This document shows, in pieces, positions 1 to 64,000 of a stretch of 64,000 nucleotides of DNA. The notes under the pieces are model-generated. The model had not been told where the DNA came from. It made no database searches and saw only the letters and a list, made by a program, of their open reading frames with translations. This DNA is from Candidatus Poribacteria bacterium (GTDB taxonomy: Bacteria; Poribacteria; WGA-4E; PCPOR2b). A program made the position numbers and the translations under genes. The stretch is taken from contig OZ244587.1 of assembly GCA_965218095.1 (NCBI GenBank), positions 6,240,001 through 6,304,000 on the forward strand, in the 5' to 3' direction. Positions within the stretch are counted from its first letter, which is position 1. Every line of letters begins with the position of its first letter.

Positions 1-342
1 AGTTATATTTTTTTGTTCCCCTGTGCGGAGGTTCATGACAAAAATATGGCTGAATCCCAAATTGTTAACCCAATTGAGAGCAACGAATTTGCCATCCGGC
101 GACCAATCTACTCTGCCAAAAAACGCTTCAGGGTTTTCGAGCCACTTCCGTTCGTTGCTGCCATCAGCCTCAATCAGATAAATCGTTGTCTCGAAGCCTT
201 CATTTGGGGGTTTACTATTTCGACTGGACAGGAACGCAATCGTACCTTTTGGCGTCGCAGCGGCATACTGGAAGGTCAATAGAGAAAACGAACAGATGAA
301 AAATGTCAAGGAGAAAAACATGACAAATAATTTGGGTTTCAT
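1..342 (-). CDS. TolB-like/PD40 beta-propeller exported protein, partial (runs off the left edge; not in the ORF track)
   Basis: Manual translation from ATG 342: MKPKLFVMFFSLTFFICSFSLLTFQYAAATPKGTIAFLSSRN...IYLIEADGSNERK...VDWSPDGKFVAL; signal peptide plus WSPDG repeat; GAGAGGAAG RBS. Confidence 0.85.
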   Translation of the reverse strand, partial: MKPKLFVMFFSLTFFICSFSLLTFQYAAATPKGTIAFLSSRNSKPPNEGFETTIYLIEADGSNERKWLENPEAFFGRVDWSPDGKFVALNWVNNLGFSHIFVMNLRTGEQKNIT

Positions 343-383
343 CGTTTCAAACTTCCTCTCATTTCTCTCATACAAATCTGACG

Positions 384-422
384 TTTTTTGAAGGCGATGG
401 TTAGCCCATCACCTTCAAAAAA
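384..422 (-). terminator. Intrinsic terminator, possibly bidirectional
   Basis: TTTTTTGAAGGCGATGG-TTAGC-CCATCACCTTCAAAAAA; the single mismatch is a G-U pair on the minus-strand RNA; lies just after the 437..1009 stop. Confidence 0.85.
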
Positions 423-436
423 CTCAACTGAAAACT

Positions 437-1009
437 TTAATCAGCAGTTTTCGTGGCTGGGGTTGTCGGTGTCGAAGGAGTGACGCCTTGCTCAAACTGG
501 TCGGGATGGAATGCTGCGGTCCATTTTTGGGCAGCACCATCAAGGGCATTGTCCCATTCAGCACCGGGAACACCACCGGAAAACAAGTTGGTGTAAGCAC
601 CTGCTTTGTAGTTCGAACCTGAACCCAAGGTGTGGGTAATAGTCTGGGTTGTTGTGAAAGTACCAATCGTGTTTTTATGGACCGTAAAACCGATATTATC
701 CGTCTCAGTTTCTGTTGGTCCGTTGGGCAACTCGGTCCATTGGGCTTTGACTTTCACCTTCTGTTTTGTATCATCAAACTTGTGGCTGTGATCATTATCG
801 TACTTTACCGAGTGGTGTGTAGTCGCTTTAAACAATTCACCAACGGGATTTTCGATAGTAAACACCAACGCATTGTAAGAAACCCATTCTTTTGAACTGA
901 TATCTGCATATGCTACCTGAAAGTGGAACAGAATTTCTACAGATAAACTCATAAGTAGGAATGTGGTGGCCCAAAAAAGTTTCAAAGGTGCTGAAGCCTG
1001 CTTCAACAT
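437..1009 (-). CDS. Hypothetical exported protein
   Basis: 190-aa ORF, AGGAGG RBS, hydrophobic N-terminus ending AYA, Thr/Pro-rich tail, followed by a terminator. Confidence 0.75.
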   Translation of the reverse strand: MLKQASAPLKLFWATTFLLMSLSVEILFHFQVAYADISSKEWVSYNALVFTIENPVGELFKATTHHSVKYDNDHSHKFDDTKQKVKVKAQWTELPNGPTETETDNIGFTVHKNTIGTFTTTQTITHTLGSGSNYKAGAYTNLFSGGVPGAEWDNALDGAAQKWTAAFHPDQFEQGVTPSTPTTPATKTAD

Positions 1010-1512
1010 GTCTAGACCTCCTTGTATTTGGTCATCATGGAATTAGATAGTTGGCTGAAACGCTCTCTTTAAACTGATTAAAACTTTTTGAAATAGAAAT
1101 GGCTACTTTTGTACTTCATGGTAAACAGCCTTCCTTTTCAGTTTCGCATCGTTCCAACATGGAAACTATGCCATCTTTAACTTTAAGCTTTTCTTTCGGG
1201 GTATCCATTATATGTCGGCATATAGTACATCACATAATAGAGGTAAAATCAACAGAAATGTATTGCTAATCCATCTCTGTAGGAAGTATAAGAATTATCC
1301 TTCTCCCAGGCACCCTTAGCGGCGCCCTCATCGTTATCGTCGCCATCGTTTGCAAAACGATCGACAAAAGGGGTCGGTGGAGCCAGCAAGAAAGTTATTA
1401 TCGAAAGGTCAGTGTCGAAACTCAACCATAATTGATTTAGGGTTGCAATCTGCCTTCCACTGAGCATTGGAAGAACAAGCCTAAAACAGTTTACGAATGA
1501 ACTCAATAATTG

Positions 1513-1527
1513 GCAATTCTTGTGCCA
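1513..1527 (-). promoter_or_regulatory. sigma54 (-24/-12) promoter
   Basis: Minus strand reads TGGCAC-AAGAA-TTGC, an exact TGGCAC-N5-TTGC match, directly downstream of a sigma54-activator gene. Confidence 0.7.
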
Positions 1528-1571
1528 TTTCTCTATGAGGAAACCTATGCGGTCACAGGCTTTGATGTTTC

Positions 1572-1605
1572 TGCCATTTTGGCAACCCAAATGCCATCTC
1601 TGGCA
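1572..1605. promoter_or_regulatory. Paired palindromic enhancer (UAS) candidates
   Basis: TGCCA-TTT-TGGCA (1572-1584) and TGCCA-TCTC-TGGCA (1592-1605), upstream of the sigma54 promoter. Confidence 0.55.
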
Positions 1606-1615
1606 AATTCCTAGC

Positions 1616-2570
1616 TTATAAATTGTACTTTGTTAATTTTCGGCAAAAAGTTCGCAGTGGTATATTCAGGAGACGCGCTGCTTCTGCCTTATCCCCACCT
1701 GTCTGTTCCAACGCGTGACGGAGATACTGTCGTTCGTAACGTGCCAATGCCTCTTTCAATGGCAAGACGTTGTCTTCACCGATTTCTTCTGTCTCATCGT
1801 CCAGATGGGGTGCAAAATCAGTGGCATTCAACTCAGACTTCTCCGTCAGGAGAAACACCCGCTTAAGCGGCGACTTGAGTTTACGCACGTTTCCCGGCCA
1901 CGCATATTTTTCCAATAAAGAATAAACATTAGTCTGGAGTCCAACAGGTCGCCGAAACTCAATGATGAATCCTTCCAAGAAATAATCGACGAGCAGGGAG
2001 ATATCAGTGCGTCGTTCCCGCAAGGGAGGTAGGTAAACCGGCATGGTGTTAAGCCGGTAAAACAGATCTGACCTGAAGGCACCGTCACGTACTGCTGTTT
2101 TCAAATCACGATTGCTCGCGGCGATAATCCTCACATCAACAACTGCTACTGTTCCACCTAGCGGCGAAACAGTTTTCGTTTCAATAGACCCGCAGCAACT
2201 TGGCCTGAAGTTCCAACGGCATCTTCCCAATCTCATCCAGGAGGAGCGTCCCAGCTTCAGCTTGTTGAAACACGCCCTTCCGCACCTCAGATGCTCTAGT
2301 AAACGCGCCTTTGGCGTGGCCGAAGAGCTCGTTCTTGATGAGTGTACCGGGAAGAGCAGCGCAATTGACCGAGACGAACGGTTGTGTCGCCGGACGCCTG
2401 CCTTATGAATCAGTTGTGCGGCGAGGTCTTTTCCAGTCCCCGTTTCCCCCTCAAGCAGAACCGTTTCAGCCGTGGGACAATTTTGCGAATCAACTCACCC
2501 ACACGCTGTATCGCAGCGCTTTGTCCGACAAGCCTCAAATAATTCCACCATTATTCTTTTCACTTTCATG
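1616..2570 (-). pseudogene. sigma54-dependent activator (NtrC-like AAA+ and Fis HTH), frameshifted
   Basis: Motifs lie in different frames: VLLEGETGTGKDLAAQLIH / [10 protein letters not shown]...[13 protein letters not shown]...[20 protein letters not shown] / FRSDLFYRLN, WPGNVR, C-terminal AARLLNI HTH. Confidence 0.85.
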
Positions 2571-2913
2571 CCCTGACAACAGGACCGGCAGCTTTGCCGG
2601 ATACAAAATCGACCCCAAACGGCGTCAACACTTGGTTAAGTCGGGGCGGGTTGTTCCCGAAAAATCGGTTTCCCCAAAGCTCTAAAAGCGGGTCCATTTT
2701 GCTCTCTTTTATCCACCAATTCACGCGAATCTTCGCGCAGAGAAGTTGTGGCCCATTCGCGTGATTCGCGGATGGGTGATTTTAACCGCCATCAACTTAA
2801 CGAGACGATCAGTGGGTTTGGCGCATTTGCGTCAGCGTGGGGTTGTGCACAAATCGGCGACGGTGCGACAAAGTGAAAATTCCTTTTGGGGTATTATTTA
2901 GCACTTTTTGGAG

Positions 2914-3828
2914 TCATAAGCCTAATTTGACCTGCCCCCAAGTTAAAGACAATTTCCCCACAGGATCTAATGCCGCTGAACCATCAGGTCTCCAAGATGG
3001 ATGGTTGCCTTCAAACAGAATTTCCAGATCAGTCCCATTGGCTTTCATCACGCCGATTTTGATATTATGAATCAACTGAACGGAAAAGGCAATATGAGTA
3101 CCTGTTGGGGACCAGGAAGGATCATTTTCGCCGCCATCGGTGATGCGTTTGAAGTTTGCCCCATCCGCATCCATGAGGCAGATGCCAGGTTTGCGATCCC
3201 GATTTGAGAAGAAGGCAATTTGACGCCCATCGGGAGACCAGGCGGGCGCGTGATCATCTGCCGGATGCTTGGTGAGCTGACGTAATCGTGTTCCATCGGC
3301 GTCGATGACATGGATTTCGTGTTGCCGTTCATGCTTGATTGTGAATGCAATCCGGCTTCCACCTGGCGACCAAGCTGGGGCACCAAGACCATTATCCATC
3401 GGATGGAAGAACAGCGGGGTTTCTTCTTTCGTTTTGAGATCAAAAACCGTAAGTACTTGGACACTTGTAAAGGCAATTTTCTCACCGTCAGCGGACCAGG
3501 TTGGACGTGAAAATGAAGGAGAACGTATTATGCGTGTCAGATGGCGGCCGTCTGCATCCATCATATAAATCCAGGAAGGCGGGCTGGCGGCGACGAACGC
3601 AATCTTTTTTCCATCTGGTGACCAAGTTGGCCAAATTGGACCGGCCGGACTTTTTAGTTGCTGGGGAACGGTTCCATCCGAATTGATGATAATAATTTCC
3701 CTGCCAGGTTTAAATTCGTCTGATACAAGGGCAATTTGCGACCCCCAGGCAAGATTGGCTCGAAATCCGAATCCTCCGAGGAAACCAAATCCCATCCCGA
3801 TGAATGTGACGAACAGGGCTTTTTTCAC
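2914..3828 (-). CDS. TolB-like PD40 beta-propeller exported protein with Poribacteria-type C-terminal tail
   Basis: Repeated P-x-WSPDG motifs; likely GTG start at 3828 after AAAGGAGG; ends ALDPVGKLSLTWGQVK. Confidence 0.88.
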   Translation of the reverse strand: MKKALFVTFIGMGFGFLGGFGFRANLAWGSQIALVSDEFKPGREIIIINSDGTVPQQLKSPAGPIWPTWSPDGKKIAFVAASPPSWIYMMDADGRHLTRIIRSPSFSRPTWSADGEKIAFTSVQVLTVFDLKTKEETPLFFHPMDNGLGAPAWSPGGSRIAFTIKHERQHEIHVIDADGTRLRQLTKHPADDHAPAWSPDGRQIAFFSNRDRKPGICLMDADGANFKRITDGGENDPSWSPTGTHIAFSVQLIHNIKIGVMKANGTDLEILFEGNHPSWRPDGSAALDPVGKLSLTWGQVKLGL

Positions 3829-4293
3829 TTTGATTTTTCCTCCTTTAGCAGCGAACAGGCAGGCCTCTTGGAAAGCAGGCCTGCCTGATTTTGCATGGAT
3901 CATGCGATGAGCGAGTAAAGGCAACAGACCGCCGAGTTTGAGTTTACGGGCAAGTGCTAATGTTAAATTGTCCACAAGCGGTCTGCAGATCTCCGTTCGG
4001 CAAATCCGGAAAAAACCACTCTGTCACTGCTTGTCCATCATAATCACAATTTTCACCAGTAGCATCCAATATATACACGACTGAAAGGTTGTACGTATGG
4101 GTTCGTTCCTGGTTGCCCGGAACGACGAGATCGCCTTCAACCTTGGGAGGACTGGCGCTGCGATTACAGTCTTCTGGGGAGGGAGGGGTTACTCTTCCGG
4201 TAATTCAAGCGATTTCCAACTCGCCATTTATAGTTGCCAGGATTGTAGCACAATTCGATCAGCAATTAAACACAAAAACACCTCGTGTGGAAG

Positions 4294-5379
4294 TCATAAT
4301 CGATAAAACGCCCGTGCGTTTTCAGCCAAGATCTTCTTTGTCAGTGACTCCGGCAACCCCATCGGCAGCGACTCCTCTGGCGAATCAAACTGCCAGTGTG
4401 GGTAGTCCGTCGAGAACATCAGCATGTCTTCCGAATCGAGTTGACCAATCATCCGAAGGAACTGGCTGGAATCTGGCGGCGCATCCATTGGCTGAAGCGT
4501 CATGCGGATATGCTCGCGCATATACTCCGATGGCAGCCGTTTGACCCACGGCGTATTATGTCGCAGGCCTCTCCACTCCTTATCAATCCGCCACATGACC
4601 GGCGGCATCCACGTAAAACCGCCTTCGATTAAGACAACCCGCAGATCTGGAAACCGGTCGAAGGCACCTTCCGTGACCAAACTGATGACCTGTGCCTGGA
4701 AAACCTGCCCCATACCAGCGTACTCCTCCAGATACGTCGAAAACCAGCCGCTTGGCGATGGGGGGATGCCTGGGGCCCCGCCGTAGTGAATGCCAATCGC
4801 AAGGTCATGGTGGACAGCGGCTTCGAAAATGGGGTCATAGTGGCGATTCCCGTAAGGTATCAGCGAACGCACCGGCAGCAATGCCTGCACAAACCCGGGG
4901 TGGTCTCCCAGCCGTTCAATCTCCCTCGCCGCCAACGGTGGGTTCTGACTCGATACAACCAGCGAAGCCCGAAGCCGAGGCTCCGGGTCAAGCCAATGCT
5001 CGATTTGCCAGTCGTTGGTTGCAGAAGCGAGCACCGCCGCCAAGTCTTCATTATGCACGGTTTGCACCCGATACGCGCAGGTCAGAATACCGTACTCAGC
5101 TTCCCAGAAGTCAAGCATCTGCTCGCGCAGCAACTCCAAATCTGATCCCGGAGGCCCACCGGAAGGCGGTGTCGTATCGGGCAGCGCCGTAGTGGGTGCG
5201 CCCTTGGGATAGTCACTTGCTTCAGGTCCCACGAAGGCGGATTCGTTGCAGTAGTCGCACCAGAAGTCCGGTAGGTACAGGTAAAGCGTTTCGAGTGACG
5301 GGACCTCGTTGTGAATGTCACAGTCAATCAATGGCAAGTCTGACCGAACGAAACTCGGTTTTGTATTCCATGCCTCCAT
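4294..5379 (-). CDS. Amidohydrolase family protein (Amidohydro_2)
   Basis: IDCDIH metal motif, GIHYGG, VLIEGGFTW, LMFSTDYPHWQFD. Confidence 0.9.
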   Translation of the reverse strand: MEAWNTKPSFVRSDLPLIDCDIHNEVPSLETLYLYLPDFWCDYCNESAFVGPEASDYPKGAPTTALPDTTPPSGGPPGSDLELLREQMLDFWEAEYGILTCAYRVQTVHNEDLAAVLASATNDWQIEHWLDPEPRLRASLVVSSQNPPLAAREIERLGDHPGFVQALLPVRSLIPYGNRHYDPIFEAAVHHDLAIGIHYGGAPGIPPSPSGWFSTYLEEYAGMGQVFQAQVISLVTEGAFDRFPDLRVVLIEGGFTWMPPVMWRIDKEWRGLRHNTPWVKRLPSEYMREHIRMTLQPMDAPPDSSQFLRMIGQLDSEDMLMFSTDYPHWQFDSPEESLPMGLPESLTKKILAENARAFYRL

Positions 5380-5474
5380 AAATTTCTCCTGCTGTGAAAA
5401 TCATCCAATCTGCTAAATATTGGCATCAATCCGTACTTGCTTGCCCTGCTGCTTTGTCTCAGGGTTTACGGGCG

Positions 5475-5939
5475 TTAGCTAGATACCGCATCTGCCCAAT
5501 CTTCAGGTGTCAAGATTTGTGCAGTGCCTTCCTCCCCTGGAGTAACCCGGTGAAAGTCACTCTGTTCTACGAGGTAGCGCCCGGTTCGCTCTGCTGTGTC
5601 GGGGTAGGTAAAGTGCATGATAAATCCCTTTTCCCCTGCACACCAAGCATGCGTATTCCCTATACCGCCTGGAATGTAGGTCGAAGTTCCTGGGTCTGCA
5701 CGACGATAGATTCCATTAACGAAGGCAAATCCGGGGCCGTCGGAACTCTGGTCAATCGTGATGATTTCGCCCAAGTTGTGGTAATGCGGAGGGACAAACT
5801 CTCCTGAACCGAAAATAGCAACGCCATAACAAAACTCGCCGACTTCTTCGATATAAATCTTAACACTTGTTAATCCTTCCATCTTCACTTCTTTGGCGGT
5901 TTCTGGGGTAACCGTGTAGGGATAAGATCTGGCGCTCAT
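5475..5939 (-). CDS. Cupin-domain protein
   Basis: PPHYH...E and YIPGGIGNTH cupin-like motifs; GGAGG RBS. Confidence 0.65.
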   Translation of the reverse strand: MSARSYPYTVTPETAKEVKMEGLTSVKIYIEEVGEFCYGVAIFGSGEFVPPHYHNLGEIITIDQSSDGPGFAFVNGIYRRADPGTSTYIPGGIGNTHAWCAGEKGFIMHFTYPDTAERTGRYLVEQSDFHRVTPGEEGTAQILTPEDWADAVSS

Positions 5940-5969
5940 AACGAAACCTCCATGTGGATTGGGTATTAT

Positions 5970-6164
5970 CTATAGTGTTTGGCCCGTAAGGATTAGCACG
6001 GCATTAGCACTGAACTCATTGCAGGTAGTTTCTTGGAAGTCTAATAGAGCGCAGCGAAGAATCTCCTCTTTCTCCGCTTGATGAAATCGACGGGTCAGAG
6101 GTTGACTATCGCTGATGTGGGCATCATCGAAAAAGAGTTGTCGATGGTATGGCGTCAAATACAT
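5970..6164 (-). pseudogene. Remnant of a larger (probably glycosyl-hydrolase-like propeller) gene
   Basis: GAGGAGG RBS; N-terminus RQLFFDDAHI...LTRRFHQAEK resembles the start of much longer proteins; only 64 aa remain. Confidence 0.35.
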
Positions 6165-6258
6165 GCATCCTCCTCAAGAAAAACTTAATTTTAGTTCTGT
6201 CATCAATTCATCCATCGCCTGTTGACGGAGGTCGTAAACCGAGAGCGGGAAGCTCCCT

Positions 6259-7391
6259 TTATTCCCTTACTCCATCCAATCCCATCTCCTGAAGCGAGTC
6301 TGCGTGGATGAGCTGCCGACGTAACCGACGCAGATCCTCAAGGAACGAGATTGCCTCAACCCGTTGAACCGTTGTTTCGGGGACGGGAGCAAATTTCTCC
6401 TGCAATTGTTCTAGGTTCTGTTGACATTTGAGTATAAGGTTATTGGCATAATAGAAGAATGATGCCAATAACCTTACCCGATGACCAATGGAATAAGATA
6501 TACTCGTTTCTTCTAACTTGTCCCAACATCTATGTTGGCAACGAAGCGACAACACGCCGCTTTATCGAAGCTGTTCTCTGGGCGACCCGTAGCGGGGCTC
6601 AATGGAGACTTCTACCAGGCACCTATGGTAAATCGAACACCCTCTATAAGCGGTTTGCTCGGTGGTGCGACAAAGGGGGCTTCACACAGATCCACTACCA
6701 CTTCGCCGCCGACCCCGATATCGAGTCGCTTATTGTGGACAGTACAATCTGCCGCGCGCACCCGTGTACGGCGGGTGCCGAAAAAAAAAGGGTGGCACTG
6801 AAAACCAAGCGTTAGGCTGCTCTCGCGGGGGATTCAGTACAAAAATTCACATCACCGTTGACGGCCTGGGTAATCCCCTAAGAATACATCTGACGCCCGG
6901 TCAAAGAAACGACATAGCGGAAGCAGAAGCGTTGATACTTGGATATAAAAGCGAGTATGTGATTGGAGACAAGGGATATGACTCCGACAATTTTATCGCG
7001 GTTATTGAGGCGAATGGAGCGATTGCGGTGATACCGCCAAAAAGTCATCGTGTGGATCAAAGAGATTACGACAAACATCTGTACAAAGAGAGACATCGGG
7101 TTGAATGTTTCATTAACAAGATAAAATGGTATCGCCGCATCTTCTCTCGGTTCGAGAAGTTAGCTATCCGTTATTTTGGATTTCTCAGCTTTGTCGCCAC
7201 TCTTATATGGCTCCCTTGAAATGTCAACAGAACCTAACAGAACATCTTAAAAAATGGTAAGCTATGCTTGCATCGGGTTCTTCTTGAATTGCTTTAATAA
7301 AATATCTTTCAGCCTCCTGTAGATCGCCTTGGTTCCACAATTCTAACGCTTGATGACCAAGATATTTTTCATTGTTGTGTTTCATTTTCAT
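6259..7391 (-). pseudogene. TPR fragment plus DUF4351-like fragment, interrupted by IS5
   Basis: The 7391-7235 part gives ELWNQGDLQEAERYFIKAIQEEP (TPR-like); removing the IS restores DVLLEQLQEKFAPVPETTVQRVEAISFLEDLRRLRRQLIHADSL (DUF4351-like). Confidence 0.55.
6414..7234 (+). mobile_element. IS5-family element, copy 1 (orfA 6459..6815, orfB to 7219, joined by a programmed frameshift)
   Basis: TIRs GGTTCTGTTGACATTT / AAATGTCAACAGAACC, TA duplication; A-run followed by GGG at about 6781; motifs GAQWRLLP, SRGGFSTKIH, GDKGYDSD, YKERHRVE. Confidence 0.95.
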
Positions 7392-7399
7392 TTCGTTGC

Positions 7400-8737
7400 T
7401 TACTCAAGTGGATCAACTTTCCGGTACGCACAATCGAGAAGTTCGATTGGGTGCATCACTTTCATTGGCAGTTCACGTTCTTTAACGCCGAGTTGGATTT
7501 GCAAAATACAGCCTGGATTCCCTGTTACAACAATTTCGGCGTCTGCCTCGGCGACGTGCTTCATCTTGCGCGCCAAGATTTCACGCGACATCTCTGGCTG
7601 CGTGATGTTGTAGATGCCGGCGCTTCCACAGCACCATTCCGATTCGGTGAGCTCGATTAACTCCAGCCCCGGAATCGATTGGAGGACTATGCGCGGTTGA
7701 AATTGGATCTTTTGCCCATGAACGAGGTGGCACGGTTCGTCATACGTCACACGCCGGTTGATCTCCCCTTCCGCCGACATCATCTCAATTTCCGCGAGGA
7801 ACTCACTAATATCCTGCATCTTGCTGCTGAACTTTTTCGCTTTTTCGGCATAGACTGGATCGTGTTCCATCAAGGCTTCGTACTCTTTGAGTGTCGCGCC
7901 ACAGCCTGCAGAATTAATGATGATCACGTCCACATCTTCCGCTTCAAAGACATCAATGTTATTTCGAGCGAGCTCTAACGCCGTGTCACGTACACCGTTA
8001 TGCACATGCAGCGCGCCACAGCATGTCTGCTGATGCGGTGTAATCACATCACAACCGTTTTCGGTCAATACGCGGATGGTCGCCAGATTGGTCTCGGTGA
8101 ACACCTGATTCATGACGCAGCCAGAGATAAATCCGACGCGATGCTTCGCCTTTCCTTTGGCGGGGGTAAATTCCCGTATGCTGTACTTGAGGAACGGATT
8201 GGGAATGTCGGGCAGCAATGATTCCATCTCTCCCAGCTTTCCCATCAGTTTGAGAACCCCAAGTTTTTGCACCAGCCAGCGAATCCCAAGGTGTTGATAT
8301 AGCCACATCAGTTCAAAGATGAGGTCTAAGCGATCCTTGTCGGGTAAGAGCTCCTTAAAAGCCAAACGCCTCCAAAACCGCTGTTCGGTTGGGCGCTCGG
8401 TATTCAGTTCATAGATTGCGCGGGCTTCTTCGATAACCTCGCCAAAATGTACACCAGAAGGACATGCGGTTTCACAGGCGCGGCAGTCTAGACAGCGGTA
8501 GATATATTTTGCCCAATCGTCGTTGATCGGCATCGGATTGTTATCCCTGAATGCCGCTCCCATCAGATAGAGCCTTCCACGCGGTGAATCTGTCTCCAGT
8601 CCTAACTCGCGGTAAGTCGGACAGGTTGGTAGGCAGAGCCCGCAATGGGTACAAGCATCCCATTTGTTCCAGCTAAAAAATTCGGACCCGATAAGGGGTT
8701 TAGTCTGTTGATCTGGTTGAGTTTGTGGCTGTTGCAT
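7400..8737 (-). CDS. glcF: Glycolate oxidase Fe-S subunit-like (Fer4 plus CCG domains)
   Basis: CTHCGLCLPTCP, CLDCRACETACP, two CCG motifs, WCCGSAGIYN. Confidence 0.85.
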   Translation of the reverse strand: MQQPQTQPDQQTKPLIGSEFFSWNKWDACTHCGLCLPTCPTYRELGLETDSPRGRLYLMGAAFRDNNPMPINDDWAKYIYRCLDCRACETACPSGVHFGEVIEEARAIYELNTERPTEQRFWRRLAFKELLPDKDRLDLIFELMWLYQHLGIRWLVQKLGVLKLMGKLGEMESLLPDIPNPFLKYSIREFTPAKGKAKHRVGFISGCVMNQVFTETNLATIRVLTENGCDVITPHQQTCCGALHVHNGVRDTALELARNNIDVFEAEDVDVIIINSAGCGATLKEYEALMEHDPVYAEKAKKFSSKMQDISEFLAEIEMMSAEGEINRRVTYDEPCHLVHGQKIQFQPRIVLQSIPGLELIELTESEWCCGSAGIYNITQPEMSREILARKMKHVAEADAEIVVTGNPGCILQIQLGVKERELPMKVMHPIELLDCAYRKVDPLE

Positions 8738-8836
8738 TTTTTGTCCTTACTGACTATGGATAAGCTACGGTTACATTGAAGATGTATACACCCCAGCCTT
8801 GGCGTGAGTGGATACCCATGAAGGCGACGCATTACA

Positions 8837-9286
8837 TCACAGTTCACGTTCCTTTGCTTCAGTGGCGCGTTTAATTGCGACAACCTCCTCCGCCATTCGA
8901 CCTTGTGCATAAGAATCGGCGATGAAACGGTGGATAAGCTTGCCCAGTATTCCTTTTCCGATCTCAAATTCGGCGGTATGCTCCAACTGCGTTCCCTCCG
9001 CTGTTTTCTGAAGCAGAAACCAGGCACGAGCGGATTGAAAGGGACCCTTAATCTGCTCTGCCTCCACACGGTCTGGTGGCAGGAATTGGAATCGAGTTTG
9101 TAAGTGCTGAACCAGTCCGTGAATCTCCTCATCAATTTCCGCGATGATTGTATTCCCTTCTCGACGTACAATTTTCGCATCACGCACGTACCGAAAATAT
9201 CGCGGATAATTCGTAATATCCTGAAGGATCTGGAAAACCGTTTTTGGGCTTGCTTTGATTGCGATTGAAGTGGATAGACGGGACAT
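8837..9286 (-). CDS. SRPBCC/polyketide cyclase (Coq10/RatA-like) protein
   Basis: IAIKASPKTVFQILQDITNYPRYF, QIKGPF...W. Confidence 0.8.
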   Translation of the reverse strand: MSRLSTSIAIKASPKTVFQILQDITNYPRYFRYVRDAKIVRREGNTIIAEIDEEIHGLVQHLQTRFQFLPPDRVEAEQIKGPFQSARAWFLLQKTAEGTQLEHTAEFEIGKGILGKLIHRFIADSYAQGRMAEEVVAIKRATEAKEREL

Positions 9287-9332
9287 GTTTTACAATGTGA
9301 AATACTTCAATGGAACAAGTTGGCAGCTTGTT

Positions 9333-10184
9333 CTAATGGTCTCTCGACGTTGAAATCTTCAGCAACCCTTCATTCAAACTTCCAGATCTATATCCCTGCA
9401 AATCAAGGGCGACATATTTATACCCAAGTGATTTGAACTTTTCGTTAATCCGGGTTCGGATCTGTTTGGTCGCAATGCGCTCGATTTCTTGCGGATCGAC
9501 CTCAATCCGCGCAAGCACATCATGATGACGCACACGGAATTGGCGAATCCCTAAATCGTACAGAAACTGTTCCGCCCGGTCAACTAGGCGTAGGTTTTCG
9601 CGGGTAATCCGTGTGCCATAGGGAAAACGGGAGGAGAGGCAGGCAAAGGCAGGTTTGTCCCACGTCGGCAGCCCCCAACGCTTTGAAACTTCACGGATCT
9701 CCGCCTTTGTAAGATTCACATCAATGAGTGGCGCCTGAATACCCATCTGTTTGGCGGCATCCATGCCAGGACGGTGATCACCGACATCGTCAGGAATTGC
9801 CCCGTAGACGGTCGTGCCGATCTGATATTGTTCGGCAATCGGACGGATCTGTTCAAAGAGCTCAGTTTTGCAGAAATAGCAGCGGTTGGTCGGGTTGCTC
9901 GCGTACCCCTCGGTTTCCAATTCATCAGTATTTATTGTTTCATAACGAATGCGAATCTGTTTAGCAATGTCCTGCGCCGCTTTCATTTCGCGCTCCGGGT
10001 AAGAGTCAGAAACCGCTGTCACGGCAAGGGCGTTTTCTCCCAACGCCCGTTTTGCGGCTTCGGCGAGAAACGTGCTATCGACTCCACCTGAGAATGCGAC
10101 GATCACTTTTCCGTAGGATTTTAATAAATTATCGAGCCGATCTAGCTTCTGATCAATATCTGGATGTTTTACTACTTCGGGCAT
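9333..10184 (-). CDS. larE: ATP-dependent sacrificial sulfur transferase LarE
   Basis: VAFSGGVDS PP-loop, NRCYFCK, DHRPG, WDKPAFACLSSRFPYG, GYRSGSLN. Confidence 0.92.
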   Translation of the reverse strand: MPEVVKHPDIDQKLDRLDNLLKSYGKVIVAFSGGVDSTFLAEAAKRALGENALAVTAVSDSYPEREMKAAQDIAKQIRIRYETINTDELETEGYASNPTNRCYFCKTELFEQIRPIAEQYQIGTTVYGAIPDDVGDHRPGMDAAKQMGIQAPLIDVNLTKAEIREVSKRWGLPTWDKPAFACLSSRFPYGTRITRENLRLVDRAEQFLYDLGIRQFRVRHHDVLARIEVDPQEIERIATKQIRTRINEKFKSLGYKYVALDLQGYRSGSLNEGLLKISTSRDH

Positions 10185-10204
10185 GTGTTTTACCTTTCTG
10201 ATTT

Positions 10205-10810
10205 TTACTGTTGCGATTGCTGTTGAAGTTTTCTGAGTTTTCCACGAAGGAGTTGTCGCTTCAGGCCGCTAACGTAATCGATGAATAGGATGCCATCGAG
10301 ATGATCGATTTCATGCTGCAGGACGCGAGCAAGTAAGCCTTCCCCCTTAACGCGAATCGGCTCTCCATCAATGTTTTGTGCTGTTACTACCGCCTTCACT
10401 GCCCGCTTGACCTCAGCGGCAATACCGGGAACACTCAAGCATCCTTCCTCCTCGGTTACCTCCCCTTCAAGGTTTTGGATTTTAGGGTTAAACAGCACCA
10501 ACGGACTGCTCGCCGGGTCATCTCGGCTCACATCAATCACAACTAATCGCTTCAAAATTCCAACCTGTGGCGCCGATAACCCCACGCCCGTCGGCCCAGC
10601 GTACATCGTTGCGAGCATATCTTCTGCGAGTTTTCGTTCAAAGTTTGTGATTTCCTGAACAGGGAGTGCTTTTTCTCGCAATACCGGATCGCCGTAGAGT
10701 CGAATGAGGAGAAGTCCTTCGTGATGGTTTGGAGGGGAACTATCTGCGGTTTGGGCTGTCGTTATCTTTGGAGGTGACGCGGTGCGTTTTCTTCGCTTAC
10801 GCTTTGCCAT
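10205..10810 (-). CDS. def: Peptide deformylase
   Basis: GVGLSAPQVG, EGCLSVP, QHEIDHLDG. Confidence 0.97.
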   Translation of the reverse strand: MAKRKRRKRTASPPKITTAQTADSSPPNHHEGLLLIRLYGDPVLREKALPVQEITNFERKLAEDMLATMYAGPTGVGLSAPQVGILKRLVVIDVSRDDPASSPLVLFNPKIQNLEGEVTEEEGCLSVPGIAAEVKRAVKAVVTAQNIDGEPIRVKGEGLLARVLQHEIDHLDGILFIDYVSGLKRQLLRGKLRKLQQQSQQ

Positions 10811-10865
10811 TTCCGAAGAGAGACTCCATCTTGTTTGAATCAAGGTTTCTGGGATTTTTTATTAT

Positions 10866-12792
10866 TAGGACTTACGCAAGCTCCATGCGAATCGCAGGAG
10901 ATTTGAGTTGTTGTCGTAAATACTCCTCCAACACTCCGTGTTTGACCTGATAAATGGTTTGCTGGGTCTGATACGCCACGTGCTCGAGCCGAATCCAAAC
11001 GAATAATGCACAACCAATATGGTTGCGAACAAGCCGTGCCACTCGGCATTGACAACCTTCAACTCCTGTCAACTGTTTGGCTTGCCGGTGAAATTGCTCA
11101 ATCTTCCAGCGCCAGTTACACGCCTGTTGTGCAACCGAAGTGTCGTTTTGAGCCAAGTCGTTGGTCACAACATAATCCGTGCGTCTGTTAGAAGACGCGA
11201 CCCAGAAAAGTTTCACCCCCGATCTTATCGGGATTCAGAGCACCTTGTGATGCTTGGGAAATCCGCTGATTTTGAGAAGTTTCCCGCGTCGGATTTTGGT
11301 CTCACTCCACTGCAATCGATCAACACGCGGGTAAGGCTTTTGCGCATTGGAATCATCCACCCCGATAAGATCGGGATTCGAAGCAACCTGACGATTGGAT
11401 TTCAGCGGGCAATAGTAATGTTTTCGGAGCCGCTCAATGTGTATCATCAAATCTTTGGTGGCATACCAGCAATCCATAAGGAGAGTTGCTTCTGATAGAC
11501 TAGGTTCTGTTGACATTTCAAGGGAGCCATATAAGAGTGGAGACAAAGCTGAGAAATCCAAAATAACGGACAGCTAGCTTCTCAAACCGAGAGAAGATAC
11601 GACGATACCATTTTATCTTGTTGATGAAACATTCAACCTGATGTCTCTCTTTGTATAGGCGTTTGTCATACGTTCTTTGGTCAACACGATGACTTTTGGG
11701 CGGTATCACCGCAATCGCTCCATTCGCCTCAATAACCGCGATAAAAGCGTCCGAATCGTACCCCTTGTCTCCAATCACATATTCACTGTTATATCCGATT
11801 ATCAACCCTTCCGCCTCAGTTATGTCATGTCTCTGACCAGGGGTCAGATGTATTCTTAGGGGATTGCCTAGTCCGTCAACTGTGATGTGAATTTTTGTAC
11901 TGAAACCGCCCCGAGAGCGACCTAATGCTCGGTTTTCAGTGCCACCCTTTTTTTTAAGGCGCCAGCCGCAGACGGGTGAGCGCGGAGATTGTACTGTCCA
12001 CAATAAGCGACTCGATATCGGGGTCAGAGGCGAAGTGGTAGTGGATCTGTGTGAAGCCCCCTTTGTCGCACCATCGAGCAAATCGCTTGTAGCGGGTGTT
12101 CCATTTGCCATAGGTGTCTGGTAGAAGTCTCCATTGAGCCCCGCTACGAGTCACCCACAGGACGGCTTCGACGAAGCGGCGTGTAGCAACTTCGTCGCCA
12201 ACATAGATGGTGGGACAGCTTAGAAGAAACCGGTATATCTTATTCCATTGGTCATCGGGTAAGGTTATTGGCGTCATTCTTCTATTATGCCACAACCTTA
12301 TGCTCAAATGTCAACAGAACCTAGTAGGGATAACATCTCCTTAACGTAATCTAATTTGCTCTTGCCATCCCCCTGTGGGTCGTACAGAAACGGTCTAAGG
12401 CGGGATTGACATAGACACAAGTCACCACACCGATACCGTTGCTTTCGCGTTTCCACTATACTGACGACGCACCAACGCGATGTTCCGGGCGTAGCGCTTG
12501 TCCAAAACGGTGTCATCAAAGATGACATTTTCCTGTTGGGTTTGCACAATGTGCGGTTTGACATTTTCCCATACCAAGCGAGGCGGGATACGCTCACCGG
12601 CGAGATAACGGTTTATCATATCATGACTGAAACTTCTGCTATGATCAGCGAAATGGGTTAAGGTATAGTTGATTGGGCTGCTGAGCAAATACTGACAGTA
12701 GTCGAGTCGAGTGGGTTTGGCCATATTCACCTCCATGCTGCTCATTCTACTGCTTTTCACCGCTTGTGTCTATTTATTTTGCGTAAGTCCTG
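10866..12792 (-). mobile_element. IS701-family element, degenerate and interrupted by IS5 copy 2
   Basis: TIR (T/C)AGGACTTACGCAA at both ends; flanks ATTAT/ATCAT; transposase pieces DYCQYLLSSPINYTLTHFADH, FDDTVLDK, LMDCWYAT, RWKIEQFHR. Confidence 0.9.
11503..12321 (-). mobile_element. IS5-family element, copy 2 (nested in IS701)
   Basis: Same TIRs as copy 1, inserted at CTAG with TA duplication; diverged from copy 1 and carries a 1-bp deletion near the end of orfA. Confidence 0.95.
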
Positions 12793-12908
12793 ATCATATC
12801 ACTGGGAGAAAGGATGGATGGTTTTCTTCCTCCGGTCAGAGACCGATGTTCAATGTCGGTAGTAATATTTCGGAAAACTGAATGCCCTCCACTTAAGGCA
12901 ATTCAACT

Positions 12909-12937
12909 TTGACGTTCATCAACAACTATGCTACAAT
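12909..12937 (+). promoter_or_regulatory. sigma70 promoter candidate for the PhyH gene
   Basis: TTGACG-17 nt-TACAAT with a TG extended -10. Confidence 0.55.
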
Positions 12938-13083
12938 TAAGAAACAACAATATCTTAACACAGAAGTGTGCTTTTGACAAGTTCATGATGCATGTTTCAG
13001 GACGATTCAATTTTTGAATCAGAAGCGAGTGTCGATAAAACACATTGCGCCAAACATTATTCGATTACTATAGGAGGCTTTTT

Positions 13084-13890
13084 ATGCTAACTACGGAGCA
13101 AGTTGCAGCCTATAAGCGAGATGGCTACATCAAAGTTGAAGGGCTTTTCACACCGGAAGAGGTCAAACAACTCGGATCTGAAATGATTCGGATTATTGAA
13201 GAATGGGGGCAGGAGACCATTGGTTGGCGCGGTCCATGGCGGGATCGATACCTGGCTGAGGATGAACGCCAAAATACGAAGGCGGTGCTCATGCACAATC
13301 CCCATTTTTATTCGGTGACCTGGGGACGGGTGATTTTCCACGAACGTCTGGTCGGTTGCGTACAAGGTCTTATCGGTCCGAGCGTCCAATGGCATCATAC
13401 GGTTCTACACGCGAAACCGCCAGAATTAGGAACGCCTTTCCCCATGCACCAGGACTATCCCTTCTATCCGCACGACGATCTGGATTTCGTCGATTGTCTG
13501 GTTCACCTCGACGATACGCCGCTTGACAGCGGATGTCTCTGCGTCGTACCGGGCAGCCACAAGAATGGTGGTCTGGAGCACATCATGGGACCAGATACGG
13601 CGCCACACCTTCCGACTGACGTGTATCATCCGGACAAGGTCGAATCGATCGCTGTCCCCGCGAAGGCGGGAGATGTTATTTTCTTCAACTACTGTCTGAT
13701 TCACTGGTCCAATGTCAACAGGACGGATCAATGGCGCAAGTCTGTCCGTTTTGGTTATCATGACTCAGCGATGCGTCCGGTCGGCAGAGATGAGAATGAT
13801 CCCTACCGGATTGATCCCAACAACGTACTCGAGCGCAACAACAACATCATCGCTGCGGGGTTTAAGGAGAATCATGCAGCGACGACCTGA
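13084..13890 (+). CDS. Phytanoyl-CoA dioxygenase (PhyH) family protein
   Basis: YKRDGY, HAKPP, PMHQDY (HxD), VVPGSH, GDVIFF...IHWS. Confidence 0.92.
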   Translation: MLTTEQVAAYKRDGYIKVEGLFTPEEVKQLGSEMIRIIEEWGQETIGWRGPWRDRYLAEDERQNTKAVLMHNPHFYSVTWGRVIFHERLVGCVQGLIGPSVQWHHTVLHAKPPELGTPFPMHQDYPFYPHDDLDFVDCLVHLDDTPLDSGCLCVVPGSHKNGGLEHIMGPDTAPHLPTDVYHPDKVESIAVPAKAGDVIFFNYCLIHWSNVNRTDQWRKSVRFGYHDSAMRPVGRDENDPYRIDPNNVLERNNNIIAAGFKENHAATT

Positions 13891-14163
13891 TACCTTCCCT
13901 TTTAAAACGCTGCAAAAGCACGGTACTATATTTTTAGAGTTTTGGGTCTATGTCAAGGACTGCCTTGTAGGAAGCAAGTGTATCATCATACTGCCCCTGT
14001 TTCGCATAGGCATCACCCAAACTGCAATGTGCAAAAGCATGGTTTGGATTTCCTGCTGTTTTTTACGATAAAGAATGGCTACCCCTTTTTCATATAGTGC
14101 TTTTAACTTTTGAAAGAAACTCATTTCTATTTCTCCCTGTAGTTTCGCGGAAGTTGGGATAGT

Positions 14164-15180
14164 TCAATCGTCAACCATCAACTCAATAATTTGGCGACGC
14201 CGTGCGGATTCACGCAGCGCATCGCAGACACGCATGGTATTGACGGCTTCAGTTGGCCATTGGGTTTCAAGCTGTCCGGATCGAACAATATCTGAAAACC
14301 GTTCGATCATGTGTACCTCTTGGATACAGCCTTCGACCCGATGTTCTGCATCCACCCCCTGAGCACCATGTACCCAGAAACGAGCCGTATCTTCTTTCCA
14401 GGGTATCGTGAAATCGTCGCATACCAGGGAGGCTTGGGCGCCAGCTACCTCGAACCACCTTCGACTTCCTGTATCGAAGCCGCAATCGAACGAGGCCATC
14501 CGTTCATCTTCAAACCAGAGCAAGCCTGACAAGCTGAGATCTATGCCACGATAATAGCGCGCGGCGGCGAAAACCTGCGTTGGGAAGTCGCCAAAAGCCC
14601 AGAGAATGCAGCGGACGCAATAATAGCCCAAATCCCCGAGGCTGCCGCCAGCGAGCTCCTTTTTTACGCGGATGTTGTCTTCGGGGATTTTGTCCCAGCT
14701 ACCGGTAAATGCCGCCGTCACTCGACGCAGCCGCCCTAAGGTTCCATCGTCTACCATCCACTTCATTTCAGCGGTGCGTTTGTGATGCATCCACATGACG
14801 CCATCCATCAGTTGCACATCGTTTTTTCGGCAGGCGTCTACCATCGCCAACGCTTCCTCCGTGTTTGCCGCCAACGGTTTTTCGCAGAGCACATGTTTGC
14901 CGTGTTCAGCCGCTTTGATGGTCCATTCGGCGTGCATTGATGGCGGTAGCGGGATGTAGATTGCGTCAATTTCCGGATCATCGAGAAGCGCCTCATAGGT
15001 GCCGTAAGCACGTCCAATCTGGTATTCGGCTGCCCAGTTTTTGGCGCGTTCCTCCGTCCGACTGGCGACTACCACTAATTCGGCGCCGCACCCCAGTTTT
15101 ATTGCGCGGCTCACCTTTGTCGCGATATTCGCAGTGCTCAAAATCCCCCAACGCACGTTCTGTTTCGGTTCGGTTGTCAT
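14164..15180 (-). CDS. Gfo/Idh/MocA oxidoreductase
   Basis: WGILSTANIA, GKHVLCEKPLA, GGSLGDLGYY. Confidence 0.93.
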   Translation of the reverse strand: MTTEPKQNVRWGILSTANIATKVSRAIKLGCGAELVVVASRTEERAKNWAAEYQIGRAYGTYEALLDDPEIDAIYIPLPPSMHAEWTIKAAEHGKHVLCEKPLAANTEEALAMVDACRKNDVQLMDGVMWMHHKRTAEMKWMVDDGTLGRLRRVTAAFTGSWDKIPEDNIRVKKELAGGSLGDLGYYCVRCILWAFGDFPTQVFAAARYYRGIDLSLSGLLWFEDERMASFDCGFDTGSRRWFEVAGAQASLVCDDFTIPWKEDTARFWVHGAQGVDAEHRVEGCIQEVHMIERFSDIVRSGQLETQWPTEAVNTMRVCDALRESARRRQIIELMVDD

Positions 15181-15386
15181 GATTCCCTCGCTTGAAGTCT
15201 GTTCAGGTGGTCAAAATCAGTACTTGCGGCTTTCTTCTTGCGGGTAAATACCGGAGCTTTCCAAGTCATTCTGCGGTTTCTTCGGCACATTACCCTTAGA
15301 AAAATTTGCTTGGCATACATTCACGACTCTGATATAATAGATCAAAATGAAGCATATCCCATTTCTGATGAGGAGTCAAGAGGAAA

Positions 15387-16289
15387 ATGAGACGTTTCTT
15401 GTTTGTTGTGTGTGTGATTTTGCTGGTGGTCGGAAGCACTGCCTGGGGATGGTGGTCGGGAGGACATGGCATTTTGACGCGGGCAGCGGTGAAAGCGCTG
15501 CCCAATGACGCGCCGGAGTTTTTCCGTTCAGGAGAACGAATGATTGCCCACTGTTCGTACGATCCGGATATAGCAAAAAATCGAGGTGCGGCCTATGTTC
15601 GGGGGGTAGAGCATCCAGAGCACTACCTGGATCTGGAGCTCTTGCAAGGACACCCGCTGCCGAAAAGCCGGTATGAATTTACCCGGTTGTGTGCTGAACT
15701 GGACGTTAAGCCCGAAGAGGTGGGGTTTGTGCCTTACGCCGTTGCCGAATGGACAGAACGTCTTGCCGTGGCGTTTGCAGAACACCGAAAATGGCCCGAC
15801 AATCCCTTTATTCAAAGCAAATGCCTGGTTTATGCGGGCTTTATCGCCCACTATGCGCAGGATATGTGCCAACCCCTGCATCTGACAATTCATTTTGATG
15901 GGTGGAAACAACCGACTGGATCCGTCCTGCATAAAGGTATCCATGAGAAAGTGGATGCGCTTATCGAGTATCTGACCCTCGATCCGTCGTCCCTGGCAAA
16001 AGATCAGCAGATCGAGCCGCTCGATGATCTGATGGCCAGTATTGTGAAGGAGTTTGATGCTGGGTATTCCCTGATCAACCGGGTGTATGAACTAGGGGAT
16101 AACCTGCCGTCTTTTCGAGACAAAGACTGGGTGCGCGTACCTGAGATAGTCGACTTTGCGGTGGAGCGTGCTCGTGAATCCACACGTTTTACGGCTGCTC
16201 TCTACCTAACGGCCTGGGAGTTGTCAGGTAAGATCAAGCTGGCGGGCTGGCTGGACCGTGCACAGGTCGACGGAAAAACAGCTAAATAA
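15387..16289 (+). CDS. Exported S1/P1 nuclease / Zn phospholipase C-fold protein
   Basis: Signal peptide followed by mature WWSGGH; PD; HYAQDMCQPLH; IHEKVD. Confidence 0.8.
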   Translation: MRRFLFVVCVILLVVGSTAWGWWSGGHGILTRAAVKALPNDAPEFFRSGERMIAHCSYDPDIAKNRGAAYVRGVEHPEHYLDLELLQGHPLPKSRYEFTRLCAELDVKPEEVGFVPYAVAEWTERLAVAFAEHRKWPDNPFIQSKCLVYAGFIAHYAQDMCQPLHLTIHFDGWKQPTGSVLHKGIHEKVDALIEYLTLDPSSLAKDQQIEPLDDLMASIVKEFDAGYSLINRVYELGDNLPSFRDKDWVRVPEIVDFAVERARESTRFTAALYLTAWELSGKIKLAGWLDRAQVDGKTAK

Positions 16290-16324
16290 AACCAAAAGCA
16301 TCCCTTCGATTTGGGGTGACTGCC

Positions 16325-17419
16325 ATGAAAAGTAAACTGTATCTCGTTGGTTCTTTGTGTCTGATGAGTTTGATAATCGCCGCCTGTGCATCGCATCGAG
16401 AAATTAAGCCTCAAGGCGAAGTCGTGGATGCACTGGACGAGCAGATCACACTTCTCATTGAGCAGCTTGGGGAAAGCTTGCCTCCAGACGCCTGTTTGTG
16501 GCCATCTCAAGCCGCTGCGAAACAGCTACAAGAAATTGGCGAGCCGGCCATACCTGCCTTGATAGAAGCATTATCAAATCATGAAAATATACTGATTCGT
16601 CGCCAAGCTGCTTTCGCCTTGGGGTGGATCGGTGAACCTGCGAAGGACGCAGTTCCTGCGTTGATACGGGCACTAAAGGGTAAGCATGTCGGGGTTCAGG
16701 GCAGTGCGGTAAGTGCGTTGGGAAGGATCGGTCCTGCAGCTCACGCAGTTGTCCCGGAGTTAGTAAAAGCACTGAGTCACGGGGAAAACTATTTCCGCCC
16801 CGGTGTGATTTCGGTGTTGGGTCGGATTGGTGATGCCTCTGACGCCGTCATGTCTGCGTTGATTTGGGCATTACATGAGAAGCGGAGCGCTGTCGTTCGT
16901 ATCAGGGCAGCTTCGGCGCTCTATCGACTTGATCCATCCAAGCAGAATCTGGTTACGCCCGTCTTAATGGAGATATTGAGTCGCGAGCATGTTAATCTTC
17001 GTATTTCCGCTGCTAAAGCATTGTATCAAGTGGATGAGTCCAAGCGAGACATCGTGGTTTCCGTATTGATAAGTGCATTGAGCCATGAGAAGGAATAGAT
17101 AGGCAAACAAGCTGTCAAAGCATTAGTCAGAATGGGTAAGCCTGCGGCGCCTGCATTGATAGAAGTAATGAAAAACGGAGATGTTGAAGCTGGTCCCAAA
17201 GCGGTTTCCATGTTAAGCAAGATTGGCGAACCTGCGGTGCCTGCACTGATAGAGGCATTAAGCGATGAGAACGGGGCCGTTCGTCTGAACGCTGTGATTG
17301 CGTTAGGAAAAATCAGCAGGCCTGCGAAAACGGCGGGGCCTGCATTGATTGAGGCTTTGCAAGATGATAGCGAGTGGGTACGCGAATATGTGGCTGAGGC
17401 GTTGAAGCAGGTTCGCTAA
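16325..17419 (+). pseudogene. HEAT-repeat lipoprotein with an in-frame TAG at 17096-17098
   Basis: Lipobox IIAAC; PBS-lyase HEAT repeats continue in frame after the stop (EKE*IGKQAVKAL, compare DSEWVREYVAEAL), consistent with TGG>TAG. Confidence 0.8.
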
Positions 17420-17503
17420 CTTGAAAGGGTCAAAGCCATTGAAAAAAGATGAGAATATGTTATCGGAGTTGGCAAAGACCTGACTTACTACCTTTCTGTA
17501 AAA

Positions 17504-18091
17504 ATGTCACGAATCTTTCGACCTTCACTGTGGGTGCCGTTCATCTGCTGCATATCTATCACGGCGTTCGCTGAAGATGGCAATTTTTTCACACGGCTGG
17601 ATCAAGATATTTTCGATGCCATCTATGACGCGCCGCCTCAGCGTGAACCACTCGGCACAATCATGGAATGGGGCACCGAATTCGGCGACTCCAAGGCGAT
17701 TATGGGGCTTTCCATCCTCCTGATGGCTTACGGAGATGATGCACACCGTGAAACGGGCAGATTGATGTCATCGGCTTTCATCGGCACAGGGATGGTCGTT
17801 CTCGGCATGAAGGAGATTATCCGACGCAAGCGGCCGCTGGATGATCAGGTCGGCGATCCGGCCTTTCCGTCGGGGCATACTGCTTTCGCTTTCGCCGGCG
17901 CGACTATCCTTGCCGACCGGTATCCGAAATTGCGTATCCCGCTCTACATCGGTGCAGGCCTGGTTGGCGTTTCCCGAATCTATCTGGGCAGGCATTACGT
18001 CTCTGATGTCGTTGGCGGTGCAGCCGTTGGGACGATTACCGGCATGCTTGTTTTACACCATCGGGTCACGTTGTTAAGGTGGGAGTTTTAA
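17504..18091 (+). CDS. PAP2-family phosphatase
   Basis: K...RKRP, FPSGH, SRIYLGRHYVSDV. Confidence 0.92.
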   Translation: MSRIFRPSLWVPFICCISITAFAEDGNFFTRLDQDIFDAIYDAPPQREPLGTIMEWGTEFGDSKAIMGLSILLMAYGDDAHRETGRLMSSAFIGTGMVVLGMKEIIRRKRPLDDQVGDPAFPSGHTAFAFAGATILADRYPKLRIPLYIGAGLVGVSRIYLGRHYVSDVVGGAAVGTITGMLVLHHRVTLLRWEF

Positions 18092-18093
18092 AC

Positions 18094-18122
18094 CCTTGAA
18101 AAGGTTTAAAACCTTTTCAAGG
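18094..18122. repeat. REP-like palindrome (further copies at 19795-19827 and 25548-25580)
   Basis: CCTTGAAAAGGTTTAAAACCTTTTCAAGG; the other copies are AATCTTGCGAAGGTTTGAAACTTTCGCAAGGTT and AACCTTGAAAAGGTTTGAAATCTTTTCAAGGAT. Confidence 0.75.
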
Positions 18123-18159
18123 TTCGAGCAGCCGATAAATCACAGGACAGTACGCGGGG

Positions 18160-18925
18160 ACATCAATGAATGCGGTTAAGCCCTTTCTGAGTTCGTCAAC
18201 CGGTCTGGACTTTTCCGTGCGCAGATGAACCGCAAAACTCCGCCGTGGCTCTCCTGACAAGTTGGGACCGCTACCATGATAGGTGAGGTTGTGATGAAAA
18301 CTGACCCCGCCGGACGGTAGAATCGCGGAGACCTCCTCTCAACTTTCATCATCAGGTGCCTCAATTTCTTCCCGTTGCGCATCGTGGTTTTGCTCATAGA
18401 AGTCACCCTGGTTGAGTAGCCCCCATTTGTGTGAACCCCGAACGAATTTCATGGGGCCGGCCTCCGCGGTGACATCGCTGAGTGCAACCCATGCGGTGAA
18501 AAGTTCGCTCCCTTCTTCCCACACCCCCCAATACTGACGGTCTTGATGCCAGCAACATTTGTGGGAATAACCCCATCTGGGTCAACGGGAGGCTTGTAGA
18601 GGAGTTGCACCCACCAAACCTGCACCATTTGTGCGCCCGTGATTTCGGCTGCGAGTTTTCCAATCGCCGGATGGCTGACCAGCTCCATAATTGCACAGTT
18701 AGCAATCTGGGACATCTTAATCTTGCATAGTTTTTTTGGATCATCTCCGGGATTCCAAAACGATGGCCGCGGCGGCACGCCGGTTTCGTATTCCCCCGCT
18801 CGGACGGCATTCATGCCCTTGATTACGCGTTGAATGAGATCTTTATCAATAATCGGCTCTGGGAGAAGGTAGAATCCATCCGCTTTATATTTCGTGCCTG
18901 CCGAAGAAGGCTTTAGAGCTCGCAT
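18160..18925 (-). pseudogene. PhyH-family dioxygenase with a frameshift and a nonsense codon
   Basis: YKADGFY...LLYKPP / WHQD..W...TAWVALSDV...FVRGSH, TGA after PDDES, then SFHHNLTYHGSGPN. Confidence 0.85.
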
Positions 18926-18938
18926 AAATATCTCCTCA

Positions 18939-19766
18939 TCACAAGTGAATTGACTTGAACGACTCGATTTGGGCTGTAATTGCACGCTCCGTTGGCAGGC
19001 GTTCAGCACTCGATGCGCCGTAGAACCCGACGACGCCTTTTGTGTTCTCAAGGATATACTGGGCATCTTCCGGTTCTGCGATGGGTCCGCCGTGGCAAAT
19101 GACGAAGAGCTCAGGGCTGACCATTTTCGCAGCATCGTGAATCGCTTGCACCCGTTTGGCGGCCTCTTCGAGTGTCAATGCTGTTTGCGCACCAATGGAG
19201 CCCTTTGTGGTCAGTCCCATGTGGGCAACGAGGATGTCTGCGCCGGCATCTGCCATCTGCTCCGCCTCCGATTCGTTGAAGGCGTAAGGTGTCGTCAGCA
19301 TGCCGAGGTTATGGGCGGTACGAATCATCCCTACTTCTGGCCCGTAGCCCATACCTGTCTCTTCGAGATTCTGTCGATAAGCCCCATCAATCAGACCCAC
19401 GGTCGGGAAATTCTGGACGCCTGAAAAACCAATCGCATCGAGTTGTTTGAGGAATACGTCCATCAAGCGAAATGGATCTGTCCCACAAACGCCTGCGAGC
19501 ACAGGCACGTTTTTAACGACCGGCAACACTTCGCTCGCCATTTCAACGACAATCTGATTGGCATCACCGTAGGGCATCATCCCCGCCAGTGATCCCCGAC
19601 CCGCCATGCGGAAGCGCCCTGAATTATAGATCACGATGAGATCCACGCCGCCAGCTTCTTCACACTTTGCGGAGATGCCCGTCCCTGCACCTGCACCAAT
19701 AATCGGTTTCCCGGCCTCAATGTTTGCCTGCAATCGGTCTAAAATGTCTTCACGTTTGAATTTCAT
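18939..19766 (-). CDS. Phosphoenolpyruvate hydrolase-like TIM-barrel protein (Tm-1/TBST family)
   Basis: [44 protein letters not shown]. Confidence 0.9.
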
Positions 19767-19833
19767 TTTACACCTCCAAAACCGTCTAAAATTGAATCTT
19801 GCGAAGGTTTGAAACTTTCGCAAGGTTGGTCTG

Positions 19834-20829
19834 TTACACTGGAAACACTAACTTCTGATCAAAGAAGACCTGGCTGACGGAACGCCGTTGGTGAATTCTG
19901 AGAATCGCTTGGGCAAGGAGTGGAGCGATGGACAAGACCTTTACTTTGCCGCCGAGTTGTTTCTCAGCCGGAACGGGAATTGTGTTGGTGACAACAACCT
20001 CTTGAATTGATGGGCGATTTAGGCGCTCAAGGGCGGGGCCGACAAGCACCGGGTGCGTAATGCTAAGATACGCCGGCTTGGCACCCGTTTCGACGAGGGC
20101 GTCCGCCTGCTGATAAATACTCCCGCTTGTTATGAGGTCGTCAATGATAATTGGGGTTTTGTCTACAACGTCACCGATAATTTCATTCACGACCTTCACC
20201 TCTCTCCCACCAACGCCGCTTCGCCGTTTGTGCATGATTACTAGCGGCATGCTGAGCATATCGACATACTTGTCCGCCAGCTTCGCTCGTCCGACATCGG
20301 GAGACACGATTACGCCATCTTCAATCTGCTTTTCCTTAAAGTAACTCATCAGCGTCGGCAGAGCGGTTAGATGGTCGGCGGGAATATCGAAAAAACCTTG
20401 AATCTGCGCGGCATGCAGATCGACGGCGACAATCCGATTCGCGCCGGCAGTTGTTAGCAGGTTAGCTACGAGTTTTGCGCTAATCGGCTCTCGCCCTGTC
20501 GATTTGTGGTCCTGTCGTGCATAGCCAAAATAGGGGATGACAGCAGTGATTTGCCGGGCAGAAGCCCGTTTCACAGCGTCAATCATGACCAACAACTCTA
20601 TCAAATTATCGTTTGTCGGTGGGCATGTTGGCTGCACGATATAAATGTCAGCCCCTCGGATGCTCTCTTCAATTTGAGCATGAGTTTCATCTCCGGGAAA
20701 TGTGCTGATTGAAATTTTACCCAATTCGACCCCTAGAATCGTAGCAATCTCCTTCGCCAATTCCGGATTGGCACGCCCGGCAAAAAGATGGAAATCGCTC
20801 CGAACTTCCCCGTCGATTATCGTGGACAT
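19834..20829 (-). CDS. prs: Ribose-phosphate pyrophosphokinase
   Basis: [35 protein letters not shown]. Confidence 0.96.
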
Positions 20830-20877
20830 GGCTGAACCTCCTTGAAAGTGCTAAATAGAGTGCATGGAGTTACTGAT

Positions 20878-21381
20878 TCACCGATTTTCCAATGACCAGC
20901 AGTTCACAATCTCCGGCGGGAAAGCCCCCGACTCAATCTCGGCGATCAGATCTTGAAGCGTCTTCCTCGCCTGGTTTGCCAAATCGGTGTGAATCCAATT
21001 GTGTTGTATAGCCGCATCGAATTCTTCTTCATCTTGGATCTGATAACGCCCATCGGGTGAAACCCACAGATCCAAAAATAAATCGGTGATTTCAAAATGG
21101 GTTTCAGTCCGTTTCATCGGCAGGATGATGTCACAGTAGTATCCTGTAAATTGATCTTCGAGATTATAAATTTTTCCAATGTCATACCAGCGATCGGCGA
21201 AGACAAACCAAACCGCCGTGAAGTTGTCCCCGAGCACAGTAACACCATCAATCACGATCGGACTGGAGGGTTTGATCCGCTGCGCCGTCACAATGATATC
21301 TCCGTCTTCGTAGAGCAGATTTTGTTGAAAGTGGTTCACACGGTGCGGTAGGCGTTTGTAAATCAGTTCGATTGTTCCCAT
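20878..21381 (-). CDS. DUF402-domain protein
   Basis: GYYCDI, DLFLDLWV.PDG, DEEEF. Confidence 0.8.
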   Translation of the reverse strand: MGTIELIYKRLPHRVNHFQQNLLYEDGDIIVTAQRIKPSSPIVIDGVTVLGDNFTAVWFVFADRWYDIGKIYNLEDQFTGYYCDIILPMKRTETHFEITDLFLDLWVSPDGRYQIQDEEEFDAAIQHNWIHTDLANQARKTLQDLIAEIESGAFPPEIVNCWSLENR

Positions 21382-21998
21382 TCGCGATCTACCTCTCTCA
21401 CCGATCGGATAAATGCCTTGACTTTGGCCGGATCTTTGCGTCCTGGGTCCGCCTCAACACCACTACTGACATCAACCCCATATGGACGCACCTGCCGGAT
21501 GGCTGAAGGAACAGTATTGGGATTGAGGCCTCCCGCGAGGATAATCCGACCATGCTGTTTGGCTTTCACAGCGAGATTCCAGTCGAAAACCTTTCCTGTG
21601 CCTCCCATCGCTCCTTCGACATAAGTGTCCAGTAGATACCCACTGACACGGTAATCAGACAGGCGGGACAAACTCGATTCGTCTTTGACCCGAAACGCTT
21701 TGATTAATCTCCGGTTCAGCGCTTGACAAAATCCGGGAGACTCATCACCGTGCAACTGTATCATGTCCAGATGGCACTGATCGGCGGTTGCCGCGATATC
21801 TTCTGGATCCGCGTTGACAAATAGCCCAACAACCGTGATAAAAGGAGAGAGGTCCTCTATAATCTTTGCCGCTTGATCGGGGTGGATATATCGGGGCGTG
21901 TTGGGAACAAATATGAAGCCGAGTGCGTCCGCGCCGGCCTCAATTGCCATCAACGCATCGTCCAAGTTAATGGTGCCGCAAATTTTGATTCGCGTCAA
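21363..21998 (-). CDS. trpF: Phosphoribosylanthranilate isomerase
   Basis: IKICG, QLHGDE, GGTG..FDW, LAGGL, GVDVSSGVE. Confidence 0.97.
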   Translation of the reverse strand: MTRIKICGTINLDDALMAIEAGADALGFIFVPNTPRYIHPDQAAKIIEDLSPFITVVGLFVNADPEDIAATADQCHLDMIQLHGDESPGFCQALNRRLIKAFRVKDESSLSRLSDYRVSGYLLDTYVEGAMGGTGKVFDWNLAVKAKQHGRIILAGGLNPNTVPSAIRQVRPYGVDVSSGVEADPGRKDPAKVKAFIRSVREVDREWEQSN

Positions 21999-22083
21999 CG
22001 GAGATCCCCTCGTTTTTATGCGATTTCTGTCACAGGTAATTGTATCAGATTATCAAACGTAGATCAAGGAGTAATATTAAACG

Positions 22084-23823
22084 CTAAAACAGTCCGACAA
22101 CCCTGCCGGTTTCGTCCAGATCCACCCTTGTCAACGCCGGTACTGACGGCAATCCCGGCATTGTCCGCATCTCGCCGCACAACGGGTAGAGGAATCCGGC
22201 TCCTACCGATGGCCGGATATCCCGAATGGGTAGCATGTAACCCTTCGGCACCCCTTTCCAATTCGGTTCGTGCGACAGGGACAGATGTGTCTTGGCCATG
22301 TTGATGGGCAGCTTGTCGTAGCCCAGATCCATATAGAGTTTAATTTCTTTTTCTGCCTCTGGCAGGTACTCCACACCATCCGCCCCATAAATCTGCGTGG
22401 CAATAATCTCGATCTTCTCCTTAATCGATGCTTCCAGCGGGTAGAGGAACTCGAAGTTCGGCGGTTTTTCACACGCCGCCACCACTGCCTCTGCCAGTTC
22501 TTGGCCCCCCTCGCCGCCCTTGGCCCATACGTCACTCACAAAAGCGCCTTCCGCACCGGCCTCAACCGCAGCCTGCTTTACCATCTCTATTTCTGCATCA
22601 GTATCGGTCGCAAACCGGTTCAGAGCCACTATCACAGGCACCCCGAACCGCTGGGTAATCTGGATCATCGCCTCCAGGTTCGCCAGCCCCTTTGCCACAA
22701 GCCTCAAATTCTCCCTGCGATAGACCTGTCTCAATGCCCGTCCAGGCACAACCCGAGGTCCGCCACCGTGCATCTTCAAGGCGCGTATAGAAACCACCAT
22801 AACCGCACAGTTGGGAGTGAGCCCCGAGTAGCGGCACTTGATGTCACAAAACTTCTCAAAGCCACAATCGGCTCCAAACCCACTTTCTGTGACTAAGTAA
22901 CCGTCGGGGACCAGCTTCAATCCGATCCGATCCGCGATGATAGAGCTGTTACCGTGGGCAATATTGGCAAAGGGGCCTGTGTGTACAAACACCGGCGTGT
23001 GCGCCAACGTTTGCATTAGATTGGGCATAATCGCGTCCTTCATCAACACAGCCATCGCTCCACCGGCTCCCAGGTCGTCCGCTGTCACCGGCTGGTTAGT
23101 CCTGCTAGTTGCCACCATAATACCCTTCAGACGCCTCCTCAAATCGGCCAGATCAGTAGCCAGTGCCAGTATTGCCATCACCTCCGAAGCCGGGGTGATG
23201 TCGAAACCGGTCTCGCGTGGCCGGCCGTGCTCCTCAGTCCCCAGGCCGATGACGATGTGCCGCAGGGCCCGGTCGTTCACATCCACCACCCGCTTCCAGA
23301 TGACGCTATAAGGGTCAATGGCGAGGCGCCGGAGTTCCAGCTTCTCCAGCCGTTCATCGCTCAACCGATCCTCGTGCATAATCCGGGCGTCAATGACTGC
23401 GGACAGCAGATTGTGCGCCGCCCCCACCGCGTGGATGTCGCCAGTTAAATGCAGGTTGAAATCCTCCATCGGTACTACCTGTGCATGCCCGCCTCCCGCG
23501 GCGCCGCCTTTGATACCGAAGGTGGGGCCCAGTGAGGGCTGCCGGATACACGTGAACGCCCGCTTACCAATCGTCTTTAGCGCTTGACTAAGGCCGATGG
23601 TTGTAACGGTCTTGCCTTCCCCAAGCGGCGTCGGCGTGATGCCCGTAACCACGACGTATTTTCCGTTCGATCGGTCTTTAAACCGATCTAATACATCTAA
23701 GTGGACTTTGGCTTTATATTTGCCGTAGACATCAAGATCATCATCTTCCAACCCCAACTTCCTGGCAATCTCAACAATCGGCTTTATCGCTGCGGATTGG
23801 GCGATTTCTAGATCGTTCAGCAT
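22084..23823 (-). CDS. fhs: Formate-tetrahydrofolate ligase
   Basis: TPTPLGEGKT, GIKGGAAGGG, GPFANIAHG, TESGFGAD, AKTHLSLSH, TMPGLP. Confidence 0.97.
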   Translation of the reverse strand: MLNDLEIAQSAAIKPIVEIARKLGLEDDDLDVYGKYKAKVHLDVLDRFKDRSNGKYVVVTGITPTPLGEGKTVTTIGLSQALKTIGKRAFTCIRQPSLGPTFGIKGGAAGGGHAQVVPMEDFNLHLTGDIHAVGAAHNLLSAVIDARIMHEDRLSDERLEKLELRRLAIDPYSVIWKRVVDVNDRALRHIVIGLGTEEHGRPRETGFDITPASEVMAILALATDLADLRRRLKGIMVATSRTNQPVTADDLGAGGAMAVLMKDAIMPNLMQTLAHTPVFVHTGPFANIAHGNSSIIADRIGLKLVPDGYLVTESGFGADCGFEKFCDIKCRYSGLTPNCAVMVVSIRALKMHGGGPRVVPGRALRQVYRRENLRLVAKGLANLEAMIQITQRFGVPVIVALNRFATDTDAEIEMVKQAAVEAGAEGAFVSDVWAKGGEGGQELAEAVVAACEKPPNFEFLYPLEASIKEKIEIIATQIYGADGVEYLPEAEKEIKLYMDLGYDKLPINMAKTHLSLSHEPNWKGVPKGYMLPIRDIRPSVGAGFLYPLCGEMRTMPGLPSVPALTRVDLDETGRVVGLF

Positions 23824-23909
23824 TGTCTTCCTATCTCCCTCGGTTTAGCTATAGTGCTTGATCCAAATCATTTTTGCGGATTGTAATGCCAATCTCCTTA
23901 GTACTAAAA

Positions 23910-24662
23910 TCATTGAAGTTGGACATGCATCTGGAGATCAACACTACTAGAGAGAATGTGCTCAGTCATCGCCCCCCGTGCTTCCTCGGCATCACCATTT
24001 CGGAGGGCTTGAAGGATTTTTTTATGTTCCTGCAAGGACAATTTCGCTCGCATCTCCGTTTTAGACATTGACGGTTCAGCCAGGCTTCCTTTAATCCACT
24101 CTTGCAGGTAACCCCGTATCATGCTCAGGAGGCTGGAAAGTATCGAATTCTGCGTGGCTTGCGCGATCATCAGGTGAAACTGTAAATCAAATCCCAGGTA
24201 TTTCTCGGGCTGCTCGATTGATGCCTCCATCCCCCGAAGCGTTTCTTCAATCTCCTGTAAGTTTTCCGCTGTGGCTCTTTGTGCAGCCAAAAAAGCAGTC
24301 TGGGATTCCAGCATGAGGCGGGTTTCGATTAGATCCTGAACCTTTTTACGGTCAAGCAGCAAGCCCCATTGCAGCGTTTTCTCCAGGTACTTCCTGTTAT
24401 TATTGGAGACAAAGGTGCCTTCCCCAACACGCCCGTCCAGAATTCCCATGACAGCAAGAGAGCGTAGCGCCTCCCTCAAGGAACTACGCCCCACTCCAAA
24501 TTGCTTACACAGCTCTCTTTCGGGAGGGAGTCGTTCACCGGGCTTAAGCACATCTCGGGAAATGAGATTAATAATCTGTGCTACAATCTCGTCGCTCACG
24601 GAGGTACGAGTAACAGGCTTCATCTCCTCCATCGCTAGGTTTTCTTGTCTTTGAACTTTCAT
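23910..24662 (-). CDS. FadR/GntR transcriptional regulator
   Basis: PGERLPPERELCKQFGVGRSSLREAL HTH plus FCD domain. Confidence 0.93.
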   Translation of the reverse strand: MKVQRQENLAMEEMKPVTRTSVSDEIVAQIINLISRDVLKPGERLPPERELCKQFGVGRSSLREALRSLAVMGILDGRVGEGTFVSNNNRKYLEKTLQWGLLLDRKKVQDLIETRLMLESQTAFLAAQRATAENLQEIEETLRGMEASIEQPEKYLGFDLQFHLMIAQATQNSILSSLLSMIRGYLQEWIKGSLAEPSMSKTEMRAKLSLQEHKKILQALRNGDAEEARGAMTEHILSSSVDLQMHVQLQ

Positions 24663-24732
24663 AGCTTATGCAAAGTTACCTCTCATCATCTACGGCACAC
24701 CGAAAATTATTCCTCCAAAATGAAAATTTCGC

Positions 24733-24818
24733 TTTACAATTCTCCAGTTTTGGGTTAAACTTATTCCTTAAAGGTCAGACCATCAGTTAATTATGCTTCT
24801 AAATTTCTCTGCTGTCAA
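24733..24818. promoter_or_regulatory. Face-to-face sigma70 promoters sharing one FadR-type operator
   Basis: Plus strand TTTACA-17-TAAACT (24733-24761); minus strand TTGACA-17-CATAAT (24818-24790); GGTCAGACCA (GT-N3-AC type) between them at 24773-24782. Confidence 0.65.
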
Positions 24819-24897
24819 GCAAAATCACAAAAAGGATCAAGAATCGTAAACCAGGTGTCACGAACCTGCTCGGTTCTTTCCGAACGAGGAGATAGCC

Positions 24898-25533
24898 ATG
24901 GGTCAAACAGTCAATATTGGAAGGCGAATTGAATTGGTCCCGATGGACCCTCATTTCCACGACATCACGATTGCCCTATACCAACAGGAGCGCAGGGAAG
25001 AACCAGCGTTTTTGATACACACCTACAGTCGCATGGACGGGGGCCAACACCGTATTAAGTTTGCTGTCAAGGGGATGGAGACTTTGGGAAACATGGCAGT
25101 GGCTCCGGATGGGCTGCTCCGGTTTCCCTGTGGGTCAGCGCATGAATTGGCTTGCAGGCGGGCTTTTCTCGAAGCATGCAAGCTCGATTTAAACGACGCA
25201 GTCGAACCACGTCCCTTGAATATCCTAGACAAAAAATCGGGGCTAACCATCACGGTCCTCAGTCTGGAGGACGGGGTTTACCAGGTGACGGTTGATGGCG
25301 AGGGGAAACGCGCGGAAAGGCGCATCTCGGCAATTGCCGGCGGTTTAATCAAACTGGGAGAGATGGTGGAGGTAGACCAAAGCCTTGATAAGGTTGCTTT
25401 TCCTTGCGGTCACTCCCACGATGCGCTGGTCGGTTTGCTGCTGGTTCGTGCCCCGAATGTGCGGACTATAATGCGGGAGCAGGAGATGGTGGCTTCACGG
25501 GGCACCCTCTCGGCTCCGAGCCAACAGAAATAA
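24898..25533 (+). CDS. Hypothetical protein with a duplicated FPCGxxH motif
   Basis: GAGGAG RBS; FPCGSAH and FPCGHSH; first gene of the methyltransferase operon. Confidence 0.8.
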   Translation: MGQTVNIGRRIELVPMDPHFHDITIALYQQERREEPAFLIHTYSRMDGGQHRIKFAVKGMETLGNMAVAPDGLLRFPCGSAHELACRRAFLEACKLDLNDAVEPRPLNILDKKSGLTITVLSLEDGVYQVTVDGEGKRAERRISAIAGGLIKLGEMVEVDQSLDKVAFPCGHSHDALVGLLLVRAPNVRTIMREQEMVASRGTLSAPSQQK

Positions 25534-25599
25534 TCTAGCCTTGTTCCAACCTTGAAAAGGTTTGAAATCTTTTCAAGGATAGCTGATGAGGAGAAAAAT

Positions 25600-26649
25600 A
25601 TGGAAACTCAAACAATTAGTCCGATGACCAGTCGTGAACGCGTTCTTGCAGCGCTACGCAGAGAGCCGGTGGATCGAACACCGGTTTGCAATCCGACGTC
25701 TGTCGCCACAGTGGAGTTGATGGATCTCGTAGACGCACCATTTCCGGATGCCAACCGTCAGCCCGAGTTAATGGCACGTTTAGCTGCCACTGGGCATACC
25801 GAGTTAGGCTTTGATACCATTATGCCGGTCTTCACGATTATCCAGGAGTCATCCGCCCTCGGCTGCAAAATTCAGTGGGAGCAGAAGGACAATTGGCCCA
25901 CGGTGAGAATGCGTGAGCCGATCTGGGAGGATGTCGATGACATCAAGATCCCCTCGGACCTTTTAACCCACCAGGATACCAGGTGTGTCCTCGACGCAAT
26001 TAAAATCCTCAAAAAGGAATACGGCGATGAGGTCGCTGTCATTGGAAAGACCATGGGGCCGTGGTCTCTGGGATACCACTGCTTCGGGGTGGAACCCTTC
26101 CTGCTCCTGTCTCTGGACGATCCGGAAAAGACAAAACTCGCGCTGGATAGGATGAAGGAAGCGACCGTGCAGTTTGGCGTGGCGCAGATTGAAGCGGGAG
26201 CAGACGCCCTGACCTTACCCGACCACGCTACCGGCGACCTGGTCAGCGGCGACTACTATCGTCGGTATCTACGCGACCTGCACATCGAGTTTGTCGAGCG
26301 GATTCCTATCCCGCTGATTCTTCATATTTGTGGACGGACGGTGGACCGGATGGAGTACATCGCTCAAACGGGGATGGCTGCCTTCCATTACGATTCTAAG
26401 AACGAGCCCGGCGAGTCCATGGAAATGATAAGGGATCGAATCTCTCTGGTGGGGAACATTAATAATCCGGAGACGCTGTTCTCGAAAGGGCCTGAAGATG
26501 TTCGGCAGGAGGTTTACAAGAATCTAGAGTCCAGTGTACAACTTGTCGGACCGGAGTGTGCCATCCCGCTACAGACAGCTATTGAAAATCTTAAAGAAAT
26601 CCCCAAGGCGGTGCGTGATTGGCATAGGGAACATGCGGGGTTGAACTAA
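25600..26649 (+). CDS. MtaA/CmuA-family (URO-D fold) Zn methyltransferase
   Basis: MTSRERVLAAL, DRTPV, ILHICG (HxC), VGNINN, GPECAIP (third Zn ligand). Confidence 0.88.
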   Translation: METQTISPMTSRERVLAALRREPVDRTPVCNPTSVATVELMDLVDAPFPDANRQPELMARLAATGHTELGFDTIMPVFTIIQESSALGCKIQWEQKDNWPTVRMREPIWEDVDDIKIPSDLLTHQDTRCVLDAIKILKKEYGDEVAVIGKTMGPWSLGYHCFGVEPFLLLSLDDPEKTKLALDRMKEATVQFGVAQIEAGADALTLPDHATGDLVSGDYYRRYLRDLHIEFVERIPIPLILHICGRTVDRMEYIAQTGMAAFHYDSKNEPGESMEMIRDRISLVGNINNPETLFSKGPEDVRQEVYKNLESSVQLVGPECAIPLQTAIENLKEIPKAVRDWHREHAGLN

Positions 26650-26764
26650 GTGAGGAGTGGTCATAATTGCAGCAGATTTTGACGCCTCACTTGCAGCCAA
26701 GCCCAAACGGGGAGGTTACGAGGCCTACAGCTCTGAAGTTGTAAACAGGTTAAAGAGAGGAATA

Positions 26765-27526
26765 ATGGCAGAAATTACCGACATTGCAAACGAATTTATC
26801 ATAGATGAGATTGAGGAGTTTATTGAGCGTCCCGATGAACGGGAGCGTACCATTAACACCTTCGTCCAAGCCACCCCTGAGATGCAGGCGATTGCCGCGG
26901 CGCTGATTGACGGAGACAACGACGCCGTTGACGAATTGACCAAAGCGGCGTTGGAGGCGGGCACCGAAGCACTGGAAATCATGGACGACGGCCTCATCGC
27001 AGGGATGGGGATTGTGGGGATCAAGTTTCGAGAGAACTTCATTTTCGTCCCGGAGGTCCTCGCCTGCGCGCGGGCAATGAAAGCCGGCATGGCTTATATT
27101 GGACCAATTCTGTCTGCATCGGGAATCGATCCCGTCGGAACAGTGATCATGGGTACCGTGAAAGGCGACCTGCACGATATTGGCAAGAACCTGTGCATCA
27201 TGATGCTACGTGGCGCGGGATTCGTCGTGCATGACTTGGGCGTGGACACGTCGGATGACGAGTTCATTGACGCGGTCGAGGAGTATGAGGCACCCATACT
27301 GGGGATGTCGGCGTTGCTGACCACCACCATGCCTAACATGGGTAAGACGATTGAAGCTTTTATCGACGCCGATCTCCGTGAGGAGGTCAAAATTATGGTG
27401 GGTGGTGCGCCAGTGACTCAGGAATTCGCTGATGACATGGGTGCCGACGGGTACGGTAAGGATGCCCTTGAATGCGTGGCGCTGTCAAAGAAATTTCTTG
27501 AAGAAGAGGATGAGGAAGAGTTCTAA
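26765..27526 (+). CDS. Methyltransferase corrinoid protein
   Basis: Cap domain FVPEV, GTVKGDLHDIGKNL (DxHxxG), SALLTTT, VGGAPVT. Confidence 0.95.
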   Translation: MAEITDIANEFIIDEIEEFIERPDERERTINTFVQATPEMQAIAAALIDGDNDAVDELTKAALEAGTEALEIMDDGLIAGMGIVGIKFRENFIFVPEVLACARAMKAGMAYIGPILSASGIDPVGTVIMGTVKGDLHDIGKNLCIMMLRGAGFVVHDLGVDTSDDEFIDAVEEYEAPILGMSALLTTTMPNMGKTIEAFIDADLREEVKIMVGGAPVTQEFADDMGADGYGKDALECVALSKKFLEEEDEEEF

Positions 27527-27546
27527 ATGCCGCGAGGTGGGTCAAC

Positions 27547-29445
27547 ATGCAGAAAATTGACAAAGACGAGTATCAGAAACGTCTTGATAAAATCACAGAA
27601 TTGTTCTCAGGCATGATGACTCATGCTGACGAGCAATCTACCTATCGCTGCCCTTACAAAAACCGCTTCGATCAATGCACCGCTAAGTTTGGGTGTCGAA
27701 ACCAGCGGAAACCACCCGTCAAGGGAGATTTACTCTTGTGCGGTGGGGACGATAAAATCGACTATCGTAGTGCGTGGGAAACTGAAGCTGCCGAAGGGGC
27801 TTTCATCGAAAGCGAAATGAACTACGGTAACGGAATAATTACGAATGACGGCAAAAAGCGTCAGCTATCAGCCGGGAAGACCATTTTCGATTACGCAGAT
27901 GAATTGACGGTTCAGGTGCCAACCTCCTGTTTTCGCACCGGGCAGTGCCACGAGTGTATCGTTGAGATCAAACAAGGGATGGAGGCGTTAGGTCCTCGGA
28001 ACGAGGCGGAATCGTTCTTGCGGGATAACTATCGCCTCGCCTGCCAAGCGGTTGTTGAAAATGCCGATATTGACGTGCAGTTCTCGCCCCTAAGACGCAC
28101 GCCCAAGATCCTCACCCTCACGCAGGAGAAATCTGTTGAACTGGATGCGATGGTCACCCGCCGGGGCGACACGGTTTATTATGACGAGGAAGCGATTGAC
28201 AAATATCGGGGTCACGCTTATGGACTTGCCATCGATTTGGGTACCACGACTGTCGTGATGGATCTGGTGGACCTGGAGACCGGCAAAAGCGTCCACGTCA
28301 GTTCCTTTGAGAACCCTCAACGCTTCGGCGGCAGTGATATAATGCACCGCATCTCGTATGACGGGGAGTTCGGCGGGGAGTTGCGGAAGGCGGTCATCGA
28401 CGCGCTGAACCACGAGATCATGGAGATGGGCAAACAGCTTGGATTTGTCCGTCAGGAGATTTATGAGATTGTCGTGGCGGGCAACTCGACGATGCGCGAC
28501 ATCTTCTTCAAGCTAGACGTGCAGAGCATCGGTCAAAAACCGTACAAGTCGGTGATTGAACACGCGTATTTAGCGGGCGAGCGTGAGACCACCTCGCTCC
28601 TTGAGAAAACGCGGCGTCTGGGGCTGCGAGCGAATCCGAAAGCGTGGGTCTATGGCCTGCCGTTGATTGCAAGTCACGTTGGCGCAGATGTCGCCGCCGA
28701 TTTGGCGGCAATTGACATGGCTTCGCAAAACAAGGTGGTCATGCTGGTGGATGTGGGAACGAACACCGAAGTAGTCGTGGGACACGCCGGACGGCTGATA
28801 GCGGCGTCCTGTCCGGCGGGTCCCGCTTTTGAAGGAGGGGGGATTAAGTACGGCATGCCGGGCTACGAAGGCGCTATCGAGTCGATTCGATGGAACAACG
28901 GTCATATCGAATATAGCACGATTGGCGACGTCGAGCCGCAAGGCATCTGCGGTTCCGGCTTAATTGATCTATTGGCCGAGCTCTGCCGGCACGACCAGAT
29001 GACGCCGATGGGCGTTTTCGCTGAAAGAAAACAACGCGAAATGACGATTATTCCCGAATACGGCATCACCTTCTCCCGCGAAGACGCCAGTAACCTAGCG
29101 CAAGCCAAGGCAGCCAATTACTGCGGACAATACATCGTCATGCGCCAGTTTGGTATCAATCCCGACGACGTGACGACACTCTATTTAGCGGGCGGCTTTG
29201 CCAATTACGTGGATGTTCGCAACGCCATTGACATCGGGTTTCTGGCGCCTGTGGCGGAAAGGCGCATTGTCAAAATTGGCAATGCAGCGGTACAAGGGGC
29301 GAGGGAAGTCCTCCTTTCACGGAAAAAGCGCGAGGGAATTGAGCGTTTGGTCAAAGGGATTGAACATGTGGAATTGGAGACCACGCTCGACTTCTTCGAG
29401 GTGTTCGTGGAGGGGTGTCAGTTTAAGCCGATGCCGCAGACGTAA
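27547..29445 (+). CDS. Corrinoid reductive activator (RACE/RACo, COG3894, ASKHA)
   Basis: [2Fe-2S] SCFRTGQCHEC...RLAC, AIDLGTTT, NPQRFGGSDI, DVGTNTE, AGPAFEG, GICGSG, LAGGF. Confidence 0.92.
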   Translation: MQKIDKDEYQKRLDKITELFSGMMTHADEQSTYRCPYKNRFDQCTAKFGCRNQRKPPVKGDLLLCGGDDKIDYRSAWETEAAEGAFIESEMNYGNGIITNDGKKRQLSAGKTIFDYADELTVQVPTSCFRTGQCHECIVEIKQGMEALGPRNEAESFLRDNYRLACQAVVENADIDVQFSPLRRTPKILTLTQEKSVELDAMVTRRGDTVYYDEEAIDKYRGHAYGLAIDLGTTTVVMDLVDLETGKSVHVSSFENPQRFGGSDIMHRISYDGEFGGELRKAVIDALNHEIMEMGKQLGFVRQEIYEIVVAGNSTMRDIFFKLDVQSIGQKPYKSVIEHAYLAGERETTSLLEKTRRLGLRANPKAWVYGLPLIASHVGADVAADLAAIDMASQNKVVMLVDVGTNTEVVVGHAGRLIAASCPAGPAFEGGGIKYGMPGYEGAIESIRWNNGHIEYSTIGDVEPQGICGSGLIDLLAELCRHDQMTPMGVFAERKQREMTIIPEYGITFSREDASNLAQAKAANYCGQYIVMRQFGINPDDVTTLYLAGGFANYVDVRNAIDIGFLAPVAERRIVKIGNAAVQGAREVLLSRKKREGIERLVKGIEHVELETTLDFFEVFVEGCQFKPMPQT

Positions 29446-29504
29446 AACGTAATTCAGCGCGTCATCTTTACGTTTTGTGTTTTCAAGAGCGGAGCGAAAG
29501 TCAA

Positions 29505-30153
29505 ATGGCATACAGCGACTTCAAAAGTGTCGAACAGGTTATTCAAACATATCCCCTGCAAATTCGTCCGGAAAGATTTTTGCCTGACCTGCAACTTGAA
29601 CTTCCTGGCTGGTTTATTGAGAACTTAGATTTCTTGTTGGACCGGCACGCGATTCAGGAAAGTGAAACGTTTTTACGGAAGAGTTTTATTTTTCCGTTTT
29701 TGCAACAGGCGTGGAAACGTCATGGAACGCTGAAATTATGGTCCCATCGTGCTTTGAATGTTGACAACAAGTTGTATGGAGGACCTGACTACTTTGTGGC
29801 GGCGTGGGTTGACGGCGTGATTGATAAACTGGTGAATCGTTCGTTTCTGGCAGTGAGTGGTGGAGGCGAAAAAGCAGGATTTTGAAGGAGGTTAGGCACA
29901 GTGCTTGGCCGAACTGATAGCGTGCCAAAAACCGAATCAGGATGAAAAGGTTACTGTGTATGGAATTGTGTCAACAGGGCTCATCTGGGAGTTTGGCAAG
30001 TTGGAGACAAATATTTTCGCGAAATATCCGCTGGCCTACTCAATAACCGACCCTGCCAAGGTATTTGGAATCCTTGACTTTATTTTTATGGCATGTGAAA
30101 AGCAACTTAGCGGCATCCATAATTCTGAACAGGAAAAGAGGTCACCATGCTAA
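29505..30153 (+). pseudogene. PD-(D/E)xK-like hypothetical protein (MAYSxF family), disrupted
   Basis: MAYSDFK...DYFV / EAKKQDFEGG*AQCLAELIACQ...YGIVSTGLIWEF; same family as 46690-47300. Confidence 0.7.
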
Positions 30154-30943
30154 CAACTGAACAGAAACAATACTATGAAACCTTTGGGTTCCTCGTCCTG
30201 CGACAGTTGTTTACGCCGGACAAGGTCGACAATATCCGCCGTAACTCCGAGGAAGTATTGCGCGAAAATCGACAGGGCAAGCCCTTCCCCGGCGAAAAGC
30301 GTCAGGCGATGATTCCCTTCTTCGAGTTGAGTCCCCGACTCCAATGGCTCATCGAAGACGACCGAATCTACGCGCTGGACGAAGACCTCCTCGGACCTGA
30401 TTTTATCTTGAACGCCACCGAGGGCAACCTCCATGTCGGTGATACCCGGTGGCATAGCGGCGGTCCAGAAGTCGAACCGGTGCCGCATATCAAAATCGCA
30501 CTCTATCTTGAGCCAAACACAAAAGAGACGGGTGCCCTGCGTCTCATTCCGGGGTCTCATCAGCCAGAATTTAGAAAACTGCTACAGCTGTTAATCGCCC
30601 AGCAGGATGATCTGACCGTGATGCCCTTCGCGGTTGCCGGCGCAGACACTCCCAGCGTTGCCATCGAATCACAACCCGGTGATGTCGTCATTTTTCCAGA
30701 GCCCCTATGGCATGCGGCATTTGGTGGGCCACCGGGACGCTCTCAGCACGCCATCAGTTTTATGGCAAATCCGGTGACCGACGAAGAGGTTGCTTACGTC
30801 CGAGGGCTATACGAAGGCTGAAACTATTCACTCCATCCGCCGGAACAGCTTGTCAACAGTGACCGTCCCCGGCTCCGGCGAATGGTCTCAAGGCTGGTGG
30901 AGCTCGGTTTCGGTCCACCGAAGTCGACGCCGCTGTTTGTGTG
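30147..30943 (+). pseudogene. PhyH-family dioxygenase with a late TGA (30819-30821)
   Basis: YETFGFL, LIPGSH, GDVVIF...LWHA; the frame continues after the stop (NYSLHPPEQL...LFV); expected HxD reads WHSG. Confidence 0.65.
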
Positions 30944-31027
30944 AGATTACCAGCCATTGCACCATCATCCAGTAGAGGCGATAAATCAAGATGTGGCTGT
31001 TACGCGAAGCTGCTACTACGAATCAAG

Positions 31028-33077
31028 ATGTCTATATCAGTCGACAAGGATTTCAACTTACACAAAGCCGAATTACTTTCTTATCTCAGGTCAAGGGCTG
31101 TCGAATATCTTAACGACATAAGACAGCAGTTCGGCGAAAACCAATTGCGCGAAAGAGCGACAGCAATTAACCGTGCGCTGGTAAAGGAAAAACAGCAGTT
31201 AGCTGCTGTTATACGACAAAACGCCGGGCGAGAAGATTGGTCGGCAGATACAACCCTTCGAGCCAACCTCCTGCTAATGCACTGTACTAACATCGTGATG
31301 CTTGAGAGTCGGAATGACCTATGGACCTATGACTATATGGCCTTTTCTCGCAGAATTGGTGAACTCTGGGAACCCTTCGTTACAACCTGCTTTGATTACC
31401 CGGTGCGGAAAGATGTTACCTTATTCATCCCCCCTTTATTTGAGGACATCAAGAGGCGATTGACCAACGAGGTTCGGGATTTTATTCAGCGGCTAAACAT
31501 TAGCAGGGATGACAAAGAACATCTGCTTCGCTACTATGACCAGATCTGGCAACTCGTTACATCGGGCGAAATCAAGCTTGAATTGGATCTTCATTTCTCA
31601 ATTGAACGGATCCGGTATGTAGTTGAGGGGTGTGCATAGTAGTTCATTGGAAAACAGCCGCCATATGAGAGATATTGCGAGCAGGTAACTTCCATATGGC
31701 ATTGGCAATCATAGCCACTTGCACTGATAACACCCCGATAGCTAAACAACAGCGTACATTGAAAAACCCCTTGACCGGTAACTGCTTCTGTTGAGGAGTG
31801 GTGCCTATCACTTTAGCAATCAAGTCAAACAACGGTTCAACCGAACTGCGACGTTTGCTTAAACAGAGACACTGCTTGGGTTGGTTGATAAATCGATGAT
31901 ACGCCTTGGCAAACCGTCCCTTTGTCCATCTAAGTGCCGGGGTAATCAAAGCGACTTGTGCCTTCGCCCAACGACGGATACGGTCTGCTTGGGTATAGGC
32001 ATCATCGGCAGTGAGTGTCTGCGGTGAAAGTTGTGTCAGAATCTCAGACGCTTTAGCATCTATCGCCCAACTTTCGGAGACCGACGCACGGTGCACAGTT
32101 ATCAGTGTTGGGAACGCACCTTGTGTGCAGATAATGTGAAGTCCGTAGCCATAGACCCAGCCATGATAACCACTCTTGCTCCACGTGGCATCGGTGTCGA
32201 GGTTGCGTAGATGTTTAGGTACTTTTCCTGCTTTGCGGTCAGTTTGATGCCAGACGGGTCCTCGTGCCTTAAATAAACTTTTGTCGGCTACCAGATGAGC
32301 CAAGTTGAATTGTTGGGACAAGTCAGTGGCATACTGACCGATAAACAATACAAATGCCTCTATCACTTCATATAATGCCTTATAGCGACGTGCAATCGTG
32401 GTTCGATGAGGGGGCTGTTGCCACCCCAGCATTTGTAACACTTCTGGGTGATTGATTAGCCACCGCCATTGCGTTTTGAAGCCATAGATGCCGTGAAACT
32501 GCATCAACATGAAGAAAATGATAAACGAGGTGGTTGAATATGTCAATGGTTTTGCGTGTGTGACACCTGGTTTGTCAATACGGTGTTGCATAAACTGCTC
32601 AAAGAGTTGCATAATAAGAGTGACATAATCAGCCAACATTGGTCTTTGTACCATATTGGGGCTCCTTTTGCTATGATAACAATAGGAAACCCTTTTGGCT
32701 TGATTATGTCAACTATATTTATGCACACCCCTCATGTAGTTGATTGTAAGAGTGGTTTCAGTTCAAATTAGAAAGGCAACATCAATCGCTTATTTCTGGT
32801 TGCCAGTATATACAAGAATATGGAGCCAGAAAATTATCGGTGTATTCTCCTGGTAAGGGCACCCGAAAATGAGAATAATCACTATCTTCAAATATTGAAC
32901 AAGTCAGGACTCTGGGAAGTCTATTGCGGCACGGAAATCTATCCGAAGGTGTTGGAATATTCTGGCTTTGATTTAGGTGCATGGATGCAAGAAAACATCG
33001 CTTGGACAGATGATGTGACCCTCCAACTCCTAAACCACCTTGAACAAAACAACTTAGTTAGATACTTGACATGGTGA
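31028..33077 (+). pseudogene. Type II restriction endonuclease (PD-(D/E)xK), inactivated by an IS and a nonsense codon
   Basis: Removing the IS restores ELDLHF...YVVDCKSGFSSN*KGNINRL...; its end overlaps the start of the MTase. Confidence 0.75.
31625..32733 (-). mobile_element. IS with an intact DDE transposase (31644..32654; IS982-like/DDE_Tnp_1)
   Basis: Perfect TIR GAGGGGTGTGCATA, 8-bp TSD ATGTAGTT; motifs VADKS, GWVYGYGLH, ADDAY, RSSVEPLF. Confidence 0.92.
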
Positions 33078-34612
33078 TTCCAAGACCCCAACGGTATAAA
33101 GATACGCTTCAGGCTCACTATACCGCTTCGCCCGATATTGTTTCATATATGGTTTCTCGGCTTAAACCAACCGAAGCTGATTCTATATGGGAACCTTGTG
33201 CAGGAGCTGGCCACTTGATAGATGGAATCATTCAGTTAGTTCCAAATTCGCAAATTCGAGCGTCTGAGTTTGATCAGCAAGCATCGGCAACTCTCAGGGG
33301 AAAATACAAGAGATTCCAAAACATTGAAGTCGTACACGAGGATGCGCTTGAACTCGGTCATACCTCCTTATTTGAGCCAGAAATCAGTTTCACCTGCATA
33401 ATCGCGAATCCGCCGTATGGGGCCTATCAATCTCATCAGAGAAAAACAGTTCTCAAGAAGCAATATCCAGGGCTCTATGTACGTGATACCTATGGTGTTA
33501 TCCTTTATCACTGCTTTCGTTTGCTACAATCTGAAGGACGTTTGGTGTTCATTATCCCGGATACGTTTCTATGGCTTCACCGCCACGATTTTCTGCGCAG
33601 GACTTTACTCAGTGAATCAACCATCGAAGAGATTGTATTGTTCCCATCGAAGTTCTTTCCAGGAATCAGTTTTAGATATTCTGGGCTATGTATTATCTCT
33701 TTAATCAAGCGGTTTCCTCAAAAAACACATCGAATACGAATAATTGAGAACCTCGCGGATGAACATATTTTGATGGAACTTGCTCTGGGGTATGAGCGAC
33801 AAGCACGGTGTTTAATCACAAATGTTCGGCAGAAGGAGATCTTGTCACGTTCCCATGTGGAACTTGTAAGACCATCGCAGAACGGTAGGATTATGCTCAG
33901 TAGCGAGGCCAACCTGGCTTTGGGCGACGTTGCTGAAGTTCGCACGGGCTTTTACTCAGGCAACGACCGTCACTGGGTACGACGCGCTAACGCTGATGTG
34001 CCGCGCTCAAAATCTTTTGAAGATGTGCACCCGGACAGGGTTTCCGCGCTCACAAAACCGCCGCTTTGTGGTATTGATGTGCCGCGCTGTTTCATTCCGA
34101 TATTACGAGGCGGAGCGGCTCGCTTCGTAAGACAGACGCAATGGTACGTTGATTGGAGCATACATGCCGTTTCTGAATATCGAAAACCGGGGGAAAACCC
34201 GGCTCGGTTTCAGAATTCCCAGTACTATTTTTCGCAGGGAATTGGCGTTCCAATGGTTGCTTCAGCACGGCTCACGGCGGCGTTACTTGAGTATCGACTG
34301 TTTGATCAAGGTATCGTTGGTATTTTCCCCAAAGATGAACGACTCCTGATGTACCTTCTCGGATTCTTAAATACCGAACTTGCAACGAAACAGTTTCGTC
34401 AGATTAACCCGACGGTCAACAATTCAGCAAACTACTTGAAACGCATGCCTATTGTGAGTCCGACCGATTCAGAACTGAAACAGTGTAACAACTCCGTATC
34501 TAAGGCAATAAAAGAATCTCGAAAATATGGAGATGTGTCGGAAGCAACACTGAGCGAAATAGAAAATGTTTATTACAAAATATGGTGTAAGCGAGAAAGA
34601 TCTCAAACTTGA
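33071..34612 (+). CDS. N6-adenine DNA methyltransferase, gamma class (TaqI/Eco57I-like)
   Basis: HYT, WEPCAGAG (motif I), IANPPY (motif IV), C-terminal TRD. Confidence 0.92.
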   Translation: MVIPRPQRYKDTLQAHYTASPDIVSYMVSRLKPTEADSIWEPCAGAGHLIDGIIQLVPNSQIRASEFDQQASATLRGKYKRFQNIEVVHEDALELGHTSLFEPEISFTCIIANPPYGAYQSHQRKTVLKKQYPGLYVRDTYGVILYHCFRLLQSEGRLVFIIPDTFLWLHRHDFLRRTLLSESTIEEIVLFPSKFFPGISFRYSGLCIISLIKRFPQKTHRIRIIENLADEHILMELALGYERQARCLITNVRQKEILSRSHVELVRPSQNGRIMLSSEANLALGDVAEVRTGFYSGNDRHWVRRANADVPRSKSFEDVHPDRVSALTKPPLCGIDVPRCFIPILRGGAARFVRQTQWYVDWSIHAVSEYRKPGENPARFQNSQYYFSQGIGVPMVASARLTAALLEYRLFDQGIVGIFPKDERLLMYLLGFLNTELATKQFRQINPTVNNSANYLKRMPIVSPTDSELKQCNNSVSKAIKESRKYGDVSEATLSEIENVYYKIWCKRERSQT

Positions 34613-34636
34613 ACAGCATCAAGCGAGTGTATAACC

Positions 34637-36241
34637 ATGAATACATCCCCGACCCAAACAAGCCGTAACTTTGACGCTTGGCAGAAGCCTCTATTGCGTT
34701 ATCTGCTCCAAGAGACGAATACCTTCGTCACTTGTGTGGAATTGGTGACCTCGCGCGGCATTATCACTGAGCGCAATGGGCGACGGGTACTGGAACTCGC
34801 ACGCAAACTGACCGAACACCCGCATATCCACGCCTTGAGCATCACCGACAATCCGGGTGGAAATGCGATGCTGAGTCCGGATATCCTGGGGACAGATCTC
34901 ATCTCCCGTGGGCAGGAGGTCATCATCCACCTCTCCTGCAAAGACTGGAACCGCAACGCCCTTCAGAGTCGTGGATGGCAGCTTGCCAGCGAAGGATTCA
35001 ACAACGTGCTGGCGTTGTCGGGCGACTACCCCGTCAGCGGTTACGAAGGACAGGCGGGCGCGGTATTTGACATTGACTCGGTTGGGCTTCTGAAGATGTT
35101 CTCCGACATGAACGCCGGTATGCAGGTTGAGGTCGGGAAGAAAGCGGAGACTTTGAAGTCCACCCGTTTCTTTCTGGGCGCGGTGGTCAACAACCACAAA
35201 CGCTATGAACGCGAGGTGATGCCGCAGTATTTCAAGTTGGCGAAAAAGATCGAGAATGGCGCGGCGTTTATCATCAACCAGATCGGCTACGATTCGCGCA
35301 AGCAGGACGAGTTGGTCAAGTATATGGCGATGCACAATCTAAACGTACCGGTGCTTGGCAACGTCTATGTCCTGAGCCGGACTGCAGCGCGTTATTTTAA
35401 CAGGGGGAATATCCCCGGCGTCACTGTGACCGACGAGTTGCTCGATCTGGTTGAGAAACAGGCGCGGTCGAAAGACAAGGGCAAAGTGTTCTTCCTGGAG
35501 TTTGCCGCCAAGCAGTGCGCAATAGCGAAGGGGCTAGGCTATCGCGGCGTCTACTTGGGCGGACATCTGAGATACCGTGACTACGAGAAAATCCTGAAGC
35601 TGACGGAACGTTTTGGCGAGGATGACTGGAAAGACTTCGCGGCGGAGATCTGCTTCTGCTACCCCGACGAATTTTTCTTCTTTGAACCGGAGGCGGAGAC
35701 GAGGCTCAGTTCAACGCAGATTAATCGAGATTATCTTTTTTCAAAACGCCCACAAGCCTTGAAGGCAGCCAGGCAGGAAATCCCCTTGAGCTATAAAATT
35801 AACCGTGTCGTCCACGATAAGTTCTTTGAAGCGGGGGGCCTGGGGTTCAAAATTGGAGAGCGATTCTCTCAGACGGTCGAAGACGCTGGCGAAGGCGTCC
35901 AGAAAGCCGCTCACGGTTTGGAGCAGGCGGTTAAAATTGCGACATTCGATTGTCAGGACTGCGGCGACTGCTCGTTGCCGGATATCGCGTTTCTCTGTCC
36001 TGAGTCTCAGTGTGTGAAGAACCAGCGCAACGGTCCCTGCGGCGGCACCCGTCAGGGAAAGTGCGAGGTGGGGGAGAAGGACTGCATCTGGGCGCGGGCT
36101 TATGACCGCCTCAAAGCCTACGGCGAAGAGGAGAAGATGCTGGAAGGCCCAGTCATCTTCAAGAATGGCGCGTTGAAAGGCACCAGCGCCTGGGCAAATA
36201 CTTTTCTGAAGCGAGACCATCATGCTCAGAAAAAATCGTAA
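34637..36241 (+). CDS. metF: Methylene-THF reductase (MetF) fused to a MetV-like Cys-rich domain
   Basis: TDNPGG, IHLSCKDWNR, LALSGDYP, KKIENGA; C-terminal CQDCGDC...CP...C.KNQRNGPCGG...C...C.W. Confidence 0.88.
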   Translation: MNTSPTQTSRNFDAWQKPLLRYLLQETNTFVTCVELVTSRGIITERNGRRVLELARKLTEHPHIHALSITDNPGGNAMLSPDILGTDLISRGQEVIIHLSCKDWNRNALQSRGWQLASEGFNNVLALSGDYPVSGYEGQAGAVFDIDSVGLLKMFSDMNAGMQVEVGKKAETLKSTRFFLGAVVNNHKRYEREVMPQYFKLAKKIENGAAFIINQIGYDSRKQDELVKYMAMHNLNVPVLGNVYVLSRTAARYFNRGNIPGVTVTDELLDLVEKQARSKDKGKVFFLEFAAKQCAIAKGLGYRGVYLGGHLRYRDYEKILKLTERFGEDDWKDFAAEICFCYPDEFFFFEPEAETRLSSTQINRDYLFSKRPQALKAARQEIPLSYKINRVVHDKFFEAGGLGFKIGERFSQTVEDAGEGVQKAAHGLEQAVKIATFDCQDCGDCSLPDIAFLCPESQCVKNQRNGPCGGTRQGKCEVGEKDCIWARAYDRLKAYGEEEKMLEGPVIFKNGALKGTSAWANTFLKRDHHAQKKS

Positions 36242-36465
36242 CGTAAAGCGTAAAAGGAGATTCGGTCTCTTTTCTTCTTATACCGTTTCTGAATAATTTG
36301 CCGCACGATTCGGACAGAAAGCGCAGAGACAATGAGAAAGTGAGAGGGGGAGAAAGTGAGGGAAGAAGAGACAATAGGAAAGTGAGAAAAGACAAAGACA
36401 GGGAGTTGCTTCTTCTGCTTTTGCTCACTTTCATACCTGCTCACTCGTTCCCTCGTTTCAACAAC
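36238..36465. repeat. Short-period intergenic repeat array (purine-rich units followed by complementary units)
   Basis: cgtaacgtaaagcgtaa (similar at 29441), then (g)aaagtgag repeated three times, then ctcacttt / ctcact complements. Confidence 0.5.
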
Positions 36466-36517
36466 GCGTTACTCTTTATCAAAATTGGTATTACGTTTTA
36501 CGCATGAGGAGTTGAAG

Positions 36518-37555
36518 ATGAAACTAAACGGTCGAGATTTTATCATTATTGGCGAGAATGTCCATACGACTCGCGTGGTACGTCGAAAAGGAAAACTGGT
36601 TACGAACAACCCTGAAGGGGTTGAATCTGTCCGCTACTTGGACACAAACAAAAAACGTTGCTATCTTGTCATCCCCGAATCTATCAAAAAATCCCAGGAG
36701 TATGAGGAGGGGCGCGTCAAACACGTCATCATCGCTGTTCAGGGGGCGATGTCGGGTGAAGAACCCCACGCCAGCGAAGGTCTGGAATACATACGCAAAA
36801 TCGTCCAACGGCAGGTTGATGCCAACACTGATTTTCTTGATGTGAACGTGGATGAAATTTCGTGGCGCCTTGCGGAGCAGAAGGAAGCGATGCACTGGCT
36901 AGTACAAACTGTCCAGCAGATGACCGATACGCCTTTGTCGGTCGATTCATCCAACACAGAGATTATCGCGGCGGGGCTTGAAGTGTATGATAATCGCGTC
37001 GGGCGGGCGTTGCTGAACTCCGCCTCGCTGGAGCGTCTGGAGGCACTGGATTTGGCCAAACAGTACGATACCAAGGTTATGGTGACAGCAGCCAGCGAAT
37101 CCGGCATGCCACAGACTCCTGAAGAACGAGTCGACAACGCCTCACGCATCATCAATGCTGCTCAGGACAAGGGGATTGCGATTGAAGATATCTTTGTTGA
37201 CCCCCTGTTCTTCCCGATTGGTGTGGATACGGAGAATGGCAACCACGCCTTTGAGGCCATCCGGCGGCTTCGTGATAAGTATGGTCCCAACATCCATATC
37301 AGCGGTGGATTCAGCAATGTCTCCTTCCAGATGCCATGCCGCCGTCTGATTAACGATGTGTTTATGCTTTTGGCGATTGAAGCCGGCACGGATAGCGGAA
37401 TTATCGACCCGGTGACCAGCAATCCGCAAAAGGTCTTCGCTATCGATCGAGATTCCAGATCCTATCGGCTAACTGAGGACGTGTTGCTAGGTAAAGATCG
37501 TTTTTGCCGGAAGTTTCTGCGTGCCTACCGCAAGGGGGAATTGGAGGTTAGCTGA
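36518..37555 (+). CDS. Methyl-THF:corrinoid methyltransferase (AcsE/MeTr-like pterin-binding)
   Basis: IIIGENVH, FLDVN, LSVDSS, LLNS, FVDPLFFP, GFSNVSF. Confidence 0.88.
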   Translation: MKLNGRDFIIIGENVHTTRVVRRKGKLVTNNPEGVESVRYLDTNKKRCYLVIPESIKKSQEYEEGRVKHVIIAVQGAMSGEEPHASEGLEYIRKIVQRQVDANTDFLDVNVDEISWRLAEQKEAMHWLVQTVQQMTDTPLSVDSSNTEIIAAGLEVYDNRVGRALLNSASLERLEALDLAKQYDTKVMVTAASESGMPQTPEERVDNASRIINAAQDKGIAIEDIFVDPLFFPIGVDTENGNHAFEAIRRLRDKYGPNIHISGGFSNVSFQMPCRRLINDVFMLLAIEAGTDSGIIDPVTSNPQKVFAIDRDSRSYRLTEDVLLGKDRFCRKFLRAYRKGELEVS

Positions 37556-37557
37556 CA

Positions 37558-37836
37558 ATGGCAATCTATCAAATCCTGTACTGGAAAGATATTCCCGCTC
37601 AGATCAGAGTCTTTGAAGGCAGAAAGCCAATCTCGCGACAAATGCCCGACCGTTTTCAGGTCGCCATCGATCGCATGGCGATGGAAGAGGGTTTAGCCGG
37701 AAGCGACGATTATCTGGATGAATGGCAATGGACCAAAAAAATGGAACGCCCCGGCGATCCGGAGGAAGTTCTGAGCGCACTCTTACAGGAGCTTGAGACG
37801 GAATACGATGATAAGGTACGAAAACGAAAGGGATAA
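37558..37836 (+). CDS. Virulence_fact-domain small protein
   Basis: YWKDIPAQI, RFQVAIDRMAM, DDYLDEW. Confidence 0.85.
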   Translation: MAIYQILYWKDIPAQIRVFEGRKPISRQMPDRFQVAIDRMAMEEGLAGSDDYLDEWQWTKKMERPGDPEEVLSALLQELETEYDDKVRKRKG

Positions 37837-37874
37837 TCTTGTTCTCGCCAAACGTGACCTGTTTTTACCGGATG

Positions 37875-37911
37875 AAAAAGCCGAATCCCAATGGAGGGCT
37901 TCGGCTTTTTT
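37875..37911 (+). terminator. Intrinsic terminator
   Basis: AAAAAGCCGAA...TTCGGCTTTTTT. Confidence 0.75.
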
Positions 37912-37955
37912 GATGAATAGACCTAAGCTCAAGGGTACAATAGAAAGGAATTCTC

Positions 37956-39017
37956 ATGCCCACGTTCCAACCCGATACCCTCCGGCAAATTGGCTACGAA
38001 CTCTTTGAAGCCACCGGTTGCACACCGGAAGACACCCGAGCAGTGGTTGATCACCTGATCGAATCCAATCTCTTTGGACACGACTCCCACGGTGCCATCC
38101 GGTTCTACGAATACGCCCGTGCGATTCGGGATGGCCGGTTTCAGTCCTGCGCCACGCCCGAGGTCGTGAGCGACAACCCCTGCGCCGCGGTAGTAGACGC
38201 CCACGGCGCTTTGGGACAGGTCGGAGCGACTTTTGCGATAAAGGTTGCGATTGAAAAGGCACAGCAACACGGCACCGGCGCCGTGGCATTGCGAAATACG
38301 AGTCATATCGGCCGTGCGGGAGCCTATCCCTTGATGGCGGCTCGGAATGAGATGATAGGACTTGCCTTCGTCAACGCCGGGCATCTCGGCTACCAGATTG
38401 CACCCTTCGGCGGCATTGACGGTCGCCTCAGTACAAACCCGATCGCGTTTTCTGCCCCGCGCCGTAACGGTGACCCAATCTTAGTCGATATGACCACCTC
38501 CGTGGTTGCTGAAGGCAAGATCCGGGTTGCTATCAACCAGGGGGCGCAGGTGCCTGAGGGCTGGATCATCGATTCGCAGGGCAACCCCACGACGGATCCG
38601 AACGACTTTAAGGGGCATCCACCGGGGGCAATCCTTCCAATGGGCGGTGTTGTGGCGCACAAAGGTTACGGACTTAGCTTTGTGGTGGAACTCCTGGCCG
38701 GAACTCTCAGTGGTCAGGGGTGTGCTGCCGGCGAGCGCACAATGGTCAGCAACGGTGTGCTCTTCACGGTCTATAACATCACGCACTTCACAGATCTCGA
38801 CGCCTACTACGACGAGGTAGGGTCCTTCATCCGGCACGTCAAATCCAGCCGCCTCGCCCCTGGGTTTCAGGAGATTCTGAGTCCCGGTGAACCCGAGTTC
38901 CGCAACGCCTTGCGAAAGAAGGTCGAGGGTATTGAGATTGATGAGACAACTTGGGCATCTATCTGTGAGGAGGCACGTGCCTTCGGTCTCGACCCGGAGC
39001 GTTGGACGACGGAGTAG
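37956..39017 (+). CDS. Ldh_2-family oxidoreductase (HcxB/ComC-like)
   Basis: GHDSHG, SHIGR, STNPIAF, DMTTSVVAEGK, HKGYGL, PGEPE. Confidence 0.92.
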   Translation: MPTFQPDTLRQIGYELFEATGCTPEDTRAVVDHLIESNLFGHDSHGAIRFYEYARAIRDGRFQSCATPEVVSDNPCAAVVDAHGALGQVGATFAIKVAIEKAQQHGTGAVALRNTSHIGRAGAYPLMAARNEMIGLAFVNAGHLGYQIAPFGGIDGRLSTNPIAFSAPRRNGDPILVDMTTSVVAEGKIRVAINQGAQVPEGWIIDSQGNPTTDPNDFKGHPPGAILPMGGVVAHKGYGLSFVVELLAGTLSGQGCAAGERTMVSNGVLFTVYNITHFTDLDAYYDEVGSFIRHVKSSRLAPGFQEILSPGEPEFRNALRKKVEGIEIDETTWASICEEARAFGLDPERWTTE

Positions 39018-39107
39018 AAATTCCCCTCGCTGGATTCGATAGATCTAGCAAGAAAGGAGTGAATCGAAGTAGGATGAAAACTTTTTTGAAACGTCAGAGG
39101 ATTTTAG

Positions 39108-40106
39108 ATGAAGACATTCTTGGATAGATTGAAAGAGCCCACCCCAATGATTTATGACGGTGGGTTTGGCTCACAATTATTTACTGTGGGCATCGCGTTG
39201 ACAAACAGCGCCCTTGCAAACGAATTGCACCCGGAAACTATCATCGACATTCATTCGGCTTACATTGAAGCGGGCGCTGACGCAATCGGAACGAACACAT
39301 TTGTCGCTTCTCCCCTGCACCTCGAAATGGCAGGAAAAAATGCATCCGAAGCTGAGAAGATTGCAAGGCAGGCTGTGACACATGCGAAAGCAGCCGTTGA
39401 AAAAAGCGGCAAGGAAGTATATATCGCGGGTTCAATTGGGCCATCGCCCGGTGCGATTGAAGCCGACAGCGGCGGCGTCGATTTTGGAATTCCGAATGCA
39501 GTTGTTAGAGATGCTCATGAACGGGTAATGAATGCCCTGGCAGAACGAGGGATTGACTTTTTTTGTATTGAAACCATGTTCTCCGCAAAGGAGGCGGCAA
39601 TCGCTGTTGATGTCGCAAGAAAAACGGGGCTTCCAGTTGCCGTGAATATGACGTACAAGTATACAAAGGATCGGCACACCGGAAAGGTAATATACAAAAC
39701 GGATTGGGGGCATTCGGCTGCATCTTTATTAGAAATCTTATCCGAAGGCGAATTTTCCAACGGAGACAATCTGATCGATGACGTTCACATCTTAGGTCTG
39801 AATTGTGGCGCAGAATCAAGGCGGGATGAACACACTGGAATGCCTTATGCGATAAACGGAATCCGGCAGTTGCGTGAAGCGATGGAAGAGATGGGAGTTA
39901 ATTCTAAACGGATGATGGCTTATCCCAATGCGGGTATGGCGCGTTTAGACGAAAATCAACGGACATATTGGCCCCAAGTGCCAGAGGAGATGTCCCCTTA
40001 CCTACCAGAGTTGATCAAGGAGGGGACTTATCTGATCGGTGGCTGTTGTGGTACAAACCCCGCGCACGTCAAGGCGTTTCGAGAAACTTTATCTCAGCTA
40101 GGATGA
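39108..40106 (+). CDS. Homocysteine S-methyltransferase (stand-alone MetH N-terminal domain)
   Basis: DGGFGS, AGAD...TNTF, AGSIGP, ETM, GLNC, YPNAG, IGGCCGT. Confidence 0.92.
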   Translation: MKTFLDRLKEPTPMIYDGGFGSQLFTVGIALTNSALANELHPETIIDIHSAYIEAGADAIGTNTFVASPLHLEMAGKNASEAEKIARQAVTHAKAAVEKSGKEVYIAGSIGPSPGAIEADSGGVDFGIPNAVVRDAHERVMNALAERGIDFFCIETMFSAKEAAIAVDVARKTGLPVAVNMTYKYTKDRHTGKVIYKTDWGHSAASLLEILSEGEFSNGDNLIDDVHILGLNCGAESRRDEHTGMPYAINGIRQLREAMEEMGVNSKRMMAYPNAGMARLDENQRTYWPQVPEEMSPYLPELIKEGTYLIGGCCGTNPAHVKAFRETLSQLG

Positions 40107-40569
40107 ACAGGTCCGGATGTTGATCAACGAGGCGAGTACCAAAAATTTCACATCGTAGTTCGAGAGTGTTTACTTATGGATAGTTTTATGGTATCGGTGT
40201 CTCTGATTAGTTACAGATTTATCAAAACGGATTTGAAGGCGAATCATTCTTCAACAACAATGGATCAAAAGGCAATGTTCCCTTCTAAGTAAATGCAACC
40301 TACCCAAACCGAGAAAAGATGAAAACACTACTCCCTTGAACCGGGCGTGAAATGGAGAAGTGGAGTCCCTCAATGACTTTAGATAAACTATTAGGACAAT
40401 GCGAATCGCCAATAGAAGGCCGTCTACTACAGAATCTATATCCTTCTCTCGCACCCCATGAGCGTGAGGACTTGGTCGCACAATACTATATTGACAGTGT
40501 AAGTGTACGGACACGACTTGATTTTGCATTCTTAAAGGGAAAAGTGGCAATCTATTGTGATGGATATGA

Positions 40570-41822
40570 TATAATGGTCCCCAATATTCGGGCCAGGAGT
40601 TAAGTAAGAAATAACGTCTAACTCCCGTCCACCAATGGAGGTCTGAATATGTCAACCAAACGGATTCGGCATACTGCCAAATTCAAGTTTCAAATAGCCG
40701 TTGAAGCCATCAAGCCCGATAAAACTATCAACCAATTGGCAAGCGAGCATCAGTTGCACCCAAGCCAAATCAGCCAATGGAAGAAACAGTTGCTTGAACA
40801 AGGTAGCGATATTTTCGCTACCAACCCGACCCAGCGACAGCGTGAGCAAAATGACAGGGAGTCGAGCCTGTATGAGCAAATGGGGCGGTTGAATATGGAA
40901 CTCGACTGGTTGAAAAAAAAAGCTGCCTCAAGCCGCTGAACAGAGACGGGCACTCGTTGAACCCGACCACCTGAAACTGAGTATCCGTCGTCAGTGTGAA
41001 TTGCTCGGTTTTTCCCGGTCAACCCTCTACTGTCAACCGGCTACAGAGTCAGCAGACAATCTGCATCTGATGAGACAAATAGATGAGCACTATCTGCAAA
41101 CCCCTTTCTATGGGAGTCGTCGAATGACACAACATCTTAAGCGGCTTGGCTACCGTGTGAACCGCAAACGCATCCAGCGACTGATGCGTTTGATGGGTAT
41201 AGAAGCGATTTATCCCAAACCCTCAGCCATCAACAGCGAGCATCGGATTTACCCATACCTATTACGGGACTATGAGGTGACCGCTGCCAATGAGGTCTGG
41301 TCGGCTGACATTACCTATATCCCGATGGATAAAGGGTTTATGTATCTGGTGGCGATACTCGACTGGTATAGTCGTTACGTCATCACTTGGGAGTTATCCA
41401 ATAGTCTATCAGGGCAGTTCTGTCTCGACGCTTTGCATCACGCATTATCTGGGGCAACCCCCATCATCTTCAATACTGACCAAGGTGTCCAGTTTACAGC
41501 CAATGCTTTCACCGATACGGTCGAAGCCGCTAGTATTGCTATGAGTATGGACAGCGTGGGGAGAGCCATTGACAACATTTACATTGAGCGGTTTTGGCGA
41601 AGCGTCAAGTATGAAGATGTTTATCACAAACTTTACCAAACAGGGCAAGCCCTGTTTGATGGATTAACTCAATATATCCGTTTCTATAATCAACAGCGAC
41701 CTCACCAGAGTCTAAATTATGCTACCCCGGCTGAGGTCTATCTGAGCTAAAGCAGTGTCAGTTTATCTCAAATATCTTACTTATTTTTCCTGTATTTTGG
41801 CCTCGACAATGGGTCCACTTTA
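40570..41822 (+). mobile_element. IS3-family element (orfA 40649..40939, orfB to 41750)
   Basis: Imperfect TIRs TATAATGGTCCCC / revcomp TAAAGTGGACCC, 3-bp TSD TGA, A-run slippery site at about 40913, motifs WSADITY, NTDQG, ERFWRSVKYE. Confidence 0.95.
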
Positions 41823-41983
41823 TGAGTATCACTCAGACAAAGAAGCGTTTCGTGTGGATCGAGAACAGTCAAGGGAGTTACAGTTACTGGGTTGGGTTGT
41901 ATTAAGATTCACAGGAAGTGAAATTAACTCCGATATTGATACCGTTGTTGACACTATTCAGCGAGCAATCAAGAAACAAGCCA

Positions 41984-42324
41984 TAAAGCGGGATTATGAC
42001 CACGCCATTGAAGACCTTACTAAAGCAATACAACTGAAGCCTGATTCTGCCTCCCTCTATCGCAAGCGTGGGTTAGCTTATCAGCAGAAAGGCGATCTTG
42101 CCCTTGCTGACGAAGACTTCACCAAAGTAATAGAATTGAAACGCGATTATGCCGAAGCCTACGTCTTGCATGCGCATAATTACTCTCTAAAGCGGGATTA
42201 TGACCACGCCATTGAAGACCTTACTAAAGCAATACAACTGAAGCCTGATTCTGCCTCCCTCTATCGCAGGCGTGGGTTGGTTTATCAGCAGAAAGGCGAT
42301 CATGCCCTTGCTGACGAAGACTTT
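41984..42324 (+). repeat. Near-identical internal duplication of TPR-coding DNA
   Basis: An approximately 137-bp unit starting TAAAGCGGGATTATGACCACGCC occurs at 41984 and 42188 (offset 204 bp). Confidence 0.9.
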
Positions 42325-42389
42325 GACAAAGGAAGAATGCTCTGAAACGCACAACGAAAAGCTAAACGAACCCAAAAGGAGCGTTGATT

Positions 42390-43540
42390 ATGACACAAGA
42401 CAGCCAAAAGATTCGCGGATCCACAGAAGATAATCAGTGGAAACGAAAGGTCAAAGAACGTGATGGAAAATGTCGTGCATGTGGGGCGTCCCTTAACCTC
42501 CAGGTACACCATATCAAACCGTTAGAAAAATATCGTACTTTGCTACTGAATTTGATAATGGCATCATACTCTGTGGGAACTGCCACACGCGTTTGAGAGG
42601 AAAAGAAGAAAGCACCAATCTTAAAACGATTGTGCTTGATACGCAAATCGATGAACAGTTAAAGTAGCTCAACGGTAAATTTTGCGATTATCTGGAACCT
42701 TTGTTAAAATCAGATGATCCAGACACAAGGAATAACGCAGTTTTTGATCTGTTGGTTCAACTCCAAATTTATCCTGATTCACTTAATCAATTTCTTCCCC
42801 TTATCGAACGTTTCCTAAACAAGGAAAATGAATCTGATGAAGCGCTTGCCGAACAGATAATAGTCGGATTTCTTAAATACAACTCAAGCAAGGCGGCGTC
42901 ACAAATTGTTTGCGAATACGAAGAACGGATTGAAGCCGAAAAACACAAACGGAACATGGAACCGGAAGTATAAGGTGTTCCAAACGATGAAGAGGCGGCC
43001 AAATGGTTTCGCAAAGCCGCTGAACAAGGACATCCTGAAGCACAGTATCGCCTTGGCAAGATGCATGCAGAAAGCAAGGTCGTTGTTAAAGACGATGGTG
43101 AAGGAACCGAATCGTTACCCAAAACCGATGAACAAAACCATGTCAAAGACAGCATTAGCCGTGACAGGGAATATATCGAATTTTGGGCACCGATCCGCAA
43201 AAAAGATCCACTATTTAAAGGAGAGCCTATAAGTTGCGATTGGCTTCGAAAAGACATTAAGAAGGTGCATCTGGAGCTCTACGTTCTCAATCACGATTGC
43301 TATGTTAAGTTGGTATTTCGTATGGAAAACAGATTGGAACGTCGGGATGAGGTCATGAAGTTATTCCCAAAATCGGAATACAGTTACGAATATAGGAAAG
43401 CAAAAAAGTCTGTATCAGTCAGATTCCCTGTCCTTAATAAGGGAAAGGAAGACCGGGGCGATTGGAATGAAATCCGCGAGAAATTGGTCAACATGGGATC
43501 CAACATCTACAATCGGATTAAGAAATCTAATCTGCAGTAA
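42390..43540 (+). pseudogene. HNH nuclease - helical linker - Sel1 - DUF4268-like protein, disrupted
   Basis: RDGKCRACG...VHHIKP / DNGIILCGNCH; linker paralogous to 60675..61571; KWFRKAAEQGHPEAQYRLG; C-terminal EYIEFW domain; frameshifts and stops. Confidence 0.75.
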
Positions 43541-43623
43541 GTCATATAATAACAGAACTTAAGAGCCTGTTGTGTTCTGCTTTGACAGGCTACTTGGAAA
43601 TGTTTTTGCTAGCAGCGGAGGGC

Positions 43624-44861
43624 TGTACTGCCATCGGAAATTTAGCCCATTGTCTAAACCAAGATTGTGATACAATGACAGTCAGATTGAAAGGAGAATC
43701 CGATGGCAAAACGAAGAAGATTCACACCCCAATTTAAGGCGGAAGTCGTTATTGAGGCACTTACCAACCAAAGTTCACAAGCGCAACTCTGTCGACAACA
43801 TAACCTCAGCGAAGAACAACTATCAAAGTGGAAACACCAACTCCTTGACAACGCAGCGATTCTCTTTGAATCCACTGATAAGCAATCCAACGACTCTAAA
43901 GAGCGGATTGCTCAACTGGAGCAACTCCTCGGTCGATTGACCCTAGCATTAGACATCCAAAAAAAGCCTCGACTTGGCTGACTTGAATCGGTTTCAAAAG
44001 CGACAGATGGTTGAGGCTTTACAGACCGATTACTCGGTTCGACACATTTGTGAGGTTCTCGGCTTCAATCAGAGCAGTCTCTATTATCAATCTAAAAGCG
44101 ACCCCTTAGAGCTAGTGCTACGAGATGAAATCGAAAAACTATCTGCCCGTTATCCGAAATATGGCTATAGGCGTATCACGCAGTTGCTGTTGCGTATGGG
44201 ATACACGGTCGGTTACCGACGCATCGCCCGATTGATGAAAGCGGATAATCTGTGGGTCGCCGTAAAATGTGGCAGTCAAACCACCCAATCGTTTGACTGT
44301 GTTGGTCAATCGGTCAATCGGGTTGAGAATCTTGACATCTGTCGAAGCAATCAAGTTTGGGTCGGTGATATTACCTATGTCCGACTCAAAGGACAATTCG
44401 TCTATGTTTCGGTGTTAATCGATGTCTTGACCCGAATGATAAGAGGTTGGCAGATGAGTCGGCACTTGACACAACCTCTCACATTAAGACCGTTGCAACA
44501 GGCATTAAGCCAAAGCATTCCAGAAATTCATCATAGCGACCAGGGAGTTGAGTATCTTCCGACAGCCTATATTTCCACGCTTATCGGTCATGGGGTTGAG
44601 ATTTCCTTAGCGCATTGGGGGTGTCCGTGGGAGAACGGCTATGCTGAGAGGCTGATAAGAACCCTCAAGGAGGAAGAGGTCCATCTCAATGACCACGATG
44701 ATATAATGGATGCCAGAGCGCGAATCGGTCATTTTATTGGACAGGTTTATAACCAGAAACGACCTCACTCGGCGTTAGGGTATTTGACGCCAGTTGAATT
44801 TGAGCAAAAACACTTGTCTTAACTTTGATGATTTCTGGTCTAAATTAACGTTGGCACTTCA
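43624..44861 (+). mobile_element. IS3-family element, second type (orfA 43703..43981, orfB to 44822)
   Basis: TG...CA ends TGTACTGCCATCGGAAATTTAG / revcomp TGAAGTGCCAACGTTAATTTAG; AAAAAAAG slippery site; WVGDITY, HHSDQG, ERLIRTLKEE; no clean TSD. Confidence 0.93.
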
Positions 44862-44980
44862 GCCATCTGTTGATCTTTTCACGGCGACGGATCTGTTCAA
44901 TGGTTGGTCCACTGTTCGATCGTGGCATAAATCTTGGTTTCTTCCTCCTAATTGAATTTGTTATTTTCTCAGGCTTACCC

Positions 44981-46678
44981 TTATCCAGTAACAGCGCCTT
45001 CAGATGCTGAAGAGACGAGACGCGCGTATTTCGCCATCACGCCGCGAGTGTAAGGCGGGGCTGGCGACGTCCAGTTGTCGAGTCGCGCTCGGATCTCCTC
45101 GTCCGAAAGTTCAACGTTGATTCGAAGCGTTTCGGCGTCAATTACAACGGTGTCGCCGTCACGTAATATCGCGATTGGCCCACCGTGTGCCGCTTCCGGC
45201 GCAATGTGGCAAACCATAAAGCCGTGCGTGGCGCCAGAAAACCGGCCGTCCGTTAAGAGAGCGACATCTTCACCCAGTCCAGCCCCGACGATTGCGGCGG
45301 TGACACCGAGCATTTCTCGCATACCGGGGCCACCGGCGGGGCCTTCATAGCGGATGACAACCACATCACCCGGCTGGATGGCTCCGCCCTTAATCGCCGC
45401 GAAGGTGTCTTCTTCACGTTCAAAGATACGCGCGGGGCCTCTATGGACAATCCTATCATGGCCGGCTAACTTAATTACACAGCCGTCGGGGGCGAGGTTG
45501 CCTCTGAGAATCGCAAACCCACCGGTTGGCTTGATTGGATTCGATATGGGACGGACAACTTCCTGTCCTTCCTCTTCGAGAGCCTGAGTGGCTTCCTCAC
45601 CGATGGTTTTTCCCGTCACGGTGAGTTCATCGGTGTAGAGAAGTCCGGCTTCCATCAGCCGTTTGGCGACAAGTTGAATGCCACCCGCACGGTGCAGGTC
45701 CGCGGCGACAAAACGACCGCCGGGTCTGAGGTCTACAAAAATCGGCGTCCGCGATCTGATTTCTTCAAAGTCGTCGATTGTCAGCGGTATATTTGCTTCG
45801 TGTGCAATTGCGAGCAGATGAAGGACGCCATTCGTCGAGCCGCCTGTTGTTGCAACTGAAGCAATCGCGTTTTCGAGCGAACGACGGGTGATAATCTGGC
45901 TTGGTCGTCGATCAGCCGCCAGCATGTCCATAACCAACTCGCCAGCTTGGAATGCAACGTCGTCTTTATTCCCATCCACTGCTGGGACACTGCCGCTTCC
46001 CATTGGCGCCATGCCGAGGATTTCGACAGCGGTTGCCATCGTGTTGGCGGTGTATTGTCCGCCGCACGCCCCCGGTCCGGGACAGCCTTTGCTAATCAGG
46101 TCGTCGAGGGCTTCAACGGTGATTTTGCCCGTAGCGTGCACCCCCACCGCCTCGAAAACCTCCATGATCGTTACATCTTTCCCCTGGAAGCGGCCAGGCA
46201 TGATTGACCCGCCGTAAAGCGTCAGTGAGGGGACATCCAAACGGGCAAGCGCCATCATTGTTCCGGGAACGGTTTTGTCGCATCCACAGAGCGCAACAAC
46301 CGCATCAAACATGTTACCGCGGCAGACGAGCTCAATGGAATCCGCAATTATCTCCCGACTGATGAGCGATGCCTTCATCCCCTCGGTGCCCATCGTGATT
46401 CCGTCTGAAATACTTACCGTGTTAAATTCGAGAGGGGTTCCTCCAGCCGCACGGATTCCTTCCTTCACCTTCGCAGCGAGATGGCGAAGGTGGTAGTTAC
46501 AGGGACCAATCTCGATCCATGTGTTGGCAACACCGATGATCGGCTTATCCAGATCTTCTGGCTTGAGTCCGTCCTCACCAAACATCAGCATCGCTCGCGC
46601 CGCCGCCCGATCTGGTCCATCTGTAATCGCATAGCTCTGGCGTTTGAGTTCATTTCTCATATTTTGCTGTATCTCCAA
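44981..46678 (-). CDS. ilvD: Dihydroxy-acid dehydratase
   Basis: [47 protein letters not shown]. Confidence 0.97.
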
Positions 46679-46689
46679 TTATGTGTATT

Positions 46690-47300
46690 TCAGTCAATCA
46701 TACTCAACAAAATCCCTAAAATTTTATCCACATCACCAAGATAATATTCCCCTATGTCAACATAGACGATTTGATCTTCAAGTTTCAGAAATTTCCAAAC
46801 GTTTCCTGTTGTGACAACACCATAGATTGTAGAAATCCCTTTTTCCCCCTGTTCATTGAACAATTTTGCGGCAACCATTTCCGCGACACATCGCCCAATT
46901 TCTCTAATGATATTTTTCATTTTTGGCTTCGGCAACAACAATCACCGGTGCTTTGATAAAGAGCTGCTCTGGCGATCGGCTGATGATAAAATCGCACACC
47001 CCGGTCAACCCTTTTTCTTTGTCCACATTGAATGGACGTCCAGAAAACAGGCTAATCGAGGGTACTGCCAAGTCTCGGAATTCGAGCAGAATTGGCGCAG
47101 CGATCATTTCCGATCGAGATTTTTCGGTGTTGATCGCCAGCGCCAGGGAAGACATTTCTTGCGAGCGTTTGGTCGAGCAGATCGCTGGTTTTGACTCCCT
47201 CCACCGTAGAAAACAGATCGTTTGTTTCATCAGTTTGTAATTGAAATGCTTCCTGTGCCTCTAGTCTTGATAAAAATCCGATCGACAGTTGAATATGCTT
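46690..47300 (-). pseudogene. PD-(D/E)xK-like hypothetical protein, frameshifted
   Basis: EKSRSEMIAAPILLE, GVCDFI, VAEAKNE / GRCVAEMVAA...YGVVTTG..WKFL in different frames. Confidence 0.75.
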
Positions 47301-47362
47301 GAACCTTTCCTGGTTTCAAGAACTTTGTTGGAGACCTACTCAAGCAATACGATACCACTTTG

Positions 47363-47842
47363 TTATATCGGCTTCACGCGGAACAACGGCTGATCAAACT
47401 CAACAGCAGTGGCGTTTTCAACGAGGATCTCAAGGATTTCACACGGAAAGCCCGGTGTAACCGGGTTAAAGATTTTCATCGCTTCAATCAAGCATAAGGT
47501 ATCCTCTTCGGAGACGACCGTCCCGACCTCTACATAGAGTGGCTCTTCCGGTGATGGCGACTGATAAAACAAGCCTGGCATCGGCGATCGAATGATTTCT
47601 CCCGCTTCCTGTGGTAGCTGCACGGCTGAAGAGGACACAGAAGACTCTGTTTGCTGTATTTCCGACGAGGATACCGCATTGGTTTGATGGAGAAAGGAGG
47701 AAGGCACGAAATTACCGTCGCGCCGAACCTTCAAGGTAATTTCGCCCTCGTGCAGGTAGACCTCCATCAGATCCCGGTCCTCCATGATTTCGCAGACTTG
47801 CTGGAGCAGATCTATGGCGGATGACGATTTATTTTCGGGCAT
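47363..47842 (-). CDS. accB: Biotin carboxyl carrier protein
   Basis: SPMPG.FY, IEAMK, VEFDQPLF. Confidence 0.93.
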   Translation of the reverse strand: MPENKSSSAIDLLQQVCEIMEDRDLMEVYLHEGEITLKVRRDGNFVPSSFLHQTNAVSSSEIQQTESSVSSSAVQLPQEAGEIIRSPMPGLFYQSPSPEEPLYVEVGTVVSEEDTLCLIEAMKIFNPVTPGFPCEILEILVENATAVEFDQPLFRVKPI

Positions 47843-47845
47843 GGC

Positions 47846-48403
47846 TTAAACCCTCTCTACATACGTTCCTGTGCGGGTATCAACCTTGATTGTCGTCCCA
47901 TTTCCGACAAACAGGGGAACCTGGACAACGCCGCCTGTTTCCAATGTCGCTGGCTTTGACCCGCCGCTAGCGGTATCGCCGCGCACACCAGGGTCTGTTT
48001 CGACAATTTTGAGTTCTACAAATGTCGGCAATTCGATCGTCACTGGCGTATTCCCGTCAACTTTGACCTTAATCGTTTCTCCTTCCTTGAGAAACTTTAG
48101 CCCATCGCTAACAAGATCTTCTGATAGTGCGTGTTGCTCAAAAGTCTCGTTGTCCATAAAATGCAATAGATTTCCATCACTATACATGTACTGCATTTCA
48201 CAATCTTCAAGACGAACGGTTTCGATCGTATCTTTTGAGCGGAACGTCCGATCGATCACCGCTCCATCGGTGACCCGCTTGAGCTTGGTGCGAGCGAATG
48301 CGCCGCCTTTGCCGGGCTTGACATGTTGACAATTCACGATGATGTAAATAACGTTATTGAGCCTGATGACTAAACCATTTCGTAAATCATTGAGCGTTGC
48401 CAT
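47846..48403 (-). CDS. efp: Elongation factor P
   Basis: HVKPGKGGAF, PGVRGDT, KPATLETG, VPLF, VDTRTGTY. Confidence 0.98.
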   Translation of the reverse strand: MATLNDLRNGLVIRLNNVIYIIVNCQHVKPGKGGAFARTKLKRVTDGAVIDRTFRSKDTIETVRLEDCEMQYMYSDGNLLHFMDNETFEQHALSEDLVSDGLKFLKEGETIKVKVDGNTPVTIELPTFVELKIVETDPGVRGDTASGGSKPATLETGGVVQVPLFVGNGTTIKVDTRTGTYVERV

Positions 48404-48477
48404 AAAACTCTCCTTAAATCAATTATAATTTAATAACGTGTGCAAGCCAAACAAACGCCTTCGACATCGAACGGATT

Positions 48478-49281
48478 TTACAAATCGATGCCTGTTGCGC
48501 CTATAATGAGCATCGTTTTGGGATTTTGTACATACCCAATAATAGAAGCGTTTTTGATGACGACCGAAGAAGGCACAGATAGTTCGACCTGTCCATTGAC
48601 TGCTTTGCTGAACTCAATCGTTTCAAATGCCCGCACGACGTTTTCATGTTTTAATGTACGCCCGCTATTTTCGCCGCTTCGAATATGCTGTGTAATTTCG
48701 CGCTCAACCAAAGTGACATGCAATACACTTTGCCCTGGAGCCTTGGACACCTTAAATTCAACGACCACTTTACCGGAGTCAAGCTTTGCACGCGGTTTTA
48801 ATATCACATTGACCCCGTCGTGCGAACGGGATTGCTTCAACGCTGAGTTGATTGCCGAAGTTCCTCGTCTTCGATCGGAACCCACAAATGCTTGCGTTCC
48901 ATTGACAATCATTTGTGGCGTGTAAATCCGTCCTGAATGCGTAACTTGAGCGTATCTTCTTTGACGGTTTGAATAACGGCTATCACTAAATGGGTCCTTC
49001 CATCCAAGATAATTCCAGTAATCTACATGAAAAGCCAAGGCAAAAATCTGTTGATTTTCTTTACGGGCGCCCTGCTCGATTTCGCTGAGAAACTTCTCAG
49101 CCGGCGGACAACTGGATCACCCTTCTGATGTAAATAATTCCACGACAGCGAATGGGAGTGGCGCTCGTTGAGCGACAGAATTAGAATCGTTTCTTCCTGA
49201 CAATTGAGCTTGAGCACTGCCCCACAGAATCAAAAGTAAGAGTAGGCAGGCAATTTGCGAGAACAAACCTTGAATCTTCAT
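48478..49281 (-). CDS. Exported DUF1223 thioredoxin-fold protein, probable selenoprotein (UxxC, TGA at 49117-49119)
   Basis: ORFs 49117..49320 and 48478..49038 are in frame: VVELFTSEG-TGA-SSCPPA...FHVDYWNYLGWKDPFS...YTPQ...GENSGRTLKHENVVR; family motif is TSEGCSSCPPA. Confidence 0.8.
49084..49101 (-). promoter_or_regulatory. Candidate bacterial SECIS hairpin
   Basis: GCTGAGA-AGTT-TCTCAGC starting 15 nt after the TGA, with G in loop position 2. Confidence 0.65.
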
Positions 49282-49381
49282 TGTTGCTCCCTCTTTAGTA
49301 TAAATTGCTACTCTGAGCAAGGCATCTCACCAAACACGGTCACAAAGCCCTCCGCTTCGTTCAGAGTGATATTGCTTTATA

Positions 49382-49579
49382 TCATCTTCGTTGAGAACTT
49401 CGCATCCTGCGGCGGTAAACCACCAACCACATCACTATCGTGGCTGGTTCCGGGAACGAGTCCGCCGTGAAGTTGTTAAAGTTGAAGCCGCTACCACTTA
49501 CATAGGAGAGAACAACCTCCTGTCCAATGGCAACTCTATTATCGGTCGAGAAGTCAAAAACGTCATCTCCAAATCTCAT
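49382..49579 (-). pseudogene. Short ORF with a PEP-CTERM-like tail (remnant)
   Basis: Ends FPEPATIVMWLVVYRRR; no signal peptide; hydrophobic segment short. Confidence 0.35.
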
Positions 49580-49803
49580 TTCCTAGCTCCAGTAGGATGT
49601 TTTTTTAATTTGAAGTTGCTGCAATTACGTTAAGTTATCCTCAATTCCCTTTTTTGCTACACTATTATTTTGGCATAAAAGAGCAGTAAAGTCAAGAAGG
49701 TTAATCAATGTTTAACGGAAAAATGGAGAAATGTCTTTGGAAGCAACTCGTCCTCGATTAGATCGAAACAGCACGCAATTTGGACGACAGTCGGCAGATT
49801 GTG

Positions 49804-50856
49804 CTATTCAATCACCCCACCTCCTAAACAGATTCCACCGTCATAAAATACAGCAAATTGACCCGGCGCAATCCCCGAATCTTTAGTCGATATTCTTACA
49901 GCCAGGAGTTTTTCATCGATGGTTTCGATCGCGCAGTCATTCAGATAGGGACCATGACGAATTTTAACATGGAGTTCATGCTTCTCAGGTTTTCCAGAAA
50001 TCCAGTTTACATCGGCAACAGTAAATTGATTTCTGGCACACCAATCGTGGTAATCCTTATGAGAAACATAAACGATGCTATTTCCCGTGTCCTTCTTGAC
50101 CACATACCACGGACCACCGCTTAATCCTAACCCCTGACGCTGACCAATGGTATAGAACCAAAATCCGCGGTGTTGTCCAAGGACAGCCCCGGATTCCAGT
50201 TCGATAATATCTCCTATCTTTTCGCCCAGATGAAATTTGACGAAATCCGGGTGTTTTATTTTTCCCAAAAAACAGATTCCTTGACTGTCTTTACGGTCTT
50301 TATTGGGTAAATCGAACTTTTGAGCCAGCACCCTGACCTCCTTTTTCCACAGATGCCCAATGGGGAAAAGGATTCGGCTTAATTGCGCCTGGCTTAAACC
50401 CAATAAAAAGTAGGTTTGGTCTTTTACCGGATCTGGGGCTCTTTTTAAGACATATTTTCCGTTAGTTTCTTCAACTTGCGCATAATGTCCCGATGCCACT
50501 TTGTCATAACTGTCGTCGATTTTATTCAAGAACTCACCAAATTTTATGCGCTGATTACAGAAAATATCAGGACTTGGTGTACGTCCAGCCTTCAGTTCAT
50601 TCAGGGCATAGGTAACGACCTTTTTATGATATTCTGATTGAAGGGAAACAATTTTTAGGGGTACACCTGCCTGTTCACAAATGGCACGGGCATACTTCAG
50701 ATCTGTCTCCCACGGGCACTCACCCAGAAAGGCGAGCTCATCCTCTAACCATATTTTGAGGTAAAAAGCCGTGACATCGTGACCTTCTTCATTTTTGATT
50801 AAATGAAGCGCAACGGAGCTATCTACCCCGCCCGAAAGTAAAACAGCTATTTTCAT
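49804..50856 (-). CDS. mnmA: tRNA 2-thiouridylase MnmA
   Basis: SGGVDS, TPSPDIFCN, SGHYA, KDQTYFL, KDSQGICF, YTIGQRQG, PGQ. Confidence 0.97.
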   Translation of the reverse strand: MKIAVLLSGGVDSSVALHLIKNEEGHDVTAFYLKIWLEDELAFLGECPWETDLKYARAICEQAGVPLKIVSLQSEYHKKVVTYALNELKAGRTPSPDIFCNQRIKFGEFLNKIDDSYDKVASGHYAQVEETNGKYVLKRAPDPVKDQTYFLLGLSQAQLSRILFPIGHLWKKEVRVLAQKFDLPNKDRKDSQGICFLGKIKHPDFVKFHLGEKIGDIIELESGAVLGQHRGFWFYTIGQRQGLGLSGGPWYVVKKDTGNSIVYVSHKDYHDWCARNQFTVADVNWISGKPEKHELHVKIRHGPYLNDCAIETIDEKLLAVRISTKDSGIAPGQFAVFYDGGICLGGGVIE

Positions 50857-51041
50857 GTGAATCACTTCTGAATTTTTGCACTTTGAAGGGCAGTACCAGG
50901 TGGGCAGAAATGACTGCCACTTCTCGGTTATGCCGTTAGAATCGCGGCGATTGCCCTATGTGCGCCGAGCAAGAACGATGGATACAGCAGAACGTCCACA
51001 GCGGACATGATGCGCCCTTGATCTCCGAATACATCCCAAAA

Positions 51042-51491
51042 TCACTCAGTAGATGCCGATTCCCGCAAAATGTGAATCATCGCATCCAACGCGAGATCAT
51101 AACTATACACGCCGAAACCGCCAATCACACCGACAGAGATGGGGGAAACGTAAGAGTAGCAGCGGAAGGACTCACGCGCATAGATATTGGAAAGATGGAT
51201 TTCAACGACAGGAAGATGAACAGCGGACAAAGCATCTCGAATCGCGACGCTCGTATGGGTGTAAGCCGCGGGGTTGATCAGAATGCCCTCCGCCCAATCA
51301 ATATTGTCGCCAATGACGGAGACAATCTCCCCTTCGTGGTTTGATTGGCAGATCTTGAGTTCAACGTCCCGTTTCGAGGCAATTTCGCGCAGGTGTAAAT
51401 TGATGTCCCCCAGCGTTTGATTACCGTAAATTTCGGGTTGACGTTTACCCAAAAGTTGGAGGTTCGGCCCGTGAATCAGTAGAATCTTCAT
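51042..51491 (-). CDS. aroQ: Type II 3-dehydroquinate dehydratase
   Basis: HGPNL.LLGKRQPEIYG, QSNHEG, NPAAYTHTS, EIHLSN. Confidence 0.96.
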   Translation of the reverse strand: MKILLIHGPNLQLLGKRQPEIYGNQTLGDINLHLREIASKRDVELKICQSNHEGEIVSVIGDNIDWAEGILINPAAYTHTSVAIRDALSAVHLPVVEIHLSNIYARESFRCYSYVSPISVGVIGGFGVYSYDLALDAMIHILRESASTE

Positions 51492-51495
51492 CTTT

Positions 51496-52152
51496 TCAGT
51501 CCCCTTGAGCAAAGTCTTTCGGCTTGAATTTAGAATCGTTCATGATTCTTACCATCCTATCATCCCCCAAACCAACAACGAACAGCCTGTGTTGGTAGGC
51601 AAATCGATCCGCCCCTTCATCGAAACTCACTCCTGCCACAGCGGCATAGATCTGTTTTCCTTTATATTCCGGGAAGAATTCCTCAGATCGCTTGAGTTCA
51701 TCAAAGAAATCACGAACATCATCAATTTTTAAGGTGGTTTTGACTTCGATAACAACAACGGCATCATCGTTTTTCAAGAGAAGATCGACTTCCATCTGCG
51801 TACCGTTACGTGGCTGTTTCATTCTCGGACAGCTTCCTGTCACCCCTATTCCTCTTTCCTGAAAAATCCTTACACTACCTGGTTCAACCAACGCCTCAAT
51901 CAGTTTTCCCCATTGACTTGTAAAGAGATCAGCAAGCTCCCTGATTTTTTGATCGGTCTCTTTAAAGAGTTCTCGAAGCTTCTGGAAACCCACAACCATT
52001 TCCTGATGAAGTAGATTCATCCTTTCATCTCTTTCCCGGAGCTCTTTGGCGAGTCTCTCGTCTGTCTCCCGAAACAATTTCCGAATTTCATCAAATGATT
52101 GTTGTACATCTTGCTGCATGATAGCTATACTCTCCTGAACCTTGGTTGACAT
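51496..52152 (-). CDS. Coiled-coil plus PD-(D/E)xK nuclease-like protein (DUF3782-like)
   Basis: ETD repeats, QWGKLIE, EVDLLL...VIEVKT. Confidence 0.75.
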   Translation of the reverse strand: MSTKVQESIAIMQQDVQQSFDEIRKLFRETDERLAKELRERDERMNLLHQEMVVGFQKLRELFKETDQKIRELADLFTSQWGKLIEALVEPGSVRIFQERGIGVTGSCPRMKQPRNGTQMEVDLLLKNDDAVVVIEVKTTLKIDDVRDFFDELKRSEEFFPEYKGKQIYAAVAGVSFDEGADRFAYQHRLFVVGLGDDRMVRIMNDSKFKPKDFAQGD

Positions 52153-52207
52153 TTACTGTCCTCAAACTACTCGCTTGATGCTCGCGTCGCTTGGATCTAC
52201 TTCAACT

Positions 52208-53302
52208 TTAGACACTTTTCATGCACCGCGAAATCGCTTTGGTGATTGTTGCATCGGCCACATCGTCGAGGATAACCACTTCACCGATCCGTGTCGGCAG
52301 GATGAGCTGTAACTTCCCGCCCTTTGCCTTCTTGTCGAGGAACATTGTGTCAATGAGTTCCACAGATTGAATCTCTGGCGGAAAATGCACAGGGAGCGGC
52401 ACACGTTGCAAGAGATTTCTTTGCCGTTCCCAATCCGCTGCATCTAGCATGCCCAAATTGACAGCGAGTTGCGCGGCACAGTTCATGCCGATTGCAACCG
52501 CTTCACCGTGTCGGTAGGTGTTGTAATCCGTCAACGTTTCGAGCGCATGACCGAAGGTATGCCCATAGTTCAGTGTCGCCCGTAGTCCGCTATCTTTCTC
52601 ATCACTCGCCACGACACGCGCTTTGTCCGCACACGATTGCGCAACAATATCAATTAGGATCGACGCCTCCAAATCAAGGATTTCCTCAAGATTTGCCTCT
52701 ATCTGCTCGAACAACGGGGCATCCATAATTACGCCGTGCTTGATAATTTCGACGAGTCCCGACCGAATTTCAGGCGGCGGCAATGTCTGCAAAGTCGTTA
52801 CATCAATGAGAACTAATCTGGGTTGATGAAACGCACCGATAAGGTTTTTGCCCTTCGGGTGATTGATCGCCGTTTTGCCGCCAACGCTGGCATCGACCTG
52901 AGCCTGTAACGTCGTTGGGACCTGAACATACGAGATGCCGCGCATATACGTTGCAGCGACGAAGCCGGCGAGGTCTCCAATGACCCCGCCGCCCAGTGCG
53001 ATCAGGGTTGAAGCCCTATCCATGCGATAGTCGATTAGTTGATCATGCAGTTTGGCAAACCACTCGAAGGACTTATGTTCCTCACCAGCAGGAACTTCAA
53101 CGATACGTGGATCAAATCCAGCCTTCGATAAGCTGCCCAACACCGTTCCACCGTAGCGTTTGCTCACAAATGTGTCGGCAACAATAATCACCCTCGGCGA
53201 TTTTGCTTTCGGCTTTAATAATCCTCCAAGCTGATTCAGGAGACCTTGATCGACAATGATCGGATAGCTATTTTCGCCAAGTTCAACGTGAATGGATCGC
53301 AT
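52208..53302 (-). CDS. aroB: 3-dehydroquinate synthase
   Basis: GGGVIGD, PTTL, DASVGGKT, KNLIGAF, LNYGHTFGHA, HGEAV. Confidence 0.97.
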   Translation of the reverse strand: MRSIHVELGENSYPIIVDQGLLNQLGGLLKPKAKSPRVIIVADTFVSKRYGGTVLGSLSKAGFDPRIVEVPAGEEHKSFEWFAKLHDQLIDYRMDRASTLIALGGGVIGDLAGFVAATYMRGISYVQVPTTLQAQVDASVGGKTAINHPKGKNLIGAFHQPRLVLIDVTTLQTLPPPEIRSGLVEIIKHGVIMDAPLFEQIEANLEEILDLEASILIDIVAQSCADKARVVASDEKDSGLRATLNYGHTFGHALETLTDYNTYRHGEAVAIGMNCAAQLAVNLGMLDAADWERQRNLLQRVPLPVHFPPEIQSVELIDTMFLDKKAKGGKLQLILPTRIGEVVILDDVADATITKAISRCMKSV

Positions 53303-53801
53303 GCCGGAATACCTCTACAATTTTATCAACGACCTCTTCAATCGATACTCCTGTTGTCGGGATGTCATAATCGGCCCGAGCGTAATATGGCGCGCGTTCT
53401 GTAAGCATCTGCTGAATCTTGCCTAACGGGTCGGGAGCTTGAAGCAGTGGACGGTGGGGTTCATGCCCAACACGTCGCCAAATCTCCTCTGGCGTCGCTG
53501 TTAAGCAGAAGACGACGCTGCTACATTTGAGCATCTCCAGATTGGATCTCCGAAGGACAACGCCGCCACCAGTTGAGATGACGTGATTGTCTAAAGCTGT
53601 CACCTTGCAAATGGCTGCACTCTCTAAATCCCGGAAGTAGGATTCATCGTGTTGAGCGAAGGTCTCAGCGATGGTCATGCCACTGTCATGCTTGATTACA
53701 GCATCCGTATCAATCAGTGGCATCTCTAGACGTTCAGCAAGTTTCTGCCCAACCGAGGTTTTGCCCGTTCCCATGAAGCCAACCAGGACAATGTTCGGCA
53801 C
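53283..53801 (-). CDS. aroK: Shikimate kinase
   Basis: GTG start at 53801; LVGFMGTGKT, FRDLE, STGGG, RPLL; upstream TTTACA-17-TATACT. Confidence 0.95.
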   Translation of the reverse strand: MPNIVLVGFMGTGKTSVGQKLAERLEMPLIDTDAVIKHDSGMTIAETFAQHDESYFRDLESAAICKVTALDNHVISTGGGVVLRRSNLEMLKCSSVVFCLTATPEEIWRRVGHEPHRPLLQAPDPLGKIQQMLTERAPYYARADYDIPTTGVSIEEVVDKIVEVFRHAIHSR

Positions 53802-54073
53802 GTATTCCCCCCTCCCCTGCAAGGGTATTAAGTATACACTTGTTGCGGGAGATTGTAAAGCATTTTCCTCGCTTTTCGTTACTCTATAGGAGCAGATAGT
53901 GTGTCTACCTGAATTTGAGGCAATCGGAGGCACCCCTGAAATCGACTCCCTCCGTTCAAAGGCGTATGAACGCGATTGGTTGGTGTGAGTGAGCACAAAA
54001 GCATACTCAGGAGTCAGAATTACATCCCCAGGCAAGGCCTTTGCCGGCAGATTGGTAAAAAGATACAGCCAAG

Positions 54074-54658
54074 CTAACTCGCCGTTTGATGCGCGGCGAG
54101 CCTCATCTGATTAGGAACGCTCTCCTTGATTAGCTTGACGAGCTCTTCGCCGTGTGTTTGCACATTCACACTACGATCAATCGCACGGATATATCCTACC
54201 TTGTCGATGACGAATGTCACACGGCTAGAAGCCTGGATTTCTTCCCTGATACCGCTATAGATTTTGCTGACAGCGAATTCTGTGTCGGCGAGCAGTGGAA
54301 AGCCAAATTGTTCTTGCTCTTGAAACTTCTTATGTGATGCCTCGTCATCAACACTAACGCCCAAAACAACCGTGTCAGTGGCTTGAATCTGGCTCAACTC
54401 ATCCCGGAGTGAACGGAGTTCTGCCGTTCAGCCACGGGTGAAGTCTTTGGGGTAAAATGCTAGGACGACATTCTTCTGGCCGAGGTAATCGCGCAGGCTA
54501 TGTTCGACGTGGTTTCCATCGTTCAGTGTGAAATCTGGCGCCGCCATGCCAACTTTCAGTGATTTGAAGACTCCCATCTGTTTCCCCTTCGCGCTTATGG
54601 CGCTGATAGTCGTAAGTGTAACAGCAATCATGATCAATAACATTGAAACGCGTAACAT
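54074..54658 (-). CDS. Exported peroxiredoxin (AhpC/TSA, BCP-like), probable selenoprotein (TGA at 54428-54430)
   Basis: In-frame halves: APDFTL...VLAFYPKDFTRG-TGA-TAE...VLGVSVD...FPLLAD...RVTFVID; the TGA occupies the peroxidatic Cys of PxxxTxxC. Confidence 0.85.
54392..54414 (-). promoter_or_regulatory. Candidate bacterial SECIS hairpin
   Basis: GTTCACTC-CGGGAT-GAGT(T)GAGC starting 13 nt after the TGA, with a bulged U and G in loop position 2. Confidence 0.55.
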
Positions 54659-54682
54659 TGTGTGTCTCCTCCAATCTACCTG

Positions 54683-55231
54683 TCATCTGTTCCCGCCGGT
54701 TGAATTTTGCCTTCTTCCCCCAGTTTCGTGCCGATCTTCATCGTTTTCGTTTCCAGGAAACCAAATAGCCTGTAACGTTCCGTTGCGGTGACCGTAAATT
54801 GCAGCGGCATATCCCCATAATAGGTCCTTAAAGTCAGTGTTGACGAAGAAGCGGTAAGTAACCATCTCATGCTTATCTACGGCAATCTTAGCGAATTGGG
54901 GATGCCTTCGTTGCAGATTATTTCCGTCGACCACACCGATTAGCAGCACGCCACTTTGATTATTTTTCACTTTCACTGAAACTGTTTCCGCATCTGCTGA
55001 ACCGATATTTTTTATCGAAAATCTGAGATAGAAATCTTCGTTGAGCGGATTTGACCATTCGGTGAACGAGAGCGATCCAAAGCCGTAAAATTCACCAGGA
55101 TCAACGTGGATGTATTTGGAATATTCCGTAAAAGATTGCCATTTGGCTGCGTCAAAGCCATCTGCAAGCACAGTGCTACCGGCCATCATGATTGCAGCAG
55201 CAACCATAATTAAACAAGTTCTTGCATGCAT
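54683..55231 (-). CDS. Hypothetical exported protein
   Basis: Signal peptide ending VLA; ORF co-oriented with and just upstream of the peroxiredoxin. Confidence 0.65.
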   Translation of the reverse strand: MHARTCLIMVAAAIMMAGSTVLADGFDAAKWQSFTEYSKYIHVDPGEFYGFGSLSFTEWSNPLNEDFYLRFSIKNIGSADAETVSVKVKNNQSGVLLIGVVDGNNLQRRHPQFAKIAVDKHEMVTYRFFVNTDFKDLLWGYAAAIYGHRNGTLQAIWFPGNENDEDRHETGGRRQNSTGGNR

Positions 55232-55518
55232 GTTTTCGTTATCCTTTTGTGGCGACGAATGACACACGATATGGAAGATCATTCATCGTTGCCATACCTC
55301 TTTCCCATATAAGCTTTTTGTGGTATTGACTCATCTCCTCCCTGTTGTTCTGCATTTTGCTTCGTTCAACCTCCTGTCTCTGGGCGTTCACCGGCGTCGG
55401 GTATTGTGTCATTTCCAATGTTCTATGACGGCACAACTTGATAGTCAATCTACTTTCTGGAATTATACCAATCTCCACCGCAACCGTCAAGATCAGATTT
55501 ACGCTGGAATACTTCATT

Positions 55519-55625
55519 ATGTCATTCTGAGGCCCCTTCGCTTCGCTCAAGAGCCCAATAGATTAGGATTTCGCTGCGTCAACCTGTCCTGAACGTAGCG
55601 AAAGAAAAAACTTCAGGAAGAATCT
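55519..55625. repeat. REP-like element (related piece at about 49345-49370)
   Basis: TGTCATTCTGAG...CTTCGCTTCGCTCA...CCTGTCCTGAACGTAGCGAA...GAAGAATCT; compare CCTCCGCTTCGTTCAGAGTGA. Confidence 0.45.
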
Positions 55626-55631
55626 TAACTC

Positions 55632-56659
55632 CTAGCTCGTTGTCCATGTAAACACAACCTTGCCACTTCGTGAGCTGTCAGCAACCTGGTAGGCTTCAGC
55701 GCCATCTGCAATGATGAACGGATGTGTTACGATTGGTGTAAACGAAAGCTTTCGTCGATCCAGGAAATTGACAAGGTCATAGGATTGCTGGAGCGGCAAG
55801 ACGAAAGACCCCATCAGTGTCAATTCCCGATTGATAATCTCGGTTGGATTGATTACGCGCTCGTCATTCCCGATGCCGACAAAAGCAGCTTTCCCACCAC
55901 GTCGGAAGCACTTCACGGCATTTATTCGACCCGATGGGCCGCCTGACGCCTCGAAGGCGAGGTCACACCCATCAGCTCCAGCGATGTCACGGATAACATT
56001 GTGCGTATTCTCTTTCTGTGCGTTAATCCCGACGTCTGCGCCAATCTGTTTTGCCAGATTGACGCGCTCATCAATAACGTCTACGCCGATAACGTATCCG
56101 CCCATCGCCGTTGCCAGCAGCACGCCGCTCAACCCGACAGGGCCCAGCCCAAAACCGCGAGCGTTGTGTTTCCCGACACATCGAGTTTCCGCATGGCAGA
56201 ATAAGCAGTCCCGCCGGCACAGGCAATAAATGCGCCATCGGTGAAGCTCACTGACTTCGGCATGACCACACAGTTGCGCTCATCGGCGAGCATGAAATCG
56301 GCATGTGAACCGTCAATGGGACCACCGTAACCTCTGGTCTCAGGACACCACTGAAAATATCCAGCCGCACAGTGTTTGCAATGCCCACAGCCACGATAGT
56401 GGTTAATGCAAACCCGGTCGCCAACTTTAATGCGGTTCACGCCCTCACTGATTGCCTCAACCACACCACTTGGCTCATGACCGGGGATGCGATTTTCTCG
56501 TCCTTTGAAGTGCTCAGCACTGCGACGATAGATGTGCAGGTCGCTCCCGCAGATGCCCGTTGTTTTCATACGGACAAGCACTTCCCCAAAGCCCGGTTCC
56601 GGATCAGGAAAGTCTTTGACTATTGCTTTTCGATCTCCTAAAAAAACGACCCCTTTCAT
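55632..56659 (-). pseudogene. Zn-dependent alcohol dehydrogenase, frameshifted at about 56150
   Basis: GICGSDLH, GHE, CGHCKHC...C; the Rossmann GxGPVG motif is broken by the frameshift; C-terminal half in 55632..56132. Confidence 0.85.
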
Positions 56660-56697
56660 CGAATCTCCTTTTCAAGTTGAGAAGGTTGGTGAAACTT

Positions 56698-57534
56698 CTA
56701 CTGTTGCTTTTTCTTCGGCGGTAGAATTCGTCTCTTGATCTGCTGGAATCGAGAAGAATCCCTCCTCAGATTGGATTTGGGCGGCAGGGCTGCGATTCGC
56801 GAACGGACATTGATGATCCGTTCATCAGTCGGCGGATGTGTCGAAAAGATCTGTTCGATTTGAGACGGTTGATTTTTCTGCAATTTGAGGAGTTTTTCAA
56901 AAAATGTCGCTATCCCTTCGGGATGGATGCCCGCGTCGTACATCTCCTGAACGGCGTATTCATCGGCTTCCGTCTCATCGTCACGACTGTACTTTATTAG
57001 CGTTCCCGTTGTGACAATGCCGGCGACTATTTTCTCTATTTGGTTTTGATCTTTTCCTAAGACGAGCTCCACCATCGCCGAAAGCCCGAGCTGCTTGGTC
57101 AACTGCTCGGCGCCGTGCTTCCCAACAACGTGACCAATTTCATGTGCGATTACCCCCGCCAACTCGGACTCAGTTTCCGAAGCGCGAATAAGCCCTAGAT
57201 TGACGTAGAGATAGCCGCCCGGCAGTGCGAAAGCATTTACCACATCTGTATCAACGACCTTGAAGTGGTAGGTGATGCCCTTCCGCTTAGAATGCTTCGC
57301 CAAGTACTGTCCGAGCTCAACGATATACGTGGTAACGACAGGGTCCTGGTAGACCTGGATCTCTTTTTCAATCTGTCCAGAAAAGTTTTTGCCAAGCTGA
57401 ATCTCTTCCTGATCGGTAAAGAGGTTGATTTGGCTCACTACGCCGCAGCCGATGAGTCCGCTGACCGTCATGACGAGGAACGCGAGATAGATAATAGACT
57501 TAATTGTTTGAGTAATTGGATAGTATTTTCGCAT
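56698..57534 (-). CDS. M48-family metalloprotease lipoprotein
   Basis: Lipobox LIGC, VNAFALPGG, HEIGH, YSR..E.EAD, STHP...RI. Confidence 0.93.
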   Translation of the reverse strand: MRKYYPITQTIKSIIYLAFLVMTVSGLIGCGVVSQINLFTDQEEIQLGKNFSGQIEKEIQVYQDPVVTTYIVELGQYLAKHSKRKGITYHFKVVDTDVVNAFALPGGYLYVNLGLIRASETESELAGVIAHEIGHVVGKHGAEQLTKQLGLSAMVELVLGKDQNQIEKIVAGIVTTGTLIKYSRDDETEADEYAVQEMYDAGIHPEGIATFFEKLLKLQKNQPSQIEQIFSTHPPTDERIINVRSRIAALPPKSNLRRDSSRFQQIKRRILPPKKKQQ

Positions 57535-57592
57535 AAGGTTATTCAGAGACTTCTCTTTGCAGTGGATTTTAGATAGGTTTTATCGTAGCGCC

Positions 57593-58320
57593 TTAATCCT
57601 TTGCATCCCATAAGCTGTCAAAAAATGCCTTAAACCATTCCTGTTCACGAGCGCTGTCCAGATCCGCATTGTTTTCCAGATGTTCACGGCCACGGGGAGG
57701 CAATGTCCCAAGATCACGGTTCTTTTCCAACCATTTCCGACATTCGGTTTCCTCGTCACGGAGAGCGTGTGTGCACGCAAGGTTGTACACGCCACTTTCT
57801 GGCGAAATTTCTTCGGCGCGAAGAAGTTTCTCTTCCGCTTCGGCGAGCAGCCAATCTGCTTCTTCACCGGTCTTGGTCTCCGCCTGGTCTGGAATGTCAG
57901 CAGGCTTGAAATACTGAGAGGTTGCAAAGTCGTATATAGCAGGAAACACTTCGACCATTGCACACGCCCTGGCAACAAGCTAATCAAAATTGGTCATCAG
58001 GACCGGATCGATGTAGCCTTCCTTCATGAGTTGCGCGATCCTAATATGCGCCCAGTTAAGCTTCGCCTGGTCCACATAGTCAGCGATGAGGTCCCGTCTT
58101 TGCCCCGGCGCAAGTTCAGCTATGCAATTTGCGTACGTTTTTTCTTTTGCCCGATGATATGCCTGGGAAGATTCCTCTTCGATATCAACAATATCGTTAG
58201 CCGTGGGAATTCCAGCCTTGACGGAACACCCAGCCCCAATCAGCAGGGTACATTTTCGTCCCCGATTTTTACGTTTTTCAGCGTGTCAACAATGTCTTCT
58301 ATCGTTTGTTGTATATCCAA
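57593..58320 (-). pseudogene. SIR2-like (NADase-type) plus TPR-end protein, degenerate
   Basis: Manual translation: CTLLIGAGCSVKAGIPTA...NWAH...VLMTNFD*LVARAC...; C-terminal YNLAC.HAL...DLDSAR..EWF; frameshift, stop and apparent internal deletion. Confidence 0.75.
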
Positions 58321-58360
58321 ATATCTCTTTCCTGGTTCAAAATCAGGGATAGTAGATGCC

Positions 58361-59635
58361 TCACCCTTCTGTTAACGACGCCAAAACACCGTAGAAAGTC
58401 GGGAAGGTTTTGCTCACACAACCCGGATCTTTAATCCGAATCCCCGGCGACTTCAATCCAATCAGCGAAAAACTCATGGCAACGCGGTGGTCTTGATATG
58501 TATCGATTTCCGCCGGCGTGATCTTTGACGGTGAAATTTCGACGCCGTCCTGACGCTCGACAACTGGGACGCCAAGTTTGCGTAGTTCCGTAACCATTGC
58601 GTGGATACGATCTGTCTCCTGATGACGAGTGTGTTCGATATTTCGGATGATCACCTTGCTCTCCGCAAACGGGGCAATCGCGGCAAGGGTCAACGAGGTG
58701 TCAGAGATTGCTTTCATGTCAAGGTCAATTCCTTTGAGGTGATTTGGCCCAATCACTTCTATCCCATCATCGTATCGGTTGACTTGACAACCCATCTGTT
58801 CTAGCACATCAACAAAATGGAGGTCGCCCTGCGTGGAATCCATACTGATATTGTTCACACGGACACGCCCCCCGGTGATGGCAGCGATGGCGAAGAAATA
58901 GGAGGCGTTGGAAGCGTCAGGCTCGATTGGGTACTCGCGCAGCTGGTAACGTTGTCCACCCTCAACATGAAAGGATTTGTAGTTATCGTGGGTCACGTCT
59001 ACGCCGAACGCTTTCATCACTGACATCGTGATGTCAATGTACGGCGTCTTCATTTCTCCGACGACGTCAATCGCCATCCCTTCTTCCGCATATGGGGCGA
59101 CGAGCATCAGCGAGGTCAAGAACTGACTACTTTTGCTGGCGTCCAGTCGAGTTTTCCCACCTTTGAGTCCGTTTGCCCGAACGATTAGCGGCAGGAAGTC
59201 GTTGTCGAATTTTGAACGAACATTGACTCCTAATTGTCTGAGCGCGTCAAGCAAATCAGCGATTGGACGACTACGACGCATCGGCTCGTCCCCATCAATG
59301 AGGTATTCGCCATCGCCAAGCGCGACATAGCTCACAAGCGAGCGTGATGTCGTTCCTGAATTGCCGATGTAAAGTTCAGCGAGATTGACGGGAATTTTGC
59401 CGCCATTGCCGACAACTTCAAACGTACATCGTTCTTCGTCGGCATCGATCTCAACCTCGAGTTTCCGCAAAGCCTCACACATATAGCGAGTGTCGTCGCT
59501 GAAAAGTGCGCCTGTCAGCCGTGAACGCCCTTCAGCGAGCGCGGCAACCAGCAACGCCCTATTGGTGTAGCTTTTAGAGCCGGGTGCCGTTACGGTGGCA
59601 TCAATAGCCTTTTGGACGGGTTGGATTTCGATCAT
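58361..59635 (-). CDS. aroA: EPSP synthase
   Basis: PGSKSYTNR, GNSGT, SSQF, DASNASYF, ETDRI, DHRVAM, KTFP. Confidence 0.97.
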   Translation of the reverse strand: MIEIQPVQKAIDATVTAPGSKSYTNRALLVAALAEGRSRLTGALFSDDTRYMCEALRKLEVEIDADEERCTFEVVGNGGKIPVNLAELYIGNSGTTSRSLVSYVALGDGEYLIDGDEPMRRSRPIADLLDALRQLGVNVRSKFDNDFLPLIVRANGLKGGKTRLDASKSSQFLTSLMLVAPYAEEGMAIDVVGEMKTPYIDITMSVMKAFGVDVTHDNYKSFHVEGGQRYQLREYPIEPDASNASYFFAIAAITGGRVRVNNISMDSTQGDLHFVDVLEQMGCQVNRYDDGIEVIGPNHLKGIDLDMKAISDTSLTLAAIAPFAESKVIIRNIEHTRHQETDRIHAMVTELRKLGVPVVERQDGVEISPSKITPAEIDTYQDHRVAMSFSLIGLKSPGIRIKDPGCVSKTFPTFYGVLASLTEG

Positions 59636-59951
59636 CGACTTTATCGAACTTCCTATCTGCTTTTTCAGGTCCAATATCGTTCTCATATTCAAGCACAAGT
59701 CCGACATCTACGGGTTGAGTTCCACAATACTTTATCCAAGTCATATCATATAACCATTCCCCACGATCGCCTTTGTACTTTTTCGCCACACAAACATAGT
59801 AGCCGTTCTTTTTCCCAACACAACGGAGCCGAGTCATAACCCCCTTTGTCCAGGGTTCCGTTGGCGCATTGTACCTGAGATCCAGGTTTTTTACAGCATA
59901 CGCCTCAAATGCTTTCAGGGTCGTCTGAACACTTTCGGATACTGTCATCAT
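59601..59951 (-). CDS. Hypothetical protein (possibly a truncated nuclease-like protein)
   Basis: 116-aa ORF with AAAGGTG RBS; EWLYDMTW...LVLEYE. Confidence 0.45.
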   Translation of the reverse strand: MMTVSESVQTTLKAFEAYAVKNLDLRYNAPTEPWTKGVMTRLRCVGKKNGYYVCVAKKYKGDRGEWLYDMTWIKYCGTQPVDVGLVLEYENDIGPEKADRKFDKVDDRNPTRPKGY

Positions 59952-60020
59952 ATAAACACACCTTTCATTTTAGTTTAAGATTTGTTACTCCCCTTTCGGG
60001 TAAAAGTCTGATAAGCCCCC

Positions 60021-61571
60021 TTACAGGACATTCCCATTACCGCATCCGTCCCTCAATAATCTCCTTAAAGCAGACCGGGCCTCTATGTTCCCTCGTTCAG
60101 CCGCTTTGCGAAACCACTTAACTGCCTCCACATCGTCCTGAACGACCTGATCACCATTTGCATACATCACACCGAGGTTATACTGTGCCTCGGCATGTCC
60201 TTGTTCAGCCGCTTTACTAAACCAGTTAAACGCCTGTGCATAGTCTTGGTCAACGCCCCTACCATTTGCATATATCCAACCGCGGTGAGTATACACTTGG
60301 CAAAGGTTATTCTGTGCGGTGGTACTACCTTGTTGGACGGCTTGGCTAAACCAGTTGATTGCTTCGTCATAGTCTTGGTCAACACCTATGCCATTTGCAT
60401 ACATCACGCCAATGTTATTCTGTGCAGTGGTATCACCTCGTTGAGCGGCTTCTTGATAATGCCAGAACGTTCTCACATTGTTCCGACCAAAGCCGCCAAT
60501 GTTATTCTGTGCAGGAATTTGGTTTTGTTCGGTGGCTCTGTAATCCAGCCTAACTGCCTCCACATCGTCCGTATCAATTTGCGGGCTTCTTGCAGGAGGT
60601 ACACCAACCCTCGCAGACAGCACACTAAGATTAGCCTGGGCACCGGCGTGTCCTTGTTCAGCCGCTTTTCGATACTATTTGATTGCCTCCGCATAGTCTT
60701 GAGCACCAACGCCTTTGACATATTGATACCTCCAGCCAAGAGTATGCTGTGCATCGGCATACCCCTGTTCAGCGGCTTTGCGACACCATTTGAGTGCCTC
60801 GCTAGAGTTCTGACTAACACCCCTGCCATGATGATACATCCAACTCAGGTCATATTGGGCTATGGCATGTCCTTGTTCAGCGGCTTTTTGATACCACTCG
60901 ACCGCTTTCTCGTCGTTTTGAATAACGCCCCTGCCATTTGCGTAGCACCAGCCACGGATATAGTATTGGGCTGCGTCATCGCCTTGCTCGGCACGTCGGC
61001 GCAACTCCGTTACTTCGTCCGGCTCCGCGTACCGTCTGTGTTCTTCAGCTTCAATCCGTTCTTGATATTCGCGAACAATTTGTGATGCCGCCCCGCTTGA
61101 GTTACCTTTAAGAAATTCGACCATCATCTGCTCGGCAAGCCCCGCATCAGATCCATTTCCCCTGTTTAGAAAGTGTCGAATAAGGGGAAGGAATTGGTCA
61201 AGCGAATCAGGATAAATTTGGAGTTGGCCAAACAACTGAAAAGCCACGTTGTTCCTTTTGTCTGGATTATCCAATTTTGATAGCAGATAGTCGCAAAATT
61301 TACCGTTGAGCCGGTTTAACTGGTCGGTGGTTTGCGTATCAGGTAGAATCGTTTTAAGATTGGTGCTTTCTTCTTTCCCTTTCAAAAGTGTGTGGTGGTT
61401 TCCACAGAGTGTCAAGCCGTTGTCAAGTTCGGTGGCAAATTCAGGATATTTGTTTAACAGTTTGATGTGGTGGACTTCGAGATTCTTATTAAATCCACAT
61501 TGGCGACAAATATTTTCATCACGCTGTTTGACCTCTCGTCTCCACTGTTGATGTGATCTTATCTGTTGCAT
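60021..61571 (-). pseudogene. HNH nuclease - helical linker - Sel1-repeat protein, disrupted in the repeat region
   Basis: RDENICRQCG...EVHHIK...DNGLTLCGNHH, then many KAAEQG.A.AQ.NLG.MY..G.GV repeats; stop at 60675 and frameshifts. Confidence 0.85.
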
Positions 61572-61613
61572 AAGGATTCTCCATTTTACTGGTTCAATTA
61601 AAAGCTACCTCAT

Positions 61614-62420
61614 TACTGATTCAACTTTGCCCGCAACTCCGCAACCGTCCCCATCCCCTTCGCAGAATTGCAGGTACCACACAACAGCCACAAATTCTCA
61701 AAACGATCCGTCCCCCCTTACTGCGCGGAATCTTGTGATCAATCGTCAGATTCCGAAACGGGAAGAAAATCTTACAGTCCCTACACAAGCCCTCTTGCAG
61801 TCCAAACAGCGTGTGCTTATGGGTTCAGGCGGGTGGTGTGTCGCCCATGTCGGTCCGCTTCGGATAATCGTCGCGGGCGATAATCTCCTCGAACAGCCCC
61901 TGATCATCCTTGATGCGCTTGACGACCAACTCCGCTGCTTTTGGTGAAATGCCAATACCTACTCACCACCGCTGCAACCAATCCGCCGCTCCAATTTTTC
62001 ATCAGAGCGAATAACGATGTTTCCTTTTTGGTATTCCTCCTCCAAGCGTTCTTTGCTCAATCGCCATCCGGATGGATGCGGATTCACGAATCCACGCCAT
62101 TCATAGCAAAGGTTCGGACGATCGCTCATACTTGGTGTCCTCCAAATATGGGTGAAGTCGTTGTAGTACCTATGCTCATTCTCGTCAATGTACTTGAATT
62201 TCTTCGCGATTTCAGATTCTGTCAGTTGTCTTTCTGGACGCAATGATGCGGATGGAGATGCCGCATAATACAGGAGTATATCAGCGTTGTTGCCCCACAG
62301 TGAACTGCCGTGCTGGGACCCTTTTTGCGTAGACGTTGTACGTTTCCATGTTATCTCATTCCTGAAGTTGCGTATTCCAAAAACGCTATCCATCACCAGC
62401 TTCAGATAATCAGGAAAATC
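61614..62420 (-). pseudogene. Site-specific DNA methyltransferase - HNH fusion remnant
   Basis: YLKLVMDSVFG..NFRNEITWKR...DILLYY; GISPKAAELV; CRDC...TIDHKIPRSKG/GTDRFENLWLLCGTCNSAKG; several stops and deletions. Confidence 0.75.
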
Positions 62421-62434
62421 CTTTAAGCCTGATT

Positions 62435-63379
62435 TTATCCACGCATATACCGCCAATCTGCTGACTCTGTTTTTTCGGCGTCATCTGCCTCAGAATCGCG
62501 CTTGGCTCCATCGACCATCTTGTCCAAGTCTGCCTCTCGTGCTCGCTGGATATCATCCTGATACTTGAAAATGCAGCCGAGTGTTTCATCAACGAGGTCT
62601 GGATCTAACCCATTCTTACCCAGTGCGATGAGTGCTAACCCCCAATCCAACGTCTCTGCGACTCCCGGTTTTTTGTAGTAATCCCCACCCCTAAACATCT
62701 GCATCAGTTGGCACAATTGTTGAGCGAGCACCTCGTTGATATGTGGGAGCTTGGTTTTAACGATCAACAACTCCCTCTCAACAGAGGGATAATCGATCCA
62801 CTGATAGAGGCATCGACGTTTCAGGGCTTCGTGAATTTCCCGTGTGCGATTTGAGGTCAGCACGACATAAGGGATATGTTTCGCCTGGAGGGTCCCGATT
62901 TCTGGAATAGTGATTTGAAAATCAGATAGAATTTCGAGAAGAAACGCTTCAAATTCGCTATCACTCCGATCCACTTCGTCAATGAGAAGCACGGGAGGGG
63001 CTGCACCATCACTCTGAATGGCTTCGAGGAGTGGACGTTTTAACAGAAATGCCTCGCTGAAGAGGTCCACGCCGATCTGCTCCTTATCGACGCCCCGTGC
63101 TTCGTCGATCCGCAGTTGAAGAATTTGCTTCGTATAATTCCATTCATACAACGCGCTATTGACATCAAGTCCTTCGTAACACTGCAAACGGATGAGCTTG
63201 CCCCCTGTCGCACCCGCCAACACTTTCGCAACCTCTGTTTTCCCGACGCCGGGTTCCCCCTCCAGGAAAATTGGTTTTTTCAGGTGATGCGCTAAGTAAA
63301 TCGTCGTCGCCAGCGCCCGATCTGTAATGTAATTCTGTTCCGAAAATGCGTTCTGCACTTCTTCGATTGATTCAACCAT
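62435..63379 (-). CDS. MoxR/CoxD-family AAA+ ATPase
   Basis: LEGEPGVGKTE, RLQCYEG, LLIDEVD, LTSNRTRE, KPGVAETLDW. Confidence 0.92.
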   Translation of the reverse strand: MVESIEEVQNAFSEQNYITDRALATTIYLAHHLKKPIFLEGEPGVGKTEVAKVLAGATGGKLIRLQCYEGLDVNSALYEWNYTKQILQLRIDEARGVDKEQIGVDLFSEAFLLKRPLLEAIQSDGAAPPVLLIDEVDRSDSEFEAFLLEILSDFQITIPEIGTLQAKHIPYVVLTSNRTREIHEALKRRCLYQWIDYPSVERELLIVKTKLPHINEVLAQQLCQLMQMFRGGDYYKKPGVAETLDWGLALIALGKNGLDPDLVDETLGCIFKYQDDIQRAREADLDKMVDGAKRDSEADDAEKTESADWRYMRG

Positions 63380-63463
63380 TTATTGTTCCTTATATATTTT
63401 TGTGATTTTAGGGCTTAGGCATCAGGAATAAGCAAACACCTGATAACCTGATGCCTACCTACT

Positions 63464-64000
63464 TTAATGTGTTGATTCCTGTAATGCCTGCTCGTAATCT
63501 TCCCGATAATCGATGTCCCTCAATACGCGATCCGTATCAACAGTTACATACTGAATGTGATCTGTATATCTTCGGAAAAGCGACCTGATACCCCTACTTT
63601 TCTCATCGAGTGCGAGGATATCGGCGACATACTGTCGATTGAAGACAACAGGATGCCCGCGCCGATAGTTATAACTCGGCACTACAATCCCGGCTGTTGT
63701 TTGGGTATATGCGTCAATGACCAGATCAATGAGATCCGACGTGATAAGCGGCAGATCTACCAGTGTCAACGCAAACGCATCAGCGGATTCTGAAATCGAC
63801 CGCACACCGCACTGCGCGGAGGTCAGCATTCCCACCTGATAATCAGGGTTGAATGCGATTTTGATCGGTTTATGCTGGATATGTGCTTTGATCTTGTCCG
63901 CTTCATGTCCAACGACAACGATCACCTCAGCGAGTTTCGATCCAAACAGGTTATCGATCACGGTTTCAATAATCGTGCTACCGCCGAAAGGAAGGAGTTG
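63464..64000 (-). CDS. MocA/MobA-like nucleotidyltransferase, partial (start beyond the right edge)
   Basis: QLLPFGG, NPDY..GM..S, LVDLP, GHPVVF, DID..EDY. Confidence 0.85.
   Translation of the reverse strand, partial: QLLPFGGSTIIETVIDNLFGSKLAEVIVVVGHEADKIKAHIQHKPIKIAFNPDYQVGMLTSAQCGVRSISESADAFALTLVDLPLITSDLIDLVIDAYTQTTAGIVVPSYNYRRGHPVVFNRQYVADILALDEKSRGIRSLFRRYTDHIQYVTVDTDRVLRDIDYREDYEQALQESTH

Follow-up and report, generated by a model that had tools for sequence, protein, structure and literature searches.

The window, i.e., the whole 64-kb stretch of DNA that was analysed, contains on its minus strand, from 49281 to 48478, a single reading frame of 267 codons followed by a TAA stop, provided that TGA is read as selenocysteine (Sec, U). 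There is exactly one in-frame TGA in this DUF1223 frame, at codon 55 (49119..49117, minus strand), and it sits inside the motif TSEG-U-SSC-PPA, at the position of the first Cys of the CxxC of the DUF1223 family. When translation table 11 is applied, the same frame falls into two open reading frames (49320..49117 and 49038..48478, both on the minus strand): a fragment of 67 residues which ends at the TGA, and a fragment of 186 residues which restarts at a TTG. An earlier note on this DNA had read these two fragments as one frame broken by the TGA alone, with no other lesion, and this reading holds: the 267 codons can be read through from end to end, there is no second lesion in the gene, and the alignment to the Pfam DUF1223 model runs over the TGA and covers the full model. 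The features of the locus are as follows:

48478..49281, minus strand: complete gene of a predicted DUF1223 selenoprotein; a single in-frame TGA in an otherwise open frame; Pfam PF06764, 196.6 bits, full model length
49287..49293, minus strand: ribosome-binding site, GAGGGAG, which precedes the ATG (49281..49279) by 5 nt, read directly from the sequence
49207..49281, minus strand: predicted signal peptide, residues 1–25, a hydrophobic stretch ending in AQA, assigned by eye; the AlphaFold2 model has a helix at 3–28 and then a low-confidence linker at 29–36
49117..49119, minus strand: UGA codon 55, predicted Sec, aligned with the invariant first CxxC Cys of 43 Cys-form homologues and of 2AXO
49108..49119, minus strand: U-S-S-C redox motif, codons 55–58, in the loop between strand 1 (44–51) and helix 1 (58–74) of the AlphaFold2 model
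49084..49101, minus strand: apical SECIS-like hairpin of seven Watson–Crick pairs with an AGUU loop, 15 nt past the UGA, backed by comparative counts
49065..49122, minus strand: longer stem-loop, with the UGA in its lower helix, from a minimum-free-energy fold (prediction only)
48823..49152, minus strand: thioredoxin-like domain, approximately residues 44–153 (AlphaFold2 model, pLDDT 90.9; Foldseek matches to 2AXO, E 3.8e-17, and to HBP35, 5Y1A, E 1.4e-10)
48484..48807, minus strand: C-terminal all-beta (sandwich-like) domain, approximately residues 159–266 (AlphaFold2 secondary structure; matches to Omp28, the DipZ C-terminal domain and Ig-like domains)

The signal peptide had also been proposed in the earlier note, and by eye the N-terminus does look like one, ending in AQA. 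The neighbours of the gene in the window are housekeeping genes (ilvD, accB, efp, mnmA, aroQ, aroB and aroK), and no operon-based function for the DUF1223 gene can be derived from them. The GC content of the gene is 0.445–0.465 and that of its surroundings 0.43–0.50, so base composition does not mark the gene as foreign.

The read-through protein belongs to the family DUF1223 (PF06764): residues 46–252 align with positions 1–202 of the 202 positions of the Pfam model at 196.6 bits (E 6.2e-58), the gathering cut-off being 30.7 bits. The sequence of the crystal structure 2AXO is matched with an E-value of 2.2e-26 and its CxxC aligns with the codon-55 motif. In all 43 aligned Cys-form homologues, the residue opposite codon 55 is the first CxxC Cys. 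An AlphaFold2 model built from 44 sequences has a mean pLDDT of 90.9 and places residue 55 in the loop that leads from the strand at 44–51 to the helix at 58–74, after which there is an all-beta C-terminal domain. The loop between strand 1 and helix 1 is the classic site of the nucleophilic Cys in thioredoxin folds. In a Foldseek search with the model, the best match was again 2AXO (E 3.8e-17, TM 0.61/0.72, 26% identity over the structural alignment), and the second tier of matches comprised HBP35 of Porphyromonas gingivalis (5Y1A), Omp28 (2R2C) and the C-terminal domain of DipZ (2HYX). According to the model, then, this is a two-domain DUF1223 protein, with a thioredoxin fold and a beta-sandwich. 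In the accessible part of the source, DUF1223 is placed in the thioredoxin-like clan and 2AXO is classified as SCOP c.47.1.19 (PMC3091736). None of the selenoprotein models in NCBIfam release 20 matches the read-through protein; the only matches in that release are below cut-off, i.e., Omp28 with 27.2 bits (cut-off 150) and TIGR00411 with 19.3 bits (cut-off 92.75). The Pfam model of Omp28 also matches weakly.

The genome is a single contig of 6.35 Mb. The earlier note had left the presence of the Sec machinery (selA, selB, selC and selD) to be confirmed, and the whole set is there, with all matches above curated cut-offs: selA with 605.7 bits (cut-off 267.9), selB with 353.7 bits (cut-off 242.25), the gene for tRNA-Sec with 76.6 bits, approximately 90 nt downstream of selB and called by ARAGORN as tRNA-SeC with the anticodon TCA, and selD with 371.1 bits. 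The selD gene has a single in-frame TGA of its own at the canonical G-U-A-A-K site, and judged from its sequence SelD in this genome is itself a Sec-containing protein. Among the 21 matches to AhpC/TSA in the genome, nine have exactly one in-frame TGA; a tenth carries a TGA and a TAG, and one of the TGA-containing AhpC/TSA genes lies within the 64-kb window. An alternative genetic code, in which TGA would be a sense codon throughout, was ruled out, because TGA ends 18 of the 50 open reading frames of at least 200 codons in the window (the others end in TAA, 21, or TAG, 11).

DUF1223 is a large family, with at least 8,000 homologues in a protein search, and it is mostly of the Cys form. Of the best 80 metagenome loci, 77 have TGY at the codon corresponding to codon 55 (76 detected by a regular expression and one, L037, read by eye), one has TGA (L045), one starts past the codon (L043) and one is without the N-terminal part (L095); the start of L043 after the position of codon 55 coincides with a contig edge. 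In 185,579 species genomes, 14 loci matched a strict DNA pattern for the TGA-containing motif, a count that is a lower bound, as the pattern misses variants such as L045. The labels of these 14 loci are Pyrinomonadaceae (six), Acidobacteria/Acidobacteriota (two), Polyangia/Myxococcales (three), unclassified bacteria (two) and Rickettsiales (one), and all 14 genomes are metagenome-assembled (MAGs), so that the labels hinge on binning. All 14 loci have full-length DUF1223 frames with no other stop, and all 14 have, upstream and outside the pattern, a leader and the conserved strand 1 ([LVI]-V/I-E-L). Thus, 16 Sec forms are known here: the window gene, the 14 genome loci and L045. In each of the five other genomes with a Sec-form DUF1223 that were tested, selA is present. 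The TGA/Cys pairs that the earlier note expected among relatives do exist, as TGA occurs at the same codon in 15 other DUF1223 genes, beside the 77 metagenome loci with TGY; nor is it the case that all close homologues have TGC or TGT, as TGA is found outside this lineage too. Around the other Sec forms, no partner gene recurs apart from uvrA and a Cys paralogue in tandem, in the acidobacterial group.

Among the matches listed in the protein search, the closest proteins are P0003, P0005 and P0087, with 74, 65 and 59% identity, and all three start 14–31 residues past the CxxC. A TGA would make gene prediction resume at such a place, and the three proteins therefore appear to have been truncated in this manner, their genes presumably having a TGA at the same codon. 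Their loci are absent from the best 80 metagenome loci, the top of which has 55% identity. This bears on the expectation of the earlier note that annotation pipelines would call such a gene a pseudogene: standard annotation does see two fragments here, and the closest database proteins appear to be truncated alike. Within its own phylum, DUF1223 was found in two of 176 genomes, this one and one other (G005), which has a distant Cys form with 39% identity to the window protein. The second genome also has a C-terminal remnant of approximately 40 codons, which is 72.5% identical to the window gene and adjoins aroB and aroQ. In the window, aroB and aroQ lie a few kb from the DUF1223 gene. The position of the remnant beside the same two genes suggests that an ancestral copy of DUF1223 decayed in G005.

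Directly downstream of the UGA lies the hairpin GCUGAGA-AGUU-UCUCAGC (49101..49084, minus strand), which starts exactly 15 nt after the UGA, as the earlier note had described it. The 66-nt region has a minimum free energy of −24.8 kcal/mol, versus −17.8 ± 3.2 kcal/mol for shuffled sequences (z −2.16), and five of 200 shuffles were as stable. This fold figure for a single sequence is on its own suggestive, and the comparative controls are much stronger. When a perfect stem of at least 6 bp was sought, with G-U pairs allowed and a start 10–24 nt from the U of the UGA, 15 of the 16 Sec forms had one versus 12 of 74 Cys forms (Fisher p 5e-9, a value which overstates independence, since the Sec forms are mutually related). 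For a stem of at least 7 bp with at most one G-U pair, the counts were 11 of 16 Sec forms versus 2 of 74 Cys forms; seven different sequences occur as the 5′ arm. In ten acidobacterial-type sequences, 98.4% of the cells pair, versus at most 55.6% when the 3′ partner was slid, and compensatory double changes are present in two of the seven pairs of these hairpins (G-C to U-A and U-A to C-G). The hairpin of L045 has the AGUU loop and the offset of the window gene with a different stem. One Sec form (L109) is without a perfect stem of at least 6 bp, and two (L119 and L121) have the hairpin at another offset. The minimum free energy of the whole 57-nt stretch after the codon was tried as a discriminator between Sec and Cys forms and proved weak (medians −17.0 versus −14.05 kcal/mol, one-sided p 0.052); it was replaced by the position-specific hairpin counts. 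An Rfam scan of 48300–49900 gave no significant family, the best E-values being 5.9 and 9.6.

In bacteria, SECIS elements directly follow the UGA, and their small apical loop contains G or GU. Most of the apical loops of the Sec forms likewise carry G or GU (e.g. AGUU, GGUC, CGUGC and GGU). The stem in the window is without a bulged U and starts 15 nt past the UGA, whereas that of Escherichia coli fdhF has a bulged U and a distance of 11 nt. On the aligned sequences, the hairpin is kept in position and in structure but not in sequence, and the adjacent SECIS of the earlier note gains its main support from this conservation across the Sec forms.

For the evolution of the family, IQ-TREE was used to compute a quick maximum-likelihood tree, with SH-aLRT values as the only support, from 16 Sec forms, 82 Cys forms and the three truncated proteins (101 rows). 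The truncated proteins P0003, P0005 and P0087 form one group with the window protein (support 89), and the sister of that group (starred support 99) is made up of the Cys forms P0004, P0009, L029 and P0007. Several clades contain Sec forms, and the fewest Sec/Cys changes that the 101-row tree allows is eight, a figure to be read with the many unresolved forks in mind, as the starred branches alone force one change. Recurrent switching between Sec and Cys is, from the sequences, likely, although not proven.

The TGA can also be followed in independent data sets. The stretch is contained, wholly or partly, in 14 public runs from five studies (the 14th run contains only 0.08 of the sampled words). 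In the contigs of four runs from four studies (X1, X3, X5 and X8), all of which cover the site, 49117–49119 is TGA, unchanged; this comparison was made on assembled Logan contigs, from which rare variants are lost, and X1 is possibly the sample that gave the assembly. One of the four, X8, is a contig from a sponge metatranscriptome which covers 49047–49347, although a contig from an RNA library is no proof of transcription. Within the gene, only two positions differ from the window in the four runs: 49051 (T to C in all four, synonymous, codon 77) and 49068 (C to T in X5, Ala72Thr). The earlier note had allowed for a TGA that is unique to this assembly; instead, it is fixed in four runs from four studies.

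Taking these lines together, the window very probably contains an intact gene of the DUF1223 (SrlA/Atu2684) type which decodes the UGA at codon 55 as Sec. The Sec interpretation of the earlier note is supported by the Sec machinery, by the TGA in other lineages and by the conserved hairpin. Three other explanations have to be weighed against it. The gene could be a recent pseudogene, in which TGC or TGT at the active-site Cys has changed to TGA, the hairpin being there by chance. The two fragments given by standard annotation would be expected of such a gene, DUF1223 is patchy in the phylum (two of 176 genomes), and the remnant of approximately 40 C-terminal codons that is all G005 retains of a close copy indicates that decay is possible in the lineage; moreover, 12 of the 74 Cys forms have a hairpin at that place as well. 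Against decay, the 267 codons are otherwise free of lesions and the HMM alignment, over the full model, crosses the stop; the TGA recurs at the same codon in 15 other genes, in several phyla, together with hairpins (in 15 of the 16 Sec forms) and compensatory changes; the genome has both the Sec machinery and many other redox genes with TGA; and the gene with its fixed TGA differs among the four data sets by one synonymous change and Ala72Thr. We therefore consider a pseudogene very unlikely.

Alternatively, the UGA could be read through without Sec, by a near-cognate tRNA (for Trp or Cys) or by some local recoding, with the hairpin stimulating read-through rather than binding SelB. Stem-loops after stop codons can promote read-through, and binding of SelB to this hairpin is a prediction. 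However, the site is that of a redox Cys, where Sec/Cys pairs are the rule, and Trp would destroy a motif that all 43 aligned Cys forms have without exception; selA is present in all six tested genomes with a Sec form (this one and five of five others); and most of the apical loops have G or GU at the position usual for bacterial SECIS elements. Read-through of this kind is extremely unlikely. Finally, the true codon could be TGC or TGT, the TGA having come in by a mistake of sequencing or assembly or from an uncommon strain. This is a general possibility, and all four runs do depart from the window at position 49051, but with no other letter at 49117–49119 in the contigs of X1, X3, X5 and X8 its probability is practically negligible.

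If the UGA at codon 55 is decoded as Sec, we infer the following course for insertion, export and biochemical role. The stem-loop that starts 15 nt past the UGA would be recognised by SelB with Sec-tRNA(Sec), so that codon 55 is translated as Sec, and the protein would then be exported by means of the predicted signal peptide. Outside the cytoplasm, the U-x-x-C pair would cycle between the selenol/thiol form and the selenenylsulfide form, and the protein would take part in the defence of the envelope against oxidative stress as a thiol-disulfide oxidoreductase, possibly as an electron donor to methionine sulfoxide reductases or peroxiredoxins.

The case for an oxidoreductase is drawn from the phenotypes of SrlA of Sinorhizobium meliloti and from domain fusions. 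According to the accessible text on SrlA, this protein has a signal sequence, shares 58% identity with Atu2684 and is regulated by CenK-CenR, and the bacterium needs it to grow on solid medium with high NaCl and to tolerate H2O2 and cumene hydroperoxide (PMC9561847). In the same text, SrlA with the substitution C61S still complemented the salt sensitivity but had lost autorepression (PMC9561847); because the salt sensitivity was still complemented, some SrlA phenotypes may be independent of the redox motif. The window gene is linked to SrlA by homology through 2AXO only. As to the fusions, among 50 longer homologues DUF1223 is joined to DUF3179 in 13, to Redoxin/AhpC-TSA in five and to MsrB or MsrA + MsrB in three; one further fusion, of MsrA and DUF1223, turned up in the homologue search. 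Thioredoxin-like domains that are fused to MsrA/B, as in PilB of Neisseria, act as the reductants of their partners. The 13 fusions among the 50 longer homologues are also the reason to think that DUF1223 and DUF3179 probably work together; the window protein itself is without a DUF3179 domain, which is fused to other DUF1223 proteins. DUF3179 (PF11376) is given as a UxxC/T selenoprotein family in the accessible text of a 2026 review (PMC13188914). By analogy with these systems, the specific role of an extracytoplasmic reductant in oxidative-stress defence might be right or wrong with equal probability.

The earlier note had called the family uncharacterised. This was too strong in one respect, as the Cys-form protein SrlA has published stress phenotypes and the crystal structure 2AXO exists; otherwise the function of this large family is hardly known. 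With phenotypes known for only one member, the fusions with Msr, Prx and DUF3179 provide the family with a hypothesis, i.e., that of an extracytoplasmic reductant. Moreover, a Sec/Cys pair marks the catalytic residue, and would thereby identify the reactive centre of this widespread family, with its at least 8,000 homologues, as the first CxxC Cys. At present, pipelines report the gene as a pseudogene or as a fragment of 186 residues without the active site, and if the family were recognised, such entries could be put right in several phyla, and the catalogues and profile sets of selenoproteins would gain a family. The genome is also flagged as rich in selenoproteins, which bears on the use of selenium by sponge-associated bacteria; a literature search on selenoproteins in sponge symbionts found nothing relevant.

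Whether a Sec-containing DUF1223 had already been catalogued was a question that the earlier note could not settle. The 2026 review describes itself as listing the known and predicted prokaryotic selenoprotein families; in its accessible text, neither DUF1223 nor PF06764 was found, and the only DUF names are DUF3179, DUF166, DUF1573, DUF1858, DUF2284, DUF523 and DUF466 (PMC13188914). The nine new families in the available part of the deep-Sep paper do not include DUF1223. A literature search gave no paper that links DUF1223 with a selenoprotein, and PF06764 came up only in unrelated pharmacology papers. Thus, across the literature, NCBIfam and the accessible text of the review, no record of a Sec-containing DUF1223 was found. 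The phenomenon of Sec in a CxxC is already known, and that DUF1223 as a Sec family is truly unrecorded has about an even chance. A wider picture can be drawn, which we regard as neither more nor less probable than its opposite: DUF1223 would be a selenoprotein family missed by the catalogues, with at least eight Sec/Cys switches in several phyla (mainly in MAGs labelled Acidobacteriota or Myxococcota), each time with a SECIS built from the same approximately six codons that follow the CxxC, and in this sponge-associated bacterium it would be part of an unusually large, mostly exported selenoproteome for peroxide defence, recharging Msr, Prx or DUF3179 proteins as an extracytoplasmic reductant.

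How does the window protein compare with known systems? Its closest counterparts are 2AXO (Atu2684/AGR_C_4864 of Agrobacterium) and SrlA, which like the window protein have a signal peptide, a thioredoxin-like fold and a C-terminal beta domain; they have Cys-x-x-Cys, whereas the window protein is predicted to have Sec-x-x-Cys by way of a UGA and a hairpin. HBP35, Omp28 and the C-terminal domain of DipZ come from the cell surface or envelope and, like the window protein, have a beta-sandwich beside a thioredoxin-like module, but their identity to it is 11–18% and, judging by their titles, none is a selenoprotein. Sec at the first Cys of a CxxC in a thioredoxin fold is the commonest type of bacterial selenoprotein. 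Table 1 of the review, as far as it is accessible, lists Sec-containing Trx, Grx, DsbA-like, DsbG-like, thiol:disulfide interchange, redoxin and Prx-like proteins (PMC13188914). The listed thioredoxin-fold UxxC selenoproteins resemble the window protein in having Sec at the N-terminal Cys of the CxxC, at the start of helix 1, in having numerous Cys homologues and in having a SECIS-like hairpin after the UGA, and some of them are exported; the window protein differs from them in belonging to another Pfam family and in having an extra beta-sandwich domain.

The related genome G005, which belongs to the same family as the genome of the window, holds a short stretch of DUF1223 coding sequence:

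L026, 1504..1623: DUF1223 remnant, with the last ~40 codons left

This remnant, probably a decayed orthologue, is 72.5% identical to the window's DUF1223 gene and has aroB and aroQ directly before it, an arrangement that the window shares. G005 also carries a separate, distant Cys-form DUF1223 (i.e., one with TGY at the first position of CxxC; L025, 39% identity).

Further afield, a Sec-form DUF1223 (TGA at that position) is followed by a Cys-form paralogue, in tandem, in three acidobacterial-type MAGs:

L110, 2175..3035: tandem Sec/Cys DUF1223 locus
L117, 29..838: tandem Sec/Cys DUF1223 locus
L118, 2..838: tandem Sec/Cys DUF1223 locus

The divergent neighbour of DUF1223 in the acidobacterial group is uvrA. 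Two DUF1223 copies are also present at the related metagenome loci L098, L102, L104, L106 and L108, where the second copy has the motif C-P-T/G-C. A close full-length homologue, P0008, has C-S-S-S in place of C-S-S-C, which shows that some members of the family can do without the second Cys, whereas the first (the Sec position) is retained. One metagenome copy, in which the gene has probably been truncated or rearranged, lacks the motif altogether:

L095, 1501..2019: DUF1223 copy without the whole N-terminal thioredoxin motif region (match from residue 86)

At position 49051, within codon 77 of the window's DUF1223 gene, the window has T, whereas all four of the public contig sets compared with it have C. 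The difference is synonymous, and given the agreement of the four, the base in the window assembly is a minority or erroneous one. About 3.7 kb from the gene, and adjoining ilvD, there is an IS-type transposase:

43974..44822, (+): transposase ORF; domains: integrase core (rve), HTH_21

The window contains a second selenoprotein candidate:

54182..54553, (-): AhpC/TSA peroxiredoxin-like gene, inside a TGA=U frame (54074..55369)

Across the whole genome, exactly one in-frame TGA is found in 9 of the 21 AhpC/TSA matches, a tenth match has a TGA and a TAG, and selD, too, encodes a Sec protein. Judged from these reading frames, the selenoproteome appears to be large and peroxiredoxin-heavy, and ordinary annotation would score such genes as pseudogenes. 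The candidate in the window looks exported from its N-terminus. Its single in-frame TGA supplies the U of the T-x-x-U motif FTRG-U-TAEL, and its selenoprotein type is already known: Prx, TxxU.
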